In this document: piece after piece, positions 1-64,000 of the stretch
Numbering within the stretch: the stretch's first letter is position 1
Layout of the letters: every line of letters starts with the position of its first letter
Origin: Eledone cirrhosa
Lineage: Eukaryota
Reading direction: 5' to 3'
Length of the DNA: 64,000 nucleotides
NCBI GenBank assembly: GCA_964016885.1
Contig: OZ024746.1
Span: 13,082,001-13,146,000, forward strand
Notes under the pieces: generated by a model
The model's database searches: none
Told to the model about the DNA's origin: nothing
Seen by the model: only the letters and a program-made list of their open reading frames with translations
Program-made: the position numbers and the translations under genes

Positions 1-176
1 ATTTATAATTCCTTAACTGAGTAAAAAAAAAAGGAAAAAAAAAAAAAATTACTCTAAACTGTAGTCATGGCAACTTCAGCACTAAATGTTTAAAAACTCC
101 TTTTATTAATCACATATCCTTTCTTGGACATGGATGTTATGGATGTTTCAAGTTCAGACTGTTTGTGAGAGGAAGT

Positions 177-217
177 ATTGTTCTGATGAGAACCAGAGTT
201 TGAAATACATAGACAAT
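177..217 (+). ncRNA. Minimal type I hammerhead ribozyme motif (probably decayed)
   Basis: ATTGTT-CTGATGA-GAAC(caga)GTTT-GAAA-TACA-TA-GACAAT. Stem I is 6 bp (ATTGTT/GACAAT), stem II is 4 bp, both core boxes are intact, stem III is minimal and the triplet is AUA. The G-U closing pair of stem II fits CpG decay of CGAAA. Confidence 0.6.
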
Positions 218-1889
218 TATCCTCTGCTGCTTCTGCTAGAATCTGCTAGACGGAGCAGGTCATCAGCTTTTCTATTCATAGCTGGGCTTTCAAAATGTTT
301 ATTTATTAAACAAACCGTATATCTTTAGATATACAATATTCATATACTTGTATGTATACAGCTATGCTGAAGCTAAATTTTAATTATACAATTAATTATT
401 TCACTTGTATTCATTAGATTGCCTTTATTGTTCAATCTATCAAATATATTCCTTTCTTGTAGTATTCCTGGTGGATTTCATAGCAAATACTCATTAATTA
501 TTGTCTTTCCACTATGTGGCTTTTCATAATTGAAAGTATGTAGCTCTTGTATGTCTTTCCACTAGAAGAGAACTTTACTCTTTTGCCACTATTCAAAACA
601 ATAACAAGCTTACAAAGTAACATTAAATAAGGTGGAAGATTTGTAAATATTAATTTCAGCAGAGCTAGTTCGTTACTTAATTTTTAATAAAAATAAGGCA
701 TGAGTAATCTAACATCAATTTATGCTCTTTTCTACATATAACAATGTATTTTATGATTAATAATCTAAATGAAAACCACGTGGCGGAAATATAAATAACT
801 CGGCTGTCATAAATGGATTTGGTTGCGAGTTGTCCCTTCTATATATATCTATATATCCTACAGAAATTTGCACTCACTATAATAAACCCGCCTATTATTA
901 TAACAATATATGCTCATTCTGCCGTATGTGATTCTGGAAGCTGAGTTTCCTGTGTGCACTTTTATCTGTGTGTGACTGGATTGCCATCACAATTTGTATT
1001 TGCTGTGGTACAGTTCTATGCGGTGCGACACATTGGCTGAACGCCAACCTGGACATACAGTGAATTTCACCTGGCACGTTGGATTAAGTGACCGAATGTT
1101 TTCCATTTCCTCACATCTGTGCCGGCTGTATATGTGCCATACATTTCTTTAACTCGTCGTACCTTCTTTTATTTTTTGTTGTAGATTTTAGGTGTATATC
1201 CCAGACCGCCTATGGTGATAAATCCCCTGGCTATAGGTTTTGGAAAAATAGTGTTATCTCACTTGGAGTTCGGAACTGGACATATCGATGTGGTTCATGG
1301 GGTGCGGATATGATAAGGAGAATCGACCTATTACAGGGCGATATACTTGGAGTACACCATCCCTCATGTGGACTATCATACATGTAAGGCTGCATTACTG
1401 CTAACCAACAATTCTTTTCACAGACTCATGCTTGCAAACACTCTTGATCTGCCTGTACACCCCCTTTTGCACTGCTTGTGCTTTGATGCTTTGCTTTGTC
1501 TTATATATTTTTTTTTGGGGGGGGGGTGCTGGCTTTTTGTTCATTAATTGTTTTGTATTTTTGTATTTATCTCTTTTCTTATCCCTGTATTTTTGTACTT
1601 TTTTATTATTTTTTTGTTATTTTCTTGTATTTTCTGATTGTTTCTGATCATGCTGAGTAATACCCTCACTCACCCCTTGCTACCCTCTCCCAACCTCTTT
1701 ATCATCTATTGCACCATATAAGTGATAAATTTATGGTGTAATTTTTAATTTTTTATTTTTAAGACATTTTATGACATTATGTGCATCATGTATTATGTCT
1801 TTTTCTATATAGTGCTAGCCTCAGGTCATTTAACCTTGTTCTGGAGACGCAGCTCGATGGAACATGCAACTACTGATATACTCATGTTT

Positions 1890-1941
1890 ATAGGCTCTGA
1901 AGATTCCTGCCATGGTGTATGGATGAAACACTGTTAGCTAT
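1890..1941 (+). ncRNA. Minimal type I hammerhead motif, degenerate
   Basis: ATAGGCT-CTGAAGA-TTCC..GGAT-GAAA-CACTG-TT-AGCTAT. Stem I is GGCT/AGCT and stem II is TCC/GGA. It lies near the end of a ~1.2-kb GC-richer block (856-2045) bounded by TA-rich tracts. Confidence 0.5.
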
Positions 1942-2097
1942 GTATTTCTAAGCACTCTTTGGTTATTCCTATAACTATAACGGCTCTGTAGTATACTAGT
2001 TATCCTACATTGAGCTAAAACCACACTGTCATACCAAGGGCAATATATCTACATGTATAGGCATATTGATATATTTGTCAATGAAATATATATATAT

Positions 2098-2333
2098 CAT
2101 CATCATCATCATCATCGTTTAACGTCCATCTTCCACGCTTGCATGGGTTTGGACGGGAATTTTCCCACTTGAGGCAAGATTGGTTGTCTTGCTCATATAG
2201 GACTGTCTGGTGGGTTTTCTACGGCTGGATGCCCTTCCTAACACCAACCACGTTTACAGTGTGGACTGGGAGGTTTTTACCGTGTTACCTACACGGCCAC
2301 ATTACAGCGTGGACTGTGTGTTTTTTTGTCGTG
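2098..2333 (-). mobile_element. RTE LINE 3' end (second subfamily), 5'-truncated
   Basis: (CAT)n tail and the CTGGATGCCCTTCCTAACACCAACC 3'UTR motif shared with the 29.5-kb RTE. Near-identical to 33310-33523 in the opposite orientation. Confidence 0.85.
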
Positions 2334-3139
2334 TATATATATATAAAAGAAAGCTTCAAATTAGAAAATAATCCAAATCCATTCAATGTCATTCTATTGA
2401 CAATAGTTTCATTTAAAATATGAAGTTAATATGTTCTTTATCTCTAGAAAATGTCACATAGGACATAAATATTCACACCTAATTAGAGAATTAAAGATAC
2501 AAGTATATTGGCTTTTTAAGACATGGAAATATATCTTCTTAATGAAGAGGCTTTTACAATACATTATCTAAATCTTATATACTCCAAATCTTAAGCTTCA
2601 CTTTGATCTAAATCTGTCATCCTTACTTTAAAATTTTACATTTTCCTATTTACTTCAATGACATCTTCAAGAAATCTAATTACATAAATGTTTTATATAA
2701 ATGAATGCATTCCAGAGGAAAACTTGTTAACAATGCATAACTTACTTGTCAATCATTATTGTGAAAACACAATAGTATTTCAAAGAGGATTGGCGAGAGC
2801 GAATATTACTTAAGGGCAATAGTTACAAGAGCTTTGTTCATAACGTGATAAACTTAGAAAAAAGTAATATTTTAGTTTATGATAAGACATTATCATCAAA
2901 ATATGTGAATGATTATCACATTAGGTTGATGTAAATATATCAAACGGAATATATTGGAATATTGGGAAAAAGTCATATTTCTACTAATGTATATATGAAC
3001 TCCTAACTACTAATGAATGTATGAAATCTAATTTCTATTGGAGTCATAGGAGTGCTGTAGTGACATACATCAAGTCTTGGGCACTTTTTAAACCATCTCC
3101 TCTCAGTCGATTTCTTTCAGAGAAAGAGTGAAAAAGAAA

Positions 3140-3310
3140 TATAGAGGAAGAATTGACCTCAGATGTGGACTTGTACTTTTTTTATTGACCTTGAAAGGGT
3201 GAAAGGCAGAGAGCTGACCACAGTGGGATTTTATATCAGAGAACATAGAAAGCCAAAATGAATACCACAAAACATTCTATCTGACATTTTAACAACTTTG
3301 ACAATTTGGT
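3140..3310 (-). mobile_element. Decayed Nin-domain tRNA-SINE
   Basis: GTACTTTTTTTATTGACCTTGAAAGGGTGAAAGGC...GGGATTT matches the copies at 23.1 and 54 kb. Confidence 0.65.
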
Positions 3311-3499
3311 GTCTCATTTTTACTAATACAACTACAAAAATAAATATATTTTATACTCATACTTGTTTGGCAAGTGACTTGATCTGAGATCTAATCGTGA
3401 AACTGAAACAAATACATCTTGGAAGTGTTAGTTTAGCCATTCTTAAACTTACATTTACTTTCATATATATACATATATATATATATATACACACACATG

Positions 3500-3995
3500 T
3501 ATCATCAACCTCACCCTTTTATGTCTGCAACACAATCAGCTGACAGGTTGGACTGAGTGCTTTATTTTGTGGCATCAAAACGTCAACTTTACAATGTGGA
3601 CTGGGCGCTTTTTGTCATGTCACCAACATGACTACTTTACAAGCTGGACTGGTGCTCTCTGTCATGTCATCTACACGACCACATTACAAGGCAGTCTGGG
3701 TGCTTTTTGTCATGTCACCCACCTGACCACCCCGCAGGGCAGACATGGTGCCTCCTGTTGAGCCACCGACACAACCACTTGAAAGGTTGGACTGTGTGCT
3801 TTCTACTGTGCCACCAACATGACCATCTTACATGATGGACTAGGTACTTATTTGTCATGTCATCAGCATAATCACCTTACAGGGACTACTAGGTGCTCTG
3901 TTGTCATGTCACTTTACATAGAGGACTAAATGCTCTTTTGTCATGTTACCAGCATGAGCAACTTATATAGTGGACTAAGGTTTTTTGTTGTGTCA
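3500..3995 (-). mobile_element. Decayed RTE 3'UTR with diverged ~48-bp units
   Basis: About 9 diverged units of TTACA..GTGGACTGGGTGCTTTTTGTCATGTCACC. Confidence 0.7.
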
Positions 3996-5063
3996 CATGC
4001 ATGGTATATGTGTATATATATATTTATATATATAGTAGTCTAGCATCCACTACAATAAGGCACCATCACTTAATCAACTTCTCCTATCATACAAAAATGA
4101 CAAAGAAATTTTATTTAAAAGAAAATTTTTATTACACCCTTTCATCTGTACATACACTGCTCTACTGCCAGACCCCCAGGCCCTCTAACTTTTTCTCCCT
4201 CTAAATATATGTATACATCTTCAACACAACACAACAGATCAGTTTGAAAATAGCACCAAATGCGAGAATCTTCCCCAGAGAGTTAACAAGGACTTACCAG
4301 AACTAATATTAATGACTTATTGTAAAGATTTGAATTATTAAAGAACATCAACCACCAGTGAAGTCATTCTGCCTCTTTTTTAAAACAAATTATGTCCCTG
4401 CCAAAATATGTTCAAGGAAGGTGGACAATTAGTGACTATTTGCTTGCATTATCTACCATCTTTTTCTTTTCATCTGGGAGAGATAAGTTCTATCTGCCTT
4501 CAAATATGTGGCAGCTATAGAAGAATTTCCCACTTCTGAATGGTGCTGGATAAGTCTTAGCAAGACTCCTATTAGAATGCCTCATATCAACAGATGAATC
4601 TGTATGCCATGAGGCACACAAGGAACTTCATCATGAACATAGAATAGTGGATATGGTTTTTGTCATCTGTAAGTAGTTGATAGCTTTTGTTACCTAGGTG
4701 ACCTAATTAGTAGTGAATGTGAGTTTTCTGAAAGACTACTAGCCTCTGAATTTAGTTAATCGCTTTTCCTCATCTATTTGTTGTCAAGGTGACAAATTGT
4801 TTCTCAACATTTAGTTTTTGTTTTGTCTGAGGAATTGACGAGACATCTTGGAAATTCCAGAATAACAGAACAGCAGGCTACTTGGTTAGCCTAAACAAAA
4901 TAAACTACTACAATTGACTACAGGTTGGTTAACTAGCCAAATGTCAGGGGTAAAATTGTTACATAGATAAGCATGTTAATTCTCCAAGAAAATCAAAACA
5001 CAGAGTTCACCAAACATTAGTCGACAATAGTGATTAATACAAGCTGAGAGAACGAGCAATAGA

Positions 5064-5930
5064 GTCATCATCATCATTATCACCATTTAATGTCCATTTT
5101 TCCAAACTAGCATAGGTTAGATGGATTGTCCTGTTTGAGGCAAGTCGGGTCAGATGACCATGTCTTGCTTCAAACAGAACAGGTTTTGGCTTGATTTCTA
5201 TGGCTTGCATGCCCTTCCTAAAACCAACCACATTTACAGTGTGGCCTGGGCACTTTTTGTTATGACACTTACATAACCACTTTACAGTGTGGGCTGGGTG
5301 CTTTTTGTCGTGACACCAACACAACCACTTTACAGTGTGGGCTGCGTGCTTTTTGTCGTGACACCAACACGACCACTTTACAGTGTGGCCTGGGCGCTTT
5401 TTGTTATAACACTTACATAACCACTTTACAGTGTGGCCTGGGCGCTTTTTGTCGTGACACCAACACGACCACTTTACAGTGTGGACTGGGTGCTTTTTGT
5501 CGTGACACCAACACGACCACTTTACAGTGTGGACTGGGTGCTTTTTGTCGTGACACCAACACGACCACTTTACAGTGTGGGCTGGGTGCTTTTTGTCGTG
5601 ACACCAACACAACCACCTTACAGTGTGGCCTGGGCGCTTTTTGTTATGACACTTACATAACCACTTTACAGTGTGGGCTGGGTGCTTTTTGTTGTGACAC
5701 CAACACGACCACTTTACAGTGTGGACTGGTCGCTTTTTGTTGTGACACCTACAAGACCACTTTACACTGTGGGCTGGGTGCTTTTTGTTATAAAACCTAC
5801 ACGACCACTTTACAGTGTGGGCTGGGCTCTTTTTGTCATGACACCTACAAGACCACTTTACAGTGTGAACGGGTCGCTTTTGGTTGTGACACCAACACGA
5901 CCACTTTACAGTGTAGACTGGGTGCTTAAT
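5064..5930 (-). mobile_element. RTE 3' end with expanded 48-bp 3'UTR minisatellite (~14 units)
   Basis: (CAT)n tail and RTE terminal motif, then tandem CCACTTTACAGTGTGGACTGGGTGCTTTTTGTCGTGACACCAACACGA-type units. Confidence 0.85.
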
Positions 5931-6591
5931 ACACTGCAACAAATATATTAGATGCTATACATATTAAACATACACAAATGACACATAAAGGGTGTTATAT
6001 CAATGAAATGATATTAAATATAGAATAATTGATAACGTTATCAAAAGCTCTGGAAAACAGGACAAGTGCATTACACCAAACTATAAATAAACAATAATAA
6101 TAAACAAGAAAAACACTAAGGTCAAAAAACTTTTCATTAACAAATTAATAATAACTAATGGGATTTATAAATTTGAATGCAAATGTGAAAGTTGTAAACA
6201 TCATGACTCTAACTGACATACTGTCCATACAACAGTCTTCTTCAGGCTCACAACTTACAATCACTCAGTGCAATGTGTTGTACCATACAACACAAGACTA
6301 TAGCAGAAAACATTAATGGACAGTACATCCATATCTCTAGAATTATCCAGAAAAATAGACAATTAATGATGAAAGTAATACTCATAGCATAACTATAAAA
6401 AAACAATAAGACATGCCAACATTGCTTCATCTTAAAGATGAGAAGATGAAGGTTAAAAAATAATGATAGGTTTAGTAACTTTAATGATGATACAAATATC
6501 TTGATAAAAAAATAGATAAAAGTGCAACACACTCATGTATCCCACATAACATATATGTGTGTGTGTATATATATATATATATTCATATATA

Positions 6592-7839
6592 TCATCATCA
6601 TCATTACTGTTTAACGTCCATTTTCCACTCTAGCATGGGTTAGACAGATTGTCCTATTTGAGGCAAGTCCAGGTCAGATGACCATGTCTTCCTCATACAG
6701 AACTAATTTTGACTTGGTTTCTAGAGCTGGATGCCCTTCCAAATGCCAACTACATTTACAGTGAGTATTGGGGGGGGGGGGGGGGTTGTGACACCTACAC
6801 GAGCACCTTACAGTGTGTGCTGAGTGCTTTTTGTTGTGACACCTACACGACCACCTTACAGTGTGTGCTGGGTGCTTTTTGTTGTGACACCTACACGACT
6901 ACCTTACAGTGTGTGCTGGGTGCTTTTTGTTGTGACATCTACACGACTACCTTACAGTGTGTGCTGGGTGCTTTTTGTTGTGATACCTACACGACTACCT
7001 TACAGTGTGTGCTGGGTGCTTTTTGTTGTGACACCTACACGACTACCTTACAGTGTGTGCTGGGTGCTTTTTGTTGTGACACCTACACGACTACCTTACA
7101 GTGTGTGCTGGGTGCTTTTTGTTGTGACATCTACACGACTACCTTACAGTGTGTGCTGTGTGCTTTTTGTTGTGACACCTACACGACTACCTTACAGTGT
7201 GTGCTGGGTGCTTTTTGTTGTGACACCTACACGACTACCTTACAGTGTGTGCTGGGTGCTTTTTGTTGTGACATCTACACGACTACCTTACAGTGTGTGC
7301 TGGGTGCTTTTTGTTGTGATACCTACACGACTACCTTACAGTGTGTGCTGGGTGCTTTTTGTTGTGACACCTACACGACTACCTTACAGTGTGTGCTGGG
7401 TGCTTTTTGTTGTGACACCTACACGACTACCTTACAGTGTGTGCTGGGTGCTTTTTGTTGTGACACCTACACGACTACCTTACAGTGTGTGCTGAGTGCT
7501 TTTTGTTGTGACACCTACACGACTACCTTACAGTGTGTGCTGAGTGCTTTTTGTTGTGACATCTACACGACTACCTTACAGTGTGTGCTGGGTGCTTTTT
7601 GTTGTGATACCTACCCGACCACTTTGCAGTGTGGACTGGGGGCTTGAGTGGGAGAGGTGCATGGGGATTGGTGAGGTAGATCTAATGGGGGCATGGATGG
7701 AGGGTGGGGTGTTAGGGTATGTGAGGTGTACGGAAGGGTAAGAGGGAGGTAACGGAAAGTAGTGCATACTAGATGTATGCTTCAACCTGTGCACATGGGA
7801 AGGCGAGTCTTCTGTATTACTGAATAATGCCAGAGATCT
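6592..7839 (-). mobile_element. RTE 3' end with homogeneous 48-bp minisatellite (6785-7640, ~17-18 units) and ORF C-terminus remnant
   Basis: (CAT)n tail. Unit is GTTGTGACACCTACACGACTACCTTACAGTGTGTGCTGGGTGCTTTTT. The minus strand of 7780-7839 reads RDLWHYSVIQKTRLPMCT, resembling the ORF end RDFWRHAVIQGSRPPMGT. Confidence 0.85.
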
Positions 7840-7913
7840 CATCCAGCCATAGAAATCAAGCCCAAATCAGTTCTGTATGAACTTGCCTCACAATGGGACA
7901 ACTTGTCTAATCC

Positions 7914-7930
7914 TATATATATATATATTT

Positions 7931-7962
<32 letters not shown>

Positions 7963-8109
7963 ATATATATATTATTTATATATATATATATATATATATA
8001 TTTTATATATATATATATATATATTTTATATTTATATATATATATATATATATATTTTATATTTATATATATATATATTTTATATTTATATATATATATA
8101 TTTTATATT

Positions 8110-8144
<35 letters not shown>

Positions 8145-8146
8145 AT
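7914..8146. repeat. (TA)n microsatellite with TTT interruptions
   Basis: Direct observation. Confidence 0.95.
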
Positions 8147-8990
8147 AAAGTATGTCCATAGAATCATTTGATAATATATATACACCATTTCCTCTCCCAA
8201 TTAGCATAATCAACCACACAAAAAAACAATTAAACCAGGCTATAAGATTAAAAGGCACCTATGAAGAAATAGTGGATAAATAAACGACAGCCATCTATTC
8301 GCGGTCAACCGCTATAGAATATTTACCCAACATTTCAATAGCACGTGGGAATCGATTAAATATACCGTCAACCATACACAATTAGGTATAAAATTAAAGT
8401 TAGAAGAAAAAGTGCATATACACATACCAGGATTACGTTTCTACCCTTAGGGTTTCGTTCGCTTTCGGAAATATCCTATCAAGGATAAATTCTCGACCTT
8501 CGAACTCGTCAGGAAACAAACTCACTTGGACAAAGAATTTTCCTAAATGATCCCCGCCAGAAACGAAGCTTGAGAATTTATCCTTGATAGGATATTTCCG
8601 AAAGCGAACGAAACCCTAAGGGTAGAAATGTAATCCTGGTATGTGTATATGCACTTTTTCTTCTAACTTTAATTTTATACCTAATTGTGTATGGTTGACG
8701 ATATATTTAATCGATTTCCACGTGCTATTGAAATGTTGGGTAAATATTCTATAGCGGTTGACCGCGAATAGATGGCTGTCGTTTATTTATCCACTATTTC
8801 TTCATAGGTGCCTTTTAATCTTATAGCCTGGTTTAATTGTTTTTTTGTGTGGTTGATTATGCTAATTGGGAGAGGAAATGGTGTATATATATTATCAAAT
8901 GATTCTATGGACATACTTTATAGTATATTGCTCTGATTATTTAATTTATTAATTCATCATTGAGCCACATCGTGAATGGTTGCCAAAACA
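8144..8990. mobile_element. Fold-back element: ~360-bp inverted arms, ~60-bp spacer and one-sided ~68-bp extension, in (TA)n. Penelope-like pLTR architecture.
   Basis: 8144-8502 is the reverse complement of 8564-8922 with about 5 mismatches seen. The extension 8923-8990 is followed by TATATA. Contains a hammerhead. Confidence 0.85.
8437..8517 (-). ncRNA. Type I hammerhead ribozyme, intact core
   Basis: Minus strand reads GTTTC-CTGACGA-GTTCG-(long loop)-CGAAC-GAAA-CCCTAAGGG-TA-GAAAC. Stems I and II are perfect 5-bp helices, stem III is CCC/GGG, and the cleavage triplet is GUA. Confidence 0.85.
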
Positions 8991-9033
8991 TATATATCTG
9001 TGACTTTGTCTAGTTTGTGTATATGTAAATCTT

Positions 9034-9072
<39 letters not shown>

Positions 9073-9074
<2 letters not shown>

Positions 9075-9212
9075 GCACATGGCTTAGTGGTTAGAGCATT
9101 GGGCTTGCAATCGAAAGGTTGTGTTCAATTATCAGACCAGGTGATGTGTTGTTTCCTTGAGCAAGACACTTTATTTCATATTACTCCAGTTTACTCAGCT
9201 GTAGAAATGAGA
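9073..9212 (+). mobile_element. tRNA-derived SINE with CORE-like central box
   Basis: A-box TGGCTTAGTGG, B-box-like GTTCAATT, then GTGTTGTTTCCTTGAGCAAGACACTTTA. Confidence 0.7.
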
Positions 9213-9218
9213 TGATAG

Positions 9219-9440
9219 GACTGCAAAGTGGTCGTGGAGGTGCCACGGTAAAAAAGCACCCAGCCCACACTGTAAAGTGGACATGTAGGCGCCGCGGAAA
9301 AAAAAGCACCCAGTACTCACTGTAAATGAGGTTGGTGTTAGGAAGGGCATCCAGCTGTAGAAATCAAGCCAGAATCAGTTCCCGTCCCACCCTTGCAAGC
9401 AGGGAAAAGCGGACGTAAAATGATGATGATGATGATGATG
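9219..9440 (+). mobile_element. RTE LINE 3'UTR end
   Basis: Reverse complement of 29490-29760-like sequence, ending in GGACGTAAAA(TGA)n. Confidence 0.85.
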
Positions 9441-9538
9441 TGTGTGTGTGTGTGTCTTGGATTCATTCGGGGGTAACCACAGTAAGTAAGGTACTCAATA
9501 CATTAGTAGAGTGTAAACATCATGTTTAATATAGAAAT

Positions 9539-9590
9539 GGCATCTACAGGAGTAGAACTGTTTCATTCAAAAGAAATCATCAGGAAAGCC
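9539..9590 (-). ncRNA. Type I hammerhead motif (left-arm copy, GUA site)
   Basis: Minus strand reads GGCTTTC-CTGATGA-TTTCTTTTGAAT-GAAA-CAG(ttctactc)CTG-TA-GATGCC. Confidence 0.7.
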
Positions 9591-9865
9591 GACTGTCCTT
9601 GTAAAACTGTTGTCTTTATATGTTTTCTGGTGGTTGGTGAAGGGTAGAGGTCATTGGCCAAGGATTTTAAAGAACAGGGATTCTTTGAAAAAGATATATA
9701 CACAATAATACAATGACACAGAAATCTGTGTCATTGTATTATTGTGTATATATCTAAAAATACTTTTTCAAAGAATCCCTGTTCTTTAAAATCCTTGGCC
9801 AATGACCTCTACCCTTCACCAACCACCAGAAAACATATAAAGACAACAGTTTTACAAGGACAGTC

Positions 9866-9917
9866 AGCTTTCCTGATGATTTCTTTTGAATGAAACAGTT
9901 CTAGTCCTGTGGAAGCC
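9866..9917 (+). ncRNA. Type I hammerhead motif (right-arm copy, GUG site, predicted non-cleaving)
   Basis: AGCTTTC-CTGATGA-TTTCTTTTGAAT-GAAA-CAG(ttctagtc)CTG-TG-GAAGCC. Confidence 0.65.
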
Positions 9918-10185
9918 ATTTTTATATTAAACATATATATATTTGTTATCTGGGGAAGACGGATGTTAAATGATGATGATTGTATACGGTAATGTTCTAG
10001 AGAGAATCCCGGTATTTGGGGGAGGTGTACAGAATGACAGCAGCACATTCACTCTTACAGTAACTCAAGTGTATGAGGCACGGAAGTTTTATGATGCAAT
10101 GTTATTAAATGAGAAGAGTGCCTGGGAGAGTTAGTGCCTATCCCATATAGACCGGATATTGTGCACAGATGCTGAGACAAATCAC

Positions 10186-10740
10186 TCATAACGTCCTGTA
10201 CCACATGAAACTACATTAGAAAGACAGTCTTGAAAAATATAAAATAGCACCTTATGGGTCTAAATCAGAATTCATCAATTAATCTTTAATTCTACAAAAT
10301 ACTTCAGTAATGCCGGTATAGTCACAGCCTCCGTCTCTCTTGCTCTCCCCATCTTTTATAAGTAAATGGGGGCCCACATGCTGTCTGCTCCATGGCCCCA
10401 GCGGAGGACAGAATAGAGAAGGTGTTTCCCCGGAAGATGGTGAGGGAGATAAGTTGGAAGAGCCATTCCAGCTCGCAAGGCTCACACATGCAGCTAGCCA
10501 ACTCCATGCCAATGGTGGTGAGTAGGGAGGACACCAAAAGTTTTCACTACTACGGGCTCGACCGCAAACTTGTCGCAGAGCAGCAATGACTGCATTACAT
10601 TAAAAATTAAAGTCTTTATTCTCATACTGTAAATGTTCACAATGATATAACCACTAGTAAAGATACTAAAATAAACATTTAAATTGACAGACCTGAGTTT
10701 CAGTATTTTTTACTAAACTATTACAGGAGTTAAGAGTTAA
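10186..10740. mobile_element. TTAA-flanked (piggyBac-type) MITE interrupted by a GC-rich insert
   Basis: Ends CTCATAACGTCCTGTA and TACAGGAGTTAAGAG-TTAA. Homologous to 28399-28609 and 32543-32700. Confidence 0.7.
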
Positions 10741-10789
10741 ACTACCCAGCAGAGTAGAGCAGAGGCTAGTCACTTGCATAGTTAATCAG

Positions 10790-11845
10790 GTAGTATATGA
10801 AGTTGTCACAACCAATGATTGGTGTAGCATCATCCTTGTGATCTGCTACAAGGGCAAATGTGTACTAGAGAGAAAAGCAGTGAGAGAAGGATCAAGTTGT
10901 GAAGGTCACAGTGTTAGCACAACTGATTAGAGACAGAATTAGTCTTGATGAAATGCAGTTTAGTTCTGTGCAAGGTAAAAACATTATGGATACCATCTTT
11001 TTATATCTATCATTCATTAATTAACCTAGAGAAAGCCTTTGACAGAGTCTTATGTGCTATAAGTTTGGTGGTTGCTAAGGAAGCTTATAATAGGTGAATG
11101 GCTTGTTATGGCCGTACAAGCTACGTAGTATGGCAACTAGCAACATGGGACTCAGCAGTTAGTACAGTGATGAATTTAGTATGTAGGTAGGAGTCCATCT
11201 GGGTTCAGTTCACAGCCCTCTTGTTTATTATAGTCCTCCAGGCTATAACAGATGAACGTTATACTGGTTGTGCATGGGAACTCCTGTATGTTGATGATCT
11301 AGACCTTTATAACAGAACTATTAGAACAATTAGAGAAGTTCCAGACAGAAGCAAAACCTGGAATTATCAGTCCTCAAAGTATTCCAAGCAAAGACTAAAG
11401 TTTTAGTAAGAAAGAGAATAAGACTGATACCGCCAAGGAAATGACCATGCTCAGTATGCAGGAAAGAAGTATATGGTGTACCCAGTATGTACAATGGACT
11501 CACAATTGGTGTAGTGTGATCGTAGGTAGGCTGACAGACAAGACAAACTCTCTAGTGTTGGTGCCATGATAAAATGTACCCAGTACACTGCAGTCTGTAA
11601 AGTAGCTGATGATTGGAGACAATGTAGAGTAGAGAACACTCTTTAGTTTTGTTGAAGACATGACCTTTCTAGTGTTATGCATCCAATATACACTGTAAAG
11701 TGGTTGGTGTTAGGAAGAGCATCAAACCAAGCCAAAATTGTAATGGATAAGCATGATGTGATTTCCTGGCCCGTCTATGTCGGTAACTTTAAATAAGAAC
11801 TCAATCAGAATATAACAATCCTGCCAACCATGCTAACATAGATAG
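10790..11845 (+). mobile_element. Decayed RTE LINE (RT remnant to 3' tail)
   Basis: Remnants AQLIRDRISLDEMQF, LEKAFDRV, LFIIVLQAITD and WELLYVDDL with stops and frameshifts. Ends in GGACGTAAAATGATGAT. Confidence 0.9.
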
Positions 11846-11899
11846 TGGACGTAAAATGATGATATATTATGAGCATGTACTAAACCTAACAACAAAGCC

Positions 11900-14019
11900 A
11901 AATACGCTATCTTTAAGATCGCTTGTTTTCGCCCCCTTCAATTTATAAATTATCTGCAAATGCAATAAGACTGGGTTGTTTTCATTCGGTACAAAGCTTC
12001 AAATTATGATTATTTGGGTGTGGTGACGTTCGTAATTTTTAGGACTGAAGTTAACAGGGAATCGAAATTAGCTTGATATGAATATAAATGTAATATTGAT
12101 TTGAATAGTCATTAAATGAACCTTTGAAAGGGGGAAAGGAACAGTAGATTAATTAACAGATTATATTACTGGTATTATGTTTATTGATACTGGAATGGAA
12201 GGTAAAGGGATTAGACAGGTGTAAGAAAAACGACATAGCGAAGATGTCGGCTATATTTATAAGGTCAGAAGAAATTATGCGAGCGATATTCATACCTTTC
12301 CTGAGAGTATTAATGAACTGAAATGATTACAACAAAACCTAGTAGGAGATAGATTATGCGCAATTTATGTGAAGGGTGGCTGGGATATTGTTCATCTACA
12401 CCTTTCCCACGAAAATTAGCAATAAATGTGAAATGGCTACAACCACAAATTGTTTATTTCTTGGAACAAGGCCAATTTCACAGGAGGGCCCCACAGTCGA
12501 TACTGAAACTTATAAATCTTTGTGGGATTTGAGCGCAGAATAATGAGTTACCACACAGAAAACAGTAAAGTATCCTGTCATATTCTACTCTGTTCGTAGA
12601 GGTAGTCTATCAAAAATTTAACGAAGCTTCATTAACTTATCCCACCTAAAACGATAAGGTGTCCTCCAAAAATGTATACACACTTTTATTACCTGTACAG
12701 GCAATATTTATTAGAATGCTGTTGAAGTATGTATACATTTTTGGGGGTACACTCTGTATGTACAGTTGTTATGGTTTACAACTAGTTGTTTCAAAAGAAA
12801 CAGTTGTTAAAATACACTTATTTGTTATACTCTTTCAGAGGTTAGATGAAATACTGGATGGCTTATAACGTAAATTATTAAAATAATGAGTTGGCGCCAA
12901 GCACGGTGTTCGAAATTATCAAATTCAATGTTTAAACGTTTTTTTTTTTTAAGTTTCTTGCTATAAATTTTCTTTGATATTATTTTATTATTTACTGTAA
13001 TAATTTTTGAGGAAATAAATTAGCTCGACATTTATCTGATAACTTCGAATGTGATGCTTTATGTCAACTAAATAACCAACTAACCTTTGCGAAATTCAAT
13101 ATTTTATTAAACAAAATTGAAGAAATCTTAATTTCTTAAAAGCTTTTTTATCTACGCGAATAAAAACTATGGGTAGGAATTCCAAAACTGAAAATAAACA
13201 ATATCAGTGATTGATATTTGGATTGGTTAAAAGTGACGGTGCATTATTAATACAATGACACTTTCATTAGTAAATTGTCTTAAGCTGTATAATTTAATTA
13301 CAGACATTATCATTTAATCATTATACATTATGAGATTAATTTAATTTTTTTTTCCAACGAACACCATCGAAAAATTTAGGCTTTACCAGAATGGTCTTGC
13401 GGATAATTTTACGTCTACCAGTTTCTCTCTCTATTTCTCCCTCACAGGTAGAACGAAGTTCTTCACGTAGAAGTTAATAGGATCATTTTTAATTAAATGA
13501 TCAGAAGGTAATGTAATTAATCCCGTCATCTTTATGAAAAATAGCAATTGATGATTTAAATTACATCTATAGTTGTGAAGATTTAAAAAGCATACTCAGA
13601 TAGTATGTGGTCGATGTTATTATGTAAAATGTCAGTTTTTCTCACTTCCGGCATTGACGTTAGACGAAGGAGGAAGGTGAAAATAAAGAGAGTGAGACGG
13701 AGACTCCTATTAGAAACAACACTGAAAAGGGAAAGAAATATGTTGACGAATTTATTAATAAATATTACTACAATTTGTTTAGAAAAAATAAATATCTAGA
13801 GAATTATTTAGAAATAGAAAATTAAATATACCTTACTTGCAAACCTTGTTTTATATATATATAAAGAATAATATAATTGGTAATTTATTTTGGTTTACAT
13901 AATTTTTTAAAAATTTTAGTAAATGTTTTAAGTTTTTACTCTGAGTTTATAAATAAAGATTTCTAAAATCTATGAACATAACGTTTTTCTCTTTTTTTTT
14001 TTACGTGTAACACACACAC

Positions 14020-14052
<33 letters not shown>

Positions 14053-17000
14053 CATATATATATATGTGTGTGTGTGTATTGTTGAAGTTTGAAAGCTGCC
14101 CGAGAAATAATAGGTGAACTTAGCTTCATTAATCGGGGTATATGTATCATGGAAAGAGAAAAAATGAGGACATTTTGTTAGTGAGGTCAAGTGAATTATT
14201 GCCTATTATGAATATATTTATACTTTCCTGTATTTGTTACCACAGCTAAAATTAGTAGTTTTATTTTCCTTCTCTTAGTCAATATACTGAGAAACATTTT
14301 AAAATGCCGCCCATAACAATGGAAAACACGCAATTTTAGTTAGTTGTATTCTATTTAATTAGTAATTGGAAATATTTAAATTTTAACTATTAGAATTTAT
14401 TAGACATATTACTTTTTGGATTGGGATTTTTAAACATTGGTAATACAATGTCGATCATGATTCTCTTTGAAAATCGACTTGCCAAATGCGTAGGCAATTT
14501 AGTCAGTTGTAAAGTCTCCTAAAATGTAGACAAAATAATTTATATATATATATATATTTTAATGAAACAAATGGAGATAGATAAATATTTAGAATTGGGT
14601 AAAATATAAGACAAATGACAAAATATTTAAAACATGCAGTTTGTTGTTTAAGTCAGTTTATTTAATAAAATAGAAAATTATCTGATGACATGCAACATAG
14701 ATTAAGAAATATAAACAGTCAATGCGAGAGCTTCGTTGACAATTTAGTGGAATCGGGGGGGGGGAAATAAGTGTTTTGAGGTAGTATATGAAGATCTTTT
14801 CAGCAGTTTTTAATTATCTGCAGATCGTTTTACAAACACTAAGCATTACATCTCCCATTGACTCTTTCCTAAGCGGTATGCTAACATACTATTGTTGTAA
14901 TGGTAGTTTTTTTACTTATATTTATATATATATATATATTCCATAAAAAGTGATATTATTAAAGGAATTTTTTAGACGGTTTTATTTGTATTCTAAGTGT
15001 AAAGAGCATTTAATAATTTATTGAAGTAACTCATTCGTAAAATTACCTGAAAAAAAAGCAGGTATAAAGTATAATTCTATTAACTATTTAATCAAAATGG
15101 AGTAAAAAGAAATTACATCAAATACTTCGTGCATATATATTAATATTTGTGGGTGTGTGTATGTATATACACACACCATTTAGTGTATATGGCACATATT
15201 TAATAAGCTAGTTCTCTAATGTAGTTATTCTAAACAACACTCGTGAATACAGCATAATCGGGTCATTGGTAATGAAGTAAATAGTCGCGACTTGAAGAAA
15301 TTCTTTTAAAAATATTTCCTCAATAAATTCAGAAATTCTGTCGTTACAAATAATTGAAATATAAAATAAAAGTTCAATTAACTCAAATTTTAGAGTTAAT
15401 TTGTTTACAATAAATATTGACTGCTTGACAGTAGTAGCCACGATACTATAAGCGGCCATTGTGGTTTATTAACAGTGGATTTCTATATAAGACGTTTGAA
15501 ATCTTTATGAAACACTGGTATGCCATATTTGTGGGCTTTTTCTTTGCAATATTTGTATATGTATTAAAGTTACATCTTCGGTTTCAGTTTGCTTGCTTTG
15601 ATATATTTATTCAAATTTCTACATTAGCTTAGTGATCAGTTTTATCAGATAAATATTTGTCACGAATGATCCATGTGATATAATAAACTACTTTAATTAA
15701 CGAGCGAATTACCTTATTAAATATTCCGATGTAAATCTATTTAAGTTGTTAATCGAATTTTAGGAACATCAAAATACACTACAATCTTATATATAATGGT
15801 TGTTATAATATAATAACCAATTTAGGGTAACGTCGACTGATAAGATTATTTCATACTTCGAGTCTAATATGAACAGATTTTGCTCAAGATTTCTACGATG
15901 TGGTACTTATAGTATTATATACAGTTAATTCATTCAAACACATAACTGTAAATCATTTTTCTTCAAAAATATAACTTTTACTTAACAGTATACAAGACAA
16001 CCACTTTTTCAGCAATTGCTATCATAATCTACATTGTTTTAAATAAAAATTCATTATTTTAAACTAAAGCTTTTAAAATATATTTAATGCAGTTTATTTT
16101 TTAACAAGCTTGCTGAGGTTTTATTTTATGAAAAACCGATTATTGCATCTAGAGATCCCTTGTTTATAAAATATTCCCTCGTTATTTATTAATTTAATCT
16201 TGTCACGAAATATAGTTGCTTAATCCCATTTTATCAGTCGTGCCTGGATCATTTCCAATATATGTTTTTTTGCTATATGAATGCCGATGTTAAGATAATA
16301 TTCTCTGATTAACATTTACCAAAATCTAAATTCAAGTTCTATTAGTTCGCCATTCCAACATGGCTGCCATACCTGAGCTGATATTTTTGTCGTCTATATA
16401 TATCAGCAATTATTCTTTTTTCTCTAGACCAACAACATCTATAGTATAAATTTTATATAAATTAAAGTTGCTTATTTGCCCGCTATCCATTAGACTTTTT
16501 TTTATTACTTTAAATTGATCGAGATATTTTGAAAAATATAGTTATTCAATGTATTTAAGACAAGAAGATGTGGTTGTGTGTGTTATTTTGACAGAGTTCT
16601 TAAATGATTTGTGTGCATGCATCGTGTAGTAAATGTTGTTTTGTTTGCCATTTGGTAATATAACTTGCCCTGTAGCTTAGTTATTCGAGAAATGCTAACT
16701 AAATGATTTTATTTAAAGAAATTTATTTATTTATGCATATAAAATTCATCTTTAAAAGTCAATTTGGTATATTTTGTAATGTTTAATAATATATAAGAAA
16801 CACTTATATTGTGTGTGTTTTTCCTTTGCTAAAATAAGATCTACTTTATATTTACAAATTTCTGAGGGGGGGGGGGGTTCTAATTTTATTTACTTTTGCT
16901 TAATTGCTTGATATAAAAATAGCTTCCAAATTAAAGGTGCAACACATTTGCTTGTTTATTTTGCTATTGAATTGAATTAGATAAATCTACATGTTAGAAA

Positions 17001-17500
17001 AATGTTTTAAATAAAAATGGAGTTATCTCAGTAATACTTATTAGTTGAAAGTATGGTATATATATTTACTTGTATAGAGTTCTGATTACATTTTTAATGT
17101 ATTTACTCTCATTCCAAATGAATACGTTAATTTAATTTACAATAAAACGATATCTTTGTTGTATTTAATTTCGGATGTTTTAATTGAATAACAATTGGGA
17201 TTGAAATAGAAACTTACTTAACGTGTTGTATCTTTATTTTTAAAAATAGTACAACTATCACGCTAAGATATAGTTAATATAGTGAAGAAAAAAAAACAAT
17301 TAATTAATGATAGTTAATTCCCCTCAATCACTATAACACGTAATCAGCTTTACTTCGAAATTTCGCTAACGTGTTTGTGGGTCTTCGTTTTGTATTGTCA
17401 TTTAATTATTAGTTATGTACGCGTGTATATATATGTTTGCGTGAGTGAAAGCGTCCTGCTAGGTTTACTACAACCGAAACTTCGAAGTCACTATCAACCC
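11900..17500. promoter_or_regulatory. CpG-retaining, nearly transposon-free region; putative promoter or regulatory zone
   Basis: CG dinucleotides look more frequent here than in the flanks (not counted). ETS-like ACTTCCGG plus TGACGT at ~13644-13660 and a YY1-like AACATGGCTGCC at ~16357. Confidence 0.4.
12655..12758. mobile_element. ~100-bp Tc1/mariner-type MITE
   Basis: Imperfect ~30-bp TIRs (GTGTCCTCCAAAAATGTATACACACTT / AAGTATGTATACATTTTTGGGGGTACAC) with TA at the ends. Confidence 0.65.
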
Positions 17501-17504
17501 TTGT

Positions 17505-19075
17505 AACCATCATCACTTTCTATGCTGACATGGGTTGGACGATTTGTCATGGCCCAACACTAAATGGGTTGGAACCACATCTTATTCATACGTTCCATAT
17601 TTTGGTATTTTTTCTGCAGCTGAGTGTCCTTTATAGCACCAACCACTTTACAGAGTGTACTGGGTGCATCTTATTGTGACACCAACACTAGAGATATTGT
17701 CATGTATTCTGCAAGACTGAAGAGTTCTCTTTATCTGATATTATCTTCGTTTGATCGTCAACCACTTCACAGGTGTACTGGGTGCATTTTATCATGGCAC
17801 CAACACTAGAGCGGTTGTCCTTCAACCAACAAAAGATCTATACCCTACATTTCGGTTTGTTTGTTTACCACTTTACAAAGAGTACTGAGTGTGTTCCACT
17901 AGAGAGGTTGTCTCGTTCACTGCAAGCTAAGATGTTCTTTCCACTCCATTTAGCCACCTGTACAGGTGGGCTGGTCTTTTCTAGTACTACAAGTAACTTG
18001 TCTACTCAATCTTGTGTCATCTCCTTTGTGAGCTTCAGTTTCTTGAAATCATTCTTCATGACTTCATTCCATATTTTCTTTGGTCTCTCTTCCACAGGTT
18101 CTGTCAATTTGAGTGCCTGTCAACTTTTATACAACTTTCGCTATTCTAATGCACCACATGTTCATACCAACCTAATCATCTCTCTTTCACATTATATTTG
18201 ATTTTTCTCACACTCAGATTTCCTCTCAGTTCAACCGTGATCCGACATTCACTCACACTAACATTACACATCCAGCGCAGCTTGCATGCTTTATTCCTTT
18301 CCAGCTGTTGCAAATCTTCTGTCATATAGCATAGCAGTTTGAACACAAGCATCATATAATCTGCCCTTTGTGGCCAGCAAAGGTAACACCTACATGAGTC
18401 TCTTTCACCCTGTTTTCACTCTGACAACAACACTTTCAGTACATCTACCTCTACTGCTAATGAAGTCACTTAGATAGCAAAAGCTATTTACTACTTCTAA
18501 TAAGCCATTTGAGCATTTAAAGGAGTTCATTTCACAGTTAACTTTACTGTTGAATACTCCTGTCACATGAAGTCTACCATCACTGTCAGCCTACCTGTGA
18601 TCCCACTACACCTCTTGTGCATCCATTATACACACTGGGTACAATATTTAGAGTTTTTACCTACACCTTTCCAGCATATTGAGTGCAGCATTTCATCTGA
18701 TGGTATCAAAGTCTTTCCTCTTTCCTGCTTACTAAAACTTTAGTGTTTGCTAAGTTTACTTCGATACCATTTGATTCTCAATTTTGTTTTCATGTTCAGA
18801 ACTTCTGCTTTACTTCTACAGTTTCTGCTATGAGGGCTACATCATCAGCATACAGAACTTTTCATATACAGCCAGTCTTGAATTTCTCTGTTATAGCCTG
18901 AAGGACCATAATAAATGAGGGCTGAGTGCTGAGCCATTGTTGACTTGTGCACTAAACTTCTATTTATTGTTAACTCTCCCTTTGTTGACTGCACCCCTGT
19001 ACATGGCTTGCCTGGCCCTCACAAACCATTTATCTATCCCAAGCTTTTTAAACACTTGCCAAATTACAGAGCATG
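17505..19075 (-). mobile_element. Decayed RTE LINE
   Basis: Minus-strand YADD region (ACATCATCAGCATACAG at ~18840), Cys-finger remnant, 3'UTR motifs and a CAT tail. Confidence 0.9.
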
Positions 19076-19084
19076 GGATTCATC

Positions 19085-20840
19085 CCCATTTTATGTCTGT
19101 TTTTCCATGTTGTTTTGGGCAGGCTGTCTTAGTCCATGACTAGATGAGTTGGGGAACCACATCTTGTCTATACATTTCATTTTTGGTATTGTTTCTACAG
19201 CTAGATGCATGTTCCTAATGGTAACCAAGAGTGTACTAGGTGCATTTTATCATGGCACCAGCACTAACACATTACATAGTATACTGGGTGCATTTTATTG
19301 TGGCACCAGCACTATCATTTGCCAAGTATACTGGGTGCATTTTATCATATCACCAGCACTATTGTGTCAACACTACCATTTACAGAGTGTACAGGGTGTG
19401 TTTTATAGTGTCACCAGTCCTAGAGAGATTCTAATGTCCTTACTATGACTGTAGACACTTTCCGAAGTGTACCAAGTGCCTTTAATGTGGAACTCACTCT
19501 ATGAGGTGCACTATTTCCAAAGGCAGGCAATACCAATAGTAAAGATGGAAGTTGATGGCTAAGGGTTCACCTTGATGGTTGATGGGGCTACATTAGACCT
19601 AAGTGTAGAGTTATGGTTATATAAGAGAGATAAGGTGCAAGGTGGAGCTGGGCAAAGGGTGAATAGATCCATAATGGGGAAAGGAAGGTTGATCTCCAGA
19701 AGTGAGTGACATGGTTGAGAGAGGAGGGAAATGATTGTGGTGAGAAGGGGGTAGAGTAGATGGGTGATGGAGTGGGGATATAGCAACAGCAATAATCTTA
19801 ATGATAGTGAGGTTAGTCTGGTATTCTGACCAGGTACCACATCTCACTACATGGAGATGTGGTTGAACCTTGCTTATATTGGTGGTTGTGTCTTTTCCAT
19901 CTGACTGGTGCCAATCATTGTGGTCCTTTATCATCTCTATTGTGTGATTCAGCTTCTTGAAATTAACGCTCACCACTTCATCCCATGTCTTTATGGGTTT
20001 CCTTTCCCATAGATTCCGCCAATTTCAATTGATATCCGCCATACACTTCACACATCCATACCATTGTGACATTCTATCTTGTACTATACATCTAATTCCT
20101 CTCATACGCGTTCATGCACATCTACATTACACATCCATCAGAACATGCTTGCCTTATTTCTTTCCAGCTACTGCAGATCTGCATTCAAAGCCTATGTCTC
20201 ACTACTATGCTACATTTTAGTTCTTACCCAAGCATCATATAGTCTGCCTTTTGTTGCCTGCAGAGCTAATAACTCCCTAATTTTCTTCCTGTCTGTTCTT
20301 ATTTTGGCTAATATGTTTTCAGTACAACCTCATTCACTTCTGATTAACAAAAGCTATCAACTGCTTCTGAGTATATGAAGTAATTTACTTTGTACATGTT
20401 CTACTGCTAACTACACCTGTGTATCTGCTACACATGAAGTCTGCCTGTGATACCACTGTATTTCTTGTGTGTCCATAGGTTACACTTGGTATAACATATG
20501 AACTTTTTACCAACTCCTCTTCTGTATATTTAGCAAGCCATTCTAATGCATGCAGGTTTTTGTTCTTTTTCCTACTTTCTAAAACCTTGGTCTTTCTTAA
20601 ATTTACTCTAAGGTCTTTCAAATCCAGATTTGCTTCCATGTCTGGAATTGCCTCTTTAATTCTTCTAAGGATTCAGATGAAGATTAGGTCATTTGCACAC
20701 AGGAGTTCCCTGTATGCAAATGGCCTAGCGGCAGCTTATCTTAAAGTTTTCTGTTATAGCCTGGAGGACTATAATAAATAACAGTGGACTGAGGACTCAG
20801 TTTTGGTGGACCTCTACTTTACACTAAATTCATCACTATA
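19085..20840 (-). mobile_element. Decayed RTE LINE
   Basis: Minus-strand remnants LLFIIVLQAITE and LDLKDLRVNLRKTKVL, with 3'UTR repeat units at 19200-19420. Confidence 0.8.
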
Positions 20841-21009
20841 CTAATGTAGGTTTTATTACTTTAGAAATCTTTATCATTTAAAGCTAATGGAAACATTAAA
20901 ATATCAGTGTAGATGGTTTACTGTATATATTTTGGGGCTAAAAGTTTAAAATGGTATGCAGTAAGGATGCAATAACTCCCTTTTCTATAAAATATTTCTC
21001 TTGATAAAA

Positions 21010-21182
21010 TGCTTCCAGTATGTGCTGTAATGTGGTTGGCATTAGGAAGAGGGTGCAACCATAGAAACCAAGCCCCAAACAGTGCATATGAGCATGATGT
21101 GGTCACCTGACCTATCTAGCCAGAGTACATGACTGCCAGGCTAACTGATGCCAGCATAGAAAACAGATATTAAATGATGACG
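21010..21182 (+). mobile_element. RTE 3' end remnant
   Basis: GTGGTTGGCATTAGGAAG...ATGCCAGCATAGAAAACAGATATTAAATGATGA. Confidence 0.7.
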
Positions 21183-21837
21183 AGGAGGAGGAAGAGGATT
21201 TATTTTGAACCTAGGCAAAAATATATATTTAGAACTTTAAAGAATACTTGTTACTTAGATAATGTTTTTGTCTCTCAAAACTTTTATTTTTTGTTTTGAG
21301 ATTGCTGAGATACTTTTAATTAAGGCTTTCTTGGTCCTCTCATTCAATTGCCCCTAGGTAGACATTTACTTCACTACATAAGTAATTAACTTTTCCAAAT
21401 AACTCACTCCACTATAACTATAAAATTCAATAGTACTTATAGTTGATGACCTGATTGTTTAGTGCCTGTTGGCTTTATCAATTAGCAAAATTCAAGGCTA
21501 ATATACCAGTTGGTAATTAACTACTCGCTAATTATTCACATCAAGATCTCTATGATGTCTGCAGAGTATATAAATGTGAAGGGACATTTTTTTAACTATT
21601 GTTTTTCTCTTCACTGAAATGAAATAGGTTTTTTGTTTATGCCAATCTGTAAGAGGTATTGTGTAGTGTGACTAGTTGTGTTTATTTATGAGGCTGCAGT
21701 AAATTAATAAATATATTGGGATGTTTGTATACTGATCTCTTGCTTCTTAAAGAGTAATTTGAAAAACTATCAGAAACAATTCCAAACACAGAAAAATGTC
21801 AATGTTTAAAGATCTAAAATTCAACATGGCAATAACC

Positions 21838-22145
21838 AAGATACTAGTCAGTAAAGTTGAGCATGAAATCACAGTACATCATCACAATCAAAGATACTAG
21901 TCAGTAAAGTTGAGCATGAAATCACAGTACATCATCACAATCAAAGATACTAGTCAGTAAAGTTGAGCATGAAATCACAGTACATCATCACAATCAAAGA
22001 TACTAGTCAGTAAAGTTAAGCATGAAATCACAGTACATCATCACAATCAAAGATACTAGTCAGTAAAGTTGAGCATGAAATCACAGTACATCATCACAAT
22101 CAAAGATACTAGTCAGTAAAGTTAAGCATGAAATCACAGTACAAT
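21838..22145. repeat. 53-bp tandem repeat, ~5.8 copies
   Basis: Unit AAGATACTAGTCAGTAAAGTTGAGCATGAAATCACAGTACATCATCACAATCA starts at 21838, 21891, 21944, 21997, 22050 and 22103. Confidence 0.95.
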
Positions 22146-22479
22146 CACTGTTTAATGTTTATTATCCTTGCTTGTGTTAGTGGGGTTGTCATGTTCTGAG
22201 GCTAGACTTTTCAGGTGACCCTGTCTTATTCATATATTCCATTTGGTATTTGATTACCATGATTGGCTGCCCTTCACAATGAGGAATAACTTTGGATAGG
22301 GAGGAAATTGGGATTTGATACTGTGTATTCAATGAAAACAATAAATACAAAAAAAGAGTTAAAATGATCTCTAGCAGGTTGAATGAGAACAAGGATTACA
22401 GATGTGATAGATGCAGTAGTTGAATCACTCATTAAATGAAGTCCATGACAGTTCAGATAGTTAATAGTTTCTGTTACCT

Positions 22480-22860
22480 ACTCCTGGGTCCCAAATAATA
22501 GGGGTGGTGGCAGGAGAAGTAGGTTATGGGGGTGGAAAAATCAATGATTTTTCTAGGTTGTCTCCATTGATTTTTTTTTTAAAACCAGAATTAGTCGTTT
22601 AGTTTACATATTGAGACCCCAACCCATCCTATTTATTTCATAATGTATGAGATTTCCAGTAATGTACTTTTTATGTCATATATAATGTTTGTTAATGTCT
22701 AAAGAAAATCAATTGTCACAGGAGTGCTACCACTTAAAATAAAATTTTGCTAGAGACAGATAAGTAAAATTTAATAGGAGGGGGAAATAAGAGCAGGGTG
22801 GTTGGAAAAAACCTGAAAAATTAATAAGTGGGTGCGGGGATTATTCGAGACCCAAGAGTA
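22480..22860. mobile_element. TA-flanked MITE (Tc1/mariner-pogo type)
   Basis: TIRs TACTCCTGGGTCCCAAATAAT and ATTATTCGAGACCCAAGAGTA. Confidence 0.7.
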
Positions 22861-23119
22861 TTCTAATTAGGATTAGGGTTACATGAAAAAAAAAGGAAGG
22901 AATGGGTTAAGTTTAAGAAGTTACTTTTACTTGAAGCTGTTTCTCTTTTTGTGGGAAAAAAACAAACTATGTAACATATGTAAGAAATGTTTTGTGGTGA
23001 GATGTGTATTGACTGTAGAGGAGCTAGAGAGAAATGAAGATATGTTGAATGAGAGAAAGACTACATGTGAGTTGTACATTAAAGGCAACAACTGATATGG
23101 GAATAAGTGACAATAATGA

Positions 23120-23333
23120 TTTCAGATTTAGGCACATGGACAGCAATTTGAAAGGGTGGGGGGAAAGTCAATTAAATTGACCCCAGTACTTGGTGGTACT
23201 TTATTTTATCAACCCCATAAAGATGAAAAGCAAAGCTAACTTCGGCAGGATTTTTAAATCAGAATGTAAAGGGCCGCAATTCTATGCCACAAAGCATTTG
23301 GTCCGACGTGCCACCGATTTTGCCAATCCACCA
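23120..23333 (-). mobile_element. Nin-domain tRNA-SINE, near full length
   Basis: Minus strand starts GGTGGATTGGCAAAATCGG (A-box) and contains the Nin-like GCTTTTCATCTTTATGGGGTTGATAAAATAAAGTACC. Confidence 0.8.
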
Positions 23334-24856
23334 ATAATGTCTGGAAAGACATGATAAAACATGAAGCTGAATGAAAATATGCTGTATGGCAAATAGTCTA
23401 GTGCATACCAACATAGAAGAATATGATGTTAAAGTGTAGAAGATAATGATTTCTTTATTAACCACAAAAGGTTCTTTGATGGGCTGAATCCTGGAAATAC
23501 TACAATACCAGGCCAACCCATAGCAAAGGAGGAACAAGCCAAATGTGGAAGATAATATCATAATAGACATTTTTAACTAACACATTAACATGGTTTAAAT
23601 GTAGAATTTTTGTTAGACACTTAATATTTGAATATTTGATCTCAATAAAGGTCATGTTCATTACTTTTATTGAATTTGTTTTTCTCTAGTAATTAGCCAA
23701 ATATTTCTTCTTCAGTTTACTTCATTCATGCTTGAATTAATTAAAAAAAAAAAAAAAATTGTTCATATTGGTTTTATTGCATGAAAAGTATTTATTTTGT
23801 GTTTATATTTATATGTTCTTTATTATATTCCAAACACCTGCTTAATAACAAGATAACTGATTATATTACTAAATCCTTCCAAATTTCTCATTATTTGAAA
23901 ACCAGAAGCAATGTCTTTCATTAGAAATATAGTTATGAAAGGATTTAGAAATCCACATAGGATGATAATTTAGGCATGGGAGATTGTGAAATATACACAA
24001 CCTGAATAAAAGCTACAAAGTTTTCAGGAAGAATTTACTCTCAGACAATTTGCACGTGAAGATATTTTGGCAGTATCTTTCCTTCTTTCACTTCTCTTAA
24101 TTGATTCAAACATATATTGTATAAAAAGAATAAAAATATCAAAGAAAAATGAGTAAGTACAGATTTATTGCTAATTCTAACTCTTCTTCTATATATATAT
24201 ATCATATATAATAATGTTTTATGGCTTTTATGCTGATGATGCCACCAGATAGAAAAAAAAGGATATGTATATATCATCATCATCATTCCTTTTACGATCG
24301 CTTTTCCATGCTTGATTGGGTTGGACAAATATATGTATATATATTTATATATATGTTCATACATACAAACACACAGGAAAAAAGGCTGAGAAAAAAAATA
24401 TATATACATATATATGTATGTGTATATAGAATAAAATTGAACATAATATATCAAATGTGATTTGGATATTACTTTCCTTAATAATCTTTACAGCATATTT
24501 TAAAAATATTTTTTAAACATTCACTTCCAATTATATTTCCAACCAATGAAATATCTTTAAATTATTTATCTGTTAATATTGGGTTCTCTTCAATAAACAG
24601 AAACTATTTTATGGAAGAAAAATAAATAAAAAGCTGCCACACTCACACATTTTCCAAAACCATTAGTGGACTTCAAGTAGAAATCAAAACTGAATTGTCT
24701 CAATGGTGCTGCCAATTTTTTTTCAAAATTGAAATTATGACTTTCTCTTAGTAGCAATTGGTTTGAGAATACATTAAATTAAAAAGAGTTATGTGTGTAT
24801 ACACTAATATATGATTAATGTTTGATATTTGATGAGTCTTTTATTGTTTTCTTACT

Positions 24857-25335
24857 CATCATCATCAGCATCACTTTTATGCCCATTTTTCCATGCTAGT
24901 TTGGGTTGTGTGGTCATTTTTAACAGTATCATTCTACTTACCATAATCTTTCATTATCTCTATGAAGTTTAATATCTTGAGTTCAGCCATCCTCACTCGC
25001 TTCTCTACATCTTCCTTCATCTACCTCTTCTGCAGTTTCCTTCTACCTGCACCATTTGGCACATTTTAATCTATCAATCATTCTTCATGTACATTAATTA
25101 TCCATGCCACCATAGTTTTCTCACTTACACACTACAGTGAATACCATTCATATCCTGTTTTTCTCTCAGCACATTTGTGATCTGTTGTTCATGCATGCTG
25201 ATATTACACATCCAGTAAAGCATGTTTACCTCATTTCTTTTAAATCATTGCATATCCTCCATATGTAGGTACCATGTCTTGCTACCATACAATATCACAC
25301 TTCATACACAGCATCATACACTCTGTCCTTCACTC
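24857..25335 (-). mobile_element. Decayed RTE 3' fragment
   Basis: (CAT)n tail plus TTTTCCATGCTAG, and remnants of YDAV..SVILYGSKTW. Confidence 0.75.
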
Positions 25336-25789
25336 AGAGGGAGAAATTGGGATATCTGATTTCTATACCAAGCACCATAGTTAGAGCTGTTCTTCTCACA
25401 AGTTCTCTATTTATTTTCAAAATTCTTATTTCCACCAAATTACACATTGAACTGTGTACATCAGTTTTACATACCAACTCTCCAATCATTCTTAACTTCC
25501 TTATCTTCAAACCCAACCATCATTGACTCTTTCCTACCCTAACTGCTTAATCAAAGTAATCTACCTCATAACATCCTACTGCAACACAGCTTGTGCCCTG
25601 TGAGGCCTTTGGTACTTTGATTCACTAGTTAGAGCACTTCTAGTTCTATGTTTCTGGCAAAAACTGTACGTCATCTTTGACTCTGCCAAGACAACTAAGA
25701 AGGTTACTGACACAATCCTGCTCGACATTTTTCTCCCATTATCACCAAATGCAAAGTAGTTCACTTACATTATTTAGAATACCCGGAGG

Positions 25790-26660
25790 ACGACCATTAG
25801 ATAAACAAAGGATACCTTTGTGCATTGTGCTGCCTGCAAACTTTCTTACTTGCTAAACTGCAGCTGGTCTTTTGGTTCTTTGCCAAATGAGTCTCTACTA
25901 ACTTTGTGGATTCATCCTATCTACCCAGATAGCTTTGTAAGTAGCATTCCTGCTGATAAAGTCACAGCATTTGCTGCCTATTTTGTTTCCAATTCTACAT
26001 TCCATACACACTGCAAAGCTTCTCATAAACCTCTTTTTCCATTCTACATATTTTTACACCATGTGTAAACATTTTTTCAATTTCTTTAATTCAACAAGGT
26101 ATTTAGTCCTGATAGCATTCCTTCCTTTACTTCCAAACAGTTTACTCCAGAGCTAGCCTTTATTACTCATTTTTTCCTACATTCCTACAGGGATATATGC
26201 CAACTGCATATCTAATCTGCTCTCACTACCAAATTCTCATCAGTAGTGGAAACAAGTCATAAATGACCACCTATTTTATCACCTTAAGTCACTCTGCTTT
26301 ATTACTAACCATTAGTATAGTTTCCATGGAGCTGAAACTGCTGGATATAAACTTATATTACATGTACCAATGGTATCTTGCTTTTGAGAACTTATGAAAA
26401 GGGATTGTTGTTGCCCTTAGCTCAGTACAATTTTTTACTTTGTCTACTATGAGAATTTCCAAGAACTATTACCTGTTTATAGTCTCTGTAGATTTCTCAT
26501 CTCTTGAACCTGGAGTTCCTCCTTATATGGCTTCACCATAGTTTACATTGGCCTGGTTCTCACCAACTGACAGTCTATCAATTCTTGTGTAGTTGAAGGT
26601 CTAGTTACATCTCCAATACTTTTCCTTGTGTATATTAATGACCTACTTGTTACTTCTAAC
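25790..26660 (+). mobile_element. Highly decayed non-RTE LINE RT (CR1/Jockey-type)
   Basis: SPILFLVYINDL at ~26603-26645, preceded by a VAL.. motif remnant. Many stops. Confidence 0.5.
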
Positions 26661-28398
26661 CACATACGAATGGAAATTCTCTTAAGTGGAGAATATATTT
26701 ATGAAGTTTTAATATTTTGATATTTAAAATGTTTTAAGTGTCATTTAGATTATAGTTTTTGTTTCACAACTCAATTGCATAATGATTTTTTTTACCAATT
26801 TCCGAATGTTTTGAAGACCATATTCTTTCAAAACATATAAAAACAATAGGAAAAACAAATTTCATCTCCAAAGTGAAACCGGTGTAATATTCACCTTCAA
26901 AACGAAAATATTTTAGCATCTTGTTTACATAGAATTTGAAGTTAGTGAAAATCAGCAAAATATTGACCTTGAATATAAGTTGACCCTCACCCCCATTTTA
27001 CTATAATTTTTTTGGCACATATTTCTCAGCTTATATATAAGTATATATATAGTAGATCTGAAATAAAATACTTCCTCTTCAGAACCAGACAACACTTAAG
27101 CTCCGACCAGTTGCTATCCTTCTACAAGATTTAAGTTCAATCTATTTTAGAGTATTGTTTACATATTTATGATGGTTCTGCTACTGTATGTACACAAACA
27201 TGTTCAACTTCATCAGAAAAAGGTTAACTGGTTGATTAGCTACATACTACAACCACTGGATATGTGATACATTTTTTCTCCTGTTTACCTCTTCTACCAC
27301 TAATATGATGGCTTCTGTTCCTTTAAACTAGCAAGCTATTAACTATCATGTCTTGACATACTTGATTCAGCTTACAAAAGCCACTGGTTTGATGAACGGA
27401 GAGGATTATATAAAAGGAACAAATCAAACCTATACTTCTAAGTTTGTCATATTCAGCTGTCAGATTTAGTAAATTAAAGTATCTTTTTTTTCCTAATTCA
27501 AATGGAGCTTTCAGCTTTGATGGATACACACAACCATTTTTGCCTTTTCTAACATTGTTTAATCTATTCTAGTTAATAACATTGATATCTATAAAAGGAA
27601 TAAATTATCTAAGAAGTTACTGTTTGTTCTTGAAAAGGATACATATTGACAGAAGAAAATTGTTAGATAAGATTTTAGACCATCTTCCAATGAAAGCAGC
27701 CTGCTAAAAGCATCAGATCTTTAGAATAAAGAAAATGAAAATCCCTCATAATAGCATGGTAGGGTATAGAGGTCAAGGGAAAGAAAGTAGAGAGATAGCT
27801 AAGGCCATGAAAAGATCACAGCAGTTAAGTAACAAAATAAATAAATGAATAACATATATGTCTAAAAAGAAAAGAGTTTCTGATAAAACTATAAATTCTA
27901 CATTATTTTCAGTGGCTGAGAACTAGATTTTTAGAAGAAATATACACAAACATGTTTGAAAAAATATGCTGCAGAAATAAAAAAAAGTTAGGCATGCAAT
28001 TAATGGCTGAGTAGTTGGAAGGATGAGAAACTAAAAGGCTGTTGTAAAATAGTAAAAACATCAAGCCAGCCGATAATGGGACTGAATATAAATGTAGCCA
28101 GTCAAATTATGGTTAAGACTGTCAAATGTTATAAAGGGTAAGACGATGTAAATTATAAGAGTTTCAGTCTTATTGAATAAAAGAAACATGTCAGTCATTA
28201 TAGAGCTGATGTAGCATAAAGAAACATTAAGTGCCATGGCCAGGGATAACACATTAGTATTTTCTGAATCGGATAATTTCAGAATAAATGATAGGATGAA
28301 TTAAGGCAAATACTGTGAAATTTATGTGTATGAAAATATTTAGGTCAAAAGTATGAAAGCTACTACGAAGGAGGGTTTTGAGGTCAAAATATTTGTCT

Positions 28399-28609
28399 TT
28401 AACTCTTAATGTCTTGTATCACATGAAACTACATCAGCAAAACATTCTTGAAATGTACAAAACAACACTATAACTGTATTACATTCAACATTAAAGTGTT
28501 TTCTCTTATACTACAACTTTTTAAAACAATCCATCCGTTCACAAGTAAAGATATAATCATTTGAATTAACAAACCCATTTAAAAATCATTACAGGATATT
28601 AAGAGTTAA
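28399..28609. mobile_element. piggyBac-type MITE
   Basis: TTAA-CTCTTAATGTCTTGTA ... TACAGGATATTAAGAG-TTAA. Confidence 0.8.
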
Positions 28610-28671
28610 TGCTTTTTCATTTTGGCTTTTGAAATTTCCCTTCTGTGGAATTTAGATTCTAGGAAATTATA

Positions 28672-28902
28672 TTAACCCTTTAGTTACCAACATGGTCCAA
28701 ACTGTCTCTAGTTCTAAGAAATAAAACCACCCATTTTAAAGGTTTCCAATGTAAATTAAAATCTTCCAACATAATTTTACAAAAAAGAACCTTACATTAA
28801 GTTACTATCTTAGCAATGAAATAATTATTAATTTTAGTAAATCCCTCAAAATTAATTAAAATAGAGTGTATTTCATTAGAAATGTGGTCATGAAAGGGTT
28901 AA
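28672..28902. mobile_element. piggyBac-type MITE (family that seeds the 25-bp satellite)
   Basis: TTAA-CCCTTT ... AAAGGG-TTAA. Internal AAATCTTCCAACATAATTTTA is shared with 45500 and 59355. Confidence 0.8.
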
Positions 28903-29024
28903 TGGAATATATCCAGCCAATCTTAGGATAAATATTGCTCAAAACAATATCTTTTGTTAACCCGACTGACATACTTAATTCTAAGTTTTCCCTGTTACAT
29001 ATTAATAATGATGTTCTTGTGTAG

Positions 29025-29200
29025 ACATAACATGGTTGAATAGTTAAGTATTTCACTTCACAATCATTAGGTCCCAGGTTCAATCCCGCTGCATGGTATC
29101 TCAGGCAAGTATTATTTACCTCACATAGCCTTGGGTCATCCCATGCCTTGTGAGTGAAATTGGGTGTAAATGGAAACTGTTTAGAAGCCCACCTGAAGGG
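29025..29200 (+). mobile_element. Decayed tRNA-derived SINE
   Basis: B-box GGTTCAATCCC followed by a CAGGCAAGT..GCCTTGTGAGTG body. Confidence 0.65.
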
Positions 29201-29484
29201 CTGAACTTGCAATTCAAAGGGCCAGCCTTGTCACATACTATCACACTAAATCTCCTTGAGATTTACTTATAAGGTACATATTTCTGTAGAATGCTCAGCC
29301 ACTTACACGTTAATTTCATGAGTAGGCTGTTATGTCGATTGATCAACTGGAACACTTTTCTGTTCAAATCAACAGAGGTCAATTCATTCTTATTGTAATT
29401 TTATTTTACAAAATAAATAATTTTTTTTTCTATTGGTTATTTTTAAAACAATTTTACTTTCTTTAACAATATCCTTTAAATGTA

Positions 29485-31218
29485 AATCATCATCATCATC
29501 ATCATCACCGTTTTACGTCCGTTCTTCCACGCTAGCATGGGTTAGACGGGTTGTCCTGTTGTCAGCAGTGTCTGGTCGGCTGACCATGCCTTGCTCATAC
29601 AGGAACTGATCTGGCTTGATTTCTACAGCTGGATGCCCTTCCTAACACCAACCTCATTTACAGTGAGTGCTGGGTGCTTTTTCGTGGCGCCTACACGTCC
29701 ACTTTACAGTGTGGGCTGGGTGCTTTTTTGCCGTGGCACCTCCACGACCACCTTGCGGTGGGGGGGGGGGGGGCATATTGTTTATATGCTTCAGCATGTA
29801 CCCATGGGAGGTCGGGAACCCTGTATTACTGCGTGACGCCAGAAGTCACGGTCGTGTGTCATTGACTTTGAGAGGTGTAGTTGGGTAAGGTCGGCTTTTA
29901 TCACCTCATCCCAAGTCATCTTGGGTCTCCCCACTCCGCGGTTTCCATCAACTTCTAGTGCTCTGCACCTTTTTATGCAGCTGTCATCCTTCATACGCAT
30001 CACATGTCCATACCAGCGTAACCGCCTCTCCTGCACGCAGCATTTGATTCCTCTTATGCTCAGTCTCTCTCTCAATTCCTTTATGCTTTGTCGTTCACGT
30101 ATATTACTGTTACACATCCATCGGAGCATGCAGGCTTCGTTTCTCTCTAATCTACGTAAGTCTTCCACCTTCAGCGCCCAGGTCTCACTACCTTGCAACA
30201 TCGCTGTTCGGATACACGCATCATACAGTCTGCCTTTCATTCTGAGGGAGAAGCCTTTTGCAGCTAGCAGTGGTAGTAGTTCCCTAAACTTCTTCCATCC
30301 CGTTCTTACCCTAGTTATTGTACTTTCTGAGCACCCACCTCCGTTGCTAATTCGGTCACCTAGGTAGCAGAAGCTGTCTACTGTTTCTACAGGGCCCTCC
30401 CAGAGATTGGTGGTACTTGTTTCCTGTGGCTGTCTGCTTGCTGTTTCAGCACAGCTGCTGCATGTGAATCCTACATTCTTAATTAAGCTTCCTGAGATCC
30501 CGCTACATCTCTTGTGTACCCATTGTTTGCCTTTGGGGCAGAGAATGGAGTTCCTACCTACACCTTTCCTACATACTGAGCAAGGCCATTTCCCTGAGGG
30601 GATCTGGGTTCTGTTTTCTCGTCTACTTATAAGGACCTTAGTCTTTGTCATGTTGACTTTGAGGCCCTTTCTCTCTAGTCCCTGCTTCCAGGTTTGGAAT
30701 TTATTCTCTAGTTCTACCATAGATTCAGCTATGAGTGCGAGGTCATCAGCATACAGGAGTTCCCATGGGCATCCGGTCTTAAACTCCTCCGTTATTGCCT
30801 GCAGGACTATGATGAACAGGAGAGGGCTAAGAACAGAGCCCTGGTGGACCCCAACCTGTACGCTAAATTCCTCGCTATACTCATTGCCAATCCTAACTTT
30901 GCTGACTGCTCCCCTATACATGGCTTGTACCGCTTTCACAAGCCATTCATCTACTCCTAGTTTTCTAAGAGCCCACCAGATTACTGCACGTGGAACTCTG
31001 TCAAAGGCTTTCTCAAGGTCGACAAATGCCAAGTAGAGTGGCTTACTTTTAGCTAGGTACTTTTCCTGTAATTGCCTCACAAGGAAGAGGGCATCAGTGG
31101 TGCCTTTCCCTGGTACAAACCCAAATTGCATCTCGTCTATATTCACCCGGTCCCTAATCAGCTGTGCTATAACTCTTTCTGTTACTTTCATGACCTGGTC
31201 CATCAACTTTATATCTCT
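29485..31218 (-). mobile_element. Young 5'-truncated RTE-clade LINE
   Basis: Uninterrupted RT ORF, 3'UTR with 48-bp-like units, near-palindromic terminal CCATGCTAGCGTGG and an (ATG)n tail. Possible GTAAAT TSD. Confidence 0.95.
29791..31206 (-). CDS. RTE reverse transcriptase (endonuclease lost by 5' truncation) with PHD-like Cys/His finger
   Basis: QFGF, FVDLEKAFD, GVHQGSVLSPLLF, YADD, FCYLG, GSETW, RLRWYGHVMR and GRPKMTW motifs. CxxC..CxxG..HxxC..CxxC insert after RT. Confidence 0.9.
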   Translation of the reverse strand: MMDQVMKVTERVIAQLIRDRVNIDEMQFGFVPGKGTTDALFLVRQLQEKYLAKSKPLYLAFVDLEKAFDRVPRAVIWWALRKLGVDEWLVKAVQAMYRGAVSKVRIGNEYSEEFSVQVGVHQGSVLSPLLFIIVLQAITEEFKTGCPWELLYADDLALIAESMVELENKFQTWKQGLERKGLKVNMTKTKVLISRRENRTQIPSGKWPCSVCRKGVGRNSILCPKGKQWVHKRCSGISGSLIKNVGFTCSSCAETASRQPQETSTTNLWEGPVETVDSFCYLGDRISNGGGCSESTITRVRTGWKKFRELLPLLAAKGFSLRMKGRLYDACIRTAMLQGSETWALKVEDLRRLERNEACMLRWMCNSNIRERQSIKELRERLSIRGIKCCVQERRLRWYGHVMRMKDDSCIKRCRALEVDGNRGVGRPKMTWDEVIKADLTQLHLSKSMTHDRDFWRHAVIQGSRPPMGTC

Positions 31219-31373
31219 CAGAGTAAATTAGATCTTCACAATTGGCATATTAATTGTGTGGCATTTTGGACCAGCATGCTTTTTACCATAGCCTCAAGTC
31301 AATTCAAGTCTATGAAACAAAATTATTTATAAGTAAGCTATTCATTAATTAACGTGCATATTCTTTTTCCTGC

Positions 31374-31424
<51 letters not shown>

Positions 31425-31804
31425 GTATGTATTCAAATTATTTAATGTAATAACTAACATCAAAAGGAGACAACAACTATGATACCATAACAAAAAACAT
31501 GACAACAAAATTATATTATGTTCTTATCAGTAGGTCATATGGCATGTTGTCTACTCCTTCCATTTGGTCACATGACATACTGTCTCAGATGCTCAATACA
31601 TCTGTCACTTAGTAACAGACACTTTTATTTTTGGCAATAGTAAGATAGATGCAGATCAGACCCCCCCCCCCCCCCATTCACCCTTTCAACCTATCTGAGA
31701 GATCAGTAGCTCAGCTTGAGTACTGACCCTGTCCATTTGATGACCTGCTAGCAGGAAAAACAGCCATTAAATGATGATGCTGGCTATCTCTCTCTCTCTC
31801 TCAG

Positions 31805-31914
31805 TCATAATAGTAGTAGCAGTAGTAGTAGTAGTAGTAGTAGCAGCAGTAGTGGTAGTAGTAGTGGTGGTGGCAGTAGTAGTAGCAGTAGTAGTAGTAG
31901 CAGTAGCAGCAGTA
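31805..31914. repeat. (TAG/CAG/TGG)n trinucleotide microsatellite
   Basis: Direct observation. Confidence 0.9.
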
Positions 31915-32430
31915 CCTGTACATGTTCTCCTATTTTCCCCTCACTTTTTTTATCTAGCTTTACCCTTTCATTCCTTCAATCTCTTTCCTCTAATATTTCC
32001 TCTTCTTGGACTTCTTAAAACCCTGCCACACATCTTACACACAACCACTTTTATATATTATTAGAACTCCTTCAACTGTTTTTAACTTTCACTTATTTTA
32101 ATCTAATTCTTGTCATTTTCTTTAATGCTTCATTTTCTCATTCATAAAACAAGAACACATTCTCTCCCCTCCCCCTCTCTGTGTTTGATTAGTTAATTGT
32201 ATTGAAAACTTTATTATCTACCTCATCAATATTTAAGGATTACCGATATAGTCATCTTTGGACATGTATTAATTTGTGTTCACTGAAGTGGTAAAATATT
32301 CTATTAATATGATTATTTATGAGGGAAGGTGAAACAAAATGGTGTAATGTTTGTGACTTTTGAAAGTTATAATTAATAAATAAATGTTCTGACACATGAA
32401 TTACTGGTTCTCCAGATTTAAAGGAATAGG

Positions 32431-32471
32431 TTTTGCTGAAGAACTCTTATAAGACTGAAACATGTCAAGAG
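32431..32471 (+). ncRNA. Decayed minimal hammerhead motif
   Basis: TTTTG-CTGAAGA-ACTCTT(at)AAGACT-GAAA-CATG-TC-AAGAG. Palindromic ACATGT stem III and GUC triplet. Stem I is weak. Confidence 0.5.
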
Positions 32472-32699
32472 TTGTCACTGTATTTGTAAAGGATTAGACT
32501 ATTCTTTCTCTCATTACTTTGTCTATTTTCACATTTAATTAATTAACTCTTAATGTCCTGTACCACATCAAACCGCATTAGAAAGACATTCTTGAAAAAT
32601 ACAAAACAGCTCTATGAGTGCATCAAATTATAAATTGAAGTCTTTACTCTAATACTGCAAATTTATGCATCAATCTTTCTACTAGTAAAGATACTATAA

Positions 32700-33028
32700 A
32701 CAGGAAGGACATCCAATCATAGAACCTGCCAATCTAAAGGTCAGGAGGACTCTTCAGGTGTGTCAATAGACATGTAAACCTCCCTACTGTTGGTGCCTCG
32801 ATAAAATGCATTCCGTAGAGCACAGGAATATAAGTGAGTTACAGGCACTTGGCTCAACTGAGCACTCAATGGAATGCAGGAGTCTATGTAAACAAGACGT
32901 ATGCCTCTGGCTCATCTGAGAGGTCAGTAGCTCTGCATGAGTACTGACTCAGTCTACAGTGACCTGTCCAACCCTTGCTAGCAGGGATAAATGAATATTA
33001 AATGATGATAGTGATGATGATGATGATG
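32700..33028 (+). mobile_element. RTE-tail element (third 3'UTR variant; also 31690-31780 and 44440-44712)
   Basis: Shared CTGAGCACTCA..GCAGG body and CCTTGCTAGCAGGG..TTAAATGATGA tail. Confidence 0.7.
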
Positions 33029-33059
33029 CAACACCATAATGATAGATCTCTTCTGGTCT

Positions 33060-33523
33060 AAGAGTTACTATAATTTTAAAGTGGTCAAACAGCCTGTGTG
33101 TTTCCAATTGTTGTTGGACCGAGATCTTTGGTGCTACACAGTAATACAGAAGACCCACCTTGCCTAAGTACAAAGCGAAACCTACAGTCAGTAGGCACCT
33201 CTAACAAAAATACACCCCAGCCCCACCACCCCACCCCATCCACACCACCCCTTTCGATGTAAAGTTATGTTGGTATCACAACATCCAGTCCGAAATAAAT
33301 GAGGTCGTGTAGGTGTCACGAAAAAAAACACACAGTCCACGCTGTAATGTGGCCGTGTAGGTAACACGGTAAACGTGGTTGGTGTTAGGAAGGGCATCCA
33401 ACCGTAGAAAACCCGCCAGACAGTCCTATACGAGCAAGACAACCAATCTTGCCTCAAGTGGGAAAACTCCCGTCCAAACCCATGCAAGCGTGGAAGATGG
33501 ACATTAAACGATGATGATGATGA
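33060..33523 (+). mobile_element. RTE 3' end (second subfamily)
   Basis: LDRDLWCYTVIQKT ORF-end remnant, 3'UTR near-identical to 2098-2333, and a (GAT)n tail. Confidence 0.85.
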
Positions 33524-33981
33524 TAGGTTCAAAAATAGACAGTTGTTTAGGCATAGAAAAATACCAAAGTTCAAACAAGGTTTTTTTTATAAATTGTGCC
33601 TTCAGAAACGTATTACGCATATGTTCATGTTCGTAAAGTTAACTGAGTGATTCATCTGCTGTAGAAAATTGTGTTATACATGCATTTATGTTTGTAAAGT
33701 CAATGGTGTGATTCATATGTTTTAGAAAATAATGTTATACATATATTCATGAATTAAAGTTTCACTTTGGAGACATGAATAGTGTGAAAATGTTACTGAG
33801 GAAACACAAAAGAGAGAATAACATGTGCTTGTAACCTAGCAAAATAAAGATTACAGCTAATTGGTTGTTCATTCAGCTTAAACTTGTATAATATTTTAGA
33901 CTAGCTGAGAGAACTGCTAACTTGTCATTTCATGTGGCACTGTTTTCTGTCAAGGATATGAGAGAGAGAAAGAGAGAGAGA

Positions 33982-34026
<45 letters not shown>

Positions 34027-34189
34027 GCTTTAAGTAGTTATAATAACTACCAAAATACTGGTTTGTGAATTGATTAATGGAACCAGTGAAAAACATTTTC
34101 TCTCTCTTCTCTTCTTTGTCCACTTATTTCTGGGAGGAGGGGGGGGGGGGGGTCTTCAAACACTCCTTCCAGCAAGCCCTGTCAGATAC

Positions 34190-34690
34190 AATTGCCAGTC
34201 ATGATAACCACATCCAACCTGGCTGTGCATGTCAATCCAGTTCATGAAGGTTATGAACAGGAGAGGTGGCTGTATGTACTCTTGGTGAAGTCCAATTCCC
34301 ACATTGAATGGTTTTGATTTAGCACCATTTATCCAAACACAAATACTCAGGTATTTCTATAGACACATCAGCATAACAAGAAACTGTCCATTGATTTGAT
34401 ACTTCTGCAGAACCTTCCACAGCAGGTCCTGTGGAATGCAGTCATATGCCTTTTTGAGGTCTACAAAGCAAGCATACACCTCTTGGCAGTATTCCTATGA
34501 TTTCTCAAAGACCAGCCACAGTGTGAATATTTGGTTGGTTGTGCTGCATCTGGGGCGAAACCACACTGTTCATCAGTTAGCTTGGACTCGACAATCTCCT
34601 TACATTTCTTTGCTAGACACTTAGCCACTTAGCATAAGTTTGACCAGGGAGGCTTAACAAGGAGATCTCTTTATAATTGGAGCAATCTCT
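34190..34690 (-). mobile_element. Decayed RT fragment of a different RTE (Expander/BovB-like) family
   Basis: Minus strand gives DCSNYKEISLLSLPG, EQCGF, VYACFVDLKKAYDCIP and LLFITFMNWI. Confidence 0.85.
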
Positions 34691-35399
34691 TAGCAGAGTT
34701 AGAGAATGGGTTGAGAACGGATAGCAAAATGGCCACCAGATATGATGGCTGGTTGTGATATAAGTGGGCACCTGGATGACTAAGCAGCTCCAGACCAACA
34801 GCAATAAACTACTAGGAGAGATTGAGTAATGGGTGACACCTTTAGCTCCAAAGAAAACTCTCACAACCCCAAGATGTAGCTACAATGAGACGAGTAAAGG
34901 CCATCTCTAAAAAGCCTAGTCTTCGTGGGTCAGAGAAAAGTACCAGATTGGTGACTGGCGTGAATATGTCCACCAAAAATCACTGCAATATGGTGAGACA
35001 CAACAAAGACAGTGAAAAACATTGAAAAAAACAAAATATCACCTGTTGTGTGAGAGGTTTCTACAAGTCTTATGTCAGCCCTGCTAGATTAAAGGCATTC
35101 CGACAGTAACTATCCTGTCTTTCCAGTTTTTTTAGAGTTTATCTCATCCTACATTATCTAATATCATCATAATGTAGGTGTGTTGATGCCTATGTGTCCG
35201 TAGCAGTTGGTTATTATTGACACCTGTACTTCTGAGCAGACAAATGGCTGTTTCATTGGCTGATTAATATGAAAGGTGAAACACATCTGTTGACAAAGTT
35301 TGCAGTAGATCATTATTTCAGAAAGGTGATAGCAAAGGCACATCTGTTGATTTTAGCCTGTCTTGTATTAGCTAGTTCTTGTCAAAAGCAAACTGCTAA

Positions 35400-35672
35400 T
35401 TTGGAGATTTACATTCAAGTTACCTGAGATTCATGAGTAACTTGAATGGGCATGTGGTTAGAATGTCTCAGGAAAGAACCACTGGATAGATTTTATGGGC
35501 AGAACCAAATGGCAGGAAACCGAGGGGGTAGATCCCAAGCAAGATGGTTGGATAACATCCATGAGCTTGGGGAACCAGCTGGATCAGTTGGAGACGGCTG
35601 CTTCGACAGGATCTGCTGCAAGGAGTGTTTGAGGACCCTGCCCTCTCAGAAATAAGTGAGTGAAGAAGAAGA
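35400..35672 (+). mobile_element. C-terminal/3' fragment of an Expander-like RTE
   Basis: GHVVRMSQER..ILWAEPNGRKPRG and RSQARWLDNI across a frameshift, with a GAAGAAGAAG tail. Confidence 0.7.
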
Positions 35673-35934
35673 CATTCAGGTTACCAAGGTACCACATTTA
35701 TAACAACATACAGTATTCATCCAACAGAGTGATATAAGATTTCTGGCCCAGAATTAATTTTTATTTTTTAGAATTTTCTTTTTTCATCCAAGTACCTTTT
35801 TGTATTAAAAGAATAAGAACATTTATAGTCATTATTGTTTAAACCCATGTCAGTCCTCTTTCAGTTGATCTATGATTAAAGGGGTTCCAGCCTTAAACAT
35901 TCCATCATTTTGTATGTATATCAGCCTACACTGT

Positions 35935-36145
35935 AGATTGGTCGTGTAGGCCTCACAACAAAAGGCACCCAATACTCACTGTAAATGAGATTGGCACTAG
36001 GAAGGGCATCCAGCTGTAGAAACCAAGCCCAAATCAGTTCTGTATGAGCAAGATATGGTCAATTGACCTAGCATTGCCCACAACAGGACAACTCACTTAA
36101 CCCATGCTAGTGTGAAAAATGGACATAAAACGGTGATGATGATGA
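35935..36145 (+). mobile_element. RTE 3' end
   Basis: AGGAAGGGCATCCAGCTGTAGAAAC..CCCATGCTAG..(GAT)n. Confidence 0.85.
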
Positions 36146-36762
36146 TCATCATCATAGATGACATTGTACAATGTTTTCTTTTCTTTATTTAAGATAGTAG
36201 GATGTGACATCTATTTCCAGCATCTCAAGAAACCACATACTAGGAACACTCAATGTAACCAAATATTTAAATTGTGTAGGTTGTACCTAATGCTATTTAG
36301 TTTCATTTCATAACATTACTTTAGCTATATTGAATAACAAGTTTGAATTGATACAAATTTATGTGTATGAAAAAAAAAAAAAAAGAGAGATACTCTTTAG
36401 ACAGATATATGAATTGTCAATAAATAAACTCCATTCAGATATTTCATATTCAAAGGTTCTTTTATCATAATCACAGATTCATCTGTTATCAAATGTTTAT
36501 TCCTGGAGAAAGTAAATACTACTTATTAAGTCTAGAAGCCAGCTATTATGAACACTCTTTTGTTAGATGAAGTTCATAGACAAAATCTTTTTGCTTAAAT
36601 TGCATAAGTAACTAGAGTGAATTTGGAACTAATTTTATATCAATCTAAATGAATTCCATTATGTTGATTATTTTCCTTTTTCAAAATACACCTAATTTAC
36701 CCATCACTGTTCTCTTTTTTCTTATATCTTTATTTAGTTTGGCTGTGTCTTTCATTTAATCA

Positions 36763-36961
36763 TTAATGCAACTGACAAGTTTCAAAAATCCTTCTGTGCC
36801 GGCTATACACATTACTTTTCTTTTGTCCATCAAAATAATTCCACCTGTATTGTCTGTAGATGATCACATCATTCTTCTTCTTTCTCCGTACACTCTTTCC
36901 TCTAGCATCTTCTTCCCTGCTCCTTCCTACTGTCTGTTTTCTTCTCTGTCTTGAAATCAAT
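36763..36961 (-). other. Possible terminal exon (unknown product)
   Basis: TTTTCTAAACAG acceptor, a 65-codon purine-rich open frame ending TAA, and AATAAA ~30 nt downstream. No homology recognised. Confidence 0.25.
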
Positions 36962-38741
36962 CTGTTTAGAAAATTGAACACAATGAAATAAAACCAATAT
37001 AGACTGAAGAATGTTCTTTGCTGCTGCAACATAAAAAAAAATCTCATTATTTTCATTGGCTGATGATAAGAAAGACAATCACTTGTAAAATGTTACCAAA
37101 TCATTTTCATTATGTAATCTATGGCAACTGTATGTAGATGTAGATGTAGATGATCAGTAACTGTGTGTAGTGGGGTTGGATATAAGTTAATGATTTTACT
37201 GTATATAGTAGGATTGGAGTCAGTTGTGAACACACAACAACCACTGTCCAACAATTTTATTGTCCTTCCTTTTTCTGACTATAATTTCAGAATATCTAAT
37301 ATTAATGCTAGAGCTAGAACTGAGAAATTGGCAGTGAAAGTAGGAGTGAAATTTAGTTACATTATAAGTTTGATGTTTCTCTTTTAGAGGAATGAATCTT
37401 TCAGCAAAGAATGGTTAGCAAGTTCAGTTTAGCATCACTGAGAGTACAGCGACCCCTTATATTTTCTATGCCATAACTCCATAACCGTTAATGTGGTTTT
37501 GTCACTATACGTGGTAGATATTTTAGGTAGTGAAGGACCACACCATCACTGAAGGTAAAGCGACCCCTTATATTTTCAATGTCATAACTGCTGTTGAGGT
37601 TTTGTCACTATACATGGTAGATGTTTAGGTAGACCAGGACCACACAGGTCTTTGCTAGGATCATCTAGGTTGATCAAGAGCTTGAGATCTAAGTGATTCT
37701 AGTTCTCAAGTTCTTTCTGGATTAAAGCATGTCACAGCCTGTTACATCTTTTGTGCTCATTGACCTGGATTGTTATTCTCTGCTTTGATATTTGTCCTTG
37801 ATTACTTTCAATAACTATACATAAAGTATGTATAAAGTGTCATATATGTTTAACAAACATATATTTTGTTTCGTTTGGTAGCTTGAAATAAATATAAAAC
37901 CAGTTCTTTTGTCTTTCTGAAGATAAATTCGAAAATGTAATCAAGATTGAGTAGCTCAATAATAGTACAAGTTTGATAGCCATTAAAGATTAGAGAATTA
38001 CTGATACTCTAGTCATTAATAGTAATTTGAGTTATGAATAAATATATACAGTTACACCCATATGTTTAATTCATATTTCATATTGCTAATGAAATACATT
38101 GTTGTTTGTTTCAATTGATTTTGAAAACAATCAAAACTAAATTTTTCATTAATGTGTAAAGAATTATAAATTCAGTGAAACATTATTGCCAGATAACATT
38201 TAACAATAGATTTATTTACATTTTCTGCTGGTTGATACATCAATGTATCTGTGACAGTCTATAATGATTATTATAGATATAAGACTTTAATTTTACATCA
38301 AAAGAATAATATATAGAAATAATATAAACAAAGTTAAAAGAGTGAACATTATTGAGATAAAGATGAACCCAGCATTCTAAAAATTTAGACACTATCTAAC
38401 TCAACAGCTGCAGCCTGAGGACATCTGTCACTTGTTGCCATACCTAGGCTTTGAAACTTAAAGTAATGTAATGCATGTTATGTGAATGAATCATAATAAC
38501 AAATTAGCTCTCTTGTGATGTTTATACTAAATGCTAGTAAATCCATGTGTGTGTTTGTGTACAAGAAGTGAGTCTTAAGGTTCTATACATGCAACTTGTC
38601 AAAGGTGTGAAATTGGTAATTGCAGTGGTAGTTGCATTGTAATAGCTATGTAAGCTGTAATGACTGCAGCTGTAAATTGTTGCAACTCACCATATGACCA
38701 TAGTTGCTGACCATAGCTGTCTGTGTTTATACATCTGTGTG

Positions 38742-38804
<63 letters not shown>

Positions 38805-38807
38805 ATG

Positions 38808-38849
<42 letters not shown>

Positions 38850-39806
38850 TGTGTGTGTGTATCTGTGTTTGTGTGCCTGTTTAGTGTGGAGAAGAAAGTA
38901 TGCACATTGTAAAACTATTGCCTATTAAAAGTTGTGTATTTGAGCTCTTGTTAAAAGGTGGTCTTGAGAGATCATTGCAGTTCTTGTATGAGCTCAATTG
39001 TTACTAGTTGGAGGTATAATTGTAGTTCTGTATGGTGGTATCTAGGCTACCAATAAAACCTATATCTGGAGTAATGATTTCATTGCTAGTCCACAGTCAA
39101 TAACTGCTGTTGTGTCTGTTGTAATGACCACTAGAAATACTATGGCTACTAATTCTTTTGATGTGGTAAACACTACATTGTGATTTACAGACCTGCCAAA
39201 CGGGGAGTACCATGAAAAAAAGTGCCCCAACAAAAGGAGAAATGAGGCGAAATAAGGAGATTTTACATAATGAAAGCTATACCCATTTTCACAAGCGGAG
39301 ACATCTCTCACCCACCCCAAAGTGGGTAGGAGATCTCCCAGTCCAATGGGGAGAGTTGACAGGTCTGGATTTAGTATTGTGTCTCTGGGTTGTATTGGCT
39401 GGCCATATCGCTTGTGGGATGGGCTGCATGCCTGACAACTACTACCAACAATTCTAGTTGATAAGTTCCTCTACAACACAATTCTACATCAACTCCTCTT
39501 TTGTGTAATTAGAGGTGCTCATTAATATGACATCAGTCTAAATTGTTAATTTTTCTGAAAGGTGATGGTGTAAGTCCATTTGTTAAAGTAGGTGCACAAG
39601 CTGATTGGTCCAAAATGTAGCAACATAATCACATCTGTTGATGCTAAAGTGACTCAGCAGATGACTGGTTGTTGATGCAGCGCTCAGTCTCCTCACTACC
39701 ATCCACTCCATGCTTGTTTCATCCTCATCACATGAGGAAGGCTGTCTTTTGTAATACAGAAACATGATCCTGTGTCATATCTTCCATGAGGCTTAGCTTC
39801 ATGAGA

Positions 39807-39984
39807 TCAGCCTTCACCACATTGTTCTACGTTTTCCCTAGGTCAGCCTTCAGCACATTGTTCTATGTTTTCCCTAGGTCAGCCTTCACCACATTGTTCT
39901 ATGTTTTCCCTAGGTCAGCCTTCACCACATTGTTCTATGTTTTCCCTAGGTCAGCCTTCACCACATTGTTCCATGTTTTCCTAG
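39807..39984. repeat. 36-bp tandem repeat x5 inside an RTE ORF C-terminus remnant
   Basis: Unit TCAGCCTTCACCACATTGTTCTATGTTTTCCCTAGG. The minus strand of the last unit reads PRKTWNNVVKAD (compare GRPKMTWDEVIKAD). Confidence 0.9.
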
Positions 39985-41174
39985 GGTTTTCCTCTGTGGC
40001 AGGTTCCATCAATTTCAAGTGCCCTTATATATATATACCAAATGAATCTTAAAATCGATTGCATCTTAAAATCCCATACTAGCCAATGAAACAGATGTTA
40101 ATACCTGGAATAAACCCTACTGAACAGCTCATCTGTGTTATTCTTCATTCATTCATTATTAATACTCCGGGAACTGCTTACCTCGGAACTGTCCGAAATC
40201 AGCCATCCAAACAAACACCACAACTAAGTAAACATCCTGTTGAGTCAACCAACACTGCACATTAAAATCCTCCACCGTACAGATTACTCATAACCTCTAC
40301 TTGGATTACCTTAAATGATACCTCGTTTACTTCTATATGGTATGGTATGGTTCTGTAACTCCAGATGGAGTCGTCAGGGCACCATAATGGCATATGGCGT
40401 TTCTTGGGCATTTTAAACCTGGTGGAGCCCATCCCTCTCCAGGTTTGGACACAGCAGATTTCTTCCAGAGACGGATATTAAGTGAGAGAAAAGAAGTAGG
40501 AAAGAGATGTAGTGGAAGAATCAACCCCAGTACTAGACTGGTACTTTTTTTATTGACCTCGAAAGGAAGAAAAGCACAATTGACCTTGTTGGGATTTGAC
40601 CTCAGAGAGCCAGAACAAATACCACAAAGCATTCTGTCCAACATTATAATGACTCTGTGAATTTGCTGTATTTGTATGCATATATGTACGTATGTATGTG
40701 GTGCACAGTCTTTCCTCACTTTAAAAAATATCTTCATGCACAGGCATTGTACGATAGAATTAATTAATAATTATTAATAATGGTATATCGTGCAATGGCC
40801 ATACTCGATAACGAGGGGGCAGCCATCATCATGTATGTATATATGTATACATGTATACACATATATACAAAATTTCTTAGAGATGATGACTTGAATAGAC
40901 CTGTTTTTTCTCTAAGAAATTTTTTTTTTCGTTCCTGCCACTGCCCACTCTCCTCTATCTCTCTATCTTTATCTTTAATTTCTCTGGTTAGAGAACATAG
41001 CAAAACTGTCACACTCATTCACACCAGTCATCACAAAATGTCCACACTCTGCCATCACACATAGACCAAGAGAGAGAGACCCGGTCTGCACTTCGAATGT
41101 GTTGTCACTGGCCCCTCATTTCCTACAAAAGCTCCCCTGCAATTCCGACTCCCTAGCCATCCCCACATATATAT

Positions 41175-41215
<41 letters not shown>

Positions 41216-41496
41216 TTTAAATAGAACCATAAAGCAGCCACATAGCGAAATGAGTCATCAATTTTCAACAAATCAAACCAGCAGACCATGTCTCTCGCCA
41301 TCGTAAAAAACCTAACTTAATACATAAATTGGTCTTCTCTTTGATTAAAACTATAAAATATTTGAGTCTGTAAGGAAGTATAAAACCTCTTTGAGAGCAT
41401 TAATGGTAGATATGTGTAGTGAAATAGTTCTGTTCATTAGGGATTTACCTCTGTCTTTATCCAGACTTATAAACATTAAAGAACTGAGTCATACTT

Positions 41497-41904
41497 TTAA
41501 ACCCTTTGACATCAAACTGCATGAAATGGCCCCTCACTCTCACATAAAAAAACTGCCCATTTGAAACTGTTTATATTTATCTAAAAACCTTCCATTATAA
41601 TTTTATCTAATAGTTACGTCCCTTTACGATCTGAGTTCAAATCCCGCCGAGGTTGACTTTGCCTTTCATCCTTACGGGGTCGATAAAATAAAGTACCAGT
41701 AATGCACTGGGTAATTGCTGGCCTTGTGCCTAAAGTAGAAACAATTATAATTTTATCTAAGCAGCTTTATGTTCCAAACATCAGCTTAATAATAAGAAGG
41801 CTAAGTTATATTACTAAATCCTACCAAATTCTTGATTATTTTCAAAATTATTTGAAAATCATATGCATTGTCTTTCATTAGAAATATGGTAATGAAAGGA
41901 TTAA
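41497..41904. mobile_element. piggyBac-type MITE with a nested 5'-truncated Nin-SINE (41611-41743, +)
   Basis: The SINE is flanked by a 17-bp TSD, ATTATAATTTTATCTAA (41594-41610 and 41744-41760). B-box GAGTTCAAATCC and Nin motif GCCTTTCATCCTTACGGGGTCGATAAAAT. Confidence 0.8.
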
Positions 41905-42128
41905 CCCTTTAGCATTTAAACCGGCCATATCTGCCCAGAATTCTCTCACCTTTTCTGTTCAAACCGGTTGTAACCGGCCACTCATACCGATGTAAAGGTA
42001 TTGTTCCCAAAATAAATAATATCAAAATCTCATAGATTCGATATTATGTGAGATATTATGTAAGGTAAAAGCCTTTACTATGAAAATACAATAGAAAATA
42101 CAGAGTAATGTAAATGCTAAAGGGTTAA
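41901..42128. mobile_element. piggyBac-type MITE
   Basis: TTAA-CCCTTTAGCATTTA ... TAAATGCTAAAGGG-TTAA (perfect 14-bp TIR). Shares its TTAA with the preceding MITE. Confidence 0.9.
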
Positions 42129-43298
42129 ACAGTGGCATTACTTCTCACAAAAAGCAACAAGGTAATTAGATTGTTTATTTTGTGGCTGATACTATTAAAT
42201 GAGTAGTGAAAAGAATGTAGACTTTCCTGCCATTATCATGCACCATGTTTTTATTTCCAGCTGTCAAAAGTCTTCTAATCATAAGAATCCCCACTCTTAA
42301 TTGATAATAAATGGCAGTTACTCAGCTGAAAAGTGTGTGGGAAGCTGGGAAAAGTATTAACTAAGTGAGGCAAATAGATTAACATGGCTTTGTGCAAATG
42401 GACTTAAGATTTACCACTTTAAATACCCAGACACTCTGCTCTATTAGAAACAGTGCCTCTCTAATAGATTATATTATTTTGACTGGGCATAAATACCCTA
42501 TGTATTAGGGATGATAGACAGTTGTATGACTCATACCTTTCCCAAGAAGATTAGTTCTGTTAGTGACTGGATTATGGTTTTGGCATGCTGGGAGCTTGTC
42601 TTAGAATATATAAATTTCTTACAACAGCATAGAGACTCAAATTCATAAATAGAGGAAATGGGGTTGTGTGATGTTCATGGTTGGTTTATTTTTTATTTTT
42701 GTTTTTCAAATGAGACAGTAACTGAAATAGAAATATTATGTATTGATGTCAATAAATTATCAGTAAAGTTTTTATGACATATACAGTTGTGAGGGGAAAT
42801 AGAGAAAGAAAAACTGTAGAAATATTGTAACTACTAACATTAAATTCAGTTATATTTGCTTGCTACATGCTGAGCATGTTTATTTTGCTGTGCCTGTACT
42901 ATAAACCAACAAGTTCACATATCTTTATTGAAAGGTGTTGCATATGAGAACAAAGGAAGCAGTTTCAGTTCAACTTCCTACATATGGATTTAACTAATTT
43001 TTGGTATCACATAGAACATGTTGAAATGACTGGTAGGGTGGTATCACATAGAAAATGTTGAAATGACTGGTAGGGTGGTATAAATGCTTTATATTAAATC
43101 AATAACTGCCCTCTTTCCTCCGGCTGCATCCAATAAGAGACTTTTCAAAAAAAGAATTAGATTCAATTTCTCTTCGGAATGGAATTTATTGAAAGCTAAC
43201 AATAAAACATGTTTACATTTTTATTTTTATCTTTATATTACATTGAATTAAAAAAAAAATTCTTAATTTTTTCTTTTTTATTATTTCAATTCTTCCAG

Positions 43299-43378
43299 CA
43301 ACCCAACTAAGGCTCCTAACAGCTATCTATCTTGTTACTCAACTTAGAGACTGAACTATCAAATGCCAATTTGTAAAA
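43299..43378 (+). other. Putative non-coding or 5'UTR exon
   Basis: Long pyrimidine tract with TTCCAG acceptor and AAA/GTATGT donor. Stops occur in all three frames, with an ATG near the end. Confidence 0.35.
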
Positions 43379-45336
43379 GTATGTTTAATTATTTATTATT
43401 TTTTTAGAAGAAAAAATATGGTAGCCTGTGTAAAATAACATTAATTAATGTACTTTTTTAATTATATGTTTGTGTCTTTACTGGAAAAGAGACTTTAATT
43501 AAATAGTATTTGAAATCTGTGTATTTTTGTTTAAAAGACAATAATAGTTAATCCTTAGTTCTTCAGTTTGTTTTAGCAATTACAACCAAGCCCATGCTGG
43601 AGCATGGCCTTTGATAGTAATTTATTTTATTTTTTATTGAAAGATCTTAGTGTACATTATCTTGAAGTCAATGATTGTTCATTATGATCATTTAATAGAT
43701 TTTGTTTACTGAGATATTTTGTGAAGAAGCTATTTGTTTATTAAATAGATTGATCAATGAAATTGTCATGTAAATTAGTGGAGTATCACAAGAATAATAT
43801 TGTGTCTGAAAAGTTGCAGACTTATTTTATGGGTACCAGATCTCAGGTTTATACTGGAGTGATTTTATATAGCAATTAAGATTTCTCAAGGGCATAAATG
43901 TAAAATGGAAACAACTGGGTATTGTAACAACAACAAGCACAACAACAACAACAGGAACAATAACAATTAGGATTTATTTGGTTACAATTGTAACAAAGAA
44001 ACAGCTATTACAATGCAGTACAATACAATACAAAAAGAAAAGAATGGTTAATGGATATGGTATGTCTGTGATAAGTATTTAAGTCCCCAACAGTAAGTTC
44101 TAATATTGAGGTGTCTGTTATAACTATGTATCATGATAAAACAGGATATTTGGAAATATCAAGATCTTATGAAAAACAAAGGAATTGTAATAACTAGGGT
44201 TGAGACTCCAATAGAAAAGGTTTAAATCATTCAACACACTATGCCACATAAGTTTCACATTCAATATTGCTACAATTTCTCTGAGTACTATCAAGTGTAT
44301 GACTAACACTCCAGTCCTGCTATCAGAAGCCTCAATAGTTAGAGTTGTTTCCCACTTCATTGAAAATCTTATCAAAACAGGGTATTGTATAATAGCTGAT
44401 TATTAGAATTGTAAATTATCATTGCAAATTGTTATGTTTATGATGACTTATCAGCTGTGTTGAGGACATGACAACCCCCTTAGTGCTGGTGTCTTGATAA
44501 CATGCTCTCAGTAGTGCACAGAATTGTAAGAGAACCTTGTGGGCCGCTGGGCTGTCTGAGCACTCAGTAAGGTGCAGGAACATAAGCAAGATGAAGGCTC
44601 CTGGTCTAACATGGTGTCATTACCTACACTTTGAATGCTAGTCCTGTCTGTTGATGACCTGGCCAACCAGTGCTAGCAGGGAAAGAAGATGTTAAATGAT
44701 GGCGATGATGATAATATAAGACCCCAACTATAAATTCAAACTTCAGACATCTGTCATAATTGAGTGTTGGGATTCATCCACATTATCCAAGTGACACATC
44801 GTAAAAACTCTTCTCTACATTGAATTAGTAGTTACCTTAGTCTTGACCATGTACAAGCATGTAAAATGCATGCAATGTTACAACTAAAACAGCATTAACA
44901 TATCAATGACATCACAAACTGGGGAGGTAGACACAGTCTGTAAATTTTAATCAGGGATATTTGAATATTAATAATAGTAAAGAGAACAAAACAAGCAGAT
45001 ATCTAGAATTCTCTAAATATAATAAAATAAATTTATAACTAAATAGGCTCCCCAGAAAGAAGACAGCCATTCAAGATGGATAAATGCATCATCAAACCCT
45101 GAATGATATTTGCTGAAGCAGATGCCCTTTTCTTGCTCTAAACCAGTCTGCAACACTGGAGGTAGAGCAGTCAAACCTGCTGTAACACATATTTCATAAA
45201 ATTTACTCTAGTCTATTTCAAGTAATTATTTATAGCAGTCAACATGAATTTAATTGAGAAATAAATTTACTTCAGCTCTTTCACTTTTCATTATCATAAC
45301 TCTGTTTTTATGATAGCATCTCTACACAGAAACTGC

Positions 45337-45610
45337 TTAACTCTTTTGTTAGCGTATTTCTAATTAAATATTTTGTACTTTAAGGCAAGCCCATATTAAC
45401 ATAGCAACCAGTTTTTTTAGAAGTACAAAGAATTTGGGAAGTATTTACTAAAATTATAGTTTCATTAAGATGGTATTTGTAACATTACAAAATCTTCTAA
45501 TATAAAATTATGTTGGAAGATTTAGATTTAAGTTGGAATCCTTTAAAATGGGTGGTTGTGTTTCGTGGAATCAGTGCTGGTTTTGAGCAGGTTGGTATCA
45601 AAAGAGTTCA
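45337..45610. mobile_element. Decayed piggyBac-type MITE (28672 family, inverted)
   Basis: TTAACTCTTTTG ... CAAAAGAGTT ends, with internal TATAAAATTATGTTGGAAGATTT. Confidence 0.65.
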
Positions 45611-47074
45611 ACCAACTTTGTCTATAAAAACAATAATGTGTTTGACATGACCCAATTTCCTTCAGAGTTTTGGGTTCTGGATGAGTGTGTCAGGACAGTT
45701 TCTTCAACAGCACTGCCATGTATACTAAGGAGTTTTTAATATTATTTACAATCATTGCACATATGTTTTACAATGGTGGTAAACTCGTAGCAAAAAACCC
45801 TGCAAAGTAACAAACCATTTCACTTTACATTTATCATGTACTCAGGATTACTGGCAGTAGTCAATAATGTAGAGAGACTGGCTCTGCAGGTTGACTTGCC
45901 CTTGACATACTACATTAAACTGAAGCTTTTCATAGTAACCCAATGACCATTTAAAGATAATCAGTAATTTTATTTTTATTATAACCATTGACCTGAAGGA
46001 AGTTCCTTTAGAAAATGCTATTTTCCACTTCTTCAGAACATCACATGGACCACTGTCAAGCATTGTTTATTAATTCTGCTTTGAAAAAAAATGTAATAAA
46101 TATTTTCAATATCTGTATCCCAATATATATTTTTCATTAATGCCAAATCTGCCATACAAAGTTTTTTTTATTTGTCTTTGAATGTCGTGAATATTAGATA
46201 ATATAAAGAAAATGAACAGACTAAATATAGAAATTGTTTGTTTCCCGTCAACCTTTTGAAACTTGAATGTTCAACACCAATTTTTACTTATATTTTTCTT
46301 ATCTACATGTTTTTTAAGTTGATTTTTCAAGTTACTATTCCTCTTAGCTAATGTTGTCAATAATGAAATCAAAATAATTGAATTATGTTGGTTTATTTAT
46401 TGTCAGAAAATGCCATAAAATAATTTTATTGAAGGTTCTATGAATTTCCTTAGAAAATTTTGCTTTCAGTCGAAAATCTTTTCTCTTAAATGAAAGATCC
46501 TTTCCGAAACACCAGATTCCTCTTCTCCCCGAGGTATACAAACTTATCCAAACTCGTAAACCTTCTTCTATAAATTTTTGGGCTTTGGTTTTTACATTTC
46601 ATTGCAACAAATTTTTTCGGTATTAGACATTAACAATTTTTCTTTGAAAGTAACTCTTTCTCATCTTTTTATTTCACTCTTATCAAAATAGTATCTCTTA
46701 ATATTTTCCTTGTTAGTTCATTGTGAACAAAAACAGCTTTCATATTTAATATTATAGAGAAAATATAACTGTGAAACAGCTATAGAAAATGATTTAGACA
46801 TGTTATTACAAAGAGATGCAGTAGAAATGTCAGAAGGAACAGTTATATAGAATTATGATTCAAATGTTGGAATGAAGCACAATTATCTGTGATGAATGGA
46901 AGCCCTTCTACCAACACTGTCAAAAATAAGTTTTAAAAAATGATTGTAAAAGCTAAATGTTTTACTCAACAAGGAGTTGAGATGTGAAGATTATTTGCAA
47001 GGAAGAGTTAGCAAGCAAGCAAATGGCTTTCTGTTAATGTTAATAATATAGAAGGGTGTATATATATATATATA

Positions 47075-47293
47075 ACGAAGGAATTGTGGTAAGAAACCAG
47101 ATGGACTGTAATGCACCAGAGTACTCAATACTTAGGGTAGTAGAGTGGGTAATAAGAAAAAGTATGACCCCCAACGGCAGAGTTCAAGCCGTTTCGACAG
47201 CTATTTCTAGACTAAAATCAGTCTAGACTAAAATTAGTCAAGAAATAACCGTTGAAACGGCTTGAGCTCTGCCGTCAGGGTCATACTTTTTCC
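47075..47293 (-). mobile_element. Short fold-back element (hairpin 47156-47292 plus extension) in (TA)n, with a hammerhead 3' half
   Basis: Inverted arms of ~65 bp. GAAA-CGGC..GCCG-TC at 47254-47276. Extension motif GTACTCAATAC..TAGTAGAGTG is shared with 9491-9512. Confidence 0.7.
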
Positions 47294-47304
47294 TATATAT
47301 ATAT

Positions 47305-47421
47305 AAGGAAGGAAGGTGGACCATAACCCACCAAAGTACTATGGGTAGTAGAGGGGGTAATAGCAAAAGAGTCAGGACCCCAATGGCCGGAGCTTAGCCA
47401 TCGGGGTCCTGGCTCTTTTCC
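47305..47421 (-). mobile_element. Shorter relative of the preceding fold-back element (hairpin 47365-47419)
   Basis: AAAAGAGTCAGGACCCCAATGGC / GCCATCGGGGTCCTGGCTCTTTT. Shares GGGTAGTAGAG.GGGTAATA and the TTTTCC-TATATA end. Confidence 0.7.
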
Positions 47422-48238
47422 TATATATATATATATACTATGGATAGATTTGGCTAGTATATAGAACTGTAAACTATTTAGTAATGAATTACTTCTGACC
47501 TCAGTGAAGGAAGCTGATTTTTTAAAATACAGATTTTTTTATGATACATGCTTGTCTCAAATGATATATCATGTATGAAGAAAATGATTGTTCATTTTAT
47601 TTTAATGTTTCAAAGTTTTCCAATTGTTATTATACAAGTCAACAATTTTTCACAAACCATAAGGAGTTCTCTTTAGCCTCAAACATATAAATGTTGATAT
47701 TGATAAGATATGGTTCTATCATATTTAATGTTACCCAGAAAGTCTGGGTAAATTGAAACAGATAGAATTACATATATTGCCTAGTGACACAACAAAACAC
47801 TTACTATGAGATATAAATTACTGACTTGCGCACAGCAGATACATTAATATATTATTTCTTGGCTATATATTCTCATCTATTCAAATGTGTCATTCATTAA
47901 TAGAGATAACGTGAATACATTTTAATGGAGTGCATTAGTTTATGTCAATCTTTCTCCGCCCCCTCTTTCTTTCTCTCCATCTCTCTCTCCCTCTATATTC
48001 ACTTTTTTCCTACTTCTCACATTTATTCATTCATATCTGTTTTAAGTAATAAATCAATTTATTGTGTAACCAGCATGTAGCAATTGTCTTCCTACATTTT
48101 CTCTGTACTTAACTCTAGTTTATATAGAACTGTCATTTGATGGAATGAATAAATATTAAGTAAAGATAATATAGGAAAAATTATATCTGGAATGATGGCA
48201 TTAAGAATATCTTTAACAGAAGAAATAAGGATGAGTGA

Positions 48239-48382
48239 AATTGGAGATAAATGATCCAGCTCAATTGGAAATAAATGATCCAGCTCAATTGGAGATAAAT
48301 GATCCAGCTCAATTGGAAATAAATGATCCAGCTCAATTGGAAATAAATGATCCAGCTCAATTGGAAATAAATGATCCAGCTC
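48239..48382. repeat. 24-bp tandem repeat x6
   Basis: Unit AATTGGARATAAATGATCCAGCTC. Confidence 0.95.
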
Positions 48383-48695
48383 ATTTTCCCAACCAAATTG
48401 TGTTTGTTTAGAAATGTGGTATTAAAACATGAATCAAGAAATGTTCAGTTTTTTTTTCTTGTTTTTTTCTTCCTTTCTTTTTTTTTTAAAACAGAAACCC
48501 TATGTTTGTTTTGCTATGTTGCTTTAGTTAGATGAGGCCAGAATTTCACATATTCACCATTAACACAGGAAAGAAATAATTTCTAACTAATTTACCTTTT
48601 TGTTATATATTCAATGTTTGCCATATCTAAAATTACAAGGCATTGCTTATAATAGGTTTTGAACTCATACTCTAAGAATTTATTGTTCAATAGTT

Positions 48696-48895
48696 TTACC
48701 CTTTAGCATTTAAGTCAGCCGTATCCAGCCAGAATTCCCTCACCTCATTCTGTTCAAACTGGTAACTGGCCACTCATACTGATGGTAAGGTATTGTTCTC
48801 AAAATAAATATCAAAATCTCATAGCTTCGACATTGTGTGAGATAAAGTCTTTACCATGAAAATATGATAGAGTACTGTAAATGTTAAAGGGTTAA
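48696..48895. mobile_element. piggyBac-type MITE (copy of the 41901 family)
   Basis: CCCTTTAGCATTTA ... TAAATGTTAAAGGGTTAA, with internal sequence similar to 41901-42128. Confidence 0.85.
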
Positions 48896-49091
48896 ATCAT
48901 TCAAGTGACAGTTATTATATTCTATAAAACACTCGTAAGATCTATAAAATCAGTCAATGTTAGTAAATATTTATAAAATCAGTTAATATTAATGAACATT
49001 TTTGTTTTTAATTTTCTAAAATTCCATATGAATTAACTTTATACTAATGAAACTCTATATTAACCAAATCAAATAGCTATATTTTCACACA

Positions 49092-49151
<60 letters not shown>

Positions 49152-49169
49152 TATATGTATGTATATATA

Positions 49170-49616
49170 TTAACGGTCTGGGATTTTAAATAGTGTTATT
49201 TCAACTCTTTCATCTTGACGTTGGTAGAGTATTTCACCTTCAAACTTTAAAAGCTTGTGCCGGCGAGCCCGTATTAACATACCAACGAGTTTATTAGAAA
49301 TACGTAAGTAAGCCTGAAATAATTCACCAAATGTCACTACGACAGTTTTATCAGGTTGTGTTATTCCAATCTCAGCTATTATCATACAAAGTTCCTGGAT
49401 TTCATTGTAAACTGATTGCAACGCTTTTTGGCCACGAATTGCTGACAGTGTACCTTCAACTGGTCTTCCATAGTTTTCATCTGTTTTTGACAACGTTTGC
49501 CGATGAGAGGCACCATCCCATAATGAAAATGGATTAATTAATTGTTGTTCTTTGTGCTCATCTACACGTGTCTGCCAATTAGAGATTTCTGAGACCAAAT
49601 TTTTAGAAACAGGCAT
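49170..49616 (-). CDS. ABRA: Actin-binding Rho-activating protein (STARS) homologue, C-terminal Costars domain; last or only coding exon
   Basis: WQ..DEH..QQLINPFS, YGRPVEGT, VTFGELFQAYLRISNKLVGMLIRARRHKLLKFEGEILYQRQDERVEITL are ABRA/Costars hallmarks. Splice acceptor TTCCTCAACAG lies immediately before 49617. Confidence 0.92.
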   Translation of the reverse strand: MPVSKNLVSEISNWQTRVDEHKEQQLINPFSLWDGASHRQTLSKTDENYGRPVEGTLSAIRGQKALQSVYNEIQELCMIIAEIGITQPDKTVVVTFGELFQAYLRISNKLVGMLIRARRHKLLKFEGEILYQRQDERVEITLFKIPDR

Positions 49617-49849
49617 TCTGTTGAGGAATTTAAAAAACTATTATTAGAGAGAAAGTTAAAGGTAAATTGATTTACTCAGAATGAAATTAATAAAATGAAT
49701 CTCAATAATATAATATTTAATTACAAAACACATACAAAAGAACATACACATACACACACTACTAAGAATACATACATATAGACATACACATAGGTACACC
49801 AAAAACAATTTAACTCATTTACATATCACCTGATACAAAGACGCTGTTC

Positions 49850-51290
49850 ACAACACACACACATATCCATATAGACACACACACAGACACACTCTTTTGT
49901 AATACACACATATAGACAAACACATAAATCAAACTACACACACACTAATAATACAGACACACACAGACACTCATTTGTAATACACACATGCAGACAAACA
50001 CATAAATCAAACTACACACACACACACTAATAATACAGACATACACAGACACACTCATTTGTAATACACACATACAGACAAACACATATATATCAAACTA
50101 CACCCACACACACACTAATAATACAAACATACACAGACACACTCATTTGTAATACACACATATAGACAAACATATATATCAAACTACACACACACACACT
50201 AATAATACAGACATACACAGACAAACACATATATATCAAACTACACACACACACTAATAATACAGACATACACAGACATACTCATTTGTAATACACACAT
50301 ACAGACAAACACATAAATCAAACTACACACACACACACACTAATAATACAGACATACACAGACACACTCATTTGTAATACACACATACAGACAAACACAT
50401 AAATCAAACTACTCACACACACACTAATAATACAGTTCACAACACACACACATATCCATATAGACACACACACAGACACACTCTTTTGTAATACACACAT
50501 ATAGACAAACACATAAATCAAACTACACACACACTAATAATACAGACACACACAGACACACTCATTTGTAATACACACATGCAGACAAACACATAAATCA
50601 AACTACACACACACTAATAATACAGACATACACAGACACACTCATTTGTAATACACACATACAGACAAACACATATATATCAAACTACACCCACACACAC
50701 ACTAATAATACAGACATACACAGACACACTCATTTGTAATACACACATATAGACAAACATATATATCAAACTACACACACACACACTAATAATACAGACA
50801 TACACAGACAAACACATATATATCAAACTACACACACACACACACTAATAATACAGACATACAGAGACACACTCATTTGTAATACACACATACAGACAAA
50901 CACATAAATCAAACTACTCACACACACACTAATAATACAGACACACACAGACACACTCATTTGTAATACACACATACAGACAAACACATAAATCAAACTA
51001 CACACACACACACTAATAATACAGACATACACAGACACACTCATTTGTAATACACACATATAGACAAACACATAAATCAAACTACACACACACGCCAATA
51101 ATACTGACAGATACACACACACACACACCAATAATACTGACAGATACACACACACACACCAATAATACAGACAGATACACACACACACACACCAATAATA
51201 CTGACAGATACACACACACACACACCAATAATACTGACAGATACACACACACACACACACACACACACACCAATAATACTGACACACACA
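49850..51290. repeat. Compound CA-rich minisatellite (~70-bp higher-order unit, then ~30-bp units)
   Basis: Recurrent ATCAAACTA(CA)nCTAATAATACAGAC..CTCATTTGTAATACACACAT..AGACAAAC. Confidence 0.9.
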
Positions 51291-51548
51291 TAGATATTGA
51301 CTTGTTAGATTAATGAGAGATCAGAAGTTTGTTAGGGTGGAGTATAATCATCATAATGATATCACATGATCGGTAATTATTGTATTGACCCCTGGAACTA
51401 TAAAAGGTCAAATTGACCCTTACATATGTTCTATCAGACCCCTGGAACTATAAAAGGTCAAATTGACCCTTACATATGTTCTATCAGACATCATTGCCTC
51501 CTGAATACACAGACAGGAAACTAAAAGTACCAATGGAGTTTTGAACGA

Positions 51549-51766
51549 ATATATATATATGTGTGTGTGTGTCTATATATATGTGTGTGTGTGTGTGTGT
51601 GTCTATATATATGTGTGTGTGTGTCTATATATATATGTGTGTGTGTCATATATATATATATGTGTGTGTGTGTGTGTCTATATATATGTGTGTGTGTGTG
51701 TGTGTCTATATATATATGTGTGTGTGTGTGTCTATATATATATATGTGTGTGTGTGTCTATATATA

Positions 51767-51817
<51 letters not shown>

Positions 51818-52954
51818 CTATATATGTGTGTGTGTGTGTCTATATATATGTGTGTGTGTGTGTGTATATATATATATGTGTGTGTGTGTATATATATATA
51901 TATGTGTGTGTCTATATATATGTGTGTGTGTGTCTATATATATATGTGTGTGTGTGTGTGTCATATATATATATGTGTGTGTGTGTGTGTCTATATATAT
52001 GTGTGTGTGTGTCTATATATATATGTGTGTGTGTGTGTCTATATATATATATGTGTGTGTGTCATCATCATCATCATCATCACCGTTTTACGTCCGTTCT
52101 TCCACGCTAGCATGGGTTAGACGGGTTGTCCTGTTGTGGGCAGTGTCTGGTCGGCTGACCATGCCTTGCTCATACAGGAACTGATCTGGCTTGATTTCTA
52201 CAGCTGGATGCCCTTCCTAACACCAACCTCATTTACAGTGAGTGCTGGGTGCTTTTTCGTGGCGCCTACACGTCCACTTTACAGTGTGGGCTGGGTGCTT
52301 TTTTGCCGTGGCACCTCCACGACCACCTTGCGGTGGGGGGAGTGGGGGCATATTGTTTATATGCTTCAGCTTGTACCCATGGGAGGTCGGGTACTCTGTA
52401 TTACTGCGTGACGCCAGAATTCACGGTCGTGTGTCATTGCCTTTGAGAGGTGTAATTGGGTAAGGTCGGCTTTTATCACCTCATCCCAGGTCATCTTGGG
52501 TCTCCCCACTCCGCGGTTTCCATCAACTTCTAGTGCTCTGCACCTTTTTATGCAGCTGTCATCCTTCATACGCATCACATGTCCATACCAGCGTAACCGC
52601 CTCTCCTGCACGCAGCATTTGATTCCTCTTATGCTCAGTCTCTCTCTCAATTCATTTATGCTTTGTCGTTCACGTATATTACTGTTACACATCCATCGGA
52701 GCATGCAGGCTTCGTTTCTCTCTAATCTAGGTAAGTCTTCCACCTTCAGCGCCCAGGTCTCACTACCATGCAACATCGCTGTTCGGATACACGCATCATA
52801 CAGTCTGCCTTTCATTCTGAGGGAGAAGCCTTTTGCAGCTAGCAGTGGTAGTAGTTCCCTAAACTTCTTCCATCCCGTTCTTACCCTAGTTATTGTACTT
52901 TCTGAGCACCCACCTCCGTTGCTAATTCGGTCACCTAGTGTGTCTATATATATA

Positions 52955-53005
<51 letters not shown>

Positions 53006-53082
53006 CTATATATATGTGTGTGTGTGTGTGTCTATATATATATGTGTGTGTGTGTGTCTATATATATATATGTGTGTGTGTG

Positions 53083-53113
<31 letters not shown>

Positions 53114-53114
53114 C

Positions 53115-53147
<33 letters not shown>

Positions 53148-53161
53148 CTATATATATATGT

Positions 53162-53211
<50 letters not shown>

Positions 53212-53390
53212 CTATATATATGTGTGTGTGTGTGTGTCTATATATATATGTGTGTGTGTGTGTCTATATATATATGTGTGTGTGTGTCTATATATATGTG
53301 TGTGTGTGTGTGTCTATATATATATGTGTGTGTGTGTGTCTATATATATGTGTGTGTGTGTGTCTATATATATATGTGTGTGTGTGTGTC

Positions 53391-53431
<41 letters not shown>

Positions 53432-53432
53432 C

Positions 53433-53467
<35 letters not shown>

Positions 53468-53596
53468 CTATATATATATATATGTGTGTGTGTGTCTATA
53501 TATATATGTGTGTGTGTGTCTATATATATGTGTGTGTGTGTGTCTATATATATATGTGTGTGTGTGTGTCTATATATATATATGTGTGTGTGTGTC

Positions 53597-53629
<33 letters not shown>

Positions 53630-53854
53630 CTATATATATATATATATATGTGTGTGTGTCTATATATGTGTGTGTGTGTCTATATATATATATGTGTGTG
53701 TGTGTGTCTATATATATATGTGTGTGTGTGTCTATATATATATGTGTGTGTGTGTCTATATATATGTGTGTGTGTGTGTCTATATATATATGTGTGTGTG
53801 TGTGTCTATATATATATATGTGTGTGTGTGTGTGTCTATATATATGTGTGTGTG

Positions 53855-53897
<43 letters not shown>

Positions 53898-53956
53898 CTA
53901 TATATGTGTGTGTGTGTCTATATAATTATGTGTGTGTGTGTGTCTATATATATATA
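51549..53956. repeat. Compound (TG)nTC(TA)n microsatellite, split by an RTE insertion
   Basis: Direct observation. Confidence 0.95.
52063..52938 (-). mobile_element. Young 5'-truncated RTE, near-identical to 29490-30363
   Basis: Only scattered substitutions relative to the 29.5-kb copy. Truncated at LGDRISNG. Confidence 0.95.
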
Positions 53957-53967
53957 GTCAGAAAAAA

Positions 53968-54540
53968 TACTGCACAAGGCCAGCAATTTTGGGGAGAGGA
54001 AAGTCAATTAAATTGACCCAGTGCATTATAGATATTTATTTTATCGACCCTGTAAAGATGAAAGGCAAAGCTAAACTTGACAGGATTTTAACTCAGAACG
54101 TAAAGGGCCGTAACTCTATGCCATTAAGCATGCTGTCTGACGCTCTACCGATGCTGCCAATCCACCTCCCTAATATGATAATTGTTTCTACTTTTGGAAC
54201 AAGGCCAGCAATTATCCCAGTGCATTACTGGTACTTTATCTTATGAACCCCGTAAGGATGAAAGGCAAAGTTAAGCTCGGCGGGATTTGAACTCAAACCG
54301 TAAAGGGCCGTAACTCTATGCTGCAAAGCATGCTGTCCGACGCTCTACCGATGCTGCCAATCCACCTCCCTAATATGATAATTGTTTCTACTTTTGGCAC
54401 AAGGCCAGCAATTACCCAGTACATTACTGGTACTTTATTTTATCAACCCCGTAAGGATGAAAGGCAAAGTTGACCTTGGCGGGGTTTGAACTCAGAATGG
54501 AAAGGGCCGTAACTCTATGCGTCAAAGCATGGTGTCCGAC
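53968..54540 (-). mobile_element. Tandem trimer of a Nin-domain tRNA-SINE (~195-bp units)
   Basis: Three head-to-tail copies of GCACAAGGCCAGCAATT..GGATGAAAGGCAAAG..GGATTTGAACTCAGA..GTCCGAC. Confidence 0.85.
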
Positions 54541-55650
54541 TAATATGATAATAATAACAAAAAGCAGTTCTATATTTCCATGCTAACTTGGAATATATTG
54601 TTGTGCATCTCTGCTCTTTGACTTCTTTTAATATCTAAATATGGGTTCAATTAAGTGTTGTCTTTTTGTTTTGTTTTTTAATGGTAGGATGCTCCTCCAA
54701 CTGTGAATCATGGAATCCCGAAATAAGATTGGTACCTGTTTTTAGCTGATCATGCAATCAGATTCCAATATAAAATGTCTGGAATTAATTGATTTCACAT
54801 TTATAAACAAGCAAGAAGTAATAAGATTTTTTCACACTGAGAAGACATTAAGTTCTGTTGGTGAAACAAAATAGCTTTAACTGGGATTCATAAGTGGGCC
54901 ACAGTTATTTATGGCTTGGTAGAGGCCAGGAGCTAACCTTTTATCTATGAGAAATTGATTAGAAAATGAGGTTGAAAAGTCAGAGAGAAAATAATTAATT
55001 CAAGAATAATTTTGATAAACAGAAGAAAATTGTGAGCATTTTCAAAGAAAATGCCAATTTATTTATAAAAATAGTAAAGTAAAAGTGTGTTATCTACAAT
55101 ATGATGAAATAATTTTATAGTATTAATAAAAAATTTGTAATAAAATATAGTTCTTAAGCTGTCTAGTAGATTAATTAAAATTACCTTTTGAATATACATT
55201 TTAAAAATTTCATACTTCTTTACAGTGTTTTAATAAAAAATATATTTTGCCTAAAACATATAGTATAGAATTTTTTTCTGGAGAAAATTCCAATTTATTT
55301 TTAACGAGTTTATTTTTGTCAACACAACTGCAATGAGCTTAATAGCTAATTTAATTAAGTTTATTGTCACTATTTAAGTATACAACATGTTGTACATTCT
55401 GCTATGCAACAGCAACTAATGGTATTCTCATAATTATATGTTCATTGAGGTAAAATGGACTGAAATCTTAATCTTTTTTATTCTAATTGTCTTTTATATT
55501 GTTATGAAATTTAGAGATATGAATATAATTTCCAGATCTAGACTTCCACTAAAGTTATGCAAATATTAAAGTAGAGCAGTTATTTTCTAGCTATTATATA
55601 TATAATGAAAATTATTGTCTACAGTGCTCAGGTACACTACAAAAAGGAAA

Positions 55651-55769
55651 TGATTACAGCACCCACATTTCCATAGTGGTCACCCATCCAAGTAGTAACT
55701 AGACTTGACATTGATTAACTTCAGTGATCGGACCAGAACTAATGTTGTCAGTGTGATATGGCTGTAAAC
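55651..55769 (-). pseudogene. 5S rRNA-derived pseudogene
   Basis: Minus strand GTTTACAGCCATATCAC..GTCCGATCACTGAAGTTAA..TACTTGGATGGGTGACC..GGTGCTGTA is colinear with 5S over 119 nt and followed by a T-run. Many substitutions and CpG loss. Confidence 0.85.
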
Positions 55770-55955
55770 ATTAGAGAGGACATGTAGGGCTGGTCACACA
55801 GTTGAACACCACTGCTCTTTATCATTACTAGATGTGTGTGGAAGTGTGTCTATATTTATCTATTATATATACTTATGTATGCTTGGAGAGGATATGGACA
55901 CTGCCAAGAATATATGAGGGTCACTGAAATGTCATGGTGGACACACTGTCAAACG

Positions 55956-58900
55956 TCTAGAGTGGCATCCCAACAACTGACTGCACCAGTGGCACATCTA
56001 GAGTGGTGCCCCAACAACTGACTGCACCAGTGGCACATCTAGAGTGGTGCCCCAATAACTGACTGCACCAGTGGCACATCTAGAGTGGCACCCCAATAAC
56101 TGACTGCACCAGTGACACATCTAGAGTGACACCCCAATAACTGACTGCGCCAGTGGCACATCTAGAGTGGTGCCCCAACAACTGACTGCACCAGTGGCAC
56201 ATCTAGAGTGGTGCCCCAACAACTGACTGCACCAGTGGCACATCTAGAGTGGCGCCCCAACAACTGACTGCACCAGTGGCAGATCTAGAGTGGTGCCCCA
56301 ACAACTGACTGCACCAGTGGCACATCTAGAGTGGCACCCCAACAACTGACTGCACCAGTGGCACATCTAGAGTGGCGCCCCAATAACTGACTGCACCAGT
56401 GGCACATCTAGAGTGGCACCCCAATAACTGACTGCACCAGTGGCACATCTAGAGTGGCATGCCAACAACTGACTGCACCAGTGGCACATCTAGAGTGGCA
56501 CCCCAATAACTGACTGCACCAGTGACACATCTAGAGTGGCACCCCAATAACTGACTGCACCAGTGGCACATCTAGAGTGGCATGCCAGCAACTGACTGCA
56601 CCAGTGGCACATCTAGAGTGGTGCCCCAACAACTGACTGCACCAGTGACACATCTAGAGTGGCACCCCAATAACTGACTGCACCAGTGGCACATCTAGAG
56701 TGGCGCCCCAATAACTGACTGCACCAGTGGCACATCTAGAGTGGCACCCCAATAACTGACTGCACCAGTGGCACATCTAGAGTGACACCCCAACAACTGA
56801 CTGCACCAGTGGCACATCTAGAGTGGCACCCCAATAACTGACTGCACCAGTGGCACATCTAGAGTGGCATCCCAACAACTGACTGCACCAGTGGCACATC
56901 TAGAGTGGCACCCCAACACCTGACTGCACCAGTGGCACATCTAGAGTGGCACCCCAACAACTGACTGCACCAGTGGCACATCTAGAGTGGCGCCCCAATA
57001 ACTGACTGCACCAGTGACACATCTAGAGTGGCACGCCAACAACTGACTGCACCAGTGGCACATCTAGAGTGGCACCCCAATAACTGACTGCACCAGTGGC
57101 ACATCTAGAGTGACACCCCAATAACTGACTGCACCAGTGACACATCTAGAGTGGCACGCCAACAACTGACTGCACCAGTGGCACATCTAGAGTGGCACCC
57201 CAATAACTGACTGCACCAGTGGCACATCTAGAGTGACACCCCAATAACTGACTGCACCAGTGACACATCTAGAGTGGCACGCCAACAACTGACTGCACCA
57301 GTGGCACATCTAGAGTGGCACCCCAATAACTGACTGCACCAGTGACACATCTAGAGTGGCACCCCAACAACTGACTGTACCAGTGGCACATCTAGAGTGG
57401 CGCCCCAACAACTGACTGCACCAGTGGCACATCTAGAGTGGTGCCCCAACAACTGACTGCACCAGTGGCACATCTAGAGTGGAACGCCAACAACTGACTG
57501 CACCAGTGGCACATCTAGAGTGACACCCCAACAACTGACTGCACCAGTGGCACATCTAGAGTAGCACCCCAATAACTAACTGCACCAGTGACACATCTAG
57601 AGTGACACCCCAATAACTGACTGCACCAGTGGCACATCTAGAGTGGCGCCCCAATAACTGACTGCACCAGTGGCACATCTAGAGTGGTGCCCCAACAACT
57701 GACTGCACCAGTGGCACATCTAGAGTGGCACCCCAATAACTGACTGCACCAGTGACACATCTAGAGTGGCACCCCAATAACTGACTGCACCAGTGACACA
57801 TCTAGAGTGGCACGCCAACAACTGACTGCACCAGTGGCACATCTAGAGTGGCGCCCCAACAACTGACTGCACCAGTGACACATCTAGAGTGGCATGCCAA
57901 CAACTGACTGCACCAGTGGCACATCTAGAGTGGCACCCCAATAACTGACTGCACCAGTGGCACATCTAGAGTGGCATGCCAACAACTGACTGCACCAGTG
58001 GCACATCTAGAGTGGCGCCCCAACAACTGACTGCACCAGTGACACATCTAGAGTGGCACGCCAACAACTGACTGCACCAGTGGCACATCTAGAGTGGCAC
58101 CCCAATAACTGACTGCACCAGTGTCACATCTAGAGTGGCACCCCAATAACTGACTGCACCAGTGACACATCTAGAGTGGCACGCCAACAACTGACTGCAC
58201 CAGTGGCACATCTAGAGTGGCGCCCCAACAACTGACTGCACCAGTGGCACATCTAGAGTGGCACCCCAATAACTGACTGCACCAGTGGCACATCTAGAGT
58301 GGCACCCCAATAACTGACTGCACCAGTGGCACATCTAGAGTGGCACCCCAATAACTGACTGCACCAGTGACACATCTAGAGTGGCACGCCAATAACTGAC
58401 TGCACCAGTGGCACATCTAGAGTGGCACCCCAATAACTGACTGTACCAGTGACACATCTAGAGTGGCACGCCAACAACTGACTGCACCAGTGGCACATCT
58501 AGAGTTGCGCCCCAACACCTGACTGCACCAGTGACACATCTAGAGTGGCACCCCAACAACTGACTGCACCAGTGGCACATCTAGAGTGGCACCCCAACAC
58601 CTGACTGCACCAGTGGCACATCTAGAGTGACACCCCAACAACTGACTGCACCAGTGGCACATCTAGAGTGGTGCCCCAACAACTGACTGCACCAGTGGCA
58701 CATCTAGAGTGGCACCCCAACACCTGACTGCACCAGTGGCACATCTAGAGTGACACCCCAACAACTGACTGCACCAGTGGCACATCTAGAGTGGCACCCC
58801 AACACCTGACTGCACCAGTGGCACATCTAGAGTGGCATCCCAATAACTGACTGCACCAGTGGCACATCTAGAGTGGTGCCCCAACAACTGACTGCACCAG

Positions 58901-59343
58901 TGGCACATCTAGAGTGGTGCCCCAACAACTGACTGCACCAGTGGCACATCTAGAGTGGCGCCCCAACACCTGACTGCACCAGTGGCACATCTAGAGTGGC
59001 ACCCCAACAACTGACTGCACCAGTGGCACATCTAGAATGACACCCCAATAACTGACTGCACCAGTAGCACATCTAGAGTGGTGCCCCAACAACTGACTGC
59101 ACCAGTGGCACATCTAGAGTGGTGCCCCAACAACTGACTGCACTAGTGGCACATCTAGAGTGGCACCCCAATAACTGACTGCACCAGTGGCACATCTAGA
59201 GTGGTGCCCAACACATGACTGCACCAGTGGCACATCTAGAGTGGTGCCCCAACAACTGACTGCACTAGTGGCACATCTAGAGTGGTACCCCAGTAACTGA
59301 CTGCACTAGTGGCACATCTAGAGTGGCACCCAATAATTGACTG
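55956..59343. repeat. 41-bp satellite, ~82 copies
   Basis: Unit TCTAGAGTGGCACCCCAAYAACTGACTGCACCAGTGGCACA, with an XbaI site in each unit. Confidence 0.97.
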
Positions 59344-59401
59344 AGGTTCTTGTATAAAATTATGTTGGAAGATTTTAATATAAACAGGGACTCTTTAAAA
59401 T

Positions 59402-62400
59402 GGACAGTTTTGTGTCATAGAACCTGAGACAGTTGTGTGTCATAGAACCTGAGACAGTTTTGTGTCATAGAACCTGAGACAGTTGTGTGTCATAGAACCT
59501 GAGACAGTTGTGTGTCATAGAACCGGAGACAGTTTTGTGTCATAGAACCTGAGACAGTTGTGTGTCATAGAACCTGAGATAGTTGTGTGTCATAGAACCT
59601 GAGGCAATTTTGTGTCATAGAACCTGAGACAGTTGTGTGTCATAGAACCTGAGACAGTTCTGTCATAGAACCTGAGACAGTTGTGTGTCATAGAACCTGA
59701 GACAGTTTTGTGTCATAGAACCTGAGACAGTTGTGTGTCATAGAACCTGAGACAGTTGTGTGCATAGAACCTGAGACAGTTGTGTGTCATAGAACCTGAG
59801 ACAGCTGTGTGTCATAGAACCTGAGACAGTTGTGTGTCATAGAACCTGAGACAGTTGTGTGCATAGAACCTGAGACAGTTGTGTGTCATAGAACCTGAGA
59901 CAGTTGTGTGTCATAGAACCTGAGACAGTTGTGTGTCATAGAACCTGAGACAGTTTTGTGTCATAGAACCTGAGACAGTTGTGTGTCATAGAACCTGAGA
60001 CAGTTGTGTGTCATAGAACCTGAGGCAGTTTTGTGTCATAGAACCTGAGACAGTTGTGTGTCATAGAACCTGAGACAGTTGTGTGTCATAGAACCTGAGA
60101 CAGTTTTGTGTCATAGAACCTGAGACAGTTTGTGTCATAGAACCTGAGACAGTTGTGTGTCATAGAACCTGAGACAGTTGTGTGTCATAGAACCTGAGAC
60201 AGTTGTGTGTCATAGAACCTGAGACAGTTGTGTGTCATAGAACCTGAGACAGTTGTGTGTCATAGACCTGAGACAGTTGTGTGTCATAGAACCTGAGACA
60301 GTTGTGTGTCATAGAACCTGAGACAGTTTTGTGTCATAGAACCTGAGACAGTTTGTGTCATAGAACCTGAGACAGTTTTGTGTCATAGAACCTGAGACAG
60401 TTGTGTGTCATAGAACCTGAGACAGTTGTGTCATAGAACCTGAGACAGTTTTGTGTCATAGAACCTGAGACAGTTGTGTGTCATAGAACCTGAGACAGTT
60501 TTGTGTCATAGAACCTGAGACAGTTGTGTCATAGAACCTGAGACAGTTTTGTGTCATAGAACCTGAGACAGTTGTGTGTCATAGAACCTGAGACAGTTGT
60601 GTGTCATAGAACCTGAGACAGTTTTGTGTCATAGAACCTGAGACAGTTGTGTGTCATAGAACCTGAGACAGTTGTGTGTCATAGAACCTGAGGCAGTTTT
60701 GTGTCATAGAACCTGAGACAGTTGTGTGTCATAGAACCTGAGACAGTTGTGTGTCATAGAACCTGAGACAGTTTTGTGACATAGAACCTGAGACAGTTTG
60801 TGTCATAGAACCTGAGACAGTTGTGTGTCATAGAACCTGAGACAGTTGTGTGTCATAGAACCTGAGACAGTTGTGTGTCATAGAACCTGAGACAGTTGTG
60901 TCATAGAACCTGAGACAGTTTTGTGTCATAGAACCTGAGACAGTTGTGTGTCATAGAACCTGAGACAGTTTTGTGTCATAGAACCTGAGACAGTTGTGTG
61001 TCATAGAACCTGAGACAGTTTTGTGTCATAGAACCTAAGACAGTTTTGTGTCATAGAACCTGAGACAGTTGTGTCATAGAACCTGAGACAGTTTTGTGTC
61101 ATAGAACCTGAGACAGTTGTGTGTCATAGAACCTGAGACAGTTGTGTGTCATAGAACCTGAGACAGTTGTGTCATAGAACCTGAGACAGTTGTGTGTCAT
61201 AGAACCTGAGACAGTTGTGTGTCATAGAACCTGAGACAGTTTTGTGTCATAGAACCTGAGACAGTTGTGTGTCATAGAACCTGAGACAGTTTTGTGTCAT
61301 AGAACCTGAGACAGTTGTGTGTCATAGAACCTGAGACAGTTGTGTCATAGAACCTGAGACAGTTGTGTGTCATAGAACCTGAGACAGTTGTGTGTCATAG
61401 AAACTGAGACAGTTGTGTGTCATAGAACCTGAGACAGTTGTGTGTCATAGAAGCTGAGACAGTTGTGTGTCATAGAACCTGAGACAGTTTTGTGTCATAG
61501 AACCTGAGACAGTTGTGTGTCATAGAACCTGAGACAGTTTTGTGTCATAGAACCTGAGACAGTTGTGTGTCATAGAACCTGAGCCAGTTGTGTCATAGAA
61601 CCTGAGACAGTTGTGTGTCATAGAACCTGAGACAGTTGTGTGTCATAGAACCTGAGACAGTTGTGTGTCATAGAACCTGAGACAGTTGTGTCATAGAACC
61701 TGAGACAGTTGTGTGTCATAGAACCTGAGACAGTTGTGTCATAGAACCTGAGACAGTTTTGTGTCATAGAACCTGAGACAGTTGTGCGTCATAGAACCTG
61801 AGACAGTTGTGTGTCATAGAACCTGAGACAGTTGTGTCATAGAACCTGAGATAGTTGTGTGTCATAGAACCTGAGACAGTTGTGTGTCATAGAACCTGAG
61901 ACAGTTTTGTGTCATAGAACCTGAGACAGTTGTGTGTCATAGAACCTGAGAGAGTTTTGTGTCATAGAACCTGAGACAGTTGTGTGTCATAGAACCTGAG
62001 ACAGTTGTGTGTCATAGACCTGAGACAGTTGTGTGTCATAGAACCTGAGACAGTTGTGTGTCATAGAACCTGAGACAGTTTTGTGTCATAGAACCTGAGA
62101 CAGTTTGTGTCATAGAACCTGAGACAGTTTTGTGTCATAGAACCTGAGACAGTTGTGTGTCATAGAACCTGAGACAGTTGTGTCATAGAACCTGAGACAG
62201 TTTTGTGTCATAGAACCTGAGACAGTTGTGTGTCATAGAACCTGAGACAGTTTTGTGTCATAGAACCTGAGACAGTTGTGTGTCATAGAACCTGAGACAG
62301 TTTGTGTCATAGAACCTGAGACAGTTGTGTGTCATAGAACCTGAGACAGTTCTGTCATAGAACCTGAGACAGTTGTGTGTCATAGAACCTGAGACAGTTT

Positions 62401-64000
62401 TGTGTCATAGAACCTGAGACAGTTGTGTGTCATAGAACCTGAGACAGTTGTGTGCATAGAACCTGAGACAGTTGTGTGTCATAGAACTTGAGACAGCTGT
62501 GTGTCATAGAACCTGAGACAGTTGTGTGTCATAGAACCTGAGACAGTTGTGTGCATAGAACCTGAGACAGCTGTGTGTCATAGAACCTGAGACAGTTGTG
62601 TGTCATAGAACCTGAGACAGTTGTGTGTCATAGAACCTGAGACAGTTTTGTGTCATAGAACCTGAGACAGTTGTGTGTCATAGAACCTGAGACAGTTGTG
62701 TGTCATAGAACCTGAGGCAGTTTTGTGTCATAGAACCTGAGACAGTTGTGTGTCATAGAACCTGAGACAGTTGTGTGTCATAGAACCTGAGACAGTTTTG
62801 TGTCATATAACCTGAGACAGTTTGTGTCATAGAACCTGAGACAGTTGTGTGTCATAGAACCTGAGACAGTTGTGTGTCATAGAACCTGAGACAGTTTTGT
62901 GTCATAGAACCTGAGACAGTTGTGTGTCATAGAACCTGAGACAGTTTTGTGTCATAGAACCTGAGACAGTTTGTGTCATAGAACCTGAGACAGTTTTGTG
63001 TCATAGAACCTGAGACAGTTGTGTGTCATAGAACCTGAGACAGTTGTGTCATAGAACCTGAGACAGTTTTGTGTCATAGAACCTGAGACAGTTGTGTGTC
63101 ATAGAACCTGAGACAGTTTTGTGTCATAGAACCTGAGACAGTTGTGTGTCATAGAACCTGAGGCAGTTTTGTGTCATAGAACCTGAAACAGTTGTGTGTC
63201 ATAGAACCTGAGACAGTTGTGTGTCATAGAACCTGAGACAGTTTTGTGTCATAGAACCTGAGACAGTTGTGTGTCATAGAACCTGAGACAGTTGTGTGTC
63301 ATAGAACCTGAGACAGTTGTGTGTCATAGAACCTGAGACAGTTGTGTGTCATAGAACCTGAGACAGTTTTGTGTCATAGAACCTGAGACAGTTGTGTGTC
63401 ATAGAACCTGAGACAGTTGTGTGTCATAGAACCTGAGACAGTTTTGTGTCATAGAACCTGAGACAGTTGTGTGTCATAGAACCTGAGACAGTTTTGTGTC
63501 ATAGAACCTGAGACAGTTGTGTGTCATAGAACCTGAGACAGTTGTGTGTCATAGAACCTGAGACAGTTGTGTGTCATAGAACCTGAGACAGTTGTGTGTC
63601 ATAGAACCTGAGACAGTTTTGTGTCATAGAACCTGAGACAGTTTTGTGTCATAGAACCTGAGACAGTTTTGTGTCATAGAACCTGAGACAGTTGTGTGTC
63701 ATAGAACCTGAGACAGTTGTGTGTCATAGACCTGAGACAGTTGTGTGTCATAGAACCTGAGACAGTTGTGTGTCATAGAACCTGAGACAGTTTTGTGTCA
63801 TAGAACCTGAGACAGTTTGTGTCATAGAACCTGAGACAGTTGTGTCATAGAACCTGAGATAGTTGTGTGTCATAGAACCTGAGACAGTTGTGTGTCATAG
63901 AACCTGAGACAGTTTTGTGTCATAGAACCTGAGACAGTTGTGTGTCATAGAACCTGAGACAGTTTTGTGTCATAGAACCTGAGACAGTTTTGTCATAGAA
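59402..64000. repeat. 25-bp satellite, ~185 copies, runs off the window end
   Basis: Unit GACAGTTKTGTGTCATAGAACCTGA, with 23- and 24-bp deletion variants. Confidence 0.97.

What the first reader, a model, noticed from the sequence alone, without database searches (positions are those of the whole stretch)
8144..8990. Young 850-bp fold-back element carrying an intact type I hammerhead ribozyme, inserted in (TA)n
Seen: ~360-bp arms with only ~5 mismatches, a ~60-bp spacer, a ~68-bp extension on one arm only, and TA tracts on both sides. The minus strand at 8437-8517 folds as a complete hammerhead (GUUUC/GAAAC stem I, CUGACGA, GUUCG/CGAAC stem II with a long loop, GAAA, CCC-UAA-GGG stem III, GUA site). 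The right arm has only the GAAA/stem III half, so only one orientation could self-cleave. Known: Penelope-like elements carry type I hammerheads in their pLTRs and often have an inverted pLTR lacking the 3' extension. Inference: a recently mobilised, non-coding, ribozyme-bearing Penelope-dependent (retrozyme-like) element.
Basis: partly seen in the sequence, partly recalled or inferred. Interest (0 to 1): 0.85.

Follow-up and report, generated by a model that had tools for sequence, protein, structure and literature searches.

The report
Inverted Penelope retrotransposon end with hammerhead
This is a real fold-back in an octopus-like genome that carries a complete hammerhead ribozyme sequence; it is likely the truncated, back-to-back end of a known kind of jumping gene (a Penelope-like retrotransposon), and its one possibly new feature is a small shared hairpin that would mark where copying starts.

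Summary
The fold-back is real: 359-nt arms, 5 mismatches, 61-nt spacer, a complete type I hammerhead on the minus strand (the only strict hit in 64 kb; 0 of 100 shuffles). The right boundary is ~9033, not 8990. Public runs show a high-copy, diverged family, deepest at its 3' end, with copies ending into (TA)n at two sites, different inversion points, and sequence continuing 5' of this copy. So the fold-back is not the unit that moves. It is likely a 5'-truncated, head-to-head 3' end of a Penelope-like element (PLE), closest to the Hydra clade ((TA)n target, 3' hammerhead, U.U stem-II base; known from Octopus). That anatomy is in print. It fails the tandem test for a retrozyme; no link to an RT/GIY-YIG ORF was found, so autonomy is open. 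The ribozyme is predicted to be buried in the palindrome in situ. New lead: the tail opens with a bulged hairpin (NCTC-stem-loop-stem-TT-GAGY) found in 4 window elements (0.26 expected), one external copy and 3 of 6 Hydra consensus ends, with different paired stems; a candidate signal for the tail/RT start, not found in my literature searches.

The parts
7914..8143 (.). left (TA)n-rich tract, likely target site
   Evidence: sequence
8144..8567 (-). inverted 5'-truncated copy: upstream spacer, full hammerhead, 3' region, ending at the family's tail-less end directly in (TA)n
   Evidence: tail-less end followed by (AT)n in 43 contigs of X1 and 167 reads of X15
8437..8517 (-). type I hammerhead: stem I 5 bp (+U.G), CUGACGA 8512-8506, stem II 5 bp plus extended helix, GAAA, near-palindromic stem III, predicted cut after 8442 (GUA)
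   Evidence: no Rfam hit; cleavage untested
8503..8563 (-). spacer = sequence upstream of and including the 5' core of the hammerhead, present once; contains a competing partner for the stem I 3' strand
   Evidence: joined to the right-arm sequence in other copies
8564..8567 (.). 4-nt microhomology (CGAA) at the inversion junction
   Evidence: spacer-matching reads and contigs run to 8567 before diverging; same 4 letters open the right arm
8564..8922 (+). sense 5'-truncated copy starting inside stem II (GAAA/stem III half only)
8639..8807 (+). possible 169-nt intron (GTATGT donor; pyrimidine tract + CATAG acceptor); inferred only
   Evidence: motif scan; no spliced form among the joints
8923..9033 (+). 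one-sided 3' tail (~110 nt), with an internal alternative end near 8988-8997
8930..8965 (+). tail hairpin: 4-bp outer stem, 2-nt TT bulge, 4-bp inner stem; shared with other elements
9034..9074 (.). right (TA)n then (GA)n tract

Best explanation
The 8144-9033 fold-back is likely the 5'-truncated, head-to-head 3' end of a longer Penelope-like retrotransposon (most like the Hydra clade), written into a (TA)n tract by that element's RT/GIY-YIG enzyme, with the hammerhead likely carried along as an uncleaved passenger. Shown: two copies of one subfamily sequence in opposite orientation, one ending at the family's tail-less end and one at the tail end, joined at a 4-nt microhomology 55 nt upstream of the ribozyme core. 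Inferred: the enzyme nicked the (TA)n tract and reverse-transcribed an RNA not cut at the hammerhead (both arms cross the cut site), starting at two sites that flank a bulged hairpin; both cDNAs stopped early in the 3' UTR and were joined at CGAA (or one cDNA folded back there and one tail was trimmed on integration). The copy has no coding sequence because truncation fell in the 3' UTR. In place the ribozyme is predicted to be silent because the already-transcribed complementary arm sequesters it.
For: High-copy diverged family: 3,783 contigs in X1, 2,827 reads in X15 (68/456/1060/1243 at 99+/95-99/90-95/<90% alike), also 18 and 4 contigs in two other organisms; X1 depth ~10-fold higher at 8850-8885 than over the spacer, as from 5' truncation. 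Two 3' ends into (AT)n (8928; 8988) = PLE tail signature (described). Spacer(-) joins right arm(+) in X1, X5 and X15, so the intact hammerhead region exists in other copies; 5 further opposite-strand joints lie elsewhere; X5 and X8 continue upstream of the spacer. Published: opposite-strand hammerhead pairs 100-700 bp apart read as truncated PLEs; inverted 5'-truncated copy and one-sided tail; head-to-head junctions with overlap; two internal RT starts, both strands extended, uncleaved RNA the main template. Hydra PLEs: (TA)n preference in 26 of 27 listed families, 3' hammerhead, frequent U.U at the stem-II base, a family in Octopus bimaculoides, one Repbase entry with an inverted 5'-truncated copy; family relatives here show U.U (X5 contig 9, X8 contig 17). 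Host is an octopod. Same tail hairpin after the hammerhead in 3 of 6 Hydra consensus sequences (read by eye). Stem probabilities fall to 0 in a read-through transcript.
Against: No RT/GIY-YIG sequence was linked to the family: no genome held, no ORF in the listed loose ends (21 shown, 352 hidden), no homolog for the 42-aa frame, stem III motif absent from the Craig et al. supplement. The tail (~110 nt) and the hammerhead-to-hairpin distance (306 nt versus 33 and 47 in two neighbours) are longer than in described PLEs (30-40 nt tail). The hairpin is not Hydra-specific (similar forms in a Naiad and two Chlamys records), so the clade is a best guess; Neptune/Nematis were not compared. This copy's junction is not confirmed by independent reads. 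Rfam is negative.
Confidence: 0.65

Rival explanations
1. The family is a short non-autonomous, ribozyme-bearing element (retrozyme-like or SINE-like) moved in trans by a PLE enzyme; this copy is a truncated, inverted insertion of it.
For: No coding sequence in the copy; very high copy number; 306-nt insert between ribozyme and tail hairpin is atypical; non-autonomous PLE partners and pLTR-derived retrozymes are described.
Against: No tandem unit: spacer does not match downstream sequence (277 of 500 shuffles score as well), a monomer would exceed 525 nt against 170-400 nt described, 0 of 14 joints go back. The read-end pile at 8567 that could suggest a fixed 5' end coincides with a restriction-type site, as do the piles at 8674/8683/8835-8838, and X5/X8 continue upstream.
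Confidence: 0.23
2. The palindrome arose after insertion (fold-back repair) or in assembly.
For: No listed read or contig spans this copy's junction; inverted PLE ends are known to trouble assemblies.
Against: Arms differ at 5 sites, 3 of them CpG-type or private changes; the left arm stops at the same tail-less end that 43 contigs and 167 reads show before (AT)n; three more fold-backs with the same one-sided anatomy lie in the window.
Confidence: 0.07
3. A MITE or fold-back DNA transposon with long terminal inverted repeats inserted at TA, the hammerhead being captured or accidental.
For: Long near-perfect inverted arms and TA flanks.
Against: One-sided tail, 3'-biased depth, copy-specific inversion points, family sequence beyond the spacer; descriptor hit not expected by chance.
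Confidence: 0.03

Closest known systems
Hydra-clade Penelope-like elements (Craig et al. 2021, PMC8557442), e.g. Hydra-1_Obim, Hydra-2_Amil, Hydra-2_Ajap, Penelope-13_HM
   Same: (TA)n target, type I hammerhead near the 3' end with near-palindromic stem III, U.U stem-II base in relatives, inverted 5'-truncated copy, octopod host, bulged hairpin after the ribozyme in 3 of 6 new consensus sequences
   Different: No ORF linked; much longer stem II, ribozyme-to-end distance and tail; no sequence match to Hydra-1_Obim seen by eye or by the stem III motif search
Penelope/Poseidon pLTR with tail (PAc of Anolis, PMC11167929; Adineta Pen2a, PMC3846280)
   Same: Head-to-head inverted copy lacking the tail, overlap at the junction, two 3' ends, AT-rich target, both arms copied across the uncut ribozyme site
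   Different: Tail 30-40 nt and coding there; here ~110 nt with no open frame through it
Non-LTR retrozymes (PMC7229834; bioRxiv 10.64898/2026.07.22.740005)
   Same: Non-coding, type I hammerhead, low GC, many copies; U.U stem-II base is also described for axolotl HHR_Amex2
   Different: Retrozymes are head-to-tail repeats of 170-400 nt; this is head-to-head, 5'-truncated, with defined ends in (TA)n

Membership tests
Type I hammerhead ribozyme | Core CUGANGA / GAAA / UH with three stems, open stem I | tested here: met
Type I hammerhead ribozyme | Match to an Rfam hammerhead model | tested here: not met
   no hammerhead family at gathering score or E<=10
Type I hammerhead ribozyme | Core conserved and stems covarying across copies | tested here: inconclusive
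   N7 varies (U in 337 of 382 X15 reads), none of 9 listed variant positions in 85 hits the 12 invariant core letters, but chance is 0.24 and only 40 of 182 variant rows were shown; 10.1/11.1 changes to U.U, not a compensatory pair
Type I hammerhead ribozyme | Self-cleavage | not testable with these tools
   needs an assay
Penelope-like element (EN+) | RT plus GIY-YIG ORF in the parent element | tested here: inconclusive
   none in the copy; no genome to search; upstream seen for 17-30 nt only
Penelope-like element (EN+) | 5' truncation with inverted copy at the 5' end | tested here: met
Penelope-like element (EN+) | Optional tail at one end (two 3' ends) | tested here: met
   longer than the 30-40 nt described
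Penelope-like element (EN+) | Hammerhead in the terminal repeat, sense to the element | tested here: met
   ribozyme sense points to the deep, tailed end
Hydra clade | Protein signatures (RWK, DKT, CxCX5C, no CCHH) and phylogeny | not testable with these tools
   no protein linked; definition
Hydra clade | (TA)n target and canonical 3' hammerhead | tested here: met
Non-LTR retrozyme | Head-to-tail repeats, each with a hammerhead | tested here: not met
   (this copy and the 535-nt stretch laid; longer monomers not excluded)
Non-LTR retrozyme | Monomer 170-400 nt | tested here: not met
   unique family sequence exceeds 525 nt
Non-LTR retrozyme | Expressed as circular RNA | not testable with these tools
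   no RNA holder listed; no evidence either way

The most novel reading that the evidence does not exclude
The bulged hairpin at the start of the tail (NCTC-stem-loop-stem-2-nt bulge-GAGY) is a conserved cis-signal that the PLE enzyme binds to set the two reverse-transcription start sites, and so makes the tail and the lopsided inverted ends; it is shared by unrelated octopod families and Hydra elements of coral, sea cucumber and copepod, and perhaps by Naiad and Chlamys.
Probability: 0.35. Interest if true: 0.62.

Novelty: new member of a known kind. Interest (0 to 1): 0.38.

Why it matters
The fold-back itself is ordinary PLE debris, already drawn in published schematics. What could matter is the tail hairpin: how PLEs choose their internal RT start sites and form tails and inverted ends is stated as open in the papers read. 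A short, covarying motif gives a direct mutagenesis target in the existing in vitro system and a cheap descriptor for finding and orienting PLE ends that have lost both ORF and ribozyme.

Tried and rejected
No own genome is held, so no genome-wide BLAST. Rfam: no hammerhead at 8300-8700, 8425-8530, 9830-9940 or window-wide. No second copy of element 1 in the window. Metagenome pattern scan: 1 hit, L001, a 21-nt match with no flanking likeness, judged chance. Protein links all failed: 42-aa frame 8808-8933; six read-through frames of 841-1562 upstream of element 5 in Pfam, 0 of 6; one frame against the representatives, one weak hit that is a GPCR; frame 1185-1484. The idea that 8567 is a natural 5' end was dropped because the read-end piles of X15 fall on AATT sites. 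The U.U stem-II base looked new but is in print. Sequence likeness between elements 1 and 2, and between tails 1 and 5, is not significant or borderline (279 of 500, 41 of 300, 27 of 1000, 82 of 1000 shuffles). The relaxed hairpin count in the Craig supplement (5 of 25 listed places) is not above chance (background 10.5%, P 0.12), and the hairpins are mostly no more stable than shuffles (z -0.3 to -0.7, one -2.2). The supplement of PMC11167929 gave no text hits, so its stem-loop figures could not be compared. Earlier scan findings: none.

Full report
Observation. The inverted repeat is there: arms 8144-8502 and 8564-8922, 359 nt, 61 nt apart, with 5 mismatches. The minus strand 8517-8437 has every core letter of a type I hammerhead with 5-bp stems I and II and a 4-bp near-palindromic stem III; that is its minimum-energy fold. 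My strict descriptor finds only this site in 64 kb and none in 100 dinucleotide shuffles. Against it: Rfam reports no hammerhead family and the fold is not unusually stable (13 of 200 shuffles as good). The plus strand lacks the CUGANGA half. The window's host is an octopod: the 155-aa frame at 49170-49637 is 82% identical to an Octopus bimaculoides Costars protein and 69% to Argonauta, best 2 of 12 hits. No whole genome is held.

The family. I laid 4 of the 17 listed runs on 8490-9024 at 80% likeness. X1 gave 3,783 contigs and X15 2,827 reads, of which only 68 were 99% alike or more and 2,303 under 95%; two other organisms gave 18 and 4 contigs. Summed X1 depth is ~30,000 over the spacer, ~360,000 at 8850-8867 and still 8,000-16,000 at 8994-9024, against 7-19 for single listed contigs (not a copy number). 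Copies end into (AT)n at ~8928 (43 contigs, 167 reads) and at 8988 (1 contig of X5); the left arm stops at the first of these ends. Of 14 listed joints 12 change strand, 2 skip, none goes back. Three (8491-8576, 8494-8573, 8499-8575) join the spacer's minus strand to the right arm, i.e. the intact hammerhead region in other copies and species; five lie at other places, each on one contig or 8 reads, and look like other copies' inversion points. Spacer matches run to 8567, giving a 4-nt CGAA overlap at this copy's junction, and X5 (2 contigs) and X8 (1 contig) continue upstream. The read-end piles in X15 fall on AATT sites and are read as library cuts, not element ends. No listed record spans this copy's own junction.

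Ribozyme across copies. N7 is U in 337 of 382 X15 reads; position 10.1 is U in 210 of 376 and 11.1 U in 39 of 122, with U.U on single contigs of X5 and X8; loop III has one-letter indels (24 of 122 and 7 of 137 reads). None of the 9 listed variant positions hits an invariant core letter, but that has a chance of 0.24 and 142 of 182 variant rows were hidden, so selection on the core is not shown. Folding gives stem I probability 0.95 in 8530-8420, 0.05 once the upstream spacer is included (a competing helix, 5 kcal/mol better) and 0 for all stems in a read-through of the palindrome. Stem III can dimerise, as described for metazoan PLE hammerheads. Both arms cross the predicted cut site, so the template was likely uncut.

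Age. 5 of 359 is 1.4% (CI 0.45-3.2%). Three mismatches are private or CpG-type changes and one sits on a common family polymorphism (382 of 751 reads). With the calibration quoted in PMC13282606 (distance 0.09 = 25 My) this is roughly 2 My; inference, and arm-to-arm conversion would make it look younger.

Neighbours and the tail hairpin. The window holds three more fold-backs with a one-sided extension and the other arm ending in (TA)n: 9457-9934, with a decayed hammerhead in each arm, 47075-47296 and ~47305-47424. In elements 1, 2 and 3 the extension opens, 5-9 nt past the tail-less end, with the same hairpin: NCTC, a 3-4-bp inner stem, a loop, the stem's partner, a TT bulge, GAGY. A strict descriptor built on these three gives 4 hits in the window against 0.255 in shuffles (0 of 200 reach 3). 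The fourth, 1983-2015, was not in the training set and lies 86 nt after a minimal hammerhead core (1897; U.U stem-II base, palindromic stem III), a neighbourhood that 2.8% of strand positions have, and 104 nt before (TA)n, the same distance as in element 1. An X8 loose end shows the motif with an inner G-C swapped to C-G. The inner stems differ in sequence among all these and still pair. Element 4 keeps only the inner stem. The hairpins are weak and mostly not more stable than shuffles.

Comparison with what is known. PMC4209133 (parts 1-2 of 4) reports opposite-strand hammerhead pairs 100-700 bp apart as truncated PLEs. PMC8557442 (passages, section 11, supplement parts 2, 52, 53 and searches) describes the inverted 5'-truncated copy and one-sided tail, and the Hydra clade: (TA)n in 26 of 27 listed families, canonical 3' hammerheads, many with U at both 10.1 and 11.1, Hydra-1_Obim in Octopus, and Penelope-13_HM with an inverted copy. 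Read by eye, Hydra-2_Amil and Hydra-2_Ajap carry the tail hairpin perfectly (TT and TA bulge) about 45-55 nt after the ribozyme, Hydra-1_Crog with one mismatch, Hydra-1_Amil weakly, and two consensus sequences end before it: 3 clear of 6. Similar forms appear in one Naiad, two Chlamys and one unnamed record, but the relaxed count (5 of 25) is within chance, so that extension is only a lead. PMC11167929 (parts 1-2 of 4) shows two internal RT starts in a stem-loop, extension of both strands, AT-rich targets and uncleaved RNA as main template; its supplementary figures could not be read and may bear on whether the hairpin is already described. PMC3846280 (passages) describes head-to-head junctions with overlaps and palindromes. 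PMC7229834 (passages) and bioRxiv 10.64898/2026.07.22.740005 (part 1 of 5 and passages) define retrozymes as head-to-tail repeats, which this is not. PMC9977147, PMC6962438 and PMC13282606 were seen as passages. Searches listed no paper on such a conserved tail hairpin or on octopod PLE hammerheads beyond Hydra-1_Obim; the library lacks most subscription papers, including older Penelope reviews, so this is not proof of novelty.

Mechanism. Shown: geometry, two ends, microhomology, family continuing upstream. Inferred: a PLE enzyme nicked (TA)n and copied an uncut RNA from two start sites around the hairpin; both products stopped in the 3' UTR and were joined at CGAA, or one cDNA folded back there and a tail was trimmed (element 2's 4-nt-loop apex fits fold-back better). 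Not shown: the ORF, cleavage, expression. All attempts to tie these ends to a protein failed, so autonomy and clade stay open.

Verdict. Real feature, known kind: the truncated inverted end of a Penelope-like element, not a retrozyme and not a new fold-back element. Interest rests on the shared tail hairpin as a testable signal: overall 0.38; 0.62 if the hairpin proves to set the RT start (probability 0.35).

Noticed in passing
window 9457-9934: Second fold-back of a different family: 172-nt arms plus palindromic centre (4-nt loop, 9-nt indel), decayed hammerhead in both arms (right arm has GUG at the cut site), 65-nt extension with the tail hairpin on the left arm, right arm ending in (TA)n.
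   Followed up: partly
window 1886-2086 (+): Minimal type I hammerhead (CUGAAGA, U.U stem-II base, palindromic stem III) followed by the tail hairpin and, 104 nt on, (TA)n; not inverted; T-rich stretch upstream. Upstream 841-1562 looks like decayed coding sequence but matched nothing.
   Followed up: partly
window 47075-47296 and ~47305-47424: Two short related fold-backs in a row between (TA)n tracts, one-sided extensions, tail hairpin in the first; no hammerhead seen.
   Followed up: partly
window 8558-8565 (-): Upstream sequence complementary to the stem I 3' strand is predicted to outcompete the active fold; could keep the template uncut. Conservation not checked.
   Followed up: partly
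window 49170-49637 (-): Single-frame Costars/ABRA (actin-binding Rho-activating) protein, closest to Octopus bimaculoides (82%).
   Followed up: yes
window 29791-31227 and 52366-53031 (-): RT-bearing LINE fragments (RTE-like by recalled resemblance), two related copies.
   Followed up: no
window 55651-55769 (-): 5S rRNA-like sequence (Rfam 69.5 bits), likely a pseudogene or 5S-derived SINE head.
   Followed up: no
window ~5030-5950 and ~6680-7640: 48-nt minisatellite arrays (period 48 shown for 7000-7635) inside a repeat whose relatives recur at 9250-9330.
   Followed up: no

Follow-up and report, generated by a model that had tools for sequence, protein, structure and literature searches.

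Tail-plus-palindrome insertions in a TA microsatellite of Eledone cirrhosa, likely truncated ends of Hydra-type Penelope-like elements

Two short hairpin elements, here called E1 and E2, lie in tandem in a TA microsatellite of the octopus Eledone cirrhosa, within a window of 64,000 nucleotides (assembly GCA_964016885.1, contig OZ024746.1, positions 13,082,001 to 13,146,000). They raise the question of what kind of element leaves a palindrome with a tail on one end only, and how the two arms of such a palindrome come to be joined. The insertion unit of those Penelope-like elements (PLEs) that bear an endonuclease is described as a head-to-head inverted, 5'-truncated copy with a tail on one arm (PMC3846280, PMC8557442). 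Two origins of this palindrome and its one-sided tail are under discussion: self-priming, proposed from genome structure by Arkhipova et al. 2013 (PMC3846280), and two-strand, two-site priming as observed in vitro, where a PLE protein, in purified form, was seen to nick either strand and to extend it, with RT beginning from a pair of sites that delimit the tail (PMC11167929). An abundant family with asymmetric apex loops bears on this choice, as counting loop orientation relative to the tail separates the priming models. We favour, with moderate confidence, the reading that E1 and E2 are tail-plus-palindrome insertions in the TA microsatellite, likely truncated Hydra-type PLE ends, whose arms were likely copied separately from both nicked strands and then joined.

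Two insertions and the family to which they belong

The layout of both elements is given in Table 1, together with that of E3, a comparator recovered by the same scans. A sequence-only reading of this stretch had described (TA)n flanks, TTTTCC ends and a motif common to the two elements, all of which are present. In the window the common motif had 2 exact matches, whereas none arose in 100 shuffles with up to 3 mismatches allowed. Fold z-scores were -15.2 for E1 and -7.5 for E2, and 0 of 200 shuffles folded equally well. The block that the same reading had assigned to each arm of E1 was also found, as GAAA-CGGC-9 nt-GCCG-TY-RGGGTC on the minus strand from 47195 and on the plus strand from 47254, with a 6-bp stem and 9-nt loop computed at 47193-47173. 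Both E1 arms hold in it the GAAA, stem III and UH part of a type I hammerhead. At the apex of E1, TRF reported a duplication of period 16 and 2.4 copies.

Table 1. Positions of E1, E2 and the comparator E3 in the window
Feature	Position	Strand	Remarks
(TA)8 target microsatellite, left	47059..47074	.	
E1, whole element	47075..47293		80-nt one-sided tail plus palindrome
E1 one-sided tail (element 3' end)	47075..47154	-	80 nt; 77 if the microsatellite-shared TAT is counted with the arm
E1 bulged tail hairpin	47123..47146	-	two 4-bp segments with a 2-nt bulge between them on the 3' side, and a loop; ACT follows; from folds and descriptor match
Motif common to E1 and E2	47135-47154 and 47343-47362		
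E1 tail-bearing arm	47155..47224	-	GAAA 47195-47192, stem III 47191-47175, 9-nt loop, UH, stem-I 3' strand; no CUGANGA
E1 apex	47206..47243		centre between 47224 and 47225; within 16-bp tandem duplication; rare in family
E1 inverted tail-less arm	47225..47293	+	GAAA 47254-47257, stem III 47258-47274, GTC triplet 47274-47276; TTTTCC end at microsatellite
(TA)6 separating the two insertions	47294..47305	.	
E2, whole element	47306..47421		57-nt one-sided tail plus palindrome
E2 tail	47306..47362	-	16 nt and 7 nt missing relative to E1
E2 tail-bearing arm	47363..47387	-	stops at stem-III strand
E2 apex, 9-nt loop	47388..47396	+	loop III of second subfamily, in tail-less-arm orientation
E2 inverted tail-less arm	47397..47421	+	TTTTCC end
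(TA)8 target microsatellite, right	47422..47437	.	
E3	about 9456-9934	-	tail plus palindrome with complete hammerhead core
E3 tail	about 9456-9521		same bulged hairpin as E1, from 9512
E3 palindrome	9522-9934		apex 9723-9724; tail-less arm meets (TA)n
E3 CTGATGA core	9583 and 9873	- and +	one per arm

The two elements resemble the inverted-pLTR-plus-tail unit of PLEs (PMC3846280; Frangieh et al. 2024, PMC11167929) in the head-to-head copy, the palindromic junction, the one-arm tail and the AT-rich target. At 116-219 bp they are far shorter than those PLE units, and their tails measure 57-80 nt against a published 30-40 bp. In each of them a truncated copy is joined head to head with its inverse and only one end bears a tail, two features by which PLE insertions are recognized; in E3 the tail is about 66 nt long. 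Insertion into (TA)n, as in the Hydra clade, was likewise found for both, a feature that is not diagnostic, since Naiads have the same target. E2 is a member of a second subfamily, whose tail has two gaps relative to E1 (Table 1).

Four of eight sequencing runs were aligned to 46960-47540 at 80% likeness, which placed 17,975 contigs of run X2 and 26,837 raw reads of run X6. Summed X2 depth was 0.9-3.0 million across the E1 tail as opposed to 10-15 on the flanks, while X6 depth on the unique flanks was zero, so that the X6 reads stem from other loci. The summed depth, which is no copy number, is taken to indicate only an order of about 10^5 copies for the E1/E2 family. A second species (run X5) contributed 30 contigs, one of them spanning 47061-47216. 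Loose ends of X6 reads consisted of (TA)n before 47057 (745 reads), before 47059 (3,056) and behind 47305 (3,813). The E2-type tail is rare in the family (X2 depth 1,957 at 47320-47339).

Where the arms of E1 and E2 mismatch, the common read letter restored pairing at 10 of 11 pairs in E1 and 2 of 3 in E2, so the arms were near-identical at the start and then decayed; 4 of the 11 E1 mismatches are CpG-type changes. For the pairs 47216/47233 and 47217/47232, the restoring letter has 170 of 173 and 13 of 13 reads behind it in X6, and only about half of the depth in X2. E1 and E2 themselves are ordinary decayed insertions. Joints that skip 347 positions from 47074 to 47422 (2 contigs in run X1, 5 contigs in X2 and 392 reads in X6) were rejected as evidence of an empty site, because their sides are 19-20 mostly-TA letters and the X6 flank depth is zero. 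Opposite-strand joints at 47160-47171 were read as alignment switches between the arms rather than as apices. Joints and loose ends of X1 at 47114 mark tail variants that retain the small outer hairpin with other letters, a pattern that suggests further subfamilies and covariation in the outer tail.

Half a hammerhead and a hairpin in the tail

The sequence-only reading held that E1 lacks the CUGANGA half of the ribozyme, and no exact CTGANGA occurs on either strand of 46901-47600. Two one-mismatch matches within E1 hinge on 47277 and 47199, positions at which the majority of reads differ. The hairpin list contained no stem II partner, within either E1 arm, for the strand preceding GAAA, and neither such a partner nor CUGANGA is found in the 29 nt upstream of GAAA, where E1 stops. 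Two upstream continuations were examined, alongside which stand 733 other loose ends: one at 47203, represented by 769 X6 reads (agreement 0.6) that extend into other sequence over a median length of 71 nt, and one X5 contig at 47216. CTGANGA was absent from 30 letters of each. The 769-read continuation holds a look-alike that matches 4 of the 7 CTGANGA letters near the expected place of the core, at an agreement of 0.6 and with no stem-I partner.

Comparison with Rfam gave 17 matches for E1 and E2 to E 10 and 33 for E3 to E 5, with no hammerhead family among either set. This test is weak for such variants, because E3, which has the full core motif, went unmatched as well. Matches to miRNA families mirror the hairpin shape alone and were set aside. 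A twister-like reading of the tail, based on what we take to be the twister consensus, was also rejected, as its pairing fails and Rfam lends it no support.

Each arm of E3 carries CTGATGA, a 3-bp stem II, GAAA, a 4-bp stem III, an 8-nt loop and a stem-I partner. Its arms of 172 nt are 97% identical; E3 is younger than E1 and E2 and belongs to a second family. The hammerhead fold of the two arms has -3.1 and -2.8 kcal/mol, against -10.2 and -7.4 for the minimum-energy fold, and one arm has a G at the cleavage base; for these reasons we claim no activity for E3. Near its centre E3 has 9 extra bases on one side, and it is placed between two similar 38-nt repeat ends. Other loose CTGANGA...GAAA core matches in the window, at 183, 1897 (plus) and 18848 (minus), are likely due to chance.

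The tail of E3 contains the bulged hairpin of E1, and this hairpin here accompanies a complete upstream core, which supports the half-hammerhead reading of E1 and E2. The spacing agrees: GAAA and tail hairpin are separated by 49 nt in E1 and 52 nt in full-core E3, as computed, and by 51, 56 and 60 nt in three Hydra-clade consensuses, as measured by eye (PMC8557442). The proposal of a half-hammerhead is thus probably right, although for the E1/E2 family itself no longer copy with CTGANGA was seen, and the GAAA-stem-UH block is very likely the 3' half of a Penelope-type hammerhead. With the second core half only, the E1 and E2 stubs are, by their motif content, not ribozymes.

For the tail hairpin we built a descriptor from two published Hydra tails alone, but chosen after the likeness had been noticed. 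E1 matches it with 2 mismatches, which compensate for each other as a pair; no shuffle scored as well, whether of the element (0 of 2000) or of the window (0 of 40). The best match of E2 has 8 mismatches; its bulged hairpin is broken by the 7-nt gap. E3 matches with 3 mismatches, a score also reached in 17 of 40 shuffled windows, so that the E3 match draws its weight from position. A 20-letter gapped hairpin motif common to E1 and E3 had 2 matches in the window against 0 in 100 shuffles. A bulged hairpin 49-60 nt from GAAA, as present in E1, is a feature defined here and is no part of the published definition of the Hydra clade.

Six new Hydra-clade consensuses are given in the supplement of PMC8557442, and in their listed ends, inspected by eye, the hairpin is clear in two, looser in one and absent in three. 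The clear cases, Hydra-2_Amil and Hydra-2_Ajap, have the bulged hairpin followed by ACT, as E1 does, with a compensatory change between the two; Hydra-1_Crog has the looser form; and Hydra-1_Obim, with a short listed end, is among those without it and shows no likeness to E1 or E2 by eye. Hydra-2_Ajap and E2 both terminate in a ACCTTCCT-type run. Elements of the Hydra clade also share with E1 and E2 the (TA)n target and, near the 3' end, GAA-A with a 3-4 bp stem III and UH (PMC8557442); a (TA)n preference is recorded for 26 of 27 Hydra families, with one family from Octopus bimaculoides. In contrast to these PLEs, E1 and E2 have no ORF, no CUGANGA and no stem II, and loop III of E1 comprises 9 nt with an internal palindrome as against 1-3 nt in the Hydra motifs listed there. 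These comparisons make it likely that E1 and E2 are the 3' ends, truncated on their 5' side, of a Penelope-like retroelement of Hydra type. The assignment rests on non-coding features, because no RT/EN-coding partner was found; proteins of the clade are marked by RWK, DKT and CxCX5C and have no CCHH. The word 'hairpin' occurs 0 times in the main text of PMC8557442. The conserved tail hairpin is a candidate RT recognition signal and would give the Hydra clade, on which few studies exist, a candidate signal for RT binding.

Other known systems share part of these features. The minimal type I hammerheads that PLEs carry (Cervera and De la Pena 2014, PMC4209133) resemble E1 in GAAA, a stem III with palindromic loop and UH, and metazoan PLE hammerheads occur there as head-to-head pairs 100-700 bp apart; E1 and E2 differ from them in having only the second core half and a longer stem III. 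Loop III contains a short palindrome of 6-8 nt in the E1 family (47179-47187, 47262-47270) and of 4 nt in one E3 arm (9546-9553), as in dimer-forming hammerheads. Cephalopod Naiads (Naiad_Obim, Naiad_Ovul), described as long-inactive remnants, have in common with E1 and E2 the (TA)n target and GTC-GAAA near the 3' end, but the octopus Naiads carry CTGATGA about 30 nt downstream of GAAA, which E1 and E2 do not, and no sequence likeness is seen by eye in the listed ends (PMC8557442). A non-LTR retrozyme, built of head-to-tail tandem units each with a complete hammerhead (bioRxiv 10.64898/2026.07.22.740005), was rejected as an identity, as E1 and E2 have no such units.

A side observation concerns the Naiads themselves. 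In the 3' ends of Naiad_Obim, Naiad_Ovul and a third consensus in PMC8557442, the half core can be paired by eye into all three hammerhead helices, though their order is permuted: the 5' strand of stem II leads and contains the cleavage strand, GAAA follows, and CTGATGA closes the row. This was seen at 3 of the 13 places that have the word searched for. The letters of these helices differ between the octopus pair and the third sequence, and the Naiad 3' ends are possibly a split or pseudoknotted hammerhead.

The same features bear on two readings outside the Penelope-like elements. If the hammerhead likeness were due to chance, a MITE or a fold-back DNA transposon that targets TA would account for the palindrome, the TA flanks and the lack of any Rfam ribozyme match. 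We consider it very unlikely: the termini are not inverted repeats of each other, because the tail is one-sided; the apices vary; and the tail hairpin and GAAA spacing are common to full-core E3 and the Hydra-clade consensuses. A tRNA-derived SINE on the plus strand, with an A-box-like stretch at 47138, a B-box-like stretch at 47182 and a T-run terminator at the end, is hardly credible. The spacing of these boxes, according to what we take to be their consensus, is suitable by eye, but ARAGORN found no tRNA, the B-box needs a T at 47183 where 353,750 of 396,683 of the X2 depth is C, and sequence conserved in the family continues for about 55 nt upstream of where the SINE would start. SINEs are nevertheless abundant in octopus (PMC13282606, PMC8967140).

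Apices, loop orientation and priming

In the sequence-only reading the shorter palindrome turned around at the ribozyme's own stem III. This is the case for E2, but E2 represents just 1 of 9 junction types seen, the others being E1, E3, one X5 contig and five inner joints, the last taken from the 15 of 183 joints that were listed. The turning point of E1 lies 29 nt upstream of GAAA, that of E3 140 nt upstream of CTGATGA, and that of the X5 contig beyond 47216; on their left the five inner joints end at 47203-47208, at a distance of 8-13 nt upstream of GAAA. At most about 390 X6 reads can cover a centre of the E2 type, compared to 12,000-14,000 reads over the E1 tail. Stem III is therefore a possible place of joining but no general one. 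Small self-complementary bits are found at several of the remaining apices, as any joining by annealing would require.

The loop of stem III is asymmetric and therefore records which strand crossed it. In 1,446 tail-bearing X6 reads of the E2-type arm, the loop stands in tail-arm orientation, one way on the plus strand. Compared with these reads, the E2 loop agrees in 1 of 9 letters on the plus strand and in 8 of 9 on the minus strand. In agreement with this, the plus-strand loop of E2 shares 5 of 9 letters with the tail-less arm of E1 and 2 of 9 with its tail arm, so that the alignment of the E2 centre with stem III of E1, as drawn in the sequence-only reading, stands for the stem and fails for the strand. 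The same reading had a truncated cDNA fold back and self-prime the second arm; the tail-less-arm orientation of the E2 loop speaks against it. We infer that the loop was copied by a cDNA begun at the inner, tail-less end, an argument from one old copy whose loop, lying between inverted arms, can invert after insertion. A cDNA from the inner end that folds back cannot add a tail, and two cDNAs are therefore the simplest account. Fold-back of the tail-less cDNA before joining may have occurred, in which case the earlier proposal may be right in part.

The alternative of a single tail-primed cDNA that folds back and self-primes on a pre-existing stem likewise assumes a Penelope-type origin and needs the E2 loop to have flipped later; we hold it to be unlikely. 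It has for it that the E2 apex is exactly stem III, that the apices of E1 and of the X5 contig are also at small self-complementary bits, and that self-priming has already been proposed for PLE palindromes (PMC3846280). Simple fold-back predicts the tail-arm orientation, which is that of the 1,446 tail-bearing reads of the E2 subfamily, whereas E2 has the opposite, and such fold-back is accordingly disfavoured; the rarity of stem III among the junction types and of E2-type centres in X6 weighs against it as well. Both E1 arms have the same variant at 47159/47289 and at 47179/47270, sites that vary in the family, as one folded cDNA would leave them, but variants common to both arms are equally expected from two cDNAs on one RNA.

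In the two-cDNA account that we favour, an element-encoded GIY-YIG/RT protein would bind the structured tail and nick (TA)n on both strands. The first cDNA would begin at the tail end (47075 in E1, 47306 in E2) and the other at an inner site after TTCC (47293 and 47421), 8-10 nt before the bulged hairpin in E1 and E3; two different start sites would therefore give the one-sided tail. The cDNAs would be primed on opposite nicked (TA)n strands, would both stop early and would be joined where their 3' ends are complementary. At E2 the joint would be stem III, through which the tail-less cDNA had run, whether or not it first folded back, and the resulting E1 and E2 stubs would not be active ribozymes. 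This account fits the two-strand nicking and the two start sites observed in vitro (PMC11167929), although the available text of that study notes no difference in start site between the strands and leaves inverted copies aside. The E2 junction provides a read-out of strand orientation that is unused in the available text of PMC3846280 and PMC11167929.

Depth upstream of GAAA points to a further possibility, a ribozyme-less hairpin master: a short palindrome plus tail whose transcripts, made by read-through, a Hydra-type protein would mobilise again in trans, with arm length capped and CUGANGA lost family-wide. Within about 25 nt upstream of GAAA, X2 depth collapses from 325,254 at 47209 to 148 at 47217, where the rare E1-type apex lies, and X6 depth falls from 4,827 at 47199 to 784 at 47209 and 13 at 47217. 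Single apex joints have an X2 depth of 112-634 as opposed to 10-15 on single-copy flanks, so that some apices are common to copies, and CTGANGA is absent from the listed continuations. Yet the apices are heterogeneous, with five inner joints among the 15 of 183 listed; the drop in depth is partly due to subfamily divergence at the 80% cut-off and to contig breaks at palindromes; the 769 X6 reads at 47203 continue into other sequence; and short common apices can recur independently at a hot spot. We regard such a master as improbable.

A bolder combination, to which we give little more than tentative credence, would have on the order of 10^5 copies of a hairpin mini-element that lacks a ribozyme and propagates itself. 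Penelope proteins of Hydra type would mobilise it in trans by way of the bulged tail hairpin, whose conservation would reach from corals and sea cucumbers to octopus, and the orientation of the apex loop would record two cDNAs primed on opposite target strands.

Occurrence and surroundings

In O. vulgaris, 190 families of Penelope-like elements account for 6.83% of the genome (PMC13282606). PLE architecture, PLE hammerheads and self-priming have been published already; the additions here are the tail hairpin and the orientation read-out. Literature searches brought up no description of the E1/E2 family, of a tail hairpin in Hydra elements or of any test by loop orientation, and the family may already be in Repbase, Dfam or the O. 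vulgaris library (Zenodo). Motif scans of public genome, viral and metagenome contig collections found no copies of the family. The common motif had 1 viral and 12 metagenome matches, in which the likeness was limited to the motif and (TA)n was lacking, and a loose tail motif had 65 viral matches, of which 0 had a hammerhead core or TA tract nearby; both sets were attributed to chance. Longer or gapped motifs gave 0 matches in genome contigs and 0 in viral contigs. The family spreads long perfect hairpins across the octopus genome, which are possible double-stranded RNA editing substrates.

E1 and E2 are located about 1.7 kb beyond the stop codon of a Costars-domain exon (Pfam) at 49170-49616 on the minus strand, which shares 82% identity with a protein of Octopus bimaculoides and 69% with one of Argonauta (best 2 of 60 matches) and so marks the host as an octopod. 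In run X1 the ratio of family to flank depth is about 1,700, as against about 200,000-300,000 in X2; two contigs of 3,725 and 1,091 nt extend outward from the elements, and a contig across 47174-47540 has 12 differences. This pattern would fit a transcriptome over a long 3' UTR of the Costars gene.

Elsewhere in the window, RVT_1 reverse-transcriptase fragments occur at 29791-31227 (minus) and 52366-53031, presumably from an RTE-like LINE, and related 240-bp 3' ends are repeated across the window. A 5S rRNA copy lies at 55651-55769 (minus), next to 41-bp and 25-bp satellite arrays at 55956-59343 and 59403-64000.
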